Source: Alloascoidea hylecoeti
Taxonomy: Eukaryota
Direction of reading: 5' to 3'
DNA length: 64,000 bases
NCBI GenBank assembly: GCA_001600815.1
Contig: BCKZ01000006.1
Span: 248,001-312,000, forward strand
Within the stretch, counting starts at the first letter, position 1, and each line of letters starts with the position of its first letter. The notes beneath the pieces were generated by a model. It searched no databases, was not told the origin of the DNA, and worked only from the letters and a program-made list of their open reading frames with translations. Positions 1 through 64,000 of this stretch are shown in pieces. A program made the position numbers and the translations under genes.

Positions 1-3000
1 TGGAAGAATCTTTTCCTAGAGCCATTTGTGATGTATTAATACAATGAATACCGTTATCCAAAATTAGATAGAATTTAGCATCATGTTCTGGAATATCTGG
101 TAAATCAATATTCTTAATGCTTCCAATACGAACATATAGCCTACCACGTTCTTTAACCGGCATCCTTTCAGCATTAGATGACACCATTGACTTATTTGAT
201 TTTTGCTCTTTTAGATCTGGGGTTGAAGCAGTCTTGGGTGGGACGGAAGCAGGTGCAGTTTTAGCTGGCTTGATTTCAAGTTCAGCGGCCTCAATTTCAG
301 AATCTTCAGAACCTCTAGCGATTTTGAACTCAACAGGATCAGATAAAAGTGTTTCTAATGTCATTCCATGAGCGTTTTTATAAGATCCACCATCTATTAA
401 TAATGAGCTATGTTTTGTGACTCTATCTCTTTCATTGGGACCACGTTTCTTAACAATAACAGTTTGAGTAGAAAATTGGCTTGCATCACTTTGTCTTGAA
501 TGATCAAAGGCACTTGGAGGTTCTAAACCAGCAATCAACGAAGCTCTAATCTTTGGTGGAATAGCACTTGGTAAATTAAACCCATCTTTAGAAGGTATTA
601 AAGATGTAGAAGCTTCTTGCGGGCTACGAAGTGCCTTCTCGATCTCTTGACGTTCACTAGGTGTTAATTTTGTAGTGGTTGAATTTCCCATACCGGAATC
701 TGCGATACCTTCACGGTTTCTTGTATACAATTCATGACTACTAGATCTTCTGGATCTTTTAATTGATGCTTCACTTGTGCGGGATTTATATGCCTTTGCA
801 ATAATTACTGTTTTATCCTCTCTTAAGGCGTATCCTCGCTGTTGAACTGACATGATTTTATCAAATTCCAAGTCCATATGACCAAAGAAATCACTACTAT
901 CTTCCTCTTCAAAGCTTGGTAAGTCTAATAATGGTACAGGATCACTTTGAATATCTGCAAGAATTGCACTACCTAGTCCAATACTATCTTCAAACTCGGA
1001 ACCAAAAGTAGTATCACCTCCAAATTCACCTGAAACTTCAGCGGCTTGTTCAAGAGCATGTGCATGTTTATCAACCAAAGCACTACTAACCTTTTTCGAT
1101 AACTCATTTGATTTCCATTGTGTTACCTCATCACTTACTTTTCTTCTAGTAACTGAAATCTTCCTAACTTCACTAGGAGTAATACTTGGTCTTAATCTGC
1201 TTGACCCTTTAGTTGCATTAGCTAATCTAAGAGTAGGTGGTGCCATAGAGCCAAAAGATTTAGCTTCACTCTTTATTTTTGGAGAATTATTATTCCAGAT
1301 ATCGCTAACTTCAGATGATAAACTGGAAGAGCTTTTAGGCATATTATCTCTTAACCCAAGAGATGGAGGTGCTAAATCTAAGGCATCAGATTCCATTGAA
1401 TTTTCATTCGGACCAAAATCAATTCCTAAAGATTTGAATTCGTTTGTGAATGTAGCTAAAGGATCCCCTTCCTCATGATCAAAACCAGGTAAGGATAAAT
1501 CTAGGTGTGAAAAAGGCAATGATGTACGCTGCTTTGGTTCATCATCATCATCATCATCATCATCGTCGTCATCATCATCATCATCATCATCGTCATTATC
1601 TTTGCCTTCTTCTTCGTCTTCATCATCAACCCATCCGTGTTCGTCTTCTTCTTCTTCTTCTTCTTCTTCTTCTTCTTCTTCTTTTTCTTCTTCTTTTTCT
1701 TCTCCCCCCTCCTCTTCCTCTTCATGAACTTTCTGTTGCTCACTTTCAGTATCACTACCATGATGTATATCCGAAGCTTCTTTCAAAATCTCAGCTTCAT
1801 CATAAATTCCAGGTTTATTATGAGAATCTTGTTTATATGGAACAGGAATATCATCTTCATAATTACTACTAATATCTGAGACATCATCAATACTATTATC
1901 ATTTTTACTAAAATAATGATTATCATTTGCTGGATATTCTTTCTTAGCCTCTAATAAAAGTTGTTCTTCCAAAAATAAAGAATCATTAAAAGATTTATCT
2001 AACGGTTCAGTCTTAACACTACGTTGCCATGCTTCATCATCATCTTCTTGTTTAACCAAATAAGAATTTGGTTCTTTTTCAAATTCAAATGCATCAGTAG
2101 GTTCAGATTTGACGTCAATAGAATCTTTATAATTTATCTCCTCACTTGGAATTTCAGAATGTTTCTCAGGTTGATGATAAAACGGAGATTCCTCATCCCT
2201 TAGCATCATAATCATTGAATTTCTAACGTCATTTCTTGGTATTCTAATACTTTTAATAACATTACTTGGGGTTTCAGTTCTCATGATCCTTTCATCATCT
2301 TCTAATTCATTTCCAGATAAATCATTTGAAAGTAATAAATCATCATTAATAGAAGCCGTTGAATTTCTAACTTCTGATTCATAAATACTTGCATTACCAA
2401 AGTTTAATTGTAATTTTTTAAGCTGTGGTTGTGGTTCAGTTTTTATTATATCGTATTCATTTGTTGCTGTGACCTTATATAATGAATTAGAAGGCGCATC
2501 ATTAGATGAATTTTCTTTTAAATTTAGATTAATATTAGCTGCTTCAGTTGTATCAGTTATAATAGAATCATCATTGCCATTATCATCATGATTATCAATA
2601 TCTCTTGAAACATTTGGTGATTGTAATGGATCCATAACTGGCATTTTTATATCACTTTCACTATTAATACTTGAATCTTGACTATCAAAACTATCATTTG
2701 AATTAATATTAAAAGGTGGTGGGGGTGGTAAAGGACGATGATGAACACTTGTTGTACCAGTATTAGAATTGTTCATTAAATTTGAGTCCCATGATGACTC
2801 CAATTGCCCATTTGCATCATCATCAGATGAATACGCATCTTCTTCATCTAATAATGACTGTTCAGGAGTTAATTGTTCATATTCAACAACTTTTGGTGAT
2901 TCACTTTCAAATGAAACGATTTTTTTCATGGGTGAAGTATTTGAAGAATGTAAAATTCTTGGACCACGTAATCTTTTTATTGGATTATTTGGACCAACAC

Positions 3001-3641
3001 TACCATTAATCATTATATTACTTACAAGGTCATTACTATTCATTCTATGAATAATTCCATGTGATGATGAACTAGCATTTGTGCTTGAATTTACATTCTT
3101 ATTTTTATTTGAGCTTGCGATGGGAGTTGGAGTTGCAGGGATATCCTGAGGCACAGATTGATTTTCATCTTGATGATTATTGGTATTATCAATTATACTG
3201 GTGTTGTTTACATCTTGAAATTCTGAAAATTGTGGATCATCATTATTATTAGATTCCAAATCTAAATTAGATTGTTTGATAGTAAGTAAATTAGGAGATG
3301 GAGTATTATCTGCACTACTTGAAATAAAAACAGGTGTACTTGTCGGACTTGAATTATTCAAATTATCATTATTGTTGTTAAATTGGAATTGAACACTATT
3401 TCTATGGAATAAAGGAGATGGAGATGGAGTTGAAGGCTTCAGAGGAGTTCCTTTATTTTCCTTTTCCAGTTTTGACCAAAAAGATCTTATATCCCTTGTT
3501 CGCTGAGTAGGTTTTGGAGTAGCTAATTAAAAAGTTAGAGCAAGGTAAATAACATACATGTAGCATACTATACATACGTGTCTTATGGAGTGTCAGAGGC
3601 CTGACAGATTCCATAGCATCCTGCTTATCGTTCATAGACAT
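1..3641 (-). CDS. BUD4: Bud4/Int1-family anillin-related septin-ring protein, 5' part (runs off window start); exon1 3641-3578, intron 3577-3523, exon2 3522-<1
   Basis: Minus frame near position 1 reads KERGRLYVRIGSIKNIDLPDIPEHDAKFYLILDNGIHCINT, the conserved Bud4/Int1 segment. The same frame holds at the acidic tract and at the exon-2 start (not every codon between was checked). GTATGT...CTCTAAC...TAG intron joins the ATG exon in frame. Absent from the ORF track because it has no stop inside the window. Confidence 0.85.
1538..1725 (-). repeat. Trinucleotide microsatellites (GAA)n and (GAT)n encoding poly-Glu and poly-Asp tracts in Bud4
   Basis: Plus strand shows (tca)n and (tct)n runs; in the Bud4 frame they read as E-rich then D-rich tracts. 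Confidence 0.9.
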
Positions 3642-5766
3642 GGAGGAAAATGAAAATAAACTTGAGGCAGATGGAAAAGTTATTAACAGTTAAGAGAAAA
3701 GAAAAGCAAAGGGGAACGGAGGAGGAAAAAAGAGATTAAAAAGATGTTTGGAAGAATCAACTATTTTAATGTTTACCGTTGCCTGTTTTACGCTTAATGT
3801 CGCGTTGTCTGGGCGACTATGACAGCTAAAACAACCGATACAATAATAATGGTAGGCATTAAGCAAGAAGTAATAAATAATATAAGTAATTAAAGGTCAA
3901 AAAATATTCTAAACCATCGTATTTATTGTCATATTGTTCTATTTTCCTTCTTTCGTTATGGTTGTTGACATTAAATCTTTGTTATGATTATAGTTAAAGG
4001 CTACCACATTTTGCACGTTGTATTGAAATAACGCTAATTTATCCCTCCAATCTCAAACCTTACATTTAAATTTTAAAATTCAATGTTTCTGATGCATTGT
4101 CTCACGGGCTTATAAATAAATTCGTAGATCTAGATTACTTATTTTATAATGAAGCAATTGTAAGAAATCTACTCCTTTTTGCAAGTTTCAGGCACATATA
4201 TATTCTTCTTAAGAGTTTTGCGGTTTGGGCTGTATGTCTGCGACTATGCGATCCTGGCTATTACTACACCAAGGTTAAATCTAATCAAACTAGTTAGGCA
4301 CCATCTAGGAAATATAAATAATGTTTTAATGGAATTAAAATTTGAAATCTCTCATTCAGAAAGACACTTTTCGTTTTGTGGAATGAATTGGAATGAAGTT
4401 TCGATACATTATTCATACCTATCATCTCGTATATTATTGTCATTAAATATCTATCTAGAACAGAAAACCTAGCTAGCTAATAGTTTATAGGTATTTTTGT
4501 CGTTGAAACAAATTAATTATTGATTTGAATATGAATATAAAATTTTAGCTTGCATGCTTAATATTATTGCTTATAAAGTAATATAAACCCATGATCATGA
4601 GAATTTCTTGCAGTTAACAAAATATAAAAAACCTGAAGACACTTTCATATGGTGCGTGTCACTTAACATGAACAACTTTTTTTATCGCGCGAAATCCTGG
4701 TCTCCCGAAAATATGTATGCATCTGTACATACTACGCTATGAGGAAATATCTCAGTATACATATGCATGCACTAATCTAAATGAGGTATGCAGAATATAA
4801 TTATTGCCCGTATTGCACGTGAGTATATTCAAACGTGACTCTACGACAACCACAGTATTTGTGGTCCGGAAATTTGGAGCCCTATACGAAATAACTATAC
4901 AGTATAGGGGTGATTTTCCTATAGGTTGTGTTCATTTAAGTGACGCGCACATAAATATATAAAGAGATTAGTTTTAAGATTATTCGTGATCAATATTACA
5001 AGCTTATTTTCACAAGTATGGATATTATTGGATAATAACGATAAATTATAATTATATAAACTCCTAAAAGGAAAAGTATTTGAAGGAATAATAATCATAT
5101 TAAGAATAATCATCAAATTACAATTTAATATTGATCAGATATCGATAATAAATTTAAATTTAAACTTAAATTTAAACTAATAAATGAGTAACAAAATAAT
5201 AATAATCCCATTATTTAAGTTAAATTAATAAAAACAAAGAGATTCAAAGATAAAGAAAAAAATATATGTATGAAAAACATTTTAATAAAAAGCATCCATT
5301 ATAAAAGGAAAACATTCGAATATTGGGGTAAAATAAAAAATTTTTATAATATAATTTATAAGAATAAAATGTTGTCACTAATAACTAAATTATAAATTGC
5401 AAACCAAGGAACATTTATAATGATAAAAATCTCCCAAGATGGAAATCCTAGCCAAATTGCAATTGAAATAACAGATTTAAGTATAGTTAAAAATACCAAC
5501 CAAATAATAACTAGCTGTATATAGCTTTGAATTTTAAAAGTTATGAATATTGGATGTAAATTCAAATTTTAATAAAGCATTTTAGAAAAGTAAATAATAT
5601 ATGATATGAATTAGAATGAACGGATGAATGATAATAAATCAAAAGTTTACGAATTCAAATGAATGATGATAAATCAAAAGGTTGAAAAGTTAATAATTCA
5701 GGATGAAAAGAAAAGAAAAATTCAACAAGCAATAAGAAATAGATTAAAAATCCCCAAAAAAATCAT

Positions 5767-7182
5767 TCATAATCTTCTTTTAGTTTCCTTACCACCATAT
5801 CTATCCCAACAATATAATCCAAAAATAGTTGCAACAACACCAACACCTTGTCCAAAATTACAACCTTTATCAAAATAAATAATTGAAACAATTATAATTA
5901 TAATTCTTTTCAATAATGATGCAATACTATAAGAAATTGGAGAGATCATACCTAATAAATGAAAAGCCAATTGTGATTGTAAAAAATGAGATAAACCATT
6001 TAATATAATATATCTATGTGGTATTGATATAGTTGATGTTGATGTTGATAATAATAATCTTGGTAATTCTGTTGTTAGAACTATTGGTAAAGTTAATGAA
6101 AATCCAATTATTGAACAATAAAAAGATATTGATAATTTATCTAATTTTCCATTTCGATTTCCATTTATATTTCCTCCTTTTGTATATGTAACGCCATTTT
6201 CTATAATTGTTTCAATTTTCTTTTCATGAATTGGTAATGCATTATCCTTCTTTTCATTTGTTAAAATATTTTTAGCATATACATTTTGTATGACAAATAT
6301 CATCATTGCAAAAGCAGCACACATTAAGCCTTGCATATATTCCAATCCATCATGATCACGATAATTATTGCTCGTATTAATATTACTACTAAGATTTGTA
6401 TTTGTATTTGTATTTGTATTCTGAATTTTAATTTGATTTTGTTTTGGTTTATTACCATTAAAACAAACCATTGCAACACCACAAATTAGAGGTAAGAGAC
6501 ATAAATAAGTTTTCATCGAATATCTTACATTATAGAAGAATCTATAAATGAAAACAGTTAATAAAGGACTTGTAGATTTTATGATGTTAACAATTGAAAC
6601 TGGTATCTTTGATGTTGCATAATGAGATGATAAATGACCAACAAATTGAAAAATACCCATTGGTAATATAATCTTTAAAATCGCAACTGTTGGATGAGAT
6701 ATTGAAATGAAATTAAAAAATTTCAATAATGGTATATTTGTTTTATTAAATGAATTTTTCTTTGGAGGTAAGGAACCTGCGGGTAGATAATTTCGAATAG
6801 GAACGGGGATTATGTCAGCAAGCAGAATGGTAAAAGTTGAAAACAGCGCGACGAGTAAAAACTGCAGTTCTGTTGTAATGACGGGATACTTGAATTCGGT
6901 GAGGATGATTTTTGCAGAAGACGATGAGAATGACGACACTGTGTACCACAGAGCGCACATAAGCACCACCTTAAAGTTGATGTATTTAAGAATGTTGGAG
7001 GCGAAGGAGCTCACCTCAGGGGTTGCAAGGGACGTGTGAGACAACCTTGAAGAGAGTTCTAACGGGTTCAACGGTACGGCGTCGTCCACGGAATGCTTTG
7101 GGGGGGACGCCTGGGGGGACGAGACGGATGAGTTGTAGAAATGCAGTGTGTAGTCCATTTCCGGACTGGCACTTTCTAGCAT
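5767..7182 (-). CDS. Triose-phosphate/nucleotide-sugar transporter (SLC35E / Sly41-like, TPT family)
   Basis: Multi-TM protein with family motifs LWYTVSSFSSSSAK, LPMGIFQFVGHLSSH, KIPVSIVNIIKSTSP, QNVYAK, SPISYSIASLLKRI. First ATG is at 7182; the ORF-track start at 7242 is GTG. Confidence 0.85.
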   Translation of the reverse strand: MLESASPEMDYTLHFYNSSVSSPQASPPKHSVDDAVPLNPLELSSRLSHTSLATPEVSSFASNILKYINFKVVLMCALWYTVSSFSSSSAKIILTEFKYPVITTELQFLLVALFSTFTILLADIIPVPIRNYLPAGSLPPKKNSFNKTNIPLLKFFNFISISHPTVAILKIILPMGIFQFVGHLSSHYATSKIPVSIVNIIKSTSPLLTVFIYRFFYNVRYSMKTYLCLLPLICGVAMVCFNGNKPKQNQIKIQNTNTNTNTNLSSNINTSNNYRDHDGLEYMQGLMCAAFAMMIFVIQNVYAKNILTNEKKDNALPIHEKKIETIIENGVTYTKGGNINGNRNGKLDKLSISFYCSIIGFSLTLPIVLTTELPRLLLSTSTSTISIPHRYIILNGLSHFLQSQLAFHLLGMISPISYSIASLLKRIIIIIVSIIYFDKGCNFGQGVGVVATIFGLYCWDRYGGKETKRRL

Positions 7183-7389
7183 GCTGGACGAGAACGAAGG
7201 AGCGAGGGGAGAGGGTGAGGTACGGGAACGAGGGTGCAACACACTAAACGAGGGTCGAATTTAAGTAATCAGAAAATCATTTTTAGAAAATCATTTCTAT
7301 TTATACAACCTCGCACGTGATCCATCAAACCGCAAAAGCCACACGCATCTCGGTCTTTGTTTCCTGCATAATGCAATTACTAGTCGTAT

Positions 7390-9027
7390 TTAAAACCTAA
7401 ACTTACTATTCTCGTCTCTTTGGGCCCTGTTCTTGGACTCGCTCTCTATCAACGTATTCAGATTGCGTCGGAAATCCTCCTTTTCACCCTCTTCTACGCC
7501 TGTAGCTGTACCAGGCAGTTGGTATCCATGGTCCGTGGCCATAAATCCATCCCCAACCGATTTCCTTTCTTCTTTCAACACCTGATAAAGCTTTTTATTT
7601 GGCCGTGATTTCTCGATGCTATCACTGGCTTTACGTTTCCGAATATCGAAATCCAGAACTTCTTCCTCTATCTTGTCATTAATATCCGTAGTCTGTACTG
7701 GAATATCCTCATCTTCCACTTCTTCTTCTACCTCATCGGCTTCTTCCTCTACTTCGGATTCTGATTCAGACTCAGATTCTGATTCTGAGACACCTTCTTC
7801 AGCTTCACCCCATAATATTCGTATTTCGGGCTTCCCCATATTGGTAATCACTTCTTGTTTCACTAAACCAAACACATCCCCATATAAAGGAACATTATTC
7901 TCATCAACTGGTGGTCTACCATATCCACCAGGTGCAAACCCCCATTGTGCTCCCTTTGGAATGGGTGCATTTAATCCGGGTATCTTTAATCCAGGATAGC
8001 TAGGCGGTGGTCCAACTCTTTGCATTTGTAAAAGCCATGGTGGTGGTGCATTTGGTGGTATATTCAAAGCATTTTTTAATTTTGTTGATAAATACCCGGG
8101 TTTAAATTCACTAAAATCAACTTCATTTTCCTTTTGTTCATAATATAATTCTCCAAATTTATATAATTTTGGTTTAGTTTGAAATTTAAAAAATGCATCT
8201 CTTAATTTACCATAATCAATATCTAATTGATTCATTTTAACTTGAACTCTTTCTCTCATTTGTTGTTTTAAAGTTTTCCCATCATTAATATCTCCATTAC
8301 CAGTATTTCTCATTTCCATTATACCTGTATCTTCAATAAATTTAGGTAATTTAAAAGGTGGTTTTTCAATTCCTCTTTTTGATGATAAATAATCTCTTTT
8401 TAATTGCCAATGAGAAGGTATAAAAACACAATTTTTTAAATTTTTTAAATAAATTAGTAATTCAGGATTTGGTGAATCAACATCATACCATTCAACTAAT
8501 TCTGGTTTTTTTGATAATGTTTTTAAATGTGATAATGATATTTTATTTAATTTCTTTAATTTTTTTTTAGAAAGTTTAGGGGTTTCATTATCTTTATTAT
8601 CATCTTTTTTATCATCTTCATCTTCATCTTCTTCAACTTCATCATCACTATAGAAAACATCTCCTTTTGAATTATCAATATCATTTATATCTTCTTCTTC
8701 TTCAACAATTTGAAATTTTCGTATTATATTTTGAAATTCTAAATATTTTGGATCATTAAATATTAATTCATTGATATCACTACCATCTATTAATAATGAA
8801 CCTTTTTGAACTGCTTCACGATCTTTATCATTTAATGATCTATCGTATTGTAAATTATCATCATATTCATTTATATTTTCTTCTTTTATTGTTTCATGAC
8901 TAGATATTACTTCGTCATTATCTTTTTTAACTTCAACTTCAACTTCAGATACTTGTTTTTCGTGCTTTTTTTGTTTAGCTCTTTGTCGCCTTCTTTGATT
9001 CTTGGTTTGTTTACCTTGTGACATCAT
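7390..9027 (-). CDS. CUS1: U2 snRNP SF3b subunit 2 (SAP145/Cus1)
   Basis: PELVEWYDVD, PSHWQLKRDYLSSKRGIEKPPFKLP, IDYGKLRDAFFKFQTKP and the PSP domain PPPWLLQMQRVGPPPSYPGLKIPG; C-terminal KFRF. Confidence 0.95.
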   Translation of the reverse strand: MMSQGKQTKNQRRRQRAKQKKHEKQVSEVEVEVKKDNDEVISSHETIKEENINEYDDNLQYDRSLNDKDREAVQKGSLLIDGSDINELIFNDPKYLEFQNIIRKFQIVEEEEDINDIDNSKGDVFYSDDEVEEDEDEDDKKDDNKDNETPKLSKKKLKKLNKISLSHLKTLSKKPELVEWYDVDSPNPELLIYLKNLKNCVFIPSHWQLKRDYLSSKRGIEKPPFKLPKFIEDTGIMEMRNTGNGDINDGKTLKQQMRERVQVKMNQLDIDYGKLRDAFFKFQTKPKLYKFGELYYEQKENEVDFSEFKPGYLSTKLKNALNIPPNAPPPWLLQMQRVGPPPSYPGLKIPGLNAPIPKGAQWGFAPGGYGRPPVDENNVPLYGDVFGLVKQEVITNMGKPEIRILWGEAEEGVSESESESESESEVEEEADEVEEEVEDEDIPVQTTDINDKIEEEVLDFDIRKRKASDSIEKSRPNKKLYQVLKEERKSVGDGFMATDHGYQLPGTATGVEEGEKEDFRRNLNTLIESESKNRAQRDENSKFRF

Positions 9028-9140
9028 TTATTTGTTAAATGTAAACACATAAACAATAATTACGTTGTTGAGTACTAATGAATTTTTTGAATTAAGTTGT
9101 TCAAATAGTATGTGAGGGAGGTTTAGAAATTTACATTGGT

Positions 9141-9148
9141 TTACCCGG
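9141..9148 (+). promoter_or_regulatory. Reb1-type site TTACCCGG upstream of CUS1
   Basis: Exact Reb1 consensus 114 bp upstream of the ATG; the same motif recurs upstream of three other genes in the window. Confidence 0.55.
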
Positions 9149-10340
9149 ATTACATTTAATTCAATCCTGAATGTATCAAGCTTAAGATTTATAACTTCAA
9201 TCAATCAATATTTATAGGCCTAGCATGATAATCAGAGATAATTATAACACCCATTTAGTGTCTAAAGCCAATAGCATAATAATCGTGATCTCATATACTC
9301 TCCAGCTATAATTATATAATGATATCTAAATCCCACCAGTGGTTTCTGTGTTTTTCCTATAAAAATTTATACATATGCAATGAGTTTGTAGTCATTTTAT
9401 ATTTTATTTCATGCCTAGTTATTAAAAAGCTTAAAGTAATTGCTTTTTAACTCAATAAATGAATAAATAAAATGAAAAATGAAAAATGAAAAATAATAAA
9501 AAATAAGAGAAACAAATCATTAATATTAAAAAACTATAGAAATGCATTAATATTAATACAGTATTTATATGTCATGCATTAACTTTACAGTACGACCTTT
9601 AAAAAAATTTTTTATAGTTAACGTTAAAGGTTGACATCGTCTAATTTCAATGAAAATTTAAATTTTCCATTGTCACGTGGGATCCACTAACCGTTATCAT
9701 TGTAACTCTGCAGCTGAATCCGACGTTAATCTTGACAATTCATACATGTATTAAAATAAAAGTTGGTTCATGAATACGAAAGAAATATTACCAATCTTCT
9801 CATCTCAACCTTTCCAGATTTTATATCCAACTTACGGGGAAAGGAAAGTTCGAGAAATCCATGTTTTAAAATAATTATAATCTCTCCATGGATGTCTGGG
9901 TGTTTATATATCTACCCCGGAGAAAACCCTGAAAACCTTCCGGGGTATATGTTTGCTATATATATATTGATCATTAATGTATTTTTTTAAGGACAAACAG
10001 TAAAATTAGATTATGTGATCATGATCATGTAGGCAAAAATTATGTAGAATAATCCACGCCGCCACGGTATTTGTGGCCGTGATTGTTAATGATTGTTAGA
10101 GTGTTGTATTAACTGCACATGATACGGGTACTAGTTTTTACCAAATCAACCACCAACATCACCAGAAGATATGAGCTTACTAAATATTTTGAATAGTTAT
10201 ACTGTTTCTTCTAATAGATGTTTTCGATAATTTTCCATGTGTTCCTTTGTTTTCAATTCAAAGTTAGTAAGTCTCTTCTTCATTCTTGCCCCGTTTTTTA
10301 CGGGACATATTCATCTCTTACATAGGCATTGTATCATTAA

Positions 10341-11229
10341 CTACTGAGTTTTCTCTGAGTGATTTGACTNNNNNNNNNNNNNNNNNNNNNNNNNNNNNNN
10401 NNNNNNNNNNNNNNNNNNNNNNNNNNNNNNNNNNNNNNNNNNNNNNNNNNNNNNNNNNNNNNNNNNNNNNNNNNNNNNNNNNNNNNNNNNNNNNNNNNNN
10501 NNNNNNNNNNNNNNNNNNNNNNNNNNNNNNNNNNNNNNNNNNNNNNNNNNNNNNNNNNNNNNNNNNNNNNNNNNNNNNNNNNNNNNNNNNNNNNNNNNNN
10601 NNNNNNNNNNNNNNNNNNNNNNNNNNNNNNNNNNNNNNNNNNNNNNNNNNNNNNNNNNNNNNNNNNNNNNNNNNNNNNNNNNNNNNNNNNNNNNNNNNNN
10701 NNNNNNNNNNNNNNNNNNNNNNNNNNNNNNNNNNNNNNNNNNNNNNNNNNNNNNNNNNNNNNNNNNNNNNNNNNNNNNNNNNNNNNNNNNNNNNNNNNNN
10801 NNNNNNNNNNNNNNNNNNNNNNNNNNNNNNNNNNNNNNNNNNNNNNNNNNNNNNNNNNNNNNNNNNNNNNNNNNNNNNNNNNNNNNNNNNNNNNNNNNNN
10901 NNNNNNNNNNNNNNNNNNNNNNNNNNNNNNNNNNNNNNNNNNNNNNNNNNNNNNNNNNNNNNNNNNNNNNNNNNNNNNNNNNNNNNNNNNNNNNNNNNNN
11001 NNNNNNNNNNNNNNNNNNNNNNNNNNNNNNNNNNCAATCTATCTTTGAGAGTTGAAGGGGGCAACCCGGCGTCCATGGCAATCTGTCTGATTGACGTATT
11101 GGGCTCAACACGACTTCTTGCCATGGCTTACAGTATCTTCGCTTCTTTGTCACTTAATGCAAGTGCTGTGTGAGACCTTTTGGATTCGGTCATTGTTGGC
11201 ACTGTGAGAGATTTTTTGGATTTGGCCAT
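10341..11229 (-). pseudogene. Copy 1 of a pogo/Fot1 (CENP-B-like) HTH gene; in-frame TAA at 11128-11130, middle hidden by the assembly gap
   Basis: MAKSKKSLTVPTMTESKRSHTALALSDKEAKIL*AMARSRVEPNTSIRQIAMDAGLPPSTLKDRL...[gap]...KSNHSEKTQ*. Both gap flanks match copy 2 in inverted orientation (129/129 and 110/111 nt). Confidence 0.75.
10370..11034. other. Assembly gap (665 N), probably the collapsed identical middle of the inverted gene pair
   Basis: Flanks correspond to 12163 and 12735 of copy 2, which are separated by 571 nt. Inserting 571 nt gives copy 1 the same 795-nt length as copy 2. Confidence 0.85.
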
Positions 11230-11968
11230 TGCTGGTGGACAGTAGTGGTTGTGACAAAGAAAAAGAGGGATGATCGGGTAGTCTGATGTGTTTCGTAGCA
11301 ATGGGCCGGGCTTTTTACATTTGATCTCAGATTTTAATTCCCACTTCAACTTGCCTATTTTTGTTACGCAGGTAGTAAATGAAGACTCATAGAATCATTG
11401 TATTGATAGACAAACTGATATGAAAAGGTCATTCACTGATAAATAACTAGAAAAATAATGAAGAAGAGATTTCTTTACATTTAGGTTGGGGAAGGTCAAT
11501 TTTTCTTTACTCCAATTAAGTACTCCAATTAAGTAGTTACGGATGTATTATATGTATTATGTATTCTGGTAAATACTATCAATGAAAATTCTCATCTTTG
11601 CATGTTAAAATCTTGTACTAAAGAATGCTTTATATTCTACAAATAATTATATTAAAAACAACAAATTCGGTAGCTAAATAGCAAATATAAAAGAGAGCGA
11701 AATCAACCTCTGGCTCTATGTATATACCCCTTTCTTTTTACATCTTTATTTTGCTTACTATGCTACAGAATACTTATTTCTAGAACTATTAGTATTATTT
11801 ACACGTATTCAGCTAGCTTCACCCGCGAAAATTAACGTGGTATTTGCTCTACTGTTCTCAAAATAATTTAATGTTGTAATTTGAAGTTAGTAAGGGTTGT
11901 CCTATTATAACCGGCTACTCCAAAGAAATTATTTGCCCCTTAATATTTCACCGCTACAACAACCAAAA

Positions 11969-12763
11969 ATGGCAAAACCCAAAAATCTACTAAGAGCACT
12001 AACAATAGCCAAGCCCAAAAGGTCTCCCAAAGCACTTGCATCAATTGACAAGGAAGCGAAGATACTGAAAGCCATGGCAAGAAGTCGTGTTGAGCCCAAT
12101 ACGTCAATCAGACAGATTGCCATGGACGCCGGGTTGCCCCCTTCAACTCTCAAAGATAGATTGAATGGTGCACAATCCAGATCAGCAGTTAAAGAAGTAT
12201 ACCAAACTTTGACAAATGCTGAAGAGAATCGGCTCACTGATATGCTACTTTACTATGCAAAGATGGATACGGCGGCCGACAAAGAACAGCTGTATTGCTT
12301 AGTGGATGAGTTGGTGGACCGAAGATATTCGGGGCATGATGAACACCCTGTATCCAACACCAAAAAACCAACCAAGAATGCCATTACGGGCCATTATGTG
12401 AGTACTAATTGGGTGAATGGCTTTCGGAAAAGGAATCCAAGGATTTCTTTCCAGAAAATAAAAGGATCAGACGCATATCGGTTTCTTAGTAGTAATAAAG
12501 ATACACCACCACCAAAAGACCACTTGCTTAAGCTTGATGAAGAATTCGAAAGAGGGTTTTCCAATGAAGATGAAGTAAGAGGATTTTATCGAAAACTAGA
12601 CCTTTTGACGATGAAAATGGTTAAAACCCCACAGTATGCGGAGACCCATGCCAGATGTCTAATCCTTATGGAGCAAGCAACAATCAGTTCAATTGCTACC
12701 ATTAAACACCCGGAGCCCTTTGGAAACAATGGCAAGTCAAATCACTCAGAGAAAACTCAGTAG
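11969..12763 (+). CDS. Copy 2: pogo/Fot1 transposase-derived DNA-binding protein (psq-type HTH + Tc5/CENP-B HTH), 264 aa, no DDE domain
   Basis: SIRQIAMDAGLPPSTLKDRLNG...QTLTNAEENRLTDMLLYYAKMD...VSTNWVNGFRKRNPRI fits the bipartite N-terminus of fungal Fot1/pogo transposases. ATG in aaaaATG context at 11969; stops before any catalytic domain. Confidence 0.8.
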   Translation: MAKPKNLLRALTIAKPKRSPKALASIDKEAKILKAMARSRVEPNTSIRQIAMDAGLPPSTLKDRLNGAQSRSAVKEVYQTLTNAEENRLTDMLLYYAKMDTAADKEQLYCLVDELVDRRYSGHDEHPVSNTKKPTKNAITGHYVSTNWVNGFRKRNPRISFQKIKGSDAYRFLSSNKDTPPPKDHLLKLDEEFERGFSNEDEVRGFYRKLDLLTMKMVKTPQYAETHARCLILMEQATISSIATIKHPEPFGNNGKSNHSEKTQ

Positions 12764-13803
12764 TTAATGATACAATGCCTATGTAAGAGATGAATATGTC
12801 CCGTAAAAAACGGGGCAAGAATGAAGAAGAGACTTACTAACTTTGAATTGAAAACAAAGGAACGCGTAGGAATTTTCAGGAGAATATGTTAGGAAAACAT
12901 CTAGTGAATTTAATTTTCTGGTGATGTTGGTGGTTTTATTAAGTTGTTGTGGTCGATTCGGTTGTTGTGGTACTACCATCATATTTGATTTATATCCACA
13001 TTAATCTACGCTGATTCTACATTAATAAACATACGAAAATATTGGCAAATTAAATGAGAAAAAAAATATCCAATTGGTAAAGAAGGGATATAATTCGGGA
13101 TCAAATTAAATCTAATAGTTTTAAGTAGATTGCCCCAGCATATTATACTTCTATGAAACAGACAGATCGAAGATATAGGTTGTGATTGTAAATATGTTTT
13201 GTGTATATCAACATCTGAGATATATATATATTAAATCTATTGAAAGTAAATTTATATTGGTTAATTGTGTAAACTAAAGAAAAGAAATCAAAATCGAAGA
13301 GAAGCAATCAATTTCATAATAATCAATCCTATATCTTGAGTAATCCTCAAAATCTCAGCATTAATGATTCACTATTTAGTTAGAGACCAGATCACGTAGC
13401 ATGATCCTGATCGTGTGATCCCGGATCCGCCCTTCCTATATAACCTCGTTTCACCATATAATCATGAAAATATATCCGATCACCCTATAGCACTAATACA
13501 GATGACTGGAACTCTCTAAGGTCCAGATCTCACTCCGTAGGTTCCGTAGTTATAACATTGAGCCGTGCATGGTGCGTGTATTATCATTGAGATTAGGAAA
13601 CATTGACTAGTTATACTACCTAATATTTTTTTGATTTTTAGGATTGTTAATTAATAAATATGCTCAGAATTTTTTAGACTTTTTCACAACCCCCAATTCA
13701 TCCAGAGATTCCACACAAGCAATTATTTATGAAGTATATAATAGGATCCATGCAGGGACCTGCAGGTACAAATCGAAAATCCAACTGTTTAAAATTAAAA
13801 TAA

Positions 13804-15100
13804 AGTTTTCCGCTTAACATTCGCCATATACTGGAGGAAGTTTTCGTCACCTTAGTATGTGAATATTAGGCATATTGGCAAATATATGTTGGTATTTAGG
13901 GACACGTTATTTATTAATATGGTCTCATTGTTTTTAGTCGCCTATGTGTCATATATTAGATTTGTGTTTGAGTCTGAATTAACCATTATGTGGAATGAAT
14001 AGTTCGCTAGAGTGATATATTATATTCGTCATTCAGTTAGATATACATATATAAGCCTTATGTTGATATATATATTCACCGCATTGTGAGTCATATATTT
14101 ATGTTTATGGTGACATATATTTCGTTACACAGGGCCAATATATTTTGTTGTATAAGCCTATGTCTAACAAGTATTTCGTATTTAGTTTTGAATAATTCTT
14201 CATGTGGAAGGCCTCATTGTTAGGTATTGGGACAATATTCGTCATTCAAAAGTTCAAAAATACGTATATTTCAACATTGATTATAAGGTCTCGTACAGCT
14301 ATAATAGTTTAATATTTAAAATAGACCTCTATTTTGGCGATTATCTACGAATATCCCATAATACTCCTTGATATCCGTTATCACTTCTCTGCAGTTGTAT
14401 TAATTCCTCCTCCTTTTTATCCACTTATTATATATATGACAACCATTGCAGGATGTCCCATAATATAATAATTTCCTGATCACATCCTTCACAAAATAGA
14501 GGAAATCCGATCTAATGGTGCCGCTGTATCTTCAACAACTTTTGGTTGTCCTTAAAATCTTTTTGACACCGCATTCTTTTTATAACACCTTTCTTCATTT
14601 ATTGCAAGCTACTTGTAGCTTTGACAACTTTACATTAAACACGATTGACCCATAACCAGATTTCAAAACATTTTAAGGATTGAATGACCAAATTATATCC
14701 CAGTAAATACGAATTAATATTTTCCTTTTAACTAATAATCTACCTTCCATACGACGAACTATTCAAAACGAAATACCTGCTAGACAAGCAATGAAATATA
14801 TTGAGCCCGTGTAACGACATATATGCCGCGATAACCACGAATGAATGACCCACAATACGGTGAATATATCTAACTTAATGACGAATATAATATATCATTT
14901 AAGCGAACTATCCACTCCACATAATGGTGAATTCAGACTCACTCACATATCGAGTATATGACATATGTGAAACTAAAAATGATGAAACAAAATTACGAAA
15001 TAATGTCACCCCAGCTATCAACATGTATTTTCCACGATGCCAAATAAACGCATGCTAGGATGACTAAATCCTCCTCCAATATGGCGAATTTGGAAAAACT
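13804..15100. repeat. Degenerate long inverted repeat (arms ~13804-14260 and ~14670-15100, ~410-bp spacer); foldback / non-autonomous TIR element-like
   Basis: The reverse complement of the right arm aligns along the left arm. Best block 13970-14045 vs 14940-14865 has 7 mismatches in 76 nt; the rest is more diverged with indels. Confidence 0.85.
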
Positions 15101-15505
15101 AAAAGAAGTTCATCGGCAACACTCAGTAATTTATTTCTGTTCATAAACTTTTTTGAATTAGTTTACATATTACTCTAGGTAGACTAATAATATAATATCG
15201 ATTAAATGCTATAACGTAACAAAAAATATGTAGAGAAAAGTGCTACCAGCTACCATTTTCTCATAATGAAACCAGTAGCGACCATAAAATGATAGAATAT
15301 AATGTTCATAACAACACCATCTTCATCATTATTTATTTTCATATAAGAATGATTTCCGGAGAATTTTTTAAAGTTTAAAGTATTTTATTTTTATTATCAT
15401 TTATGTTTATATTTTTTTTCCCTTTGTCCCCTGGTAAATATGTAATAACTGATTAGTTGATCGATTGACTGATTTTATCTGAATTGTCGCAAATTACATA
15501 GTTAC

Positions 15506-17713
15506 TTAAGCAGCAGCAATAAATGATAAATCTCCTTCCTTATCACCCTTTTCACCAAGCTGTGCAATACATTTTGCCATAGTAGGCGAACTTCTCGATA
15601 TAACATCTGTAAAGTAAAAGTTTTTAATTGGATTCTTTAATGTTCCATTTGTTGGTTTACTCTTGATATTATCTTTAATTAATCCTTGTGCGATACCAAC
15701 CTTGGCAACGTCAACAGATGTTGATTCAGCGACATCAAATCTTACTAAATGTGGAGCAATTTCAGCTATCCTTCCTCTAATTTCATAAACATCTTCATAT
15801 GGTAATTCAACACCAAGATATTCACTCAAAGCCCTTATGATCTTCCAGTCCTCACGAGCTACACCTGGAGGATTTGTAGCAGCTCTAGTAGATTGTGCTC
15901 TACCTTCAGTATTAACATATGTAACAGCTTTTTCAGTGTAAGCAGCACCTGGTAAAATAACATCAGCAAATGAGGCACCAATATCACCATGATGACCTTG
16001 ATATACAACAAAGGCATCCCTTGGGATATCACTATTTGTAATTTCGTCAGCACCCAATAAGTAAATGAATTTTGGTTTCGTATTTGCAACTTCTTTACTT
16101 ATTGGCACAAAGCCAATATCGTAGGCACCAGATCTTGATGCTTCTCTTTGTAATACACTGTAGCCGTTCCATTCAGGTGTGACAAAATTCTCATTTGTTT
16201 CAATAAACTTACCGAGTAAGTTAAAGAAAGATCCGGCATCTTCATGTTCATTGATAGCAGAACCAACAATAATCAAAGGTTTCTTTGCAGAAGCTAATTT
16301 CTTACCATATTCACCCCCGAGAGCAGTCTTTAAAGCATTAAAGCTATCTCCAAAGCTTTCTAATGCAAAAGTAGAGTCAAATGATTCACCAACATGTCCG
16401 ACGGACTCTAATTCAGAATCCATCCAGTGTTTTCTTATTCTAGCATTCAAAACAGCAGCTTCCAAACGTGGATTTGTACCAACAAGTAATATTTGATCAG
16501 CATCTTCAATTCCTTGGATAGTAGAGTTAAATAAATAATTGGATCTGATATCAATACCATGAACAGGTGGGAGAGATCCATTCTTTGCATCAGTGGCTAA
16601 GTTCTCGGAACCGAGGGCATTAGTTAAATCTTTCAAAGCAACCATTGATTCAATTTCAGTCAAAGCACCAGAAATTGCTTTGAATTCATCACCTTTTGGT
16701 GCAATTTTATTGTAAGCAGCTGCAATGGTTGATAGAGCCTCATCCCATGTAGCAGTTTCAAATCGATCACCTTTCCTAACCAATGGTGTAGTCAAACGTT
16801 GTGTTTTCAAACCATCATTAGCGAATCTTGTTTTATCAGAAATCCATTCTTCATTAATTTCGTCATTCAATCTTGGAATAACTCTCATAACTTCAACACC
16901 TCTAGCATCAACTCTAATGGCAGAACCTAAAGCATCATGAACATCAATTGATTCAGTTTTCTTTAATTCCCAAGGACGTGCTTTAAAAGCATAAGGCTTT
17001 GATGTTAAAGCACCAACTGGGCATAAGTCTATAATATTACCAGATAATTCAGAATTAACGTTTCTTTGAACATAAGTACCAATTTGAATATCATTACCAC
17101 GACCAGTTGAACCAAATTCAGGAGCACCAGCAACGTCATTCAAAAATCTAATACAACGAGTACATTGAATACATCTATTCATTGATGTTTTAACTAGAGG
17201 ACCAACGGCTTTATCTTCAGTTGCACGCTTACCAACAATTTCATTAAATCTTCCTCTATCTGAACCATAACGTAAAGATTGGTCTTGTAAATCACATTCA
17301 CCACCTTGATCACAAACAGGACAATCCAAAGGATGATTTGCCAAAATCATTTCGGTAACACCTTCTCTAGCTTTTTTAATTCTTTCTCCATCAGTGTGAA
17401 CAACCATTCCGTTGTTAACGGGGAAAGAGCAGGATGCAATCAATTTAGGAGCTCTCTCAACCTCAACAAGACACATACGACAATTACCAGCAACTGCTAA
17501 TTTCTCATGATAACAATAACGTGGGATAGTGACACCGGCTTTCTCAGCTGCTTGAATAATAGCTGATCCAGCTTCTATTTTGACTTTAACACCATCAACA
17601 GTAACCTCTACCTCAGCTTTTCTTATAGCAGAGGATGTGAATTTTCGAATGTTTGGAGCATTATTTCTAAACAGAACCTGACTGCGCAATAATGCGGATC
17701 TTGCTGCGATCAT
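15506..17713 (-). CDS. NUAM: NADH:ubiquinone oxidoreductase 75-kDa Fe-S subunit (complex I NUAM/NDUFS1)
   Basis: Mitochondrial presequence, then PRYCYHEKLAVAGNCRMCLVE, HPLDCPVCDQGGECDLQ, RCIQCTRCIRF and DLCPVGAL Fe-S motifs. Confidence 0.97.
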   Translation of the reverse strand: MIAARSALLRSQVLFRNNAPNIRKFTSSAIRKAEVEVTVDGVKVKIEAGSAIIQAAEKAGVTIPRYCYHEKLAVAGNCRMCLVEVERAPKLIASCSFPVNNGMVVHTDGERIKKAREGVTEMILANHPLDCPVCDQGGECDLQDQSLRYGSDRGRFNEIVGKRATEDKAVGPLVKTSMNRCIQCTRCIRFLNDVAGAPEFGSTGRGNDIQIGTYVQRNVNSELSGNIIDLCPVGALTSKPYAFKARPWELKKTESIDVHDALGSAIRVDARGVEVMRVIPRLNDEINEEWISDKTRFANDGLKTQRLTTPLVRKGDRFETATWDEALSTIAAAYNKIAPKGDEFKAISGALTEIESMVALKDLTNALGSENLATDAKNGSLPPVHGIDIRSNYLFNSTIQGIEDADQILLVGTNPRLEAAVLNARIRKHWMDSELESVGHVGESFDSTFALESFGDSFNALKTALGGEYGKKLASAKKPLIIVGSAINEHEDAGSFFNLLGKFIETNENFVTPEWNGYSVLQREASRSGAYDIGFVPISKEVANTKPKFIYLLGADEITNSDIPRDAFVVYQGHHGDIGASFADVILPGAAYTEKAVTYVNTEGRAQSTRAATNPPGVAREDWKIIRALSEYLGVELPYEDVYEIRGRIAEIAPHLVRFDVAESTSVDVAKVGIAQGLIKDNIKSKPTNGTLKNPIKNFYFTDVISRSSPTMAKCIAQLGEKGDKEGDLSFIAAA

Positions 17714-17824
17714 TGTGCTAACGACAGGTTGGGAGATGGTAAAAAAGTGGAGGTTTGAATGATGATTTTTTTTGGGAGGTTAAAGCATAAGCATCTTACT
17801 GTGTAGTAAATAAGCAGACCATTG

Positions 17825-17850
17825 ATTGGTTGAAAAATAATAAACACGTG
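17825..17850 (-). promoter_or_regulatory. CCAAT box plus CACGTG E-box upstream of the complex I gene
   Basis: ATTGG at 17825-17829 and CACGTG at 17845-17850; the same pairing occurs upstream of COR1. Confidence 0.4.
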
Positions 17851-17988
17851 ATCTATCAGTTTGTGTGGGACGATTATGTCAGCAAGTCAAACAATAATAC
17901 AATTGGTCAGTTGAATGATTTTTATTTAATCTATAATATACAATTAATATGCTGATCAAACAATCAATATATACCATATATAAACAAA

Positions 17989-20900
17989 TTACATAGATCG
18001 TCTTTTCTTTTCCATGCTCTTAACAATGTCAACTCTTCCACGTTTTAAATTTTTTGGTTGTGGTGTACCTGATTCACTAGGAGATCGTGGTGTACCTGCC
18101 AAATCTTCATTTAGTTGATTTTCTTCATCATCATCGTCTGTGTCCATAGAATCTCCTTTACTACTTCCTAATTTCGAGTATTTTGGTCCTGATTTCCTTT
18201 TCATGGCATCTGGACCTTCAAATTCTCTAGTTATTGCCAATAACAAAGTACTAGCACGACGTGATAATTCAACTGGAGATCTAGAATTGAAAAACCAATC
18301 AAATTTAAATAATGGTGATTTTGTAATTTCAAGTTTAATCTTTTCCCATAATTTTGGTGTTAACAAACCAAATTTATCAACCATTAATAATATAAATCGA
18401 TCTTCTTCTTCTGTATATACTCGTTTTGAATTATTTAATGGATATTGTATAATAAATTCATTCATTGGAACACGATATTGTATAACCTTTTGTCGAAGTA
18501 ATTGTTGTTGATGTAATAAACGACTTGATCTTTTTTCTCCTGCTTCAATCTGTGCAATATATTTTTCCCATCCATCAATTTCTCTAAATCTTTTCCAAAA
18601 TGCTTCGGCATATTTCCTAACATCTTCTATAGTTTTATCATCATATTCTGCAGCAATATTATTATACGAACTTCGTCCATATCTTGCAGCTAAATGAATA
18701 AAATTTGTAAAATCACGTCTTGACCATTCTCCAAAACCTTCAGAAATCATTGATTTCTTTTGTTCATCTTCTTCAGGTGTTAATGGAACAGCATCATCAA
18801 TTAACTTTTGTTGTTCTTTACGTCTCTGTTCCTTTGTCTTAGTGTTTTGATTTTCACTATTCTTATCTTCATCAGTGTTATTTTCATCATTGTTCTCATC
18901 ATTATTGGTATTATCGTCATTATCATTTTCATCTTCAAGTTCATTTATTTCAGCAATTGTAACTTTATAATTAATCGAATGTCTATAATACAATAATTCT
19001 TTATCTAATAATGATTTAAGTCCAGGTGGATAAAATTGATGGTCTTGCATATGAATATTTTTTGGTGGTCTCGGTGTTCTTGTACCTTGATTTGATTTTG
19101 TACTTAACATATCTTTATAATAACTATCAATTGAATAAGTTTGTTCTTTTCTTTCTCTTTTACTTGGATTAATCCATGTGAAAGTTTCAGGTTTATTCTT
19201 TTTAGCAAAATCTTGGCCATTCCATTCATAAGCTGAAGAATCAGAAGTAAATTTTTGCAAATCATCAAGTCCTAATTTTGAAAATTTCGAATTTAATGCA
19301 GCAGTTCTTTCTTCACCTTGTTTTAAAATTGAATCAATATCAATATCATCAGCTGCTTTACTTGAATCCTTTTCAGGATTTTGAGTTTCAAAAACAGCTT
19401 GTGCACCATGTTGAATCATTTTTAATAATTCATCTTTTGAATTATTAGTATTTTTAGTTTGTTGTGTTGATCTACCTTGTTGAATAACTAATTGATCTAA
19501 TCTTAATTTTTGAGCTGCTCTATCTAAAACTTTTTCTTCAATTGCATTTTCAGTAACAAATCTATAAACATAAACTTGCCTTGTTTGACCAATTCTATGA
19601 GCTCTATCCATTGCTTGTAAATCAGCTTGTGGATTCCAATCAGAATCATATAAAATAACAGTATCAGCAGTTGTTAAATTAATACCTAAACCACCAGCTC
19701 TTGTTGTTAATAAAAACACAAATTTTGTTGAATCAGGTTTATTATATTCATCAATTGCAGCAATTCGGTCTTCATGATGAGTAGAACCATCAATTCTACA
19801 ATATTCATATTCTCGTAAATAACAATAATCTTCTAATATATCCAACATTCTACTCATTTGTGAGAAAATTAATATTCTTGAACCATTTACTTTAGCTCTT
19901 TTTAAAAGTTTATCCAATATAATCATTTTACCAGAGTTATAAACCAGATGTTCATCAGTTGTATATGGAGGACCAGGTTCAGCACCTTCAAATAAATAAG
20001 GATGATTACAACATTTTCTCAATTGCATTACAATATTTAATAATCTTGTTTTACCCTCACGTTTACCAACGGCACCATTAACGGCATCAATATCTTTTTC
20101 TAATAATTTTTTATACCATTTAATTTGCATATCAGTCATTTTAATATATAAATTAACTTCTTTTTTAGGTAATAAAGATTTTTCAACATCAGCTTTAACT
20201 CTTCTTAATAAAAATGGACTTAAAACCTTATGTAATTGTTGTACCATATCATCTTGATTATTATCTTCACTTGCTTCAAACCATTGATCAAAAGCAACAG
20301 AATCTCCAAAAACATCAGGTAATAAGAAATTTAATAAAGCCCATAATTCATGTAAATTATTTTGTAATGGAGTACCAGTTATTAATAATCTATTTCTTGA
20401 ATAAAATAATCTTATAATTTGTGATAAAGCACTTTCTTCATTTTTAATTCTATGGGCTTCATCAACAATAATATATTCCCAAGCGAATTTTTTCAATTGA
20501 GCCTTTTCTCTAATCACCATTTCATAAGAAGTTATACAAACATCAAAATCACATGCTAATAAACGATCTTTAATTAATTGTGGGCGGGTTTCTTTATCAC
20601 CTTGTAAAATAAAAGTATTAACTTCTGGTGTCCATCTTTCAAATTCTCTTCTCCAATTGTCAACGGTTGATTTGGGTACAATAACAATAAAAGGACCATC
20701 AATGTTTCTCATATAACGTAAGTAACCAAGAAAAGAAATTGTTTGAAGTGTTTTACCAAGACCCATTTCATCAGCTAGAATACCTGATAAACTATTTTCA
20801 TGAAGAGAAATTAACCAGTTAAGACCTTGTAATTGATAATCACGTAGTTGACCATTAACATCTATAAAAGGTTAGTAATTTTGGATCGAAATGATGAAAT

Positions 20901-21469
20901 GAAGTAAATCATAAAGGTAGAAGGTTACTTACAACTTGGAGATTCAGTAATGATTGTGGTTTCAAAATTATCATCCTCATCAATAATTAATTCAGCATCT
21001 TCTTCTTTTTCAGTTTTTCTTCTTCTTGAAGATTTGGAATCAGGATTACCGTTAGAACCAGATTTTGAATTTCGAGTCCTTCTTTTTGAATTACCATTTG
21101 ATTGATTATTTGAAGGTGGTTTACCAATATCTTCTAATATTTTGCTTAAAGTTTTATCTTTAACGGCACGTAAATCAATAAAATGACGGAAAAGATCAGT
21201 TAAACCAAGTAAATATTTAAATCTCTTTGCAGAATCTTGAATAAGTCTTTTCTCAATTTTTGGGTCGCGTTCCAAAATATAACGTTTGAGTCTTTCTGAG
21301 TGGGTTTCCTGATGTATTTCAGCCACAGGTGTAGTAGAGGAAGACGAAGACTATATTTCACAACAATATGCGCGAATGGGTTAGATTATGATAATAAGAA
21401 AAATAATAAAGTATAAAAAGGAAGAAAACATACCTCGTTGCGGATTTGTGAACGTCGTTTCGTCGACAT
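17989..21469 (-). CDS. ISW2: ISWI chromatin-remodelling ATPase Isw2; exons 21469-21434, 21350-20933, 20861-17989
   Basis: Spliced product gives [17 protein letters not shown]...[12 protein letters not shown] box, Isw2-type [17 protein letters not shown] and [14 protein letters not shown], and a HAND-SANT-SLIDE region. Introns GTATGT..TAG and GTAAGT..TACTAAC..TAG keep the frame. Confidence 0.93.
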
Positions 21470-22116
21470 TAGCAGTAAGAGTAAGAAGGGGGGGAGATGC
21501 GAAATGGGAAGTGAAGATTTAAAAGTTGCAAAATGTTTTTGCGTATAAAGAGACGTCTATTATTATATTAATATTATATTGGCTGATATGACGTCTGTGG
21601 ATAAGAGTCGTGAAGCTGACCAAGACAGAAAAGAAGGAGGTGAGGAAAAATGCAGTGGAGAGAAGAACTCGATAAGCGGGAAAATAGATTAAGAAAAATA
21701 AGAAGAAGAAAGAAAAGCGACAAGAAGCAATTCCACATTAAAACTCCTTTAAATTTCTGTTCACTTTAAAGATATTCCCGGTGCGCAGTCCTGGAGTTAC
21801 GCGGGCGGTATGTGCGGTACGCCCAGGGCTGGAGATGCAGCCGGTGCGGCGCGTGCATGTGCATAGACGACCCAAAAGTAAAAGAGTTAAGTGTCTTCAA
21901 AAAATACAACTTTTTCTGTCTTTTTCCTGCCTCTTAGAACATGTCCACAATCCAACAAATCAACACAAAACACCATGTTCCGCCACTCATTCTCTTCAGC
22001 TGATCGCCAGCTTTCTTCTGATGCCACTTCCAGCAACCGCTCTCCGCCCACCTTACATTCCGTGCCCACATGTCAGGCTATGTTGATGTCAATTAAATCC
22101 TATACCAATTATGTAG

Positions 22117-24186
22117 TTACACAAGACCCCGGAACACATTCTTACTAGCACGTCGTCTTCCATCAAATCTCTGTTTCTCTCTTCCTTTGTCCACCTTTTC
22201 TTCTTCTCCATCGCTGTTTCTTCGTGGCTTCCTCTTCGTAGCCTGCGGAACATACGTCATCACCGTGGTACCGCCTGGACCACGAGTAGAACGTATCTTG
22301 TTATTTCTGTTTTTCAACGCTTCTTGTTTCCTTTTATTTTGCTCCACTTGAGTGGCAAACGAAACGGCCTTGCGATCCAGCGTAGAAACGGCCTTCATTT
22401 TTGGTGTTGATCTCTTTTCTTTCAACTTCTCTCTCCTAGCTTGTTGTATGGATCTCTTTTTCGCCTCGCGTGCCTGTTTCATTTGCCTATCTTCTTCATC
22501 TAATGAATCGGAATCAGAACCAGATGATGAGTTTTCATCATCCGATTGACCCTTCTTCAATCTTTCAATTTCTTCTTCTTCGGCAGCTGTCAATGGCCTA
22601 TCTCCTTGTCTTAACTCTTCTTCATCTTCTTCTTCTTCAGCCTCTTTAGTTGACTTCAACGGTTTTAACATTTTATATTCATGACTTGCCTCATCAATTT
22701 CATAACTTTGATCATCAAATACAGATTTGAAACGGTCATCATTAAGAATAGCAGCGCTGATTTCTGCCTTCTTCTTATCCTTACCACTTTTAGCTTCTTT
22801 AACTGAATTAGTTTCAAGTAATTTAGCCAATTTCTTATTAGCTTTAGCCTTTGAACTTGCTCCTGTTGTTCGAATTACTGATTCTGATAATTTATCCATC
22901 TTCTTCTTAATTTGATCTTTTCTATAATCTTTCTGTGAATAATGATTAATTGATAATTTAGCATCAATATATAACTTTTCAGTTATGAAAAATCCATGCA
23001 TTTGACTCTTTAAACAATCTGTACCAATCAATGAAGTTAATCCTAAAGCTTCTAATTCTGGCCTTGTAATAAATTTATAATTTGTATAAACTGAATTTGA
23101 TGGTTTGATTTCTTCTGTAACATTATCCAATTTCTCACACCATTTAGGTGCTTGACCTAATGATGGTATATAATATGTGTGCATTGGTATACCTTCATTT
23201 GCTGTGAAAAATAATCCAGAATTCGGTATATGTTCAACATCATTTATATCAACTGTTGGTTCCATTGATGCGTATGGATTACCATCAACTGCATCCCAAA
23301 TCTTTATAATTCGTTTATCACTAGTTAAAACTTTTGATCCTGATAAAAACTCCCTAGAGTTTGTTTCCAAAAATTTAACTTTTAAAATTGGGAATCCATA
23401 TCCTTGATCTTTAACAACAGTTGGTGTATCTGAACGTAAATCAAATAAATATGTTTTACCTTCTGATGTACCCATACCAACACCTAGTCCATCATTATTA
23501 AAACTTAATGCTGTTACAGAATTATTTTCTAAATTTAATTGTCCAACTCTATTTCTTGATCTTGGATCCCAGAATTCAACAATACCATTATCAACTCCCA
23601 TACCAAGTAATCCATGAACTGGATTAACATCAACACAATTAATTCCTTCACCATCTGCTTTAAATGGAGCTAAAAACCGACCTTGATCTAAATTTAATCG
23701 ATATAATTCATCGCCTGAAGCTCCAATATATAAATCACAATTTTGTTTATTATATGTTAAACATCTACCAAATTTTGGAATTCTTGTTTTATAATATCTT
23801 TCACCTTGACCTTGAAATTCAATACTTCTATCATTTTGTAAATGAATTGATTTTGTCCAATCATCACTTAATATAACAAAATCAACATTTTCACAATCTG
23901 TATGTCTTTCAAATTTTAATCCTAATTCATTTAAATCATAAACATGAATTTGTGGTTTATATGTTCCAGTTGCCATAACATACTGTCCATCTGGAGTTAA
24001 TTTAAGCTTATTTGATGCTTCACTAAATTCAAACTCTTGTATAAGTTCAATCCGATTTTGATATTCTATATCATTTTTAAGTGATCTCTTACGTTTTCTA
24101 GCTAACCAGTCTGGTAATGACCTTGATGTATTCGTACCAGAAACCTGATATACAGAAACATCGGTAGACCCAAGTTGTAATGCCAT
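22117..24186 (-). CDS. ENP2: 40S biogenesis WD40 protein Enp2/NOL10
   Basis: SRSLPDWLARKRKRSLK, RIELIQEFEFSEASNK, TGTYKPQIHVYD, DDWTKSIHLQNDRSIEF, NUC153 motif DDRFKSVF, C-terminal RRRASKNVFRG. Confidence 0.95.
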   Translation of the reverse strand: MALQLGSTDVSVYQVSGTNTSRSLPDWLARKRKRSLKNDIEYQNRIELIQEFEFSEASNKLKLTPDGQYVMATGTYKPQIHVYDLNELGLKFERHTDCENVDFVILSDDWTKSIHLQNDRSIEFQGQGERYYKTRIPKFGRCLTYNKQNCDLYIGASGDELYRLNLDQGRFLAPFKADGEGINCVDVNPVHGLLGMGVDNGIVEFWDPRSRNRVGQLNLENNSVTALSFNNDGLGVGMGTSEGKTYLFDLRSDTPTVVKDQGYGFPILKVKFLETNSREFLSGSKVLTSDKRIIKIWDAVDGNPYASMEPTVDINDVEHIPNSGLFFTANEGIPMHTYYIPSLGQAPKWCEKLDNVTEEIKPSNSVYTNYKFITRPELEALGLTSLIGTDCLKSQMHGFFITEKLYIDAKLSINHYSQKDYRKDQIKKKMDKLSESVIRTTGASSKAKANKKLAKLLETNSVKEAKSGKDKKKAEISAAILNDDRFKSVFDDQSYEIDEASHEYKMLKPLKSTKEAEEEEDEEELRQGDRPLTAAEEEEIERLKKGQSDDENSSSGSDSDSLDEEDRQMKQAREAKKRSIQQARREKLKEKRSTPKMKAVSTLDRKAVSFATQVEQNKRKQEALKNRNNKIRSTRGPGGTTVMTYVPQATKRKPRRNSDGEEEKVDKGREKQRFDGRRRASKNVFRGLV

Positions 24187-24324
24187 TACTACTACTTGTT
24201 AATTTGTTATTTATTTAACAATAAAAGTATGGTCTATAAGTAATAACAAATTTTCTGTAATCCGTTGATAGTTTCTTAAGGTGAAATTTATCACTCAATA
24301 AATTTTTTTTTCTTCAGTATCAAA

Positions 24325-24332
24325 TTACCCGG
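24325..24332 (+). promoter_or_regulatory. Reb1-type site upstream of ENP2
   Basis: TTACCCGG 139 bp upstream of the ATG, beside an AAATTTTT (RRPE-like) tract. Confidence 0.55.
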
Positions 24333-24509
24333 ATTACTCAAACTTTAAATTGTAAATATTAGGAAATAGATATCAATGATATTATTTTATTATAAATACA
24401 AGAGAGTATTATCATTTTATAGATCAGAGTTCTTCTTAGCTATTTATCTACTTATCATTTAATATAGACATAAATTCAATTAAATCATTAAGGCTAGCCA
24501 AGGTGAGCA

Positions 24510-24950
24510 TTGGGAGCATTCCCCATTTACCTTTTAAACCTACACGGTGACATGTAATATGTCTGATAAACTTTATTTGTGAATATATCATCGAAGCCTT
24601 AATCATTTTTGACCATTCGAAATATATATGACTCGGCTAACTACACAGTGCTTCACACCAAGAGAAAGGCACGAAAGTTATCACAGAATGATTGTAGGGA
24701 TCTTATAGCAGGATTGCAAAAAAGTCCTACGAAAAAATGCGATATTCGTCCGCTACTGGGAAGCTTTAGGGAAAGGCTTTTTCAGAGCGCGAGGTGTATA
24801 TCAAAAAGTAGTATACCTATTATTCAAGTTTTTAAAGGAGGTATGCTTCAATGCGAGAGTTCATTTATCCCTATATCAAAACACTATAGCTAGGAGGATA
24901 TCAAATAAAACAATTATGTTACCTAAGTCCCCTTGAAAACCGCTAGGCAC
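24510..24950 (+). mobile_element. Decayed Tc1/mariner transposase, N-terminal HTH region
   Basis: With stops and a frameshift: PHLPFKPTR*HVICLINFICEYIIEALI / LTIRNIY...KRKARKLSQNDCRDLIAGLQKSP...ISKSSI..VFKGGM. This follows the Tc1 pattern HTH - GRPRKL(S/T)xxDxRxL....K.P - VSxSTIxRxL. Confidence 0.45.
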
Positions 24951-25171
24951 AAGCTCAAAAGTGACCCGACAAAAATTATACAGAGTTAGGCATTGCATAC
25001 TTGCCAAAGTGACTAAAACTACTGTAGAAGTAAATGGAGGACATGTTGACTACTCGAATTTCCTCCTGTGATGTTTAGATAGGTTAGGAAATGTTATTTA
25101 TAATTTATTTAGTAATATTTCCCTGAGGATTGCTTCTTTATTCATAATCCAATATAAGTTCTTTTAAATAA

Positions 25172-25785
25172 CAAAAAGACAATGAAATTACACTAATAAG
25201 TCAATTTTCAGACCTTCCTTTATCAAAAGAAACATTACAAGGTCTAAAAAAAGCTCATTTTTTAGAAACTACTGATATTCAAAGACGTTTAATAATCAAA
25301 TCACTTAAAGGACATAATATTTTTGAAGTAGCACGAACAGGATCAGGTAAAACTTTAGCATTTTTAATCCCATTATTAGAAGTTTATATCGTAATAAATG
25401 GATACGATTAGATGGATTGGGTGCTTTAGTCATATCACCACACACACACACTTGGAATACAAAATTTTGATGTTTTAAATAGGATTGGCAAATTTCATTC
25501 ATTTTCTATTGGTTTATTAACTGATGGGAAAAGTTATTAAGATGAAAAAGAAAGAATTGGGAAATTAAATATAAATACCAGATCGATTATTACAATAAAT
25601 TTAAAAATGTTAATATTAGATAAAGCAGATATAATATTAGATATAGGTTTTAGACGAACTATGGATCATATTATTAAAAGTTTACCAATTGGTAGTTCTA
25701 GACAAACACTTTTATTTTCAGAAACTCTACGAAAATCAGTTAATGATTTGAAACGTTTAGTTTATTCAATCCATTATTTATAACT
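25172..25785 (+). pseudogene. DBP4: Pseudogene fragment of DEAD-box helicase Dbp4/Hca4 (DDX10), RecA1 domain only
   Basis: FSDLPLSKETLQGLKKAHFLETTDIQ...ARTGSGKTLAFLIPLLE / LYRNKWIRLDGLGALVISP...IGKFHSFSIGLL..GKSY*DEKERI...LKMLILDKAD..LDIGF...RQTLLFSET. Contains frameshifts, stops, deletions and mutated DEAD/SAT/PTREL motifs. Confidence 0.9.
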
Positions 25786-25869
25786 TCAACTCCTTAAGAA
25801 TTAGAAGGTTCACAGACACTAGAGTAGGACATTCATTACATACTGGTCATTTATTTTTATACCACTAAT

Positions 25870-26200
25870 TATAAGTAGTTTTTTTTTATTATCAAGGGGT
25901 TTCGATCAAGTGAAATTATGGTACTAGGATCCTCAACTACTCTATACAATGAAGTACGACTACCCTTTATACCTTCAGCCCATACCGTAAGATTTAAAGA
26001 CCAATACTTCTTATGAAGGGTCTTCGGACTCTTTGGCAAACAAATACGTTTCGGGGCACCAGAATTCGGTAAGCGAACCAAACATTCGCTATGAATACAA
26101 CCACCTTCCCAAAATTCTGATATTCATTCGATTGATCTATAGGCCATTGCAGTCCAACTTATACCAAGTAACTTTTACTTATATTCTTTTATCTTTCAAT
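25870..26200 (-). mobile_element. Decayed Tc1/mariner transposase, start of the DDE domain
   Basis: Across frameshifts: GLQWPIDQSNE..FW/KVVVF..ECLVRL (cf. RLxWAxxHxxW...WxxVxFSDE) and KKYWSLNLTVWAEGIKGSRTSLYRVVEDP (cf. SVMVWAxxxxxGRTxLxxxxxDP). Confidence 0.45.
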
Positions 26201-26426
26201 ACTGATAAATTTTATAGATACATATAAGCTTATGCAAAGGCATTTTTAACTAATTGTGTTTAAAATCGACTTTTGATTATATTATTTATCTCTATGCTTT
26301 TATTTCCATTCCTTCCATAACATTTACATTTTAAGTAAGTTAAAATAAATCTTTTAATATTGCAAATGAAATACCCCTTTTTTGCTTTTTGCCCCCATAA
26401 CACATAAAAAAAGAAAACTAAACAAA

Positions 26427-27063
26427 TTATTCACTAATGTATTTCATCAATGTATTAGTTGGATTATGATCCAACGGTATTAAAGCACCAACAAATCTTG
26501 AAACATCATCAGGAATAATAGAACCATTACCATATAATAAATCATTTGGAATGAATACTAAATCAGATGCAATATGTTTTAAAACATGGCCGATTCCAAC
26601 ATTTGTTTGGCAATGTATTACTTTATATTCTTGTGATTTTGGTATTGTATTTAAAGAATCTTTATTTATATCATCAAACGTAACATCTGGTGCTAAAACA
26701 AGAACTGAAAATTCAATATTATTGAGGATATCGGGGAATGGGACACCTTGAAGTAATAGATTCTATAATATGTTATTGTTAGTGAATAATCATTCCTAGA
26801 TGTTATTTTCATTATATCTATATAATATATATATATACCTTATCAACCACAATAGCTATAGATTTCTTAAAGTTCTTACTTATACTCCTTGCAAAGTACA
26901 AATTATCAACACTTGTATTTACAGATCTTCCAGTTTTATGTTCATGCTCATTTTCTCCGTTCACATAAGTGAAAGCTTTATAAGCCAGATAACCTACTGA
27001 AACAGCAGCTATGGAAGCAATAGAGTACTTTGCAACGGGAGATATGCGCTGTCTATTAGACAT
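26427..27063 (-). CDS. PEX22: Peroxin Pex22; exons 27063-26839, 26762-26427
   Basis: N-terminal TM (YSIASIAAVSVGYLAYK), KKSIAIVV, YKVIHCQTNVGIGHVLKHI and IPDDVSRFV match the Pex22 layout. Intron GTATAT..CACTAAC..TAG is in frame. Confidence 0.75.
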
Positions 27064-27129
27064 TTTGTGTAGTTCGCTCCAAGTAATAATACATGAGGAT
27101 GGCTGTAAATACGAATTCAACCAAGCAGT

Positions 27130-27137
27130 CCGGGTAA
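27130..27137 (-). promoter_or_regulatory. Reb1-type site upstream of PEX22
   Basis: CCGGGTAA 67 bp upstream of the ATG. Confidence 0.5.
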
Positions 27138-27345
27138 TCCATATCCAAAATTAAATTGTTCAGACGACACCAACCATCGATATCCAAGTTCGATGCTCGC
27201 GAATAGTTAAGGGAAATTATTAGAATCGTGTCATTCTAGTGCATGAATATAAATATGAATATTAATATTACTATCTTATACCTATAACATTAATAGTATA
27301 CCTAATATTATATTTTTTTTTCTTTTTTTTTTTTATAATTACAGA

Positions 27346-28211
27346 TTATATAAACTTTTGTTTTAAAAAGAAATTTTTCAAGTGATGTAGTTGCCAATAA
27401 CAAGCTATTCCTAATACACATAATTGTAATATTGTCCAAGTAATAACCTTTGTATTAATTGTTTCAGATTCATCTCTGAAATCTTTTTCACGATCCTAAT
27501 ATTAATTTTTGAAAAAGTTAGTATATGACAAATCATCACAAAATGAAAATTTGGTTAAAAAAACATACAATAACCAATTCTTGTGCTCTTCTAAGCTCTT
27601 CAAGTAATCCTTTTAATTCTCCAATCTTTGCAAGGACTCTTGTCACTCTATCATGACTTGTTGTATCTAAATAAGGATGGTCTTCACCAATATCTAAATC
27701 AAATGAGATTCGAACTTGCCCATTACCATTAAACCAGTTATGTGAATTTATTGGAGTAAAACAAAATAAATGTTCACCGGATTCAAGAGCAGAAAATGTA
27801 AATGATGATGATGAGTGAACTGACTGTGCTATTAATTTATGATCTTTATCAAAACTTTCCTAGGAAGGGGTAAATTACTATTGTTAATTAACAGTTTCAT
27901 ATTAAATAATAAATAAATGATGTATACCTCGACAGTTATTTTCAGGTTAAAATTAGCGGGTTCGACGTATTCTCCTACTTCTTCAGAATATATCTGTGCT
28001 TGGACCTTTCCTGTATATATTGGTTAGTTTATGCTTAAAGAATCACTAAATTGGAAGACATACCAACAACTAGCGTGTCTTTGAAAAGTTCTTCGTAGAA
28101 ACACTTCGGTTCAGCATGTTTGGCGTAGAAGTGAATGGCGGTGGTGGGAAACACCAGACTGGTTAAGATCAGGAGCAGGGTCGGCAGTAAAAAAGGCCGT
28201 GGTATTATCAT
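27346..28211 (-). CDS. p24-alpha (Erp1/TMED9-like) GOLD-domain cargo receptor; exons 28211-28064, 28010-27928, 27859-27569, 27495-27346
   Basis: Not in the ORF track. Spliced product has a signal peptide, HFYAKHAEPKCFYEEL..DTLVVG, FTFSALESGEHLFC, REKDFRDESETINTKV, a TM segment and the tail WQLHHLKNFFLKQKFI*. All three introns keep the frame. Confidence 0.92.
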
Positions 28212-28305
28212 TATGTGTGTGGTGGAGCAGAGGAGATACGGTAGGGGTGTAGTTAATTAAGGGTGTAACGCACAAATTAACAATTGCAAGGGCATATTTA
28301 TTTAT

Positions 28306-29364
28306 TTATTTATTCGTGCTCCACAATAAGACTTTTCCGTCGTCACCAGCAGAGGCTATTTGCGGTTCTGCTGTGCCATCTTTGGTCCAAACAACGCCGT
28401 TTATTTCGTACACTCCATGGGCGTCGTTCTGTTCTTCATCAATTTTCCATTCCCACGACCCTGTTGAAGTCTCAGTATGAGTGTACACTACGATTTTCCC
28501 ATCGCTTCCCCCGGACACAATCCTCCCGTCACTCGACCAGTCCACACTGTAAATAGGACCCTCGTGTACGGCTGGGAGTGTGCTCTCCAGAATCCAGTCT
28601 TCGTGGATAGGGTCCGCCCTGAATGTAGAAGGAATATCCGATCTCTGTCCACTTAAAGACCGTCGTTTCCACACAATCACCTGTGAATCATCCGAACAGG
28701 ATACCAGCCGTGTACTCTCATCCGTTGATTTGGGGTCAAACACGCAACACCAAACTGTACTGGTATGTCCCTCCAAAACCGCCACCGATGACCAATCATC
28801 GTCGTCTTCTCTCCATAGTCGAAGAGTATCATCGTACGAAGCGGAGGCAATAAGATATTCTGACGGATGCCATGCAACATGCTTAACGTCCTGTGTATGA
28901 TCCTGTAAAACAGATACACATTCAAACTCCTCGTTATCTTCGTCTGCTTCCCAGACCCAGACTGTTTTATCTCGAGAGCACGAAGCCAAAAACCTTCCAT
29001 CGTAAGACCACTGAACACATTTCACCTCACTTTCATGTCCTTCTATAACCGCCAAAAGCGGCCATTCGGCCTCTTCATCTTCATCCTCATCCTCATCATT
29101 CATATCCTCTAACCCCCATATAGAAACAGTGGCATCGAATGAACAAGCTGCTATCGTGGGGAGTCGAGTTTGTGGTTTCCAAGCTACTGATCTTACCGTT
29201 TTGGTATGTCCTTCAGAAAGAGTAGCAACAACAGCACCACTAAAAGTATTATGAATTATAATTGTTTTATCTGATGAACAAGATGCTAATAATGGTTTAC
29301 CGGGAAGGGATGCTAAACCCCAAGCTGTTTCTTTGTGGGAGGTGAGAGTTTGCTTCAATTTCAT
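28306..29364 (-). CDS. CIA1: Cytosolic Fe-S assembly WD40 protein Cia1
   Basis: HTKTVRSVAW, CSFDATVSIW, EGHESEVKCVQWS, SCSRDKTVWVWE, QDHTQDVKHVAWHP, AHGVYEINGV. Confidence 0.95.
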   Translation of the reverse strand: MKLKQTLTSHKETAWGLASLPGKPLLASCSSDKTIIIHNTFSGAVVATLSEGHTKTVRSVAWKPQTRLPTIAACSFDATVSIWGLEDMNDEDEDEDEEAEWPLLAVIEGHESEVKCVQWSYDGRFLASCSRDKTVWVWEADEDNEEFECVSVLQDHTQDVKHVAWHPSEYLIASASYDDTLRLWREDDDDWSSVAVLEGHTSTVWCCVFDPKSTDESTRLVSCSDDSQVIVWKRRSLSGQRSDIPSTFRADPIHEDWILESTLPAVHEGPIYSVDWSSDGRIVSGGSDGKIVVYTHTETSTGSWEWKIDEEQNDAHGVYEINGVVWTKDGTAEPQIASAGDDGKVLLWSTNK

Positions 29365-29476
29365 ATTTTTGAAATGGTGGATCTATCAATAAATTAATTT
29401 TCCCAGTGGAGTATTCTTCCATCCCACCATAAAATTGAAACATTAATCCCACCTTGAAAAAAAATACAAAAAAAAT

Positions 29477-30874
29477 ATGATACGATTGGGTATACGACAT
29501 GTACACACGCCACCTCCGTTCCGGTATAATATCTCTTTTCTTCCAATTTGTCCATCAAGACTTTCAATTATAAAAACATGGCCAATGTCATGTCGCTATT
29601 CTAGTACCCGTCGTAGTAGACCAAACGCTTATAAAAAACACCTCCCAATAGTTGTTTCAGTTCTCGCATCATTATGGTTAGTCTTTGGTATTCGAGCTTT
29701 TATGTCAAATCCTACAACATCATCAGATCGTTCAAATCAGGAATTAATCACTACGGAAGGTTTTACACCATATACAATTACATTTAAACATTTTATTACA
29801 CCTGATTTATTTTTAATTGAATTAACACCAACTCTTCGATCATGGAAAACAAAATATGTGAATAAAAGATCATATTGGGATGGTTCTCAATTATGGAGTG
29901 TTGAAATTAAACAACCAGATATTATGATTACTAGAAATTATACTCCATTACCTTTATATGTTTTACAAACTTATAAAAATCAAATAAAAGAACAAGATAT
30001 AATTAAAAGTGAAAATGAAAATGAAAATGAAAATGAAAATGATAAAAAACAATACGTAATTAAAATGTTAGGTGATTCAAAAGATGAAGGTAAAATGATG
30101 TTTTTAATTAAAAAATATAAAGATGGTGAAGTATCAACATGGCTTTCTAAAAGAAAAGTTGGTGATAGAATTGAAATTCGAGGTCCACATATTGAATTTA
30201 AATTCCCACAAAATCAATATTCAAATTTACCACCACGTCCAACAATGATTGATACACCATCAAGCTTAAGATCTGATATAAAATATACTTCATTACCAAA
30301 ACATGATGATATATTATTTTTAGCTGCTGGAACAGGTATAACTCCAATATTACAAATGTTATTATCAAAAAATCCATTTAGAGGTAAAGTTGATGTTATT
30401 TATTCAGTTAAAAATAAAAAAGATATTGCATTTCCAAACTTTTTAATGTTTTTAGAAAAAACTGGTCGTGCAAGATTTTGGTATTTTATTGAATCAAAAG
30501 GTCAATTTATAACATCAAACGATTTACCAAATCCAACACCATCATATTTAGGTTTACCACCATTAAATGATAATTCACAAAAGACAATTCAAGATTTATT
30601 AAAAATAAATGCAAAAAGAAGAGAAATTCGAAAAATTCAAAATCATGATCCAATTATTGGAGATTATAAAACAGCAATTGATCATACTTTAGCTGAAGAA
30701 GTTAACAATAAAATAACAAAACCCTCGGATTCAACTCCTAGTTGGGCTATTGTTTGTGGGCCAGAGGGTTATATTTCATATGTCGCCGGTCAGAAAGAAG
30801 AATATTCACAAGGTAATACTGGTGGATTGTTAAAGGATAAAGGTTGGGATGAATCAAATGTATATAAAATGTAA
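29477..30874 (+). CDS. CYC2: Mitochondrial flavoprotein Cyc2 (cytochrome c maturation; b5-reductase fold)
   Basis: Presequence and TM, LWSVEIKQPDIMITRNYTPLPL, KKYKDGEVSTWL, IEIRGP, AAGTGITPILQ, VCGPEGYI, QGNTGGLL..KGW...VYK. Confidence 0.85.
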   Translation: MIRLGIRHVHTPPPFRYNISFLPICPSRLSIIKTWPMSCRYSSTRRSRPNAYKKHLPIVVSVLASLWLVFGIRAFMSNPTTSSDRSNQELITTEGFTPYTITFKHFITPDLFLIELTPTLRSWKTKYVNKRSYWDGSQLWSVEIKQPDIMITRNYTPLPLYVLQTYKNQIKEQDIIKSENENENENENDKKQYVIKMLGDSKDEGKMMFLIKKYKDGEVSTWLSKRKVGDRIEIRGPHIEFKFPQNQYSNLPPRPTMIDTPSSLRSDIKYTSLPKHDDILFLAAGTGITPILQMLLSKNPFRGKVDVIYSVKNKKDIAFPNFLMFLEKTGRARFWYFIESKGQFITSNDLPNPTPSYLGLPPLNDNSQKTIQDLLKINAKRREIRKIQNHDPIIGDYKTAIDHTLAEEVNNKITKPSDSTPSWAIVCGPEGYISYVAGQKEEYSQGNTGGLLKDKGWDESNVYKM

Positions 30875-31168
30875 ATAGAAAGAATATATATTATGTCATG
30901 CATACTTATAGATGTTAAATAGAAAGATATTATGATCATAATGTATCAAAACTGTATGTAGTGCTAATTATCAGCTTAATTACAAATAGTACGAAATCAT
31001 CAATTACAATCAGATGAAAATGATAACGAATACTAAAATAAACTTGTAGAATTAACTGAAAATGAATTAAATACTCAGATTTATGCAATATTAAAAAAAA
31101 AACATATTAATTATTTATAAGTCATAAATGAAGTGTGTTGTATGCTATATTTATGATTATGATTATGA

Positions 31169-31774
31169 TCATATTATTTCAATGAAAATACCCAAAACAA
31201 ATGAGGTAAAAGTAAGTAAAGGAAGAATCAAATATTTTGATTCCATGGGTCGTAAATTCATAGCTAAAGATTCGCCAGTAGCAGATGATGTTTCAAGAGA
31301 TGCTGTAAATGATACACTCCCAGTATCAGATCCACTATGTTTAGCCTTTGATGATGAAACTGCTGCTTTAGAGGTTGTTAGGGCTGTTGCTGTTGTTTTA
31401 CCACTATTTAAACTGGACTCAATGGCTCGGGATTTTGTATATACAGAGTAAGCTGAACTTGCTGAAGCGGCATATTTGGATTGAACACCGATTAAGTTTT
31501 GAACTGAATTAGATATGAAGGTTTGTTGGGAAAGGATAACACTGTCAGTGTAGGTGATATATCCAGCAAGATTGTTAGCTGTGTGGCTAGTTGTTGCTAA
31601 TGTTGTTGCTAATGTTGTTGCTAATGTTGTTGCTGTTGCTGCTACTAATGAAGTAGATGCTGCGACATTAGCAGCTGTTACCGCTATACTTTCTTCAGTA
31701 TTTATAGGAGCTGCAACAGATTGGGAAATGATTGTAGCAAAAATCAAATTTAAAGTGAAAAGTAAGGAAAGCAT
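31169..31774 (-). CDS. Ser/Thr/Ala-rich secreted, probably GPI-anchored cell-surface protein
   Basis: Hydrophobic signal peptide, TTLA repeats (12-nt tandem unit), S/T-rich body and hydrophobic C-terminus. Confidence 0.7.
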   Translation of the reverse strand: MLSLLFTLNLIFATIISQSVAAPINTEESIAVTAANVAASTSLVAATATTLATTLATTLATTSHTANNLAGYITYTDSVILSQQTFISNSVQNLIGVQSKYAASASSAYSVYTKSRAIESSLNSGKTTATALTTSKAAVSSSKAKHSGSDTGSVSFTASLETSSATGESLAMNLRPMESKYLILPLLTFTSFVLGIFIEII

Positions 31775-32480
31775 ATTGGTTGAATAAGTGTTTTTATTAA
31801 TGAAATGATGATGATGATGGTGATGATGTTTTGCTTAATGCTAGGCATTTCAATTCTTTTATATATTCATACTTGTCTATTGAATATTTTGTCTTTTGAG
31901 TCTTAACATCGAAAATAATATTTGAAAAAACAAGTAGGCTTGTTTGTTGCTCTCAAGAAATATGTAGCTATCAGCCATCTTGTTTATTGAATTCTAAATT
32001 TGGTGGGCTTCTTCAAATAAAATATGCAAGCATACAGAAAAAAGTTGGAGGCAAGTAATAGTTATAGAATACAAAAAAGTTAATAAGTATTATTTTAATA
32101 AGTATAGCTATAATAATTTCTCGGAGTGTATTTATTTATAGCATAACTTAGAGTATTTTAAATGGATATAAAATAATGCAATAATGTACCATTTATCAAT
32201 ATTGTATAATTACGAATTATTTACTCGTAAAACTACTTAAATACGATTATTATCCTATTAATATTAGTTTATTTTTCAGTTTTTATTATGTTTTCTTTCG
32301 GGTTAATGTTAACGTTAACGTTATTATCTCTATTTGAAATATATATATAACTTTAATTTCAAATTAAATATCACTTTTTTTAATATAATATTTATATAGT
32401 ATGCTGAAATTTCTAGGAATTATATTATTTTAGATTTATTAAATGCTCCAGTCTTATGTTCTTTTTTTGATTTACTTTGT

Positions 32481-33866
32481 TTACCAACGTAACAAAGCCA
32501 TTTCATTTCTAAGTCTGTTGTAATCAAACAATCCTTCAATTGAACCATAAGCAGCAATAGAAAGATCTCTATCCCATAATTTATTTTGTGCCCATTTGGT
32601 AACAGTAGCAGGTGATTCTTCATCAATAAGTTTAAATAATTCAAGAACTGATGGACGACGACCAGAAGTAACGATCTTATTTCCGATATCATCAGCAACG
32701 GCCAAATTAGAATTGAAAGATGCTAATATAGCGGTCTTTAATTGAGCTTTAGCACGTTCAACTTGAGTTGGATCAACAGATGTAGATAGTCTATTCCATT
32801 GTTTTAAAGTAAAATGGGACAAATCGTCAATACTTAAAAGATTATCAGTTGCAACGGTAATACCCCATAAACCAGAATCTGTGTAAGAAGCAGAAAAGGA
32901 TTTGTAACTCTTAGCAAGATGGTTATCAGAAACAATTTGAGATAACGGAGAACTCAACAATCTTGAGCTTGGGGATGAAACATCATATTCTCCAATGATT
33001 GTCTTGGCAATTAAAGCAGTATAATAATCTGGAGAATTCAATGATGCACCATCAACAGCAAATGTAAAGTAAGCGATTGGAATAGTATCATCACGATCAC
33101 GTACTTCAGCACCTAAAAATGCTGGAGTTTCCAAAGGAGCAGATGCACCACCAGAAGGAATGGATGCTAACTTCTTTTCGGCTAGCTCGACCAAAGCTTC
33201 ATGTTCAATAGCACCAGATCCAACTAAAACAGTGTTTTCTGGAACGAAATTCTTCTTGTAAAATTTGTCAAGATCCATTTTTTCAATAGAAGGAATAACT
33301 TCCTTGTCACCTAAAACTGGTAAGCTTAATGATGAGCCTGGGAAAGCAACAGCATGAAGATGTTGTTGAATCAAGTATTCTGGGTTAGCATCAGCGGCTT
33401 CGGTAGCGGCGACAGCTTTTACTCTTTCTGAATAGATTTCTTGATCCTTGAATTCTGGATTTTTGTAGACATCAGCAAGTAAAGAAGTAGCAGCAATAAT
33501 GTTTTGTTTTGAAGCTTGTGTGTAGAAAGAGGAAACTTCCTTAGTAGTCTTGGAGCTGAATTGGGCACCGAGAGCTTCGGCTTCGGCTTCAAAAGCATTA
33601 GGAGATTTCGTTGGAGAACTCTTGTAAAAGACATGCTCCAGGACATTTGAGATACCATTGTTATATCTGTTTTCAGCACGGACACCGGCTTTGACCCAGA
33701 AACCTACGGTAGCAGTTTTGGCATAAGGATTGGCTTCGGTTGCAATGGTCAATCCGTTTGAAAGGGTTGTGCTCTTTGATGTTGAAGTAGCAGTGGACAA
33801 GGCACGGACGCCCTTCGAAGCAGCAGCAAATGTGCGAACAGATTTGACGGATTGGCTGCGAAGCAT
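32481..33866 (-). CDS. COR1: Cytochrome bc1 core subunit 1 (Cor1/Qcr1)
   Basis: M16-like fold: TTLSNGLTIATE, ENRYNNGISNVLEH (inactive, no HxxEH), FLGAEVRDRDDTIP, LKQWNRLS, RNEMALLRW. Confidence 0.93.
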   Translation of the reverse strand: MLRSQSVKSVRTFAAASKGVRALSTATSTSKSTTLSNGLTIATEANPYAKTATVGFWVKAGVRAENRYNNGISNVLEHVFYKSSPTKSPNAFEAEAEALGAQFSSKTTKEVSSFYTQASKQNIIAATSLLADVYKNPEFKDQEIYSERVKAVAATEAADANPEYLIQQHLHAVAFPGSSLSLPVLGDKEVIPSIEKMDLDKFYKKNFVPENTVLVGSGAIEHEALVELAEKKLASIPSGGASAPLETPAFLGAEVRDRDDTIPIAYFTFAVDGASLNSPDYYTALIAKTIIGEYDVSSPSSRLLSSPLSQIVSDNHLAKSYKSFSASYTDSGLWGITVATDNLLSIDDLSHFTLKQWNRLSTSVDPTQVERAKAQLKTAILASFNSNLAVADDIGNKIVTSGRRPSVLELFKLIDEESPATVTKWAQNKLWDRDLSIAAYGSIEGLFDYNRLRNEMALLRW

Positions 33867-33915
33867 TTCTGAGATGGTTTTTTGTGAAAACTAAGGTGGA
33901 AATCAGAAGTTGTGC

Positions 33916-33986
33916 CCAATGAAACTGTGTGTTCTGCTTTGGACCAATCACAGGCATCCAAATCTAAGGAAATGTCAAGCCACGTG
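33916..33986. promoter_or_regulatory. Two CCAAT boxes plus a CACGTG E-box upstream of COR1
   Basis: CCAAT at 33916 and 33944, CACGTG at 33981-33986. Confidence 0.4.
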
Positions 33987-34137
33987 AATATCACGTTTCG
34001 CATAAATTATATAATAAACATAACAATATATCAAATAACATAGTAGACGGCCAAATTTAATGCTCCCAATATATAAATCATAAAGACACAAAAAAGACAT
34101 ATGATTAACCCAAAATCAAACTGCATTTTCATATAAT

Positions 34138-35655
34138 TTATTCCAAAACTCTCAATCGCTCTTCTGGTTGTAATCCATGTTTTCTAATTAAATGCCGGCT
34201 AAGTTTTCTTGTACTACCTGTTTTATCTTTTGACATTAAAACTCCACAAATATCCCCTGATTCTTTGGTAACTTTACAATAAGCCTTTGAAGGATCATCT
34301 GGGAAGTCCATAAAGTATCTCCAAACCCAGCTATACCTATTTGGATGTGACATTGGGGAGGCATAAATCCTTTGAGTCGATGCATCTGAGTAAGCATTAT
34401 AAGGTCTTACTGAATTGTATACAGTTGATGGTTGTGATAAACCATTAACAGATGAATGATCGTCTGCAATTGATTGGTTTCCATTATCATTAAGAAGTCT
34501 AGGCAACCCAGGCCCATTGGCGGTTTGAGGGATCATTTGAGTGTATGACAAAGGGAAAGATCCATTCAAAACATCATTTTGAACAGTAGCAAAAATATTG
34601 GAATCGGTATGATCATCATCATATATACTAGAATCCATTAAATCATTATTAGAATTATTATTGTTGCTTTGGGAAGATGATGTTACAACAACACTTGATG
34701 ATGGAACGTTAACATGATCAGTTGAGCCCGTAGACTGATTTGATCCATTATTGTTGTGATTCTCATTCCCATAAATCTTGTGAACATTATTCAAGTGTCG
34801 AATGAAATTCTTTGTACTCTTGCTATGATCATAGGACATTGAACAACCACATGGTCCATCCCCATTGACACTTGGAGCGATGCATCTAACACGATCGTCT
34901 ACAGATTTATGAAAATAGTTCCAAACCCAACTTCGTTTTCTACTTTTCTTAATCGGACTTTCATCACTATTTCCGCCGTTGGGATGTTCCTTTCTTACCA
35001 AAGAAGTAGAATGGGGGGGTTTCGTTTTATGTTGTGGGGTGATGGTAGTTACTCCAGAAGACTTGCGATGTTTTTTGGGTTTAGCACCAAAGGCAATCTC
35101 ACTATTAATATATCTAGTGGGGACAGTTTCATCCTTGCTAAATGTAGCTCCACAAGCCCTACAGCGGAGTAGGGTCGGGTCCTTGGGATGCTCTTCAAAC
35201 AATACCCAGATCCAACTAGAATGGCCGATCTCTGACCTTTTAAACCGATGAGCCTGTTCCAAATGCCTTGAAAAAGATAAGAGAGTTCCTTCTCCTGTCG
35301 GGACATTGCCGAATCTGCGATTGTCAGAAACAACTGCGTTGCAAATTACCTTAAAAGTGTCATCGGGGTCCACGGTGAAGTAATTCCAAACCCAGCTGCG
35401 TTTTGAAGGCCCGTTTGTGTTCGGGACTAACTGGGACTTATCAGGGGCCACAATATGATGTTTTGTGGCTAGATGTCGGATGAGATTTTTGGTACTACGT
35501 GACTTATCTCGTTGGAGGACCCGTCCACAAGGGCCAGAATGCCCTTGCGAAGGGAGTTGTGACTGCGGGCCACTATCAACCTGGTTATGGCCCTGGCTGA
35601 CCTGGCTGCCCTGGGTTGAAAACATGTCGACTCCAGACTCGTCCTCAATATTCAT
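34138..35655 (-). CDS. Multi-BED zinc-finger protein (505 aa; two complete and three partial BED units)
   Basis: Repeated SW(V/I)WxxF...C...C...ST..LxRHLxxxH signature; low-complexity N/S linkers; no hAT catalytic or dimerisation domain recognised. Confidence 0.85.
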   Translation of the reverse strand: MNIEDESGVDMFSTQGSQVSQGHNQVDSGPQSQLPSQGHSGPCGRVLQRDKSRSTKNLIRHLATKHHIVAPDKSQLVPNTNGPSKRSWVWNYFTVDPDDTFKVICNAVVSDNRRFGNVPTGEGTLLSFSRHLEQAHRFKRSEIGHSSWIWVLFEEHPKDPTLLRCRACGATFSKDETVPTRYINSEIAFGAKPKKHRKSSGVTTITPQHKTKPPHSTSLVRKEHPNGGNSDESPIKKSRKRSWVWNYFHKSVDDRVRCIAPSVNGDGPCGCSMSYDHSKSTKNFIRHLNNVHKIYGNENHNNNGSNQSTGSTDHVNVPSSSVVVTSSSQSNNNNSNNDLMDSSIYDDDHTDSNIFATVQNDVLNGSFPLSYTQMIPQTANGPGLPRLLNDNGNQSIADDHSSVNGLSQPSTVYNSVRPYNAYSDASTQRIYASPMSHPNRYSWVWRYFMDFPDDPSKAYCKVTKESGDICGVLMSKDKTGSTRKLSRHLIRKHGLQPEERLRVLE

Positions 35656-36038
35656 CGTGTAAATTATATACGCAAATTCTTTTTGCCCTGGCTGGTTCGA
35701 TTTTTGCCGTTCTTGAGAACGTTTCCTTGAGAAGTTTCAAAGTAGAAAGTGCCTGTTTTTTAAAAGTGAGTGTTCTCTGTTCTCTGGCCTGACCTTTATT
35801 TATTATATTCTTCTTAATCAGCAGAGCCTCGGCGAAGATCTGACCCGAACATCAGAACACCCGAAAACTCACTCTCCCATCGGGTCGCCGGTCGCTCGTT
35901 CCCATGGATACTATGAAAACATCTTATCTTACATTTACATACATAATAAACTATATATGCTGCGATATACAAAATTAATTATAAGTTCGAATGAAAAACA
36001 AATTTAAATCAAAAAAAAATATATATATAAATAGAATT

Positions 36039-39000
36039 CTAAGGCTTGAAGCGATATATTGGTAAATCAATCACTGATGTCCCGTTGATTTTGCCCTTAG
36101 GCGGCCGTCCTCGTTTGCGTCGTGAAAAAATCACAGACCTCTCTTTTTTCATATCGTCACTGTTTTCTCCTTCATAATTGTCTTCACTATCCTTTTCCTT
36201 TTCAATGTCTGACGAATTTCCATCAGGTAATTGTTCAGGTACTTTAACATCTGACTCGGCACTTGGCTTTGTATCTGTCTTTTTTGTTGCAGCCGTCTTT
36301 TTTACTGTCTCTGTATTCCCCGTTCTTTTAACTCTCTTTCGTGCCCGAGTAGAATGTTTCATGTTCCCATTATTAGGACCACTCGTAGATTCATTCTTCT
36401 TGACTCGCGCGACATTAATTGGAACAAAAGATCCTGATGCTCGTTTTTTAGAAGCAACCGTTGAAGGTATGTCTATTTTATTTGCTAAAGTATCTTTTTT
36501 TGGAGTTGCACTACTTGATCCATTCAATTTTGTAATCTTCGTATCAGTTTTAGGTGGGGTTTGCTTTTCTTCGGCAATATCTAAAGATTTCAACGTATTT
36601 TCACTATCTTTTCTGTTTTCAGCATCTAATTCTGTTCTTAGAATTTTATTCGACTTATTGGTGCTTGTATTAGCTTTCGATGAGTCTTGTTCTTCTTCTT
36701 CTTCTTCTTCTTCGTCAGATAATTTAATTGGTGGTAATGCTTCTCTCACTACATCATATGTTTTTGTTGAAGGTGATATACTTCCTGTTCTCGGTATTTT
36801 AGGTGGTGGAAATAGGGGTGGTGATTCCAATTCTGGTGATTCTGACGAATTTGTTGTTTGTGGAGTTTGCAATTGTAAATGAGATTGAAATGATGGAAGG
36901 TGATACTGACCATAAGTCTGATTTGGAATTGCTTGTTGTAAATTATATTGTGGTTGACCTACAACATGTAAAAGTTGTGGTGGTGATCCATCAGATCCAG
37001 GAATAATAAATTGTTGAATTGGTCCACCCATAGTAAGTGGTGGTAATTGCCTAGACATTTGTTCTTGTTGTAGTCGTTGTTGTTCTTCAGAATTTGGAAG
37101 TGGATATTGCATTATTGGCAAAACAGTCTGACCATTTACTTGCATTGGATAAGAATGAATAATTTGATTGCCTCCCTGTTGTCCTGAATTTGGAAATAAA
37201 TATGGACTGAAAATGGTACCAGAACTTGTTTGAGTTTGTGATTGTTGAAGTGGTGGAAGAATTAGAGGAGTACCAGGTGATCCATTGGAAAGGACAATAG
37301 GGACTCCTTGTGGTGTTTGTAATTGACGCGGAGACTGTGAATTGTTAAACTGTGGCCAAACTTGAATATTACTTGTATGTGGAGTAAAAGGTAATGTAGA
37401 ATCACCATTTTTTGTAACACCATTTCTAGATGATTCAACATTACCGGAGTTAAATTTCGAGGTTGATTCTATTTCGGTTTCATGATGAGTAATCTGAGGA
37501 ACTCTTGGTGGTCTTCCGCGTCTAACAAAACTATTTGGAACATTTGGATCAAAAACACCAGTCATTGGAACGCTCTTCCTTGGCCTTTGTTGTTTTTTGG
37601 GTGGAGTTTTCTTATCTGTTGAAGATGATCCTGAAGTGTTCGCTTTACCTGGAGGTCTTCCTCTACGTTTTTTAATAGTTGTTGGTGTTTGATTAGATGG
37701 ATCACCAACCGCTGGATCAGAATTTAAAAGATCATTTATCCCCATTGTAACACCTCTACGCCGTTTTCCATAACGATTTAAAAAATCATCTTTTTTTGAA
37801 TTTGTGCTATTTTGATTATCAGAACTTGCCTTAGATTTATATCGATAAGTGGATACGATATCATTCATAGACGACGAAGTACCGACTTGTTGATTTGAGT
37901 TTGTAATCTTCTTGTTCTTATAAATAGTGTTCCGATTTTTACTATTATTATCTGTGTCTATCATATCCACTTGATCTAAAAAATATTTTTTTTTAGTGAC
38001 TTTATTATTTTGAATTTGAATTTCATTAATCGTATTATTAGTATTATTATTATTTTCATCATCAATTTTATTAACATCAAAAATTGTCTTTTTATTTTTC
38101 CCCTTTTTACGTTTATTTTTATTATTTTTATTTGAAATTTGTTTTTTGGTCTTTCCAGTTAAATCATTATCCATTTCAACATCAACATCAGTTGAAGATT
38201 CTTTATTAAATTTTCTTAAATGAATTTCTTCATCACCAACTGTAATTAATGTTTCTGATGAATCATCTGCAATATCTTCCATTTCTACATCATTATCATT
38301 TTTTTGAATCTCAGGTGCACTTGATTGATCACTTAATGTTTTAACAATTTCACCGACTGCTTCTTCTGCTAAGATTGATCTTCGAGTACTTCTTCGTCTT
38401 GATGTATTAGAAACTGCAAACATATCAATTTCAAGACTTTTAATCGCACGTGGTAAAGATGTTGTTGGAATAATTGAAGTAGAATTAGTTGGAGTTGGAG
38501 AATTTTGATGATTAGGAATAAGGTTTGGAGTATGCGTTGATATGAGATAATTATCTATTACCAAGTGATTATTATTACCATTGTAAATGTTTGTGTCTGG
38601 AGATGATTCATTTTGTTTTAAAAATTTGGATGATGACGAACTTCTTGATTTTGTAACTTTTTTAGATGAAGTTGAAGGTTTTAAGGATTTTGAAACGTTT
38701 TTTCCTTTAGGTTGAGGAGTTGAAATTTTTGGAGTATTTCTTTTAAATCCTTTAATTTCTAAGGTTATTCTTCTTCTTATTTTTTTAACAGATTCTATAT
38801 CTTTAGGAGTGGGTGTAGGAGTTGAATTAGCGGATTTCGAAACTTTTGAAGATTTTTGAGTTGATTTAGCTTTCAATATCGGAGCATTTGAAAGTTTTGA
38901 TTTTTGTTTTGATTTAGGAGATTTTGAAGCTTTTGAAGTTGAAGGAGATGATTTTTTTGAACTTTCAGGTATTGGATTATTTATATATCCATTAACTTTT

Positions 39001-40407
39001 GAATTGCTATGTCCTTCAACTTTTAAATTATTATGTTTAATAATATTCTTTTTGGAATCAATTGGTAAAGAATGTTCTTTAGATTGTTCTTTTGAATAAG
39101 AACTTCTTTTCCCAATAGTACCTCTACAATTAGTAGCACCACAAAAGCAAGGTTGTGGATCAGCCCCTTCAAACCAGTCAAAATTATAATCATAGGTAAT
39201 TTCTTCACCTAATGAAACACCATTTAAACCAGCAAATAAACCAATCCTCGGTTCCCCATTGACATACCATTTTTGCATTTCAGCATTGGGATTACAACTA
39301 TGATTAGCAAATCTTGCAACACTACCTCTTGCACCTGAATCGATAACATAACCTTTTTCAAAACTTAAGAAATAATAATTTGTTACACCTGCATATTTCA
39401 ATCTTAGTCTTTTTTCAATTTCATCTTGAGATATAACATCACCAGTATACTCTACAATTAATTCACCGGGATCATAAGTTCTAATAGCTCGTAAACCATA
39501 ACCTTTTGGACCGTACCAAATAATTTCAAAACCGTTTGCATATAACTTTCCTTGGGCTAAATTTTTTGTCAGGGTTTGGAAATGCCTATTACCACAATTT
39601 TTATCTCCAAGTGGACATGTAGCTTCATCGCATTCATATTGTAGCATACTATAATAAATGTTAGCAAAAATAAGTGGACATTATGGTAAGCGCTAGCTCA
39701 AAAAACAATATGAACGCGTTTTAATATATGAATAAATTAATAAATAAATGAAAAAGAAAGGATGAACAAATTTTAGCTTACCGATTAAGACAATCCTCCC
39801 CACAGGCCTCTTTACAGATACAACTAGGCCTATCTTCTTTACTTACCTTAAAATGTTGGCAATACCAGGCATTTTTTTTCAAAGGTCTCCATTTCAATAC
39901 TTTTCTTTCACCATCAAGAGATGGACCGTAAATATTCCAAGGCAGATGAAAATCCGAATTTTTATTGATTAGTTTTCGATTTACAGGCAAAGGGAAGGTA
40001 AAAGGTTGGGGTTTTGAATTGCTAGCATGGGAGTGAAGGCCGGCCATAAGTATTAATTTTCTCCTTGGTGCAGGTTTTTCGTGTTCCTTTTCGGTCTCAT
40101 CGCCAGGCCCAGGAGCCATAAAATGGGCTTGGGTGTGGGGATGGACACGTGAGTGGACGGACAGGGAAATTTCATCGACGGCCTCGGACAGGAACTTCCC
40201 ACGAGGAACGGGAGACTCATTCAAGAAGCTGTGGATCACGTGCGCGGACCTCTCCATTGTGTGTTTTCGGAGGACACGAGGCTCGCCTTCGACGGGGGGC
40301 AGGGGCGACCAGCCGGCCAGGTGCCACTCGGGGCTGTTGCTCCGTCGGGACCTCCGGGCGGGGTTCTTGTGGGGGACAACAGTCGGACTTTTGTTGCGCA
40401 CACCCAT
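36039..40407 (-). CDS. ASH1-like histone H3K36 methyltransferase (AWS-SET-postSET) with AT-hook-like motifs; exons 40407-39782, 39648-36039
   Basis: Splicing joins CICKEACGEDCLNR|MLQYECDEATCPLGDKNCGNRHF (AWS). SET motifs KGYGLRA, EYTGDVI, ARFANHSCNPNAEMQKW, EITYDYNF; postSET CFCGATNCRG; pre-AWS FPLP...DFHLPWNI...WRPLKKN as in fungal Ash1; RRGRPP-like motifs three times. Confidence 0.85.
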
Positions 40408-40692
40408 CTTCAAGTTAAGTGAAGAGGAAGGAGAAAAACAGCAAGGAGGGAAAAAGACGCGGGGGTGCACGGTGGTACCCACTTACCTAACCTATATCTT
40501 CACGTGCACGTGGTATCTTATATCGGTATACAACTTGTAGATTTGGGTTATTGTCCCTTTCCTCCTCCTCTTCTTCTTTCTCCTGAGAAAGCAATTGCTG
40601 GTTTCTAGGCACCACTCCCAATCGCATTCCTACAGTTATCTTCCATCTACATACCTCTACCCATACACAACATCACTCAAGTTGTGCCCAAT

Positions 40693-41714
40693 ATGTCACT
40701 TAGACCCACCCATGATGACCCAAGACAGCATCAGAGGGAATATAACCATCATGATATGAAAAGAAGATGTAAAAAACCAGGTTTGGAAGACAGAATTTAT
40801 TTGAATGTTCCAACTGCTAGGTCTTATCCCAGCGATAGAGAAGATAAGAAGTATCACCTTCATCATCACGATAGAAATTATAAAACATCTAAAAGTTTCA
40901 ATAATCCTACATTTCCTTCTAGACCTAGAGAGTTAAATGATCAAAAATACACTGCTACTCGTGAAACTTCAAATTCAAATTCAGGTTCAATTTGGTCACA
41001 ACGTGAATCGCGTACAATTTTTATCGAAAGACTTCCAAAAGAGGTAACCTGGAAAGATATTAGGAGGTTTTTTCAAGATATTGGTTATTTAAATCACTTA
41101 ATTATAATGAATAATGATGATACTATAAATCCTTTAAAACCCGTTTCAAAGGCTTATGCTGAATTTAGAGATATTGAATCTGTTAGAAAAGCTGTACGTT
41201 TATCTGGTCATAGATTACATGGAACAAAAATAATTGTTGAAGCTGCTCAAATTCCTTTTCGTAATTTAAATTCTGATAAACCTCCAATTTCTATTACACC
41301 AAGATGGTTTGTAGGAGTATCTATCGATTATTATTCTGTACATGTTAATAATATTCCTTATACGATGAATGAAGATGAGTTACGTTCTCAAGTTAAAGAA
41401 TGGGGGAAACCTAAAGAAATTGTTATATTTAGAGATGCTAAACATAATTCTCTAGGATTTGGAAAAATAAAGTATGTTCAAAATTAACACAAAATTTAAT
41501 AGTACAATTAAATTAACTAAGTTAATGATTATTTTTTCTTAATAGATTTTTGGAACAAAAAAGTGCTGAAAAAGCATTAAGTGTTCGATTGAGAATAGAT
41601 GATAGAGATTTAAGAACTGCTATTGTTCGTTATCATGATCCTAATGAATTTAATAATAAACATAGATTTTCATCTTCAAGATCTTATAATAAGAATAGAA
41701 ATTACTGGAGATGA
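40693..41714 (+). CDS. Two-RRM RNA-binding protein, RBM39/Rsd1-like, diverged; exons 40693-41471, 41546-41714
   Basis: R/D/H-rich N-terminus, RRM1 QRESRTIFIERL...AYAEF....V.KAV.LSG.RL.G.KIIV, RRM2 SVHVNNIPY..NEDEL...SLGFGKIK|F....AEKAL. Intron GTATGT..ACTAA..TAG is in frame. Confidence 0.7.
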
Positions 41715-42239
41715 ATTCATAATAAATCAAAAGATGGTGGTAATGGTGGTAATGGTGATCATGAGAATTAAAAATACTAATAAAACTAGCTTCAAAAATG
41801 GATTAATTAAAATTTTAGAAAAAGATCTTACGATAGCTAGGTAAGTAAGAAAATTTACAATAAAACAATTCCAATTGAAGTTTTTCATTTTTTTCAAATC
41901 TAACCAGTATTCCAATTCTTTTAAATTAGGTGTACTTGGAAAAAAGTACTAAGATTATAAAACTAAAAGATAATTTAGTTATAACTACTTCGATATATGA
42001 TAATATTAATGCATCCCTTATAATTAGCTATATAATCATATAACAACGCTGTAAATATTGCTTAGGCTTATTTAGGTCTATAATTAGATTCAAAAGATGA
42101 TTGTAATGTTAAATATTACAATTAACAGTACTGTTAGATATCACAATAATTATGAACCCCACTCTAAAGTGGAGAATCTTACATTAAACTAAATTATATA
42201 CTGCTTTTTAAAATCTAAATTTTATTCAACTTTCAAATG

Positions 42240-44724
42240 TTATTGAGTTGTAACATAAGTTGAATTTCCTCGTACCCATTGTTTTGCAATCTCGTCTTTT
42301 CTTTTTATCCCAGAACCCCATATACCCATTGACCAAAAATGTGAATCTGCCAAAGTTGGAGGTAGATCTTTTTTATCTTTTTCTTTTAATAATTTTGATG
42401 ACTTTAAATTTGGTGATAATTGTGATGCAAAAGAACCTTTTATTGAAATCTCCTCATTTTCATTAGATTTAATTTCTTTTAAATTTATATTTAATTTTGT
42501 GTTTTTTAATTCTTCTTCTTCTTCCCATGGTCTCATATTTAAATCCATTGGTTTCCATTTCTGACTTTCCCACCATATTTTAGAACCAGTCATTTCTTTA
42601 ATTCTTGAAATTGCACGTTTAAATGCAAATTTTTCATCTTCACCAGTAAAAGCAGAAACATTAGCAAAATTACTTTTTATTTGTTTTTTTGAATTTTTAA
42701 CTTCTTCTTCATGATCACCAATTGAATCATATGAAGAAACATTTGGTCTATATGGATTTTCTGAATCAATATGAGCTCTTGCAATTGTTTCTTGAGTTGT
42801 TGAATCAACTGTATTATGATCTAATTGTTCATCTGGTGCATCAGGGAAAAATAAATCATCTGGTTTTGAATGACATCTTAATATTAAACGACATTTCGAT
42901 TCATATAAACTATCAATAAGTGATATAAATCTTCTTGCATCTGGTTTCATTGATGATTTTAAAATAGGAACATCATCAATTATAAAAGTATGATAATTAG
43001 ATGATAATGTAATATAATCAGCTGAAGCTAAAGGTCTTTGACATATTTGTTCAAATGTAAATGCTGCTACTCCATCTAATGCCCAAGGAACCATCACTTT
43101 TCTTCCATAAACATTGAAATATTCTACCTTACCAGAATTTGGATCTTTAATAATATTTGATAATTTTGAAAACCATTCTTTATTTGTCTGTTCTAGTATT
43201 TGATCATCTTTCTTGATTACAATGTATGGAAATGAATAGTGACTTTTCATATTATCATTTATATCTTCATTCGATAAAATTACTCTATAATCATTCCCAC
43301 TATTCATATTATAAGAATTACATCTTGATAATAAAATGTTATAGAAGGACTGAAATCTATCCTTTTTGAAATCAGTTGCATATAATTCTTTTTGTTAGAG
43401 TTAGTAAAAATATATGAATAAATTAATATTAATGAGACGTATATGACATACCTTCAGGCAGTCTATTAGATGTAGACACTAATACACCTCCTAATTTAAA
43501 GAAATATGTAAATAATAACTTGACGATGTTTGCAGCAGCTCTATAAAATATTGAGAGGTTAGTAAAGAATAATTAATTTCATGTAAGTGAATATAACTTA
43601 TAATTACATGTCTGGAAGCATAAATTCATCAATAATTAGTATAGTACTTTTATCAACTAATCTATGAGCAATTTCTAATAAGATGAAATCTTGTTCTGAA
43701 CGCCATGACATTTCACCATATGGATCAAGTTTTTTCCTTTCTTTTGTTATTTGATGAATTAACCCATATATTGATAACATAAAGTTGTTATAATGCCATC
43801 TTTTCTTTGATTGATTAGGAAGACTTTCTGCAAATATATCCATTAATAAAGATTTCCCACAGCCTCTTTTCAAAGCAAGTTAGAATAAATAATTTTCTTT
43901 TATAGATCATTTAAAATTGACTTGACTTACACATCTCCATGTAACTATAAATTAAATATTAATAAATATTTTCATGAATAATAATTAAATTCAATGAATA
44001 TAATCTTACCATTAGTCCTTGTGGTGATGGGAAATTTTTTAATTCTTCTTCACTAGATATCACTTTAACTAAATCTGTACTTTCTTTTGATCTAAACCAA
44101 TTCCAACTATCTTGCCCTGCTTTTCTCTCCTAGATTCCCAAATATATGATTAATCACAATGTGAATTTAAACAGTTAATGTCATAATTTTCATACCTCAA
44201 CAGCGGCGGTAAGTTCTTTGATCCTTCTTTTCAAATTGACAGGAGGTTTATAGTCTTTTACCTGATAGTAAAGTTTCTGGAATCTATATTTTGTTGTTAG
44301 ATTAATATTGTCAGATTTGTGCTGTACTGTGATAGTAGATATTTCTTATTACTTACTCCACCGCAGCTCTATATTGTGCATCATCATGTCGTAATAACCC
44401 TCTAGCTAGATAACTTTTATACAAGATCAAAGGATCTGTAATTGCTAGCATTTGTTGTCCACGTTCACGTTCACGTTCACCATTATAGTTTGACTTTGTT
44501 GAAAGCTTCCTCGTATATCTTAAGCTTAAAGAAACTTGAATACTTCTCCTATTTGGGTGAATGAAGGTTCTGCAATTCCCTTTGGAATAAGTTTGATGAT
44601 CATGATGATAATTTCTTGAGTGGCTAGTTGTTGCTATTAACGACCATGAGCTTAAGGTGAATGATAATAAACATCGATAACCTAACCACTTTTTCTGATT
44701 TTTAATTTGTAAAATAGTTGTCAT
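42240..44724 (-). CDS. AFG1: Mitochondrial AFG1/LACE1-family ATPase; exons 44724-44357, 44283-44196, 44129-44010, 43944-43931, 43865-43608, 43540-43452, 43387-42240
   Basis: Spliced product has PQGLMLHGDVGCGKSLLMDIF (Walker A), KKRWHYNNFM, IIDEFMLPDI (Walker B), VSTSNRLPEELY, PLASADY, ARRFISLIDSLYE, GEDEKFAFKRAISR. All six introns keep the frame. Start could be 44724 or a later ATG; the paralogue subgroup is unresolved. Confidence 0.88.
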
Positions 44725-45485
44725 GTTCTGATTTAATTTTTGTAGGATCTCTTTCAGATTTCAATGAGCTCGAGCTCTATAGATAGTGGGAATGACACGA
44801 TCGTAAGAGACCGGAGATTGAATTATATTGAATTATGCAGGTTAAACAATACATGCGGTTTCCTTCTGTTTTTGGAGGTGGTGCCGAGGCACCGAGTGAT
44901 TCTACATCCATTGTCACAGCCATTCTAATTGGAAGAGAGGAATAAAAAACGATACAAACACAACATAGAACACCTTTTTAGCTTGTTGCAGCTGTTATTA
45001 AATCGTCAACTATTGCAATTCGTAGATCTCACACATGAGTCTTTAGTCTTGAACCAAAGCCTGAAACGAATAGCTATATTAGCGATCCACAAAACACTTG
45101 TCCAATTGCAAAAATATAGTACACATACATCTGTTTTATTAATTCTAAATAAATTAATTCCTGAACTGTAGGTTGAGTTTCCAAATAACACATAAATCAA
45201 ACAAATACAAGAAAAGAGTAAAACATATAAAATTATCTTGATCTAGATTAAAATTGGCCGTAACTAATGTGACGCCATCCACCAACCATAACCCTTTGAA
45301 AAATAATCATTTAAAACAACAATACTTGAACACAAACCATATGTAGTAGAAACCAACTAAATAAAAGTCATAAGGTCTAAATGATTGTAATTTCTCATTG
45401 TGCAAACTAGAGAACATAAAACTAGAGTTTTACTGACCCCGTTTATCATTAGACTACCCTGCCATTTTACAATTGACGAACTTAT

Positions 45486-45992
45486 TCATGAATCTGTTCC
45501 AACTTGATTTTTGAGTTGCCTTTCTGCTCTCCGTTGTAATTTTTGTAATTCTTTTTTCCTTCTTTCAAGCATTCCCCATCGCCGTCGCCATTCAATTAAA
45601 GTATCGGCAATCAGGTCAGCTGTACTTTTCCATAAGACCTCCTGCTCTAAGCTATAACCACTCATTTTCAAAAGAAGATTGGCCGTATCCATGGAATCAT
45701 TTGAGACCATAGAATATTCAGGTGAAAAAGATGATTCTTTTGCTTCAATAATTTTACTCTTTCCTTTCCTTTTGAGTTGTGGTGGAGGTGTTGTTCCATC
45801 TGTAGCCGCTGAGGTTGAATCGTCAGAGTTGCTGAGACTGCTGAGACTGCTGTCGCCTGTTACAGATACTGGAGACGAAGGAGACAACTTAGTAGTATCC
45901 GACAATTTGGTATGCCTATACTTTAGAATCACAAATTTAGAAGGTTTAGTGACTCCCTTATTTCTTGTTGTAGAGCGAGTATTATATCTCAT
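45486..45992 (-). CDS. Hypothetical 168-aa basic/Ser-rich protein with C-terminal coiled coil
   Basis: ATG-initiated ORF with an A-rich leader, richer in GC than its flanks; no family recognised. Confidence 0.55.
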   Translation of the reverse strand: MRYNTRSTTRNKGVTKPSKFVILKYRHTKLSDTTKLSPSSPVSVTGDSSLSSLSNSDDSTSAATDGTTPPPQLKRKGKSKIIEAKESSFSPEYSMVSNDSMDTANLLLKMSGYSLEQEVLWKSTADLIADTLIEWRRRWGMLERRKKELQKLQRRAERQLKNQVGTDS

Positions 45993-46569
45993 AATTTTTT
46001 TTTGTGTTTATGAAAAATAATATATATTTGATTGACTACCGCAGTGTTTAAACGTGGACGCACTGATATAAAAAAGGTGGGAAGAATAGGAAAATAATGA
46101 ATTAATAAGGTGAAGGGACGATTCTTGGTAAAGTGAAACAGAGAGAAGATGTTTTTAAGGTGGTATTGTAAGTTAGAGTAAAGCGAATTTTGGTTTTGTT
46201 ATACAGTGGTAGTAATGAATGAAATAGACTTAAAATGTTCGCTGCTGCATGAAACAAGGTTCAGCCCAATTTCCTCCGTCAACTTCCTAGCTAAGCAGCC
46301 TGGAACCAGCAATAACAATTTTCTCATGGTCATACTGGTTACCACAACTGGTTATAGCATTCACAAGAAGTATATCTACAACTATCTAGTAGTCATCCTA
46401 TTGTATATTTGTATCATCGGTGACGGAAACAACGTTCCCTTCAGTTTTCCTTTTTCGATTGGAGCTTACTAGCAACATGACCTGTAGCACCATATCATAC
46501 ACAACCTCCTGGTAATTTATAATTTCAGTTATTTTTTAATCTATTAATTATATGTTAATTATATAAAGA

Positions 46570-46900
46570 AATTTTTGCTTCTTGTAATTGATCGAAGAGT
46601 CGTGAATCTACTGGACAAGTCACCTTGCAGATTCACTATTTGATAGCAAAGAACCTCACAAGATTTGTCTTTTACATATAACCAGATGCACTTGGCTTTT
46701 AAGAGCAGTTTCATACACCTGGTATTTTACTAGTGACTTTGTTGATTGAGTACAGCTGTCTTGCCGTCGTCATCAACGACATCCATATCAATCATCATAA
46801 ACATCAAAACAATTGCCGCAATTGTAAACATATAGGAGTATAATAAGCTTTCTAATTTCAGAATGTGCATTTTAACAGTATGGGATAAATCTTTAGAAAC
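46570..46900 (-). pseudogene. Possible decayed ankyrin-repeat fragment
   Basis: Reading through TAG TAA at 46727-46732: IDMDVVDDDGKTAVLNQQSH**NTRCMKLLLKAKCIWLYVKDKSCEVLCYQIVNLQGDL, spaced like the ankyrin consensus D..G.TAL......G...C.KLLL......KD..G. Confidence 0.35.
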
Positions 46901-47282
46901 CAAAAAATACTTTAGAAGTGTTGAATATGGTAAAAAAAATTGATTAGTCTCCAAATGACACAATCCCCCTTTCATCTTTTTTTAAAAGTTGCAGGGAATA
47001 TCTCAACTGAACTCCCGCATGCATTTGCAGTTCGATGTTAGACGAAAATGATTTAAAGTTGTATGGAAGATGCAGAAGATAAAATTTACGATATGCTAGG
47101 TTGAGGACTTATATATATGGATATGCATAATTATAACAAACTATTAAAAATCAGATATTTCAAAAATATATTGATTATTATAATATATACAAATAAATAT
47201 GATCTCATCTTTTGAGTTGAGCTTCATATTAATATTATCGTTTTAGTTTAAATATGTAATTGTAACTGAAGTTATAGATTCG

Positions 47283-48862
47283 TTAGAGTCCATCAAACTT
47301 GGCAATTCCATGTACTTGTTTTTGACTTCGTACTTGTTTTGTACTAATAGAAGTTTGAAACTTTTTCTTTGACTTTTTCACGCTCTTCTTTGTTTTCTTC
47401 TTATTATGAAGTTCAGCTTCCGAATCTGAATCATCTGGTTCATTCTTTTTAGGAACTGGCAATTTAATTTCTGGAATTGGGCTACTATCATCTTCATCTT
47501 CATCTTCATCTTCATCTTCATCACTATTATCATCCTCATCATGTTTAAGCTTTTTTCTATTTCTTGAAACTTGTTCATCAGAATCGCTATCTAATTCAGA
47601 GTCATCAGCGTCAGATGAAGAATCCTTTGATAATTCCAGATCTTCATCATCTTCTTTCCATTGTGTTTCTCCTATATCTTTCATATTCCAAAGTTTGATA
47701 CCATCAGCACCACCACTAACTAGTTTGTATTGATAATCTATATCCAAGAATAATACATCATCAACTTTACTATGAACCCTTTGTTCTAAAACTCTTCCAC
47801 TCTTAATATCAACTTTTCTTATAATACCATCAGCACCACTTGCAAATATAGTATCATCGTTATCTTCATCTATATCAAGTGTTGATAACACACAATCAAT
47901 ACTGTCTTCACTTAAATTTATTCTAGTAATTTGATCAGCCCAGTTATTTATAGAAGGATTCCAAGTAGTAACAATTCCACTCGACGTACCTGCAACTCCA
48001 AGTTTACCTTCAACCGGATCAGGGAAACAAAATGATAATAAATCATCATCTTGATGATCACTGTTATATAATATACCTTTTCTTATATCAATTTCAGCTA
48101 AAGTTGTAGAACCAACAGTTAAATAATGATATTGATTAATATGTGGCATAGCAACAATTGAACTAACTAAATCACTATGGACTTTAGAATATGTGTGTGT
48201 TTGTTCCATAGTTCTCGTATCAAATATTTTAACTGAAGATGATTCCGTACCTCCTACAAGAATTGGATGAGTTGTTGATACAGCAAGTTTTGTAAATTTG
48301 GATTTTGTAGCTTTTTCTTTTTTAGAAATTATCTTCCCAGTTTCTGAATCTATTTTATTTATTACTTTATCCAATCCTGTAGAATACATTGCTGTATTAA
48401 AATTGATTAGTATTATCATTCTAGAAGTATTTTATATTTCAAAGGTAAATACTTACTTTTTCCAGTGGCATCAAAAATAACATCCCAAACACTTCCTTTA
48501 TGTCTTCTTTTTTTCCAAGTAGTAACAATTGGTGAACTTCCTTCTTCATCATCTATATACTCTATTTCAGGATTATAAACATACCATGAAACATCTTTTT
48601 TATCTTCAACAGAGACCCCACTCTTAATAGCTTTTTTATTTCTTAATATTTGATCAATTTGTAAATCCTGTAAAATTTCATCATCATAAGTATTTAAAAA
48701 TATTTTACCATTTGATAAACCCGATGCAAAAATTGGTTTTTCAGGATGAAATGCTAAAGAAAGTAAACGACTTGTGAATTCTATTTCTAATGAAGGCGGT
48801 GGAAGTTCAAATGTCGCCTCTACAGAAAAGATTCCTTTTTTACCTCTTCGTCTTTTACCCAT
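47283..48862 (-). CDS. JIP5: WD-repeat protein Jip5/WDR55; exons 48862-48457, 48391-47283
   Basis: MGKRRR start, AFHPEKPIFASGLSNG, TTWKKRRHKGSV, YLTVGSTTL..IDIRKG, SDHQDDDLL, acidic/basic tail ending HGIAKFDGL. Intron GTAAGT..TACTAAT..CAG. Confidence 0.9.
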
Positions 48863-48921
48863 TTTTTTATTTTTGTTTTTACTTTTTTATATTTCAAAAA
48901 AAAAAAAGGTTGTATAATGAT

Positions 48922-48929
48922 TTACCCGG
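48922..48929 (+). promoter_or_regulatory. Reb1-type site between JIP5 and the bZIP gene
   Basis: TTACCCGG 60 bp upstream of the JIP5 ATG. Confidence 0.55.
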
Positions 48930-49546
48930 CTTCACCGTGGAATAGCATTGCTGACATAATATTTGTCATCATTCGCAACAGCATCACATAATTTTCTGTC
49001 ACCACTCCAATCTTACTCATCCAAATCTAAGAATTATTAACAACTGCTTATAAAGTAAGTAATATATTCACACACCATTATGATATTATCATTTAAGAAA
49101 TAAATAAACGCGTTCTTTATCTTCATATTTTTATAATTTTTTTTTTTAATTTTCTACCATTTTTTTCTGTAAACCTTTTGTGTTTTGTTTATTTATAAAT
49201 GTTTATAATCAGGCTTGTTGTTGAGGGGTTTGCTGACATAACTATCATCAAATCATCATGTCTCAAAAAAGAACTTTCAAGCATTGAGAAATTAACTTCA
49301 TGAGATTTCTGAAAGAAGTATCATTTATTGCACACCTAACTTGTTAATGTTGCGGTTCTTCTTGATGTTTGCCACCGATGTAAAATTCTCGGCTTTTTTT
49401 ATTTTTATTTTTTTTTTGTTCATTTATCCGGCGAAAATGGATAGGGCCATGTTTATTCAACTTTTTTGATGATATAATGATGAATAAATGATTAAGATAA
49501 TTTTCATAAATACTAATTATAATGATTTTACTTATCAAAAGAAAAA

Positions 49547-50150
49547 ATGGACGAAAATCATAGCATTGACCCAATAATTTCTAAGGCAGAAGAAGGAAAT
49601 TTCCATCATGAAGAATTCCCAAATGTTGGTGATGTTGCAGCAGCAGCAGTTGCTGCCAGTACTGGCTCTGATCAATCTCATGATGAATCGATTCCTCCTG
49701 TGTCGATGAATAATGCTGGTAGAGCACTTTCTACTAGTAAACGTGCTGCTCAAAATAGAGCTGCTCAAGTAAGTTATAATATATCATTACGTTATGATAT
49801 AAAATCTAACGCGTTTAATAATTAGAGAGCATTCCGTCAAAGGAAAGAACAACGGATTAAAGAATTAGAAGCAAAAGTTCAAAATATGGATACTTTAAAA
49901 GATACTATTGAAGCTTTAAGGCAAGAAAATATTCAACTTCGTGATTATATTTTAGCTTTACAGTCTCGATTAATTGAACAACCAAGTGGCGTCCCAACTC
50001 CACCTGCTGTTTACAGTGGAAGGGAAGGTAAGTAAACTAGGCTTTCAATATTTTTTTTTCTCTCTTTGTTGTATTTATTGTTTATGTTTGTGTATATATT
50101 AACTAACAGCATCACTTTATGGAGTTAAAACAGGTTTAAAAAATAATTAA
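49547..50150 (+). CDS. Small bZIP transcription factor, KapC-like; exons 49547-49768, 49826-50027, 50110-50150
   Basis: RALSTSKRAAQNRAAQ|RAFRQRKEQRIKELE...LRQENIQLRDYILALQSRLIE: YAP-type basic region plus the KapC-like LRDYI..LQSRL motif. Confidence 0.85.
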
Positions 50151-50336
50151 TTTGAACTTATATATATAAAAAAAAAAAGGTATAGATTCTAGTGACATTA
50201 GACTCACTTTTATATATTCTTATTATATTGTAAGAATTATTATTATATATTTTGAATAATGGTTGTTGATTTTTATATTTCTAATTGATTATGATTATGG
50301 TTCTTGGAAGAATTTTTGTGAATTTTTAAAATTTTA

Positions 50337-50385
50337 AAATTTCAATTTCAATTTCAATTTCAATTCCAATTCCAATTTCAATTAT
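50337..50385 (+). repeat. Hexanucleotide microsatellite (AATTTC/AATTCC)n
   Basis: Directly visible tandem repeat in intergenic DNA. Confidence 0.75.
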
Positions 50386-50789
50386 TATTGATTGATTGTT
50401 TGATTAAATTTAATATTGAAAAACGCAATTGAATTGGGATTGGAATTAGAAATGAAGATGGAAATGGAATAAAGCATGAAGAGAAATTTCGTTTACATTA
50501 AATATTTTGATTTATCGCAGATTCGCAGAGATAACACACACGGTTTAAATTCTGTATTTTATTTTTATTTTTGATTATATACATACAAATAAAAAGGGTA
50601 TTCCCATCAATTGATATAATTAATTATGAAGTATTTTTGTTGAGATGTGGTCACGATGACGTCTCTTTGCTTTTTCAAGTATTGCTCTGCCTCTTATACA
50701 ATAAATGAATTGCTCTCCCATATATATAAATAGGTGTATATCAACTTTTATAACCACACTTGCGATTCTAAGGACATAGACTAGTGAAG

Positions 50790-51548
50790 ATGGCTATGTA
50801 TATGGTTCGCTGGGGATTTAAATATGTCCTTCAAAAAGTAAATGCCAAGCAGATACGATGCAGATTAATAATGCATTGAATGTTTGTGAATAGGATGAAT
50901 GCTAACAAATCTAAAAGATCTTTAGGGAATATGACTTGGATAGATTCGGCATTGAAGACCCATACTACGAAGTACGTATCAACAGTTAGTTGCGATTGTG
51001 ATGAAGTTTACAAAGATTAACGGATTGTGAAATTTCAAAGTATGTTCCTGTTGATGGCAGCAGTGATATCTCATCACCCAAGACTAAGAAAATCAAAAGA
51101 AAACGACCGATTCCCGAAGGGATTTCCGATAACGACTCCAATATCCTACGACAGATTACGAGAAGAGCGTACCACTTGGATATGTTGTTCAATGTGTTGG
51201 GGTATCGGATAGGATGGAGCGGTATCATCGGAATGGTTCCCATGTGAGTTTCTGCAAAGGTGACTTCGTATTCGGATATTATATGCTAATAATTTATATA
51301 GAGTGGGAGACTTTGCCTCTTTAGGCCTGTCGCTGATGTTGTACAGAACTGCACTACAAATCGATGGAGGTTTGCCACTTTTGGTCCATGTTAAGTTGCT
51401 GGGAAATATCATCATCGACTTTGCGTTGGGACTCATCCCCATCATTGGAGATTTGGTGGAGATCTCGTACAGAGCAAACAGCAGAAATGCTCTGGTCATG
51501 GAAAAACTGATGGTTTCGCGAGCTTCGCCAACCATCGTTGGAAAGTAA
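50790..51548 (+). CDS. DUF4112 membrane protein; exons 50790-50837, 50918-50971, 51041-51243, 51302-51548
   Basis: Spliced product: EDPYYE|YVP...KRPIPEGISDNDSNILRQITRRAYHLD...RIGWSGIIGMVPI|VGD...NIIIDFALGLIPIIGDL...YRANSRNA. Confidence 0.88.
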
Positions 51549-51687
51549 TATAATTATAAGACACGTAACGCCTTATAAATATTTATATAGTAACAATACA
51601 ATAGGTGTGTGGAACAAAGAAGAAACTTTTATTCATTCGCTTTCTGTTTTCTTCATCTGACCTGCCTTCACTCTCTTAGTAATTATA

Positions 51688-53745
51688 ATGATCACCTCTC
51701 CTTCAAGGGCCTCGAATGAGATCAAACCATCGTTCTCAAATGAGTCTTTGTCGTTGTCTTCACTGTCTTTGGCTTCTACAATAGCCCCAACTCCTCTTAT
51801 AGATCGACTCATCGAGGTTTCTAGCTCAGGTAGTGTTAACCATGTTCTAGAGCTCATTGAACAACAAAAAAGTATAGTCAATGAAAAGAATCAAAAGAAC
51901 GAAACTGCATTACACTGGGCTGCCGTGAACAATCAACTAGAAGTGGTTAAGATTCTAATAGACCATGGTGCGGAAGTTGATGTGGAAGGTGGTAAAGATG
52001 ATCTTTTAGCAACTCCTCTTCACTGGGCCTGTCAATGTGGTTTGGTATATACCGTTGACTATCTTATTTCCAAAGGTGCTGATCCTTTGAAAACTAATGG
52101 GAAAGGTTATAATTGTTTGCAGATAGCTGTCAACGCTTCAAGTGCATTATTGGTTATATATTTACTTCATCAACAAATTCCCGTTGATTCTGTGGACCAA
52201 TATGGTAGAACACCTTTACATTGGGCTGCTTATCATTCAGATCATGTTACAATTCATTCTTTATTAGAATGGGGGGCGGATATCAATAAAAGAGATTTAT
52301 ATGGTTATACCCCACTACATTGGGCTTTAGTAGTAGGAAATCCAAAATGTTTAGCCCTGTTATTAGCAGAAGGTGCAGACCCTTGTGCAATTACAAATGA
52401 TGCAAAAACAACTTGGGATATTGCTGAAAAGAATAATTGTTTACGATTATGGAAGATAATATTAGCACAAGGTGGTAAATATAAAAATGGTAGATCAAGA
52501 CCAATTTTCATGTCAAAAGAAACAACTGATAAAGTTGTTTTAATTATATCACAATTTTTAATAACAATTGTTTTGATAATTTTTACCCATTTATCAATAA
52601 TAAAAGCTATTCTTTCAACTTTATTTATTATTGTTTCAACATTATTAACATTAAAACGTTTCATTTTACCAAATGCTTATAGAGGTAAATCAGCTGTTTT
52701 ACATTCTCCATTATTAGCAGGAATGGTATTTGGTACATTAATTTGGATCTTTACTACTTGGTTATTAATATTATTACCAAATTCATTTGAATTTCATCCA
52801 TGTTTAAACTTTATAGCACCAATAGCATTTACATTCATCATATTATGTTTATTAAGATGTTCATTTATGGATCCCGGTTATATACCTAAATCAAAAGGTA
52901 AAAAAGAACAAAAACAATTAATTGATGATTTAATTTCAAAACATGAATATAATTATACATTATTTTGTTTAAAAACTTTTGTTAAAAAACCATTAAGAAG
53001 TGGTTATTCTCCTGCAACTAAAAAATTGGTTGCAAAATTAGATCATTATTGTCCATGGATAAATAATGAAGTTGGAATTAGAAATCATCGAGTTTTCATT
53101 ATTTTTTTAATTTCTTGTACTTTATTTTGTCCATTATATTTTATATTGGCTTTTATTCATTTCAATCAATTTGAATATGATTCAATGGATATTCAAGATA
53201 TACCATATTGTGAAATTTTTGGTGAAACGGTTTGTAGAGGTTATATCAATTCTCCAATTATTTTAACATTATCAACGTGGTTATTTGGTTTATACATTTG
53301 GATATTCATTCTATTATGTATGCAATTAATTCAAATTTCAAAAGGTGTTACAACTTTGGAAAGTCTTACAATTTATGAAGCAATATTTGAATTTAAAGGT
53401 CATAAAGGATCTTCTTGTTCACATTCACATTGTAAACAATATGGTATAAAACGTTTACAACATCGAATTTCTAAAATTATTAAAACAATTCCAAAAAAAA
53501 TTTATGAAAGATTTAAACTCTTAAAATTATATAATGATTCTTTTTATAGTTCATTTTCTTATGATTGTATAACAAATCTTATTGATTTTTGGAAACCATT
53601 TGATTCAATTTTATCTATAATTGATTATAGACAAGAAAGAATGGGATTAGGTTCTCTTGGTGGTATACCCGTTGATTATTATCAACTTTATAGTATTCCA
53701 AAATTATCGAAACGATGGAATGAAGGTTCTAAATTTATTGTTTAA
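51688..53745 (+). CDS. AKR1: Ankyrin-repeat palmitoyltransferase Akr1 family (DHYC)
   Basis: About six ankyrin repeats (TALHWAA, TPLHWAC, TPLHWAA...), TM segments, MDPGYIP, KPLRS...VAKLDHYCPWINNEVGIRNHR. Confidence 0.9.
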   Translation: MITSPSRASNEIKPSFSNESLSLSSLSLASTIAPTPLIDRLIEVSSSGSVNHVLELIEQQKSIVNEKNQKNETALHWAAVNNQLEVVKILIDHGAEVDVEGGKDDLLATPLHWACQCGLVYTVDYLISKGADPLKTNGKGYNCLQIAVNASSALLVIYLLHQQIPVDSVDQYGRTPLHWAAYHSDHVTIHSLLEWGADINKRDLYGYTPLHWALVVGNPKCLALLLAEGADPCAITNDAKTTWDIAEKNNCLRLWKIILAQGGKYKNGRSRPIFMSKETTDKVVLIISQFLITIVLIIFTHLSIIKAILSTLFIIVSTLLTLKRFILPNAYRGKSAVLHSPLLAGMVFGTLIWIFTTWLLILLPNSFEFHPCLNFIAPIAFTFIILCLLRCSFMDPGYIPKSKGKKEQKQLIDDLISKHEYNYTLFCLKTFVKKPLRSGYSPATKKLVAKLDHYCPWINNEVGIRNHRVFIIFLISCTLFCPLYFILAFIHFNQFEYDSMDIQDIPYCEIFGETVCRGYINSPIILTLSTWLFGLYIWIFILLCMQLIQISKGVTTLESLTIYEAIFEFKGHKGSSCSHSHCKQYGIKRLQHRISKIIKTIPKKIYERFKLLKLYNDSFYSSFSYDCITNLIDFWKPFDSILSIIDYRQERMGLGSLGGIPVDYYQLYSIPKLSKRWNEGSKFIV

Positions 53746-54113
53746 TTAAAAACGGAGTAAATGTTTTCTTTTTTCATTAATGCTTTACATTAATCTTGAT
53801 ATATTGCTTTCACTATATAACTATTCTTATTCTTATTATCCTAATTATCATTTCTCATTATTATTACTATCATTACTATCATTATTTCATAATCAAATCA
53901 TCACTTCATAATCAATCATTTTATAAATTCTTCTCGCAATATCGTTATATCATCATATTATTTATTTTAAAAGATTTTATCTGATGGGTTAGATTTATTA
54001 AGAAGTTTTATATATTTACATATTCGTGATTCTTCTGTGTCGCATGTCATCGTGTGATTTTATTAATCGTAATATTATGATATACTCATTAATTTTATTT
54101 AGTAGATATTTAT

Positions 54114-54672
54114 TTAATCTTTTTCTTCCTTTGCAGAGGCATCCTTTATATTTACTGCTTCTTCTTGAATTCTCTTTCTTGCAGCTTCAGCTCTGGCTCG
54201 TCTTTCTTTAGCCTCGGCATCTCGTCTTTCAAGATCTTCAATCCATAATCTCTCTCTCATTTTAGCTTTAGCTTTCAATTCAGCTTCTCTATCAATTTTA
54301 CGTCCTTCAGGTGTTAATTTTTGTCCTTTGTAATAATAACCTCCAGCAACTAAAGCAGCGACAGTTAAACCTTGAAATGCAACTCTTAATAAGAAATATT
54401 TATTTGCAGTCTTTTGATTACCGAGTTGAATTGATTTCGCTGATAGAATTAAAGCACCGCATGTTAAAAGACAACCAAGAGGTACCAAAGGTTCTCTTTT
54501 ACATCGTAAGACTAATTTATCAATGAACATTAAGTCCCTTACCAATTGATCATTAGTTAGCAAGATAAAGGCCGAAAAAAAGGAAAAGTAAAAAAATAGA
54601 TCTGTACTAAACATACTCTTCATCTTTATATTTATTATTTTCATGATCAAAACTTGATGGAAGACCGGACAT
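54114..54672 (-). CDS. RCF1: Respiratory supercomplex factor Rcf1 (HIG1 family); exons 54672-54617, 54537-54114
   Basis: MSGLPSSFD...EE|DLMFIDKLVLRCKREPLVPLGCLLTCGAL...RVAFQGLTVAALVAG...KAKMRERLWIEDLERRD. Confidence 0.92.
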
Positions 54673-55379
54673 TTTAAACTTGGAAGTTATATGAAATATG
54701 AATATATGTGATTCTTTTTTGGTGGTTCTATAAAACCAATGAAACCAGTGGTTGGTGGAAGGAAGTGAAAAGGAGGAGAAATCCACCTTCAGTGGTTGGT
54801 TGTTATATTAATTACTAAATTATGAATTATAAGCTAAACTGATCATTTTAAATGGTAATTACAATTATAAAGTGAGACAGTAGATTGAAAATGAATTTGA
54901 AAGAGATAATTTTTATCAGAGGAAAGTTCACCTCTTTATATCCAAATCTTTTTAAAGACGGATCAGACTCCAGAAGTTCTGAGTGAGATACTGAGGTGAG
55001 AATGGAATGTCAATGATTTCTTAAGTGAAGGATTAACTCATGGTTCTGTCTTATTATGTCAGAATAGTTGATAATATTCATAATTATTAACAATCTGTAA
55101 GAAAATTTTGGCAGGATGAAAGGACGAAATATGGCACACTTTCTATTGAAAATCACCGGTTTTAATACAATAGATACCTTGGCCAGAGATATATAATATT
55201 AGTATATAAATACTAGTAACCATATACAATTTTTAACATCAGTATTTTTTTTTTTTTTAATGTAACTATTCTATTTTTCATCTATCGAAAAAATATTACA
55301 GCATTCCCACCGCCTTATTTATCATCAGAAACCACAAAAACATATTTATAACAGAAAGTACATATTTATTAACAAAAAA

Positions 55380-56262
55380 ATGACCGATAGATCACATATT
55401 AGACCATATGATATGGTGATTAAACTTCTACTTGTAGGAGATTCAGGTAAATATTCTTATCATGTTATTATTACTTGAACTTGTGCTCGCTATTTATGAT
55501 CTTGAAGTCATCTTGATTTTATGATCTCGATATCATCTTTGAATTTTAGCTTATTAATATCAAATATTCTTAGGTGTTGGAAAGACATGTCTTCTACTTC
55601 GATTCATTGAAGATCGCTTTAATCCAAGTTTCATCACTACAATTGGGATTGATTTTAAGATCAGGAATATGGAAGTTGATGGTAAAAGAGTAAAATTACA
55701 AATTTGGGATACAGCAGGTAAATATACGAAAGATGGACAAGTACAGTTTATAGCCAACTAACCTTTTTGGAACTTGAAAATTGAAAATTGTTTAGGACAG
55801 GAAAGGTTTAGAACAATAACAACAGCTTATTATAGAAGCGCCATGGGTATATTATTAGTATATGATGTAACAAATGACAGATCTTTTGAAAGTATGTTGA
55901 TGATATCTATAATCACTAAAATATAAAAACTAACATTGTTGATAGACGTGAGAACTTGGTTTAATACAGTTAAACAACATTCAAGTCCCGAAGCCCAATT
56001 AATTCTGGTTGGAAATAAAACAGATGAAGAAGATCTCCGAAGAATACAATTCCAACAAGGTCAAGAAATGGCCAATGAGTTGGGGATTCCTTTTATGGAA
56101 ACAAGTGCAAAGGAAAATATTAACGTTGATAAAGTATTTATTGAATTAACTAAATATATTCAGGGAAGTAATGTGTTGAAAAAAGAGCAAATGATCATTA
56201 ATGAAGATGTTATCGATGTTTCTTCTTCTCCAGAAAATAAATCAAATTGTTGTTATAATTAA
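55380..56262 (+). CDS. SEC4: Rab GTPase Sec4/Rab8 family; exons 55380-55446, 55574-55717, 55796-55891, 55946-56262
   Basis: [56 protein letters not shown]-terminal CCYN. Confidence 0.88.
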
Positions 56263-56352
56263 TATAAAATATGTATACACGTGACTCTCCGCTACTATCT
56301 AATTACCTTTTATTTGTATTCTTCCTTTCATTTTATCCATTTTATCCAAACA

Positions 56353-57067
56353 ATGGGTTCCAAAGAAGCCTTTTTACCTAGTAAGTGGCAAATAACATCA
56401 TAGATAATAAAAACAATCTTGCTGACACTTTATATTTTAAAATAGCTCTCGAAGACGTTAATACGTAAGTTTATGTCTCCAAAAACAAGCAATATCAGAG
56501 ATCCGTCTATTAACAATTATGGAAAGTCCATTGTCAAAGGATCAACTGGCGGTTCTTCGGAAACAATTATTAAGAGAAGGAGATCTTGCATCTGTACAAT
56601 CTAGATTTAACTATGCTTGGGGTTTAATTAAAAGTGATAAAGAAGATGATCAACAACTAGGGGTTAAAATTTTAACTGGTATGCTCATCCATCATAACCA
56701 TCATTTATTGAACTTCTGAATACTAATTATAGTAGAAATTTTTAAGGATATACCAAGTAGACGTCGTGAATGTCTTTATTATCTTGCAGTAGGTTCTTAT
56801 AAATTAGGGAATTATTCTGAAGCTAGAAGGTATACGGAATCTCTTCTAGATCATGAACCTGGAAATTCTCAAGCTCTTGCGTTACAAGAAATGATTAAAT
56901 CAAAAGTTTCAAAAGGTGAGTTTTTTTTTATATATATTTATCTGTATGGATTATTTACTAACATTTACTTATTTTAAGAGAGTTTGGTTGGAATTGCCGT
57001 AGCAAGTAGTTTTGTTGCTCTTTCTGCTACTGCCTTAGGTTTATTAATCAAGGCGAAAAGAAGGTAA
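56353..57067 (+). CDS. FIS1: Mitochondrial fission protein Fis1; exons 56353-56380, 56446-56464, 56527-56678, 56736-56915, 56979-57067
   Basis: [48 protein letters not shown], tail anchor ending KRR. Confidence 0.93.
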
Positions 57068-57390
57068 ATGAAGTTGTTGAACCTTTGATCCGGGACTGGG
57101 AGGTAGCATTGTATTACCATTTGACTGATTTTGACATGTTATAAACTTTCCAATTTTTAAAATTTGCCACTTTTTTTTATATTTGCCACTTTTTATATTA
57201 TATAAAATATCTATATATTTTGTTGTTTTAATTGATATATCCATAGTAATATCATCTCATAATCATTTTCATTTATCTTGTAAAATGATCATGATCTAAT
57301 ATTAATGGAGTAAAGATTTAGTTTTCCACCGTGAAATCTAAAATTTAAAATTTAAAATTTAAAATTACATCAACTTTTTTCGAAAAACTA

Positions 57391-58707
57391 ATGATTTCAA
57401 GTTTCGACCCTGACAAATGTGTGAAAGCAATAATATCCAAATATAATACCCTATCAAATAAAGGTAAACCACAAATATTATCTAATGGTGTTGAAGAATG
57501 GACAACGTTATCAGGTATATGTTTTCAAACTCCAACTTCAACTACATCTGATGATGATGATGATGGACTTGAGTGTATATCATTAGCTACTGGCGTAAAA
57601 TCAATGCCTGATAAGGATTTGGGAACTTTTAATGGATGTGTACTACATGATTGTCATGCTGAAATGTTGGCAATAAGAGGAATGAATGTCTATATAATAC
57701 AACAATGTAAATTGATTGAAAATGGAGGAGTTAGTAAATATATTCGTCGTGCTAAACAATCACCTAATGTTAATGGTAATTATATGTTTGAAATGATAGA
57801 TGATGTTATTATATCAATGTATGTTTCTGAAATACCATGTGGTGATGCTAGTATGGAACTAATTCAAACTGAATCTACTGATTCAACAATTTGGTCTGAA
57901 AAATTAACAACTTTAGGACCCCCTGGAGAAGAAGGACCAATAAGAGGTAGAGCTTTTTTCAATCAAGTTGGTTTAGTAAGAACAAAACCTGGAAGACGTG
58001 ATTCTCCAATCACAATGAGTAAATCATGTAGTGATAAATTAGCTTTGAAACAAGCAATTTCTTTATTATTAGGTCCTGTTTCTTTAATTGTTAATCCAGA
58101 TAAATTTTATTTATCATATTTAATTTTACCAAAATTAGGGTTCAAAAAGGAATCTTTTGATAGATGTTGGGGTCCAAATGGAAGATTATCAATTTTACAA
58201 AATAATTGTGATTATGATTGGAATGGTGGTTATAAAATGAAGTTTTTCAATGTTATTAGAACTGATATTCAATTTCAACATTGTAAAGAATCATCAAGAA
58301 AACCTATAGGGAATAGTATAATTTGGATATTAAATGAATCTAAACATGAAGGATTAATATCTGGTATAAAAATGGGATTTAATTTTAAAAAACAAAAACA
58401 TCAAAAACAAAAATTAAATAATGGAATAAGTTTAACAAGTCGGTTTAAAATAATTGAATTATTAAATCCATTTTTAAATCATTTTCTAATTATAAATGAT
58501 AATTCAAAAACATATAATCAATTAAAAAAATTAAATAAAAATAGATTAAAAGTTAAAGATGATTTATATAAAATATTGAAAGGTTGGATACAAACTTCAA
58601 TAGATGATTTTAATATCATTCCAATTGAAACAAATTTAAATTTAAAGAATAAGAGTTCTGATCACAATCTTAATATAAATAATGCAACAAAAAGAATAAA
58701 AATATGA
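57391..58707 (+). CDS. TAD1: tRNA-Ala A37 adenosine deaminase Tad1 (ADAT1)
   Basis: SLATGVK, LHDCHAE, PCGDASM, VRTKPGRRDS, SKSCSDKL. Confidence 0.92.
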   Translation: MISSFDPDKCVKAIISKYNTLSNKGKPQILSNGVEEWTTLSGICFQTPTSTTSDDDDDGLECISLATGVKSMPDKDLGTFNGCVLHDCHAEMLAIRGMNVYIIQQCKLIENGGVSKYIRRAKQSPNVNGNYMFEMIDDVIISMYVSEIPCGDASMELIQTESTDSTIWSEKLTTLGPPGEEGPIRGRAFFNQVGLVRTKPGRRDSPITMSKSCSDKLALKQAISLLLGPVSLIVNPDKFYLSYLILPKLGFKKESFDRCWGPNGRLSILQNNCDYDWNGGYKMKFFNVIRTDIQFQHCKESSRKPIGNSIIWILNESKHEGLISGIKMGFNFKKQKHQKQKLNNGISLTSRFKIIELLNPFLNHFLIINDNSKTYNQLKKLNKNRLKVKDDLYKILKGWIQTSIDDFNIIPIETNLNLKNKSSDHNLNINNATKRIKI

Positions 58708-58807
58708 ATATTTATCAAGTTTTAAATATAAATGTATGTTATGTTTTTAATATCATTATAATTAGAAATCCAATATTGTATATATTGTATATAAATCTCA
58801 GTATATT

Positions 58808-59610
58808 CTAATCCGAATCCGAAGCTGAGCCATCGCTTCCATTATCGTTTTCATCCTCTACAACTGTTCCTAATTATGATTGATTGTCAGTAAAAATGAT
58901 ACCAAATAAAAGAAAAAATAAAAGACATACCATTACCATTAGTTGTAGTAATACCATTGGGTTTATTAACCGTAGGAAGCATTGTAGCAGCTATTTCTGC
59001 AGATTCTAACAATTCAATCAATTTCTTATTTGATTTCTCTGCAAGAGTAATAGGTTTCTCTCCAAATTTGTTTTTCTTTCTATAATATATTGAGGTTAGT
59101 ATAAAACTATAAAAGAGAAAGTATATTGTATTATATCGTACCTTGGATCTGCCCCGGCCTCAATCAAAGTTTCCACTAAAGATGGTATTGATCATTAGAG
59201 ACGAAATCAAATATTGTTATATTCGAAATAAAGCTTACCGATAAAAGCACCATGTTCCGGCTCAAGGCGTGAGTATCGAACAGCGAGGTGTAATGGTGTC
59301 TCTTTCTCAAGCCTATTTATGGGATCCACCTCCACGCCCTCTTGGTCCAGCAGTATATCCAAACATTCATCTAATCTATGAATTAGCATTATATCAGCAG
59401 AGAAGGATGATTGTGGATAAACATACACCATCCGTTTAAAGAGGCAAAATGTAAAGATGTGTTCCCGATAGGATCAGTAGCCTCATTTATCAGTTTTGCC
59501 CTTTCTTCGTCAGTTGGAAGGGTTTCTAATATTTCCTCCAACAGTTCATGATTATTTCGTCTAGAGGCTTCTATGATTTGTTCAGCAAGAGAGGCTCCTT
59601 CGTCGGACAT
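58808..59610 (-). CDS. Small ankyrin-repeat protein, YCR051W-like; exons 59610-59427, 59370-59239, 59175-59142, 59079-58931, 58869-58808
   Basis: MSDEGASLAEQIIEASRRNN...DPIGNTSLH...ECLDILLDQEGVEVDPINRLEKETPLH...LIEAGADPR..., acidic tail; four introns keep the frame. Confidence 0.88.
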
Positions 59611-59838
59611 TCTTTTTAAAGGCAATTGATGAGGTGCTAATGTTAACAGGTAAATTTTAAATTTGTAGGACAAAAGATGGTTTTATGGATCTTCATGACT
59701 TAAAAGTGCCGGAAATAGGACGTTGAATGTTTCGGCGAGTTGTGTTTGAAATTTATATCAAATCGACTTTTTTTTTTATAAGGAACGAGACGCGTTTTTC
59801 CTCTTTTTCACTCAAGTATAAAAACACTAGATTCACAA

Positions 59839-62800
59839 ATGGAAAGCAAAGTGTTGGAGATTATTTATCAAACTCAACAGCCCCAAAATGAGGTCAGAAC
59901 TGTTGGTGAAGAATCCTTCACACAACTTACGAAAACTGATCAGTCCGGTATGGCTACAACCCTCATTTCTCTCGCCTTAAGAAATGATTTAGATATTGGA
60001 ATAAGACAGGCCTGTTTATTATATCTTCATAGAATTATTCCTAGATATTGGTCTTTAGCATTTGATAAATTTGAAGGTCCTCCAATTAGCATTGAAGCAA
60101 AACATTTCATCAGATCACGCTTATTAGATCTTATAATTGATCAAGATACAAAGATTAGAAATGGTGCTGCTTATTCTCTTACTTCAATTGCAACTGTTGA
60201 CTATCCTGATGAATGGCCTGATTTACTTGAAAAATTGTTTTCATATTTAACTTCAAATTCTCAATATCAAATTACAGGAAGTCTTGCGGTTTTAAAAGAA
60301 TTATTTGATGATTGTGTAACTGAAGAACTTTTCTTTGGTGGTGCTGGTCTTGGGGTTATGAAACAATGTGCTTCATTATTAGAATCTTCTGATACTCCAA
60401 CTGATATTAAAAAAGATGCCGTTGTTGTTTTTAGAAATTGTATTGATTACCTTCAATTTTCAGATTCTACTTTAAGTTCAGTTATTAAAGACGCTGTTGA
60501 TGAAAGTTTACCAGGGATTGTTAAACTATTTACACAATTATTGCTTTCCTTAACTGCTAATAATAATAATACTAAAACAGCTGAACAGCAGGCTTTATTT
60601 ACAGGTTTTAAATATGAAGTTTATATAACTATTCATGATATCCGTTCAAGTTTTGCTAAATTCTTAGCCCCTGAATTTAATAAATTAATTGAAGCTACAA
60701 CTTTAGATATTCAATTCACTACTCAAATTTATTCTAAAATATCTATTGAGGATACAAATAATGATGATCAATTTGTTGCAGAAACAAAAGCGTTAATTGT
60801 GGAACAATTGTTATTTTTAGGATCTGTTTCAGGGAAATTACCCCCTTCTCTTTTCAGTGTTGATGTTCAATATTCATTACTTGATTCTTTTATTACTTTA
60901 GCTTCAATTACTAAAGAAGATGAAGAAAGTTGGTCTAATGATTTCAATGAATTCGTTACTGAAGAAACAGATCTGCAGCCTGTTTACTCAATAAGAAGTG
61001 CAATTAATGATTTCTTGGAAAAATTAAATTATGAATGTCAAGAGGAATTAGGTTCTCATTTAATAAAAGCAGTAGCTACATCTATTTCTAATAATAATTG
61101 GAGAACTAAAGAAAGTTTACTGTTTCTTTTTGATGGTCTTTTAGGTGGATTAGAAAACCCCATTTTATTAAATTCTAAAAATGATGATTTGATTCATCTT
61201 TTAAAAATACTTATTTCATATACAAAAGATTCAAATGAATTCGTTAGAGCAAGAACATTAATACTTAGTGGTCATTTTTTGAATAATTTTAGAAGTAGAT
61301 TAAATGTTAAATCTTTTGGTTCGGAAACTTTTAAAGAAATTGTTTCTACTGCTTTGAATGATACATCATTAATTACTAAAGTTTTAGCCTTAAGGTCTAT
61401 CATCTATTATGCTGGTTCATTAGAAGAAGCAATTACCAACAAAATTGAATCTCAACAAGCTATTGCTAATATTGTGAGTTCTTTGATTTCTGAAGCTCAA
61501 GAAGATACCCCTTCATTATTGGTTGAAAGTTTATCTATTGCTATTAGTTTTGATAGTAATACCGCTGCTTCCAATCCTAAGCTATTAGAATTGATATTCC
61601 TTTCTGCTTCAAACAATCCTTCAAATATCCAACTTGTTCTAGAAACAAAAGAAGCCTTGGAAGATCTTCTTCTGGAAACGGATACTCAAAATTATGTTAC
61701 CTTATGCAATAATGGTCTTCCTCCTTTAATATCTGTTCTTGATTCATCAGAAAATGGTGAATATACTGCGAATATTAATTTAGCACTTGAAATTTTATCT
61801 GTTTTTGTAGAGCATGGTCCAGATCCTTTCCCAGAATCTGTTTTCACTTATATATTTCCTGCTTTATCAAGGTTGTTACTTATTTCTTCTGATGATCAAA
61901 TTTTACAAGTTGGTGCAGAAGCATTTGATTTCTTAGTAAGAGCTGCTTATCAACACGTTCCACAATGGAAAGGAAATGAAGGGAAAAGTGGATTAGATGT
62001 TGCTTTGGAAATTGCTTCAAAGTTATTATCGCCAGATTTATCCGATTCTGCTGCTATGAATGTTGGATCTTTAGTTACTACTATTATTGATAAATTTGGA
62101 ACACAATTGGGGAATTTCACAAGTGTTATTTTGGAGGCAGCTACTAGAAGATTAACTAAAGTGAAAGAACCTTTAATTCTTGAAGTATGTCTACTTTTTT
62201 TTGTGTGGGTGTTCCTGCTGGGAGTCTCTAACAATATACGTTTTTTAGAATTTGGTTAATGTTTTCTGTTACCTAGTACTCTTATCACCTGAAGAAACGG
62301 TTAGTTTTCTTGAAACTGTTTCAATTGACAATAAGAGTGGTCTTCAAATCGTTATACCAGCTTGGTTTAGCTCATTTGAGATTACTCGTGGGTACGAGTA
62401 TATCAAAAGAAAGTATGTATTGTTACTTTTTTGTTGTTATGAAAAAACAAGACTAACTAACGATGTTTTACATTTATAGTGTACAAGCATTAGTTAAACT
62501 CTATGCTCTTTCTGGTCCAACACTTTCTTCTATAATCGTTGATGGTGATGAAATACCGTACGAAACTACTCGTATTATTACAAGATCTATGTCAAAGAAA
62601 AGTAAGTATATTAGTATATTCTATGACCAAAACAAAAAGCATACTAACTTTCAATAGTTCCTCAAAAATTTACTCAGATTCCGGCTACAGAGAAGATCAT
62701 AAAGCTTCTTATTAAGGAACTTCACAATCAATCAACTGCTGCAGAAATCGAGGACTTTGATTTCGGTTCTGATTCTGTTGGAAAAGATGATGGAAATGAA

Positions 62801-63089
62801 GAATGGGAAGATGTTAATAACCTTGATGCTACTTCATATGAGAGTAAGTTCTATTATTGATTTATATATTTTCTATTATTGCTTTTACTGACTAACTGTA
62901 ATAGAATTGATGTCATATATCGATGAAGATGAAGAAGTTAGAAGAGAAACTGATCCACAAGGTGAAACTAAAACTATTCTTATCCAATTTTTTAAAGAAA
63001 TTGCACAGAAAAATATGAGTGGCTTTCAACAAATTTATGATCATCTAAGTGATGAAGAAAAACATATATTAACGGAAAATATTGTTTAG
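59839..63089 (+). CDS. KAP114: Importin-9 / Kap114; exons 59839-62184, 62249-62412, 62480-62601, 62658-62843, 62905-63089
   Basis: Importin-beta N-terminus, IATVDYPDEWPDLL, ASKLLSPDLSDSAAMNVG, IVDGDEI...RIITRSMSKK, EKIIKLLIKEL, EEWED acidic loop. Confidence 0.9.
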
Positions 63090-63207
63090 ATTTTTTCACA
63101 TTTATAATTTAATAATAACACTTTAGAGACATCTTACATTTATACGCGTATACATTTGCATAATTATAAAGGATAAAAGTATACACTGTAGTTCTATTTA
63201 CTTATAT

Positions 63208-64000
63208 TTATGCCTTCTTAGCTCCATATCTTTGAACAACCTTACCATCGGGAATGGTAAAGAAAACAGCTGGCGAAACACCCTCCTTGTAAGGTTTATC
63301 TAGTCTATAATAACCTTTTCTCTCGAATTGGATAATATCACCTTCTTTCATATCTTTAACACAAATATCACCAATAGCATCAGTGTGGAATTCAGTATGT
63401 GGAGTTAAGAAATCTTCAAAATTCTCACCATCTTCGATCTTATCTTTGGTGATTAAATGATCAAAATCAACTAAGTCTAATGGGATGTTATTCCCAGGTG
63501 TCTTAGTCAACCAAGTTAACTTCTTCTCAGTTTTCCTGAAATCGCCATCCAAGTGAAGTTTTAAAACTAAGGATTTAACAACATCACCATCCTTCTCAAT
63601 GCTTTCAACAAAAGCATTACCCCAATCCATGAGTGTTATTTCTTCATCTTGTTTTAGTGTTTGGGCATCTTCTTGGTCGATGTAAACTTCTGGTCCATAT
63701 AAAACCGGTTTCTTTCCAACGTCTGGATTTTTCTTATGTTTTGGCTTCTCTTCAGTGATAATTTTATCTGGTGTACCTTCTCCAGTAAGCTTAGCAACAA
63801 CAGCATTCTCTTTAAGAATGGCAGTATGTCTTGGAGCAATTGGATCAATAACTTTCTTATTCACAGCCCAGATGAAACTCCAATCTAAATTAATGATATT
63901 TTTCGAAGGACCTTGGGCAATAACAAACTTTCTTAACCCTTCAACAGTCATACCTCTTCTCCTAACACCTCTGACTGTTGGAAATCTTGGATCATCCCAG
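63208..64000 (-). CDS. GUS1: Cytosolic glutamyl-tRNA synthetase, 3' part
   Basis: WDDPRFPTVRGVRRRGMTVEGLR, NKKVIDPIAPRHTA, EEITLMDWGN, IIQFERKGYYRLD, IPDGK; continues past the window end. Confidence 0.95.
   Translation of the reverse strand, partial: WDDPRFPTVRGVRRRGMTVEGLRKFVIAQGPSKNIINLDWSFIWAVNKKVIDPIAPRHTAILKENAVVAKLTGEGTPDKIITEEKPKHKKNPDVGKKPVLYGPEVYIDQEDAQTLKQDEEITLMDWGNAFVESIEKDGDVVKSLVLKLHLDGDFRKTEKKLTWLTKTPGNNIPLDLVDFDHLITKDKIEDGENFEDFLTPHTEFHTDAIGDICVKDMKEGDIIQFERKGYYRLDKPYKEGVSPAVFFTIPDGKVVQRYGAKKA

What the first reader, a model, noticed from the sequence alone, without database searches (positions are those of the whole stretch)
10150..12935. Head-to-head pair of catalytically dead pogo/CENP-B-like genes, old but homogenised
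Seen: two divergently oriented copies ~740 bp apart. Their first ~85 coding nt and outer flanks are clearly diverged (MAKSKKSLTVPT vs MAKPKNLLRALT; only patches such as ttctggtgatgttggtggtt match downstream). The visible body is identical apart from one base, up to 100 nt past the stop codon. Copy 2 stops after 264 aa with a bipartite HTH and a novel C-terminus, no DDE domain, and I see no TIR or TSD. Known: pogo-family DNA-binding domains were independently domesticated as CENP-B, fission-yeast Abp1/Cbh1/Cbh2 and budding-yeast Pdc2. Inference: this is an old inverted duplication kept uniform by gene conversion or flip-flop recombination. It could be a new domesticated DNA-binding factor or transposon repressor with an invertible promoter segment between the arms.
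Basis: partly seen in the sequence, partly recalled or inferred. Interest (0 to 1): 0.72.

Follow-up and report, generated by a model that had tools for sequence, protein, structure and literature searches.

The report
Cutter-less transposase genes kept by yeast
A budding yeast has kept, more than once, shortened copies of a jumping gene's enzyme that lost the DNA-cutting middle but kept the DNA-gripping front and the tail; this window holds one intact copy facing a nearly identical but broken twin, and the intact one most likely acts as a DNA-binding brake on its parent transposon or as a new host regulator.

Summary
The inverted pair is real, not a mis-assembly, and a 795-nt body has been homogenised between old duplicates. 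Three first-reader points fail. The 'one base' difference is a stop at codon 34 of copy 1. The 'novel' C-terminus is the parent transposase's post-DDE tail, joined in frame after deletion of the catalytic domain. TIR remnants are present. Copy 2 belongs to a family in this genome: 4 of 102 matches are intact over nearly the whole length, all DDE-less, with three different in-frame junctions. A fifth such gene arose separately from a sister transposon lineage (AU p=1.8e-6). Intact genes are under purifying selection (terminal branches dN/dS 0.27; copy 2 0.30, p=4e-4); three relics are not distinguishable from neutral (0.80). So this is a young Fot-type domestication, like Drosophila CAG in build and the KP repressor in likely action. 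The spacer is no promoter switch: each promoter and the stop travel with their own 5' end. Expression, DNA target and function are untested. The scan had not noted this sequence before but noted other transposon-derived genes in this genome.

The parts
11969..12763 (+). Copy 2: intact 264-aa ORF. Two helical DNA-binding modules (about aa 17-157), an in-frame DDE deletion junction at about aa 178/179, and a three-helix post-DDE tail (about aa 179-250)
   Evidence: branch dN/dS 0.30
12500..12505 (+). Junction where the parent's catalytic DDE region was deleted in frame; same junction as paralog C27a, different from C27b and C7 (position uncertain by a few nt)
   Evidence: DNA alignments with relics
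11130..11229 (-). Copy 1 diverged 5' coding end (33 codons, then stop)
   Evidence: 22 differences from copy 2 in 100 nt
11128..11130 (-). Nonsense codon TAA at codon 34 of copy 1; next in-frame ATG at 11124 (codon 36)
   Evidence: same letters in 4 of 4 runs
10241..11129 (-). Copy 1 body, homogenised with copy 2 (12069-12863); 10370-11034 is an assembly gap of 665 N
12069..12863 (+). Homogenised tract, 795 nt. One variant site (2-nt insertion after 12725 with a substitution at 12734) appears in 3 of 4 runs, including one of two runs of the same sample; probably the difference between the two copies
   Evidence: assignment to copy 1 is inference
11230..11968 (.). Unique spacer holding both upstream regions; 11393-11570 is host flank homologous to the upstream region of paralog C27a and oriented with copy 1
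11290..11319 (-). 5' TIR remnant of copy 1 (outer end apparently lost)
   Evidence: rank 1 of 126,552 positions; outer loss read from alignments
11887..11916 (+). 5' TIR remnant of copy 2
   Evidence: rank 2 of 126,552
12956..12985 (-). Degenerate 3' TIR remnant of copy 2 (weak)
   Evidence: rank 25 of 126,552
10137..10240 (-).
13819..15089 (.). Separate old non-coding inverted repeat (arms 13819-14239 and 14716-15089, 71% alike); its left arm and part of its core also lie downstream of paralog C27a, marking a shared segmental duplication

Best explanation
Copy 2 is a working host-kept gene made from a Fot-type (pogo superfamily) transposon by an in-frame deletion of the catalytic DDE region. 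It keeps the two-part DNA-binding head and the helical tail. SHOWN: origin, deletion, purifying selection after the deletion, repeated origin in this genome. The unit was copied with host flank to another contig (C27) and duplicated locally in inverted orientation; recent gene conversion has made the two bodies nearly identical, and copy 1 carries a stop. INFERRED mechanism: the protein binds the TIRs of its parent family without cutting, and so blocks or poisons transposition, as the KP protein does for P elements. Selection acted through host fitness while the parent family was still active. I put 0.8 on 'selected protein' and about 0.5 on the repressor mechanism in particular.
For: Relics carry residues 1-178, then a DDE region, then residues 179-256. 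Copy 2 and C27a share one junction, so their divergence follows the deletion, and their dN/dS is 0.37 (dS 0.39, p=1.3e-5, 214 codons; tail alone 0.17). Branch model: intact-gene terminal branches 0.27 (p=1.6e-16 against 1), three relic branches 0.80 (p=0.36), copy 2 branch 0.30 (p=4e-4). Relics at dS 0.04-0.11 hold 2, 4 and 1 stops in 214 codons; copy 2 at dS 0.25 holds none, and 0 of 2000 neutral simulations stayed open. Three different junctions are all in frame. A fifth gene of the same build comes from another TIR-bearing lineage; one clade is rejected, p-AU 1.8e-6. Relic branches are shorter than the gene branches (dS 0.04-0.11 vs 0.17-0.72), so the parent family kept moving after the genes arose. 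The best fold match is the CENP-B DNA-binding domain, 1hlv_A, Z 6.6, 113 aligned, rmsd 12.0. KP precedent: PMC4938643 passages.
Against: No expression, binding or repression data. No intact parent transposase was found: none of 12 own-genome matches to a DDE-side piece lies in a frame longer than 236 aa, so a repressor has no visible target today (collapsed repeats could hide one). dN/dS 0.3-0.4 is weak constraint, and copy 1 has tolerated a stop. No orthologue outside this organism: 3 hits among 419 candidates, all matching the own-genome paralogs. The paralogs are mosaic (copy 2 shares its junction with C27a but its last residues with C27b), so a junction could have spread by conversion after divergence as full transposases. 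The branch tests used one fixed topology that was 3.6-4.9 log-likelihood units worse than the two alternatives, and only 3 relics. KP keeps only the transposase's front; a role for the tail here is not shown. The fold Z-score is in the range that the tool calls common.
Confidence: 0.5

Rival explanations
1. The proteins are host transcription or chromatin factors (CAG-, CENP-B- or Abp1-like) that use TIR-like sites scattered by about 100 relics as binding sites; transposon repression is not, or no longer, their job.
For: Selection persists although no intact parent is seen. The oldest members (C7, dS 0.72, dN/dS 0.14; C6:937k) show no TIR. CAG is a DDE-deleted pogo gene kept in insects (PMC4231638). 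Abp1/Cbh1/Cbh2 silence retrotransposons (bioRxiv 2022.12.06.519325).
Against: Lineage-restricted, fast-evolving, and duplicated and lost; no added host domain. A tight TIR pattern had 9 matches against 6 for the control, so well-kept sites are few.
Confidence: 0.3
2. Ordinary non-autonomous deletion derivatives with no protein function. The low dN/dS dates from the time as full transposases, and open frames survive by chance or conversion.
For: TIR remnants flank them. Internal deletions are common in this family: relic C3 and a third C27 copy carry other deletions and are broken. 35 of 44 Drosophila pogo copies are internally deleted (PMC4231638). Copy 1 has a stop.
Against: Shared junction plus dN/dS 0.37; copy 2's own branch 0.30; 0 of 2000 neutral survivals at dS 0.25; three in-frame junctions out of three among the intact genes.
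Confidence: 0.12
3. The inverted pair is kept because of its shape: a read-through transcript folds into a hairpin with a stem of about 795 bp and feeds RNAi against the family, or the two inverted repeats in this 6.5-kb gene-poor interval mark a regional centromere.
For: The genome has an intact Piwi-domain ORF (983-aa frame). Inverted-repeat centromeres with orientation polymorphism exist in Komagataella phaffii (PMC5010909). A second inverted repeat lies 1 kb away.
Against: Neither copy's own mRNA spans both arms. Relics are only about 70-74% identical to the stem, poor siRNA targets. Conversion between close inverted repeats needs no function. The C27 paralogs are in tandem, not inverted.
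Confidence: 0.08

Closest known systems
Drosophila CAG (PMC4231638, abstract and passages read)
   Same: Pogo-derived host gene with the two-part DNA-binding domain, DDE lost by internal deletion.
   Different: CAG is derived from a pogo-type transposase and has relatives across insects. These genes derive from a Fot-type fungal lineage, are young, form a family in one genome, arose at least twice, and still sit among parent relics with TIR remnants.
KP repressor of the Drosophila P element (PMC4938643, passages read)
   Same: Internally deleted DNA transposon that encodes a short non-catalytic protein; proposed to be favoured by host selection.
   Different: Other superfamily (P). KP is a mobile, recent element that keeps only the first 199 transposase residues; these genes keep the tail in frame, have decayed TIRs and have diverged to dS 0.2-0.7. 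Repression is shown for KP, only inferred here.
CENP-B and fission-yeast Abp1/Cbh1/Cbh2, Dipodascaceae Cbt7 (bioRxiv 10.1101/2022.12.06.519325, passages read)
   Same: Pogo-superfamily origin; predicted head matches CENP-B(1-129) best.
   Different: They keep a full, usually degenerate, DDE domain and derive from pogoR or Lemi families; centromere or LTR binding is shown for them and untested here.
Fot/Fot-like family of the pogo superfamily (PMC7386202, passages read)
   Same: HTH_psq plus HTH_Tnp_Tc5 type head in relatives, DD35D spacing in one sister relic, TIRs next to TA.
   Different: No catalytic domain; TIRs decayed; copied with host flank rather than by transposition in at least the window/C27a case.

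Membership tests
Fot/Fot-like pogo transposons (origin) | N-terminal HTH_psq and/or HTH_Tnp_Tc5 DNA-binding motifs | tested here: inconclusive
   Copy 2 itself has no such Pfam hit. 10 of 25 aligned members hit HTH_Tnp_Tc5 and 8 of 25 HTH_psq; best fold match CENP-B head, Z 6.6.
Fot/Fot-like pogo transposons (origin) | DD35D catalytic domain in the parent | tested here: met
   Parent-type relics hit DDE_1 over the cut-off. 35 residues counted by hand between the last two Asp in relic C7:148k, a sister lineage; not countable in the nearest relics, which are broken there.
Fot/Fot-like pogo transposons (as an active element) | Intact catalytic domain in the element itself | tested here: not met
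   Deleted in frame; no DDE remnant in window 9-16 kb.
Fot/Fot-like pogo transposons (as an active element) | Matching TIR pair with target-site duplication | tested here: not met
   5' remnants rank 1 and 2, copy 2's 3' remnant rank 25, none found for copy 1's 3' end. Paralog C27b still has a recognisable pair next to TA.
Domesticated transposase gene | Open frame under purifying selection after loss of mobility or catalysis | tested here: met
Domesticated transposase gene | No flanking TIR/TSD (working rule in PMC7386202 methods) | tested here: not met
   TIR remnants upstream of both window copies; by that rule they would still be filed as transposon copies.
Domesticated transposase gene | Orthologue at the same locus in other species | not testable with these tools
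   No related genomes are held; protein searches found no orthologue.
Domesticated transposase gene | Expression | not testable with these tools
   No RNA run was available to lay.
CENP-B/Abp1 family | Retained DDE-like domain | tested here: not met
CENP-B/Abp1 family | Binding to centromere or LTR DNA | not testable with these tools
   needs ChIP
KP-type repressor | Internally deleted element encoding the DNA-binding part without catalysis | tested here: met
KP-type repressor | Binds parent element and lowers transposition | not testable with these tools
   needs binding and transposition assays
Invertible promoter switch | Inversion changes which gene a promoter drives | tested here: not met
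   Both promoters, both diverged 5' coding ends and the stop lie inside the unique segment 11130-12068 between the identical arms; inversion swaps 3' ends only.
Invertible promoter switch | Both orientations present in cells | not testable with these tools
   No contig spans the 795-nt arms.

The most novel reading that the evidence does not exclude
A budding yeast repeatedly turns invading Fot/pogo transposases into 'head plus tail, no cutter' proteins, one set per invading lineage, as a protein-based defence against DNA transposons. At least two independent origins are shown here, and two to four more DDE-less HTH genes in the genome are candidates. The stages from TIR-flanked copy to TIR-less gene to pseudogene can be read side by side in one genome.
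Probability: 0.3. Interest if true: 0.72.

Novelty: new variant of a known kind. Interest (0 to 1): 0.47.

Why it matters
Domestication of pogo transposases is well known but usually seen long after the fact. Here parent relics, three deletion junctions, decaying TIRs, selected genes and a dying duplicate coexist in one genome, with an internal neutral control. If the proteins bind their parent's TIRs, this is a KP-like repressor system in a budding yeast that arose more than once, and it tests directly the idea that repression is the first step of transposase domestication. The kept tail also points to a function for the little-studied post-DDE region. The inverted arrangement itself is ordinary.

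Tried and rejected
Mis-assembly: rejected. Promoter switch: rejected on geometry. Pfam on copy 2: no hit over cut-off. Foldseek against PDB: no match at E<=0.001, CENP-B at rank 44. Profile search of solved structures: best E 0.0011 (LCoR), CENP-B 1hlv E 0.026, weak. No known fold singled out for the tail (the tail was not folded alone). Homodimer prediction of the tail (aa 176-253): no verdict, score 0.01. No RNA holder listed. Searches for longer relatives: none at E<=0.001 among 2406 and 8000 candidates, weak evidence. The TIR matrix (7 training ends, anchored by a motif) scored the ends of the C7 gene, two relic 5' ends and copy 1's 3' end below zero, so it misses true ends. A tight TIR pattern was barely above its control (9 vs 6). 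One clade for copy 2, C27a, C27b and C7 was not rejected (p-AU 0.06), so a single origin of these four with later trimming stays possible. The AU groups were named after the first tree was seen; that tree left out 3 of 21 relics as too short. Host flank left of copy 1 (9100-10100) gave no match to C27, so the order of events at the inversion is not settled. Literature searches found no description of DDE-deleted Fot genes in a budding yeast; the library lacks most subscription papers and no supplements were read.
Full report
Setting. The window is G000:C6:248001-312000 of a 24.8-Mb genome in 136 contigs. The long ORFs either side of the finding end at 9027 and 15506; they look like ordinary yeast housekeeping genes (recalled, not searched). 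The 6.5-kb interval between them holds two inverted repeats.

The pair. Copy 1 starts at 11229 (-), copy 2 at 11969 (+). They differ at 22 of the first 100 coding nt and at 0 of the next 95; the last 129 nt before the outer flanks are identical. The middle of copy 1 is a 665-N gap. Contigs of four public DNA runs (at most 3 samples, all marked as possible sources) show a unique 999-nt contig over the spacer with no differences in 4 of 4 runs, flank contigs that stop 30 nt inside the repeat, and the body at about twice flank depth in 3 of 4. So two near-identical bodies exist. One variant (2-nt insertion after 12725 with a substitution at 12734) is shown by 3 of 4 runs, and the two runs of one sample disagree, which fits a difference between the copies (inference). 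It would change only the last 11 or so residues (read by hand). Old 5' ends and flanks around a nearly identical 795-nt core mean recent conversion between old duplicates. The single difference at coding nt 100 makes codon 34 of copy 1 a stop. A restart at codon 36 would lose most of the first predicted helix (aa 20-41), so copy 1 is most likely a pseudogene.

What copy 2 is. The own genome gives 53 DNA matches and 102 protein matches among 136 candidates, most with stops. Relics match residues 1-178, then carry a DDE region, then match residues 179-256. Copy 2 is therefore a transposase with its catalytic middle removed in frame, and its C-terminus is the parent's tail. Related elements have clear TIRs: 47 bp next to TA on C7, about 190 bp on C18 and C19. 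A matrix built from 7 ends outside the window ranks the positions upstream of copy 1 and copy 2 first and second of 126,552. One sister relic has DD35D spacing, typical of Fot (PMC7386202, passages). Distant hits are fungal and animal pogo-like proteins; 10 of 25 aligned members carry HTH_Tnp_Tc5. The model (mean pLDDT 81) matches CENP-B(1-129) best, at Z 6.6, a modest score.

A family. Four of the 102 matches are open from about residue 11 or earlier to 253 or later: copy 2, C27a (69%), C27b (65%) and C7 (55%). All lack the DDE region. Junctions differ: copy 2 and C27a share one, C27b and C7 have others, all in frame, and the copy 2 and C7 junctions cannot be derived from each other. A 323-aa gene at about C6:937.6 kb has the same head-plus-tail build, but its closest relic is the 47-bp-TIR element (50% identity over 111 aa; tail 36-45%); holding it in one clade with the other four is rejected (p-AU 1.8e-6), while one clade for those four is not (0.06). 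No DDE remnant lies in the fetched stretches around the window copies or the C7, C6:937k, C6:1044k and C13 genes; the C27 hits belong to other relics. Outside this organism no close relative was found.

Selection. Over 214 codons, pairwise dN/dS is 0.37 (copy 2-C27a), 0.37, 0.39 and 0.15-0.24 against C7 under F3x4, all with p<=1.4e-5; head and tail are each below 1. On a 7-sequence tree, terminal branches of the intact genes give 0.27 (p=1.6e-16), the three relics 0.80 (p=0.36) and copy 2 alone 0.30 (p=4e-4). The relics, at dS 0.04-0.11, hold 7 stops in all; copy 2, at dS 0.25, holds none, and 0 of 2000 neutral simulations stayed open (10 of 2000 at dS 0.17). Limits: one topology, slightly worse than the two alternatives; 3 relics of about 100; mosaic paralogs; copy 2's branch is shared with copy 1 through conversion. 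Eukaryotic transposases act in trans (established knowledge), so a copy without a cutter gains nothing by its own frame; selection after the deletion must come through the host.

History of the locus. Copy 1's upstream region matches that of C27a over about 430 nt, beyond the TIR (z=12.5). Copy 2's downstream side shares with C27a the left arm and part of the core of a rare non-coding inverted repeat. The unit was thus duplicated with host flank. In C27a the long upstream and long downstream flanks belong to one gene; here the long upstream flank goes with copy 1 and the long downstream flank with copy 2. This suggests that the spacer was inverted once relative to C27a, at the birth of the duplication or by a later crossover (inference). 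Inverted repeats in yeasts do recombine and give orientation polymorphism (PMC5010909, passages). But the promoters, the diverged 5' ends and the stop all lie inside the invertible part, so an inversion cannot switch a gene on or off.

Mechanism. Most likely the protein binds its parent's TIRs without cutting and so represses transposition, as KP does (PMC4938643, passages). The relics are younger than the genes, so an active target existed during their history; none is visible now, which would fit weak constraint and the loss of copy 1. The main rival is a host regulator like CAG, a pogo gene that also lost its DDE by internal deletion (PMC4231638, abstract and passages). Binding, expression and any role of the tail are untested.

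Verdict. Real feature, partly misdescribed. A young, repeated, DDE-deleted Fot-type domestication: a new variant of a known kind. PMC10799480 (passages) reports many transposon-derived genes in budding yeasts and names defence against transposons as an open test. Earlier notes of this scan list other transposon-derived genes in this genome and none on this sequence. Interest 0.47.

Noticed in passing
window 13819-15089: Second inverted repeat, arms of about 400 nt at 71% identity, no long ORF; left arm and part of the core recur on C27, an 87-nt core piece on C11. Looks like an old long-TIR non-autonomous element.
   Followed up: partly
L054:3583-4554 (G000:C6, about 937.6 kb): Intact 323-aa DDE-less gene with a low-complexity linker in place of the DDE region; a 337-aa form with 14 more linker residues in frame is in the protein collection (P0004).
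   Followed up: partly
L055:3688-4386, L062:3252-3980, L080, L083: Further intact ORFs (232, 242, 464-aa frame, 273-aa frame) with a pogo-type DNA-binding head and no DDE; selection not tested.
   Followed up: partly
L069-L071, L073, L082: Long open frames with DDE_1 or HTH_Tnp_Tc5 matches; C18:420980 and C15:104891 are paralogs with Asn in place of the second catalytic Asp; C4:41357 resembles Pdc2 (name recalled, not searched).
   Followed up: no
L061 and L063: Two 2.2-kb pogo-like elements, 89% alike, with TIRs of about 190 bp and broken frames.
   Followed up: partly
G000:C6:146302-147270: Piwi domain in a 983-aa open frame: this yeast may have RNAi.
   Followed up: no
L051:2500-3200 (C27): Third, broken family copy near C27a and C27b with another internal deletion.
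   Followed up: partly
P0002, P0003: Each differs by one residue from the own-genome translation of C27b and C7, so other alleles or assemblies exist.
   Followed up: no
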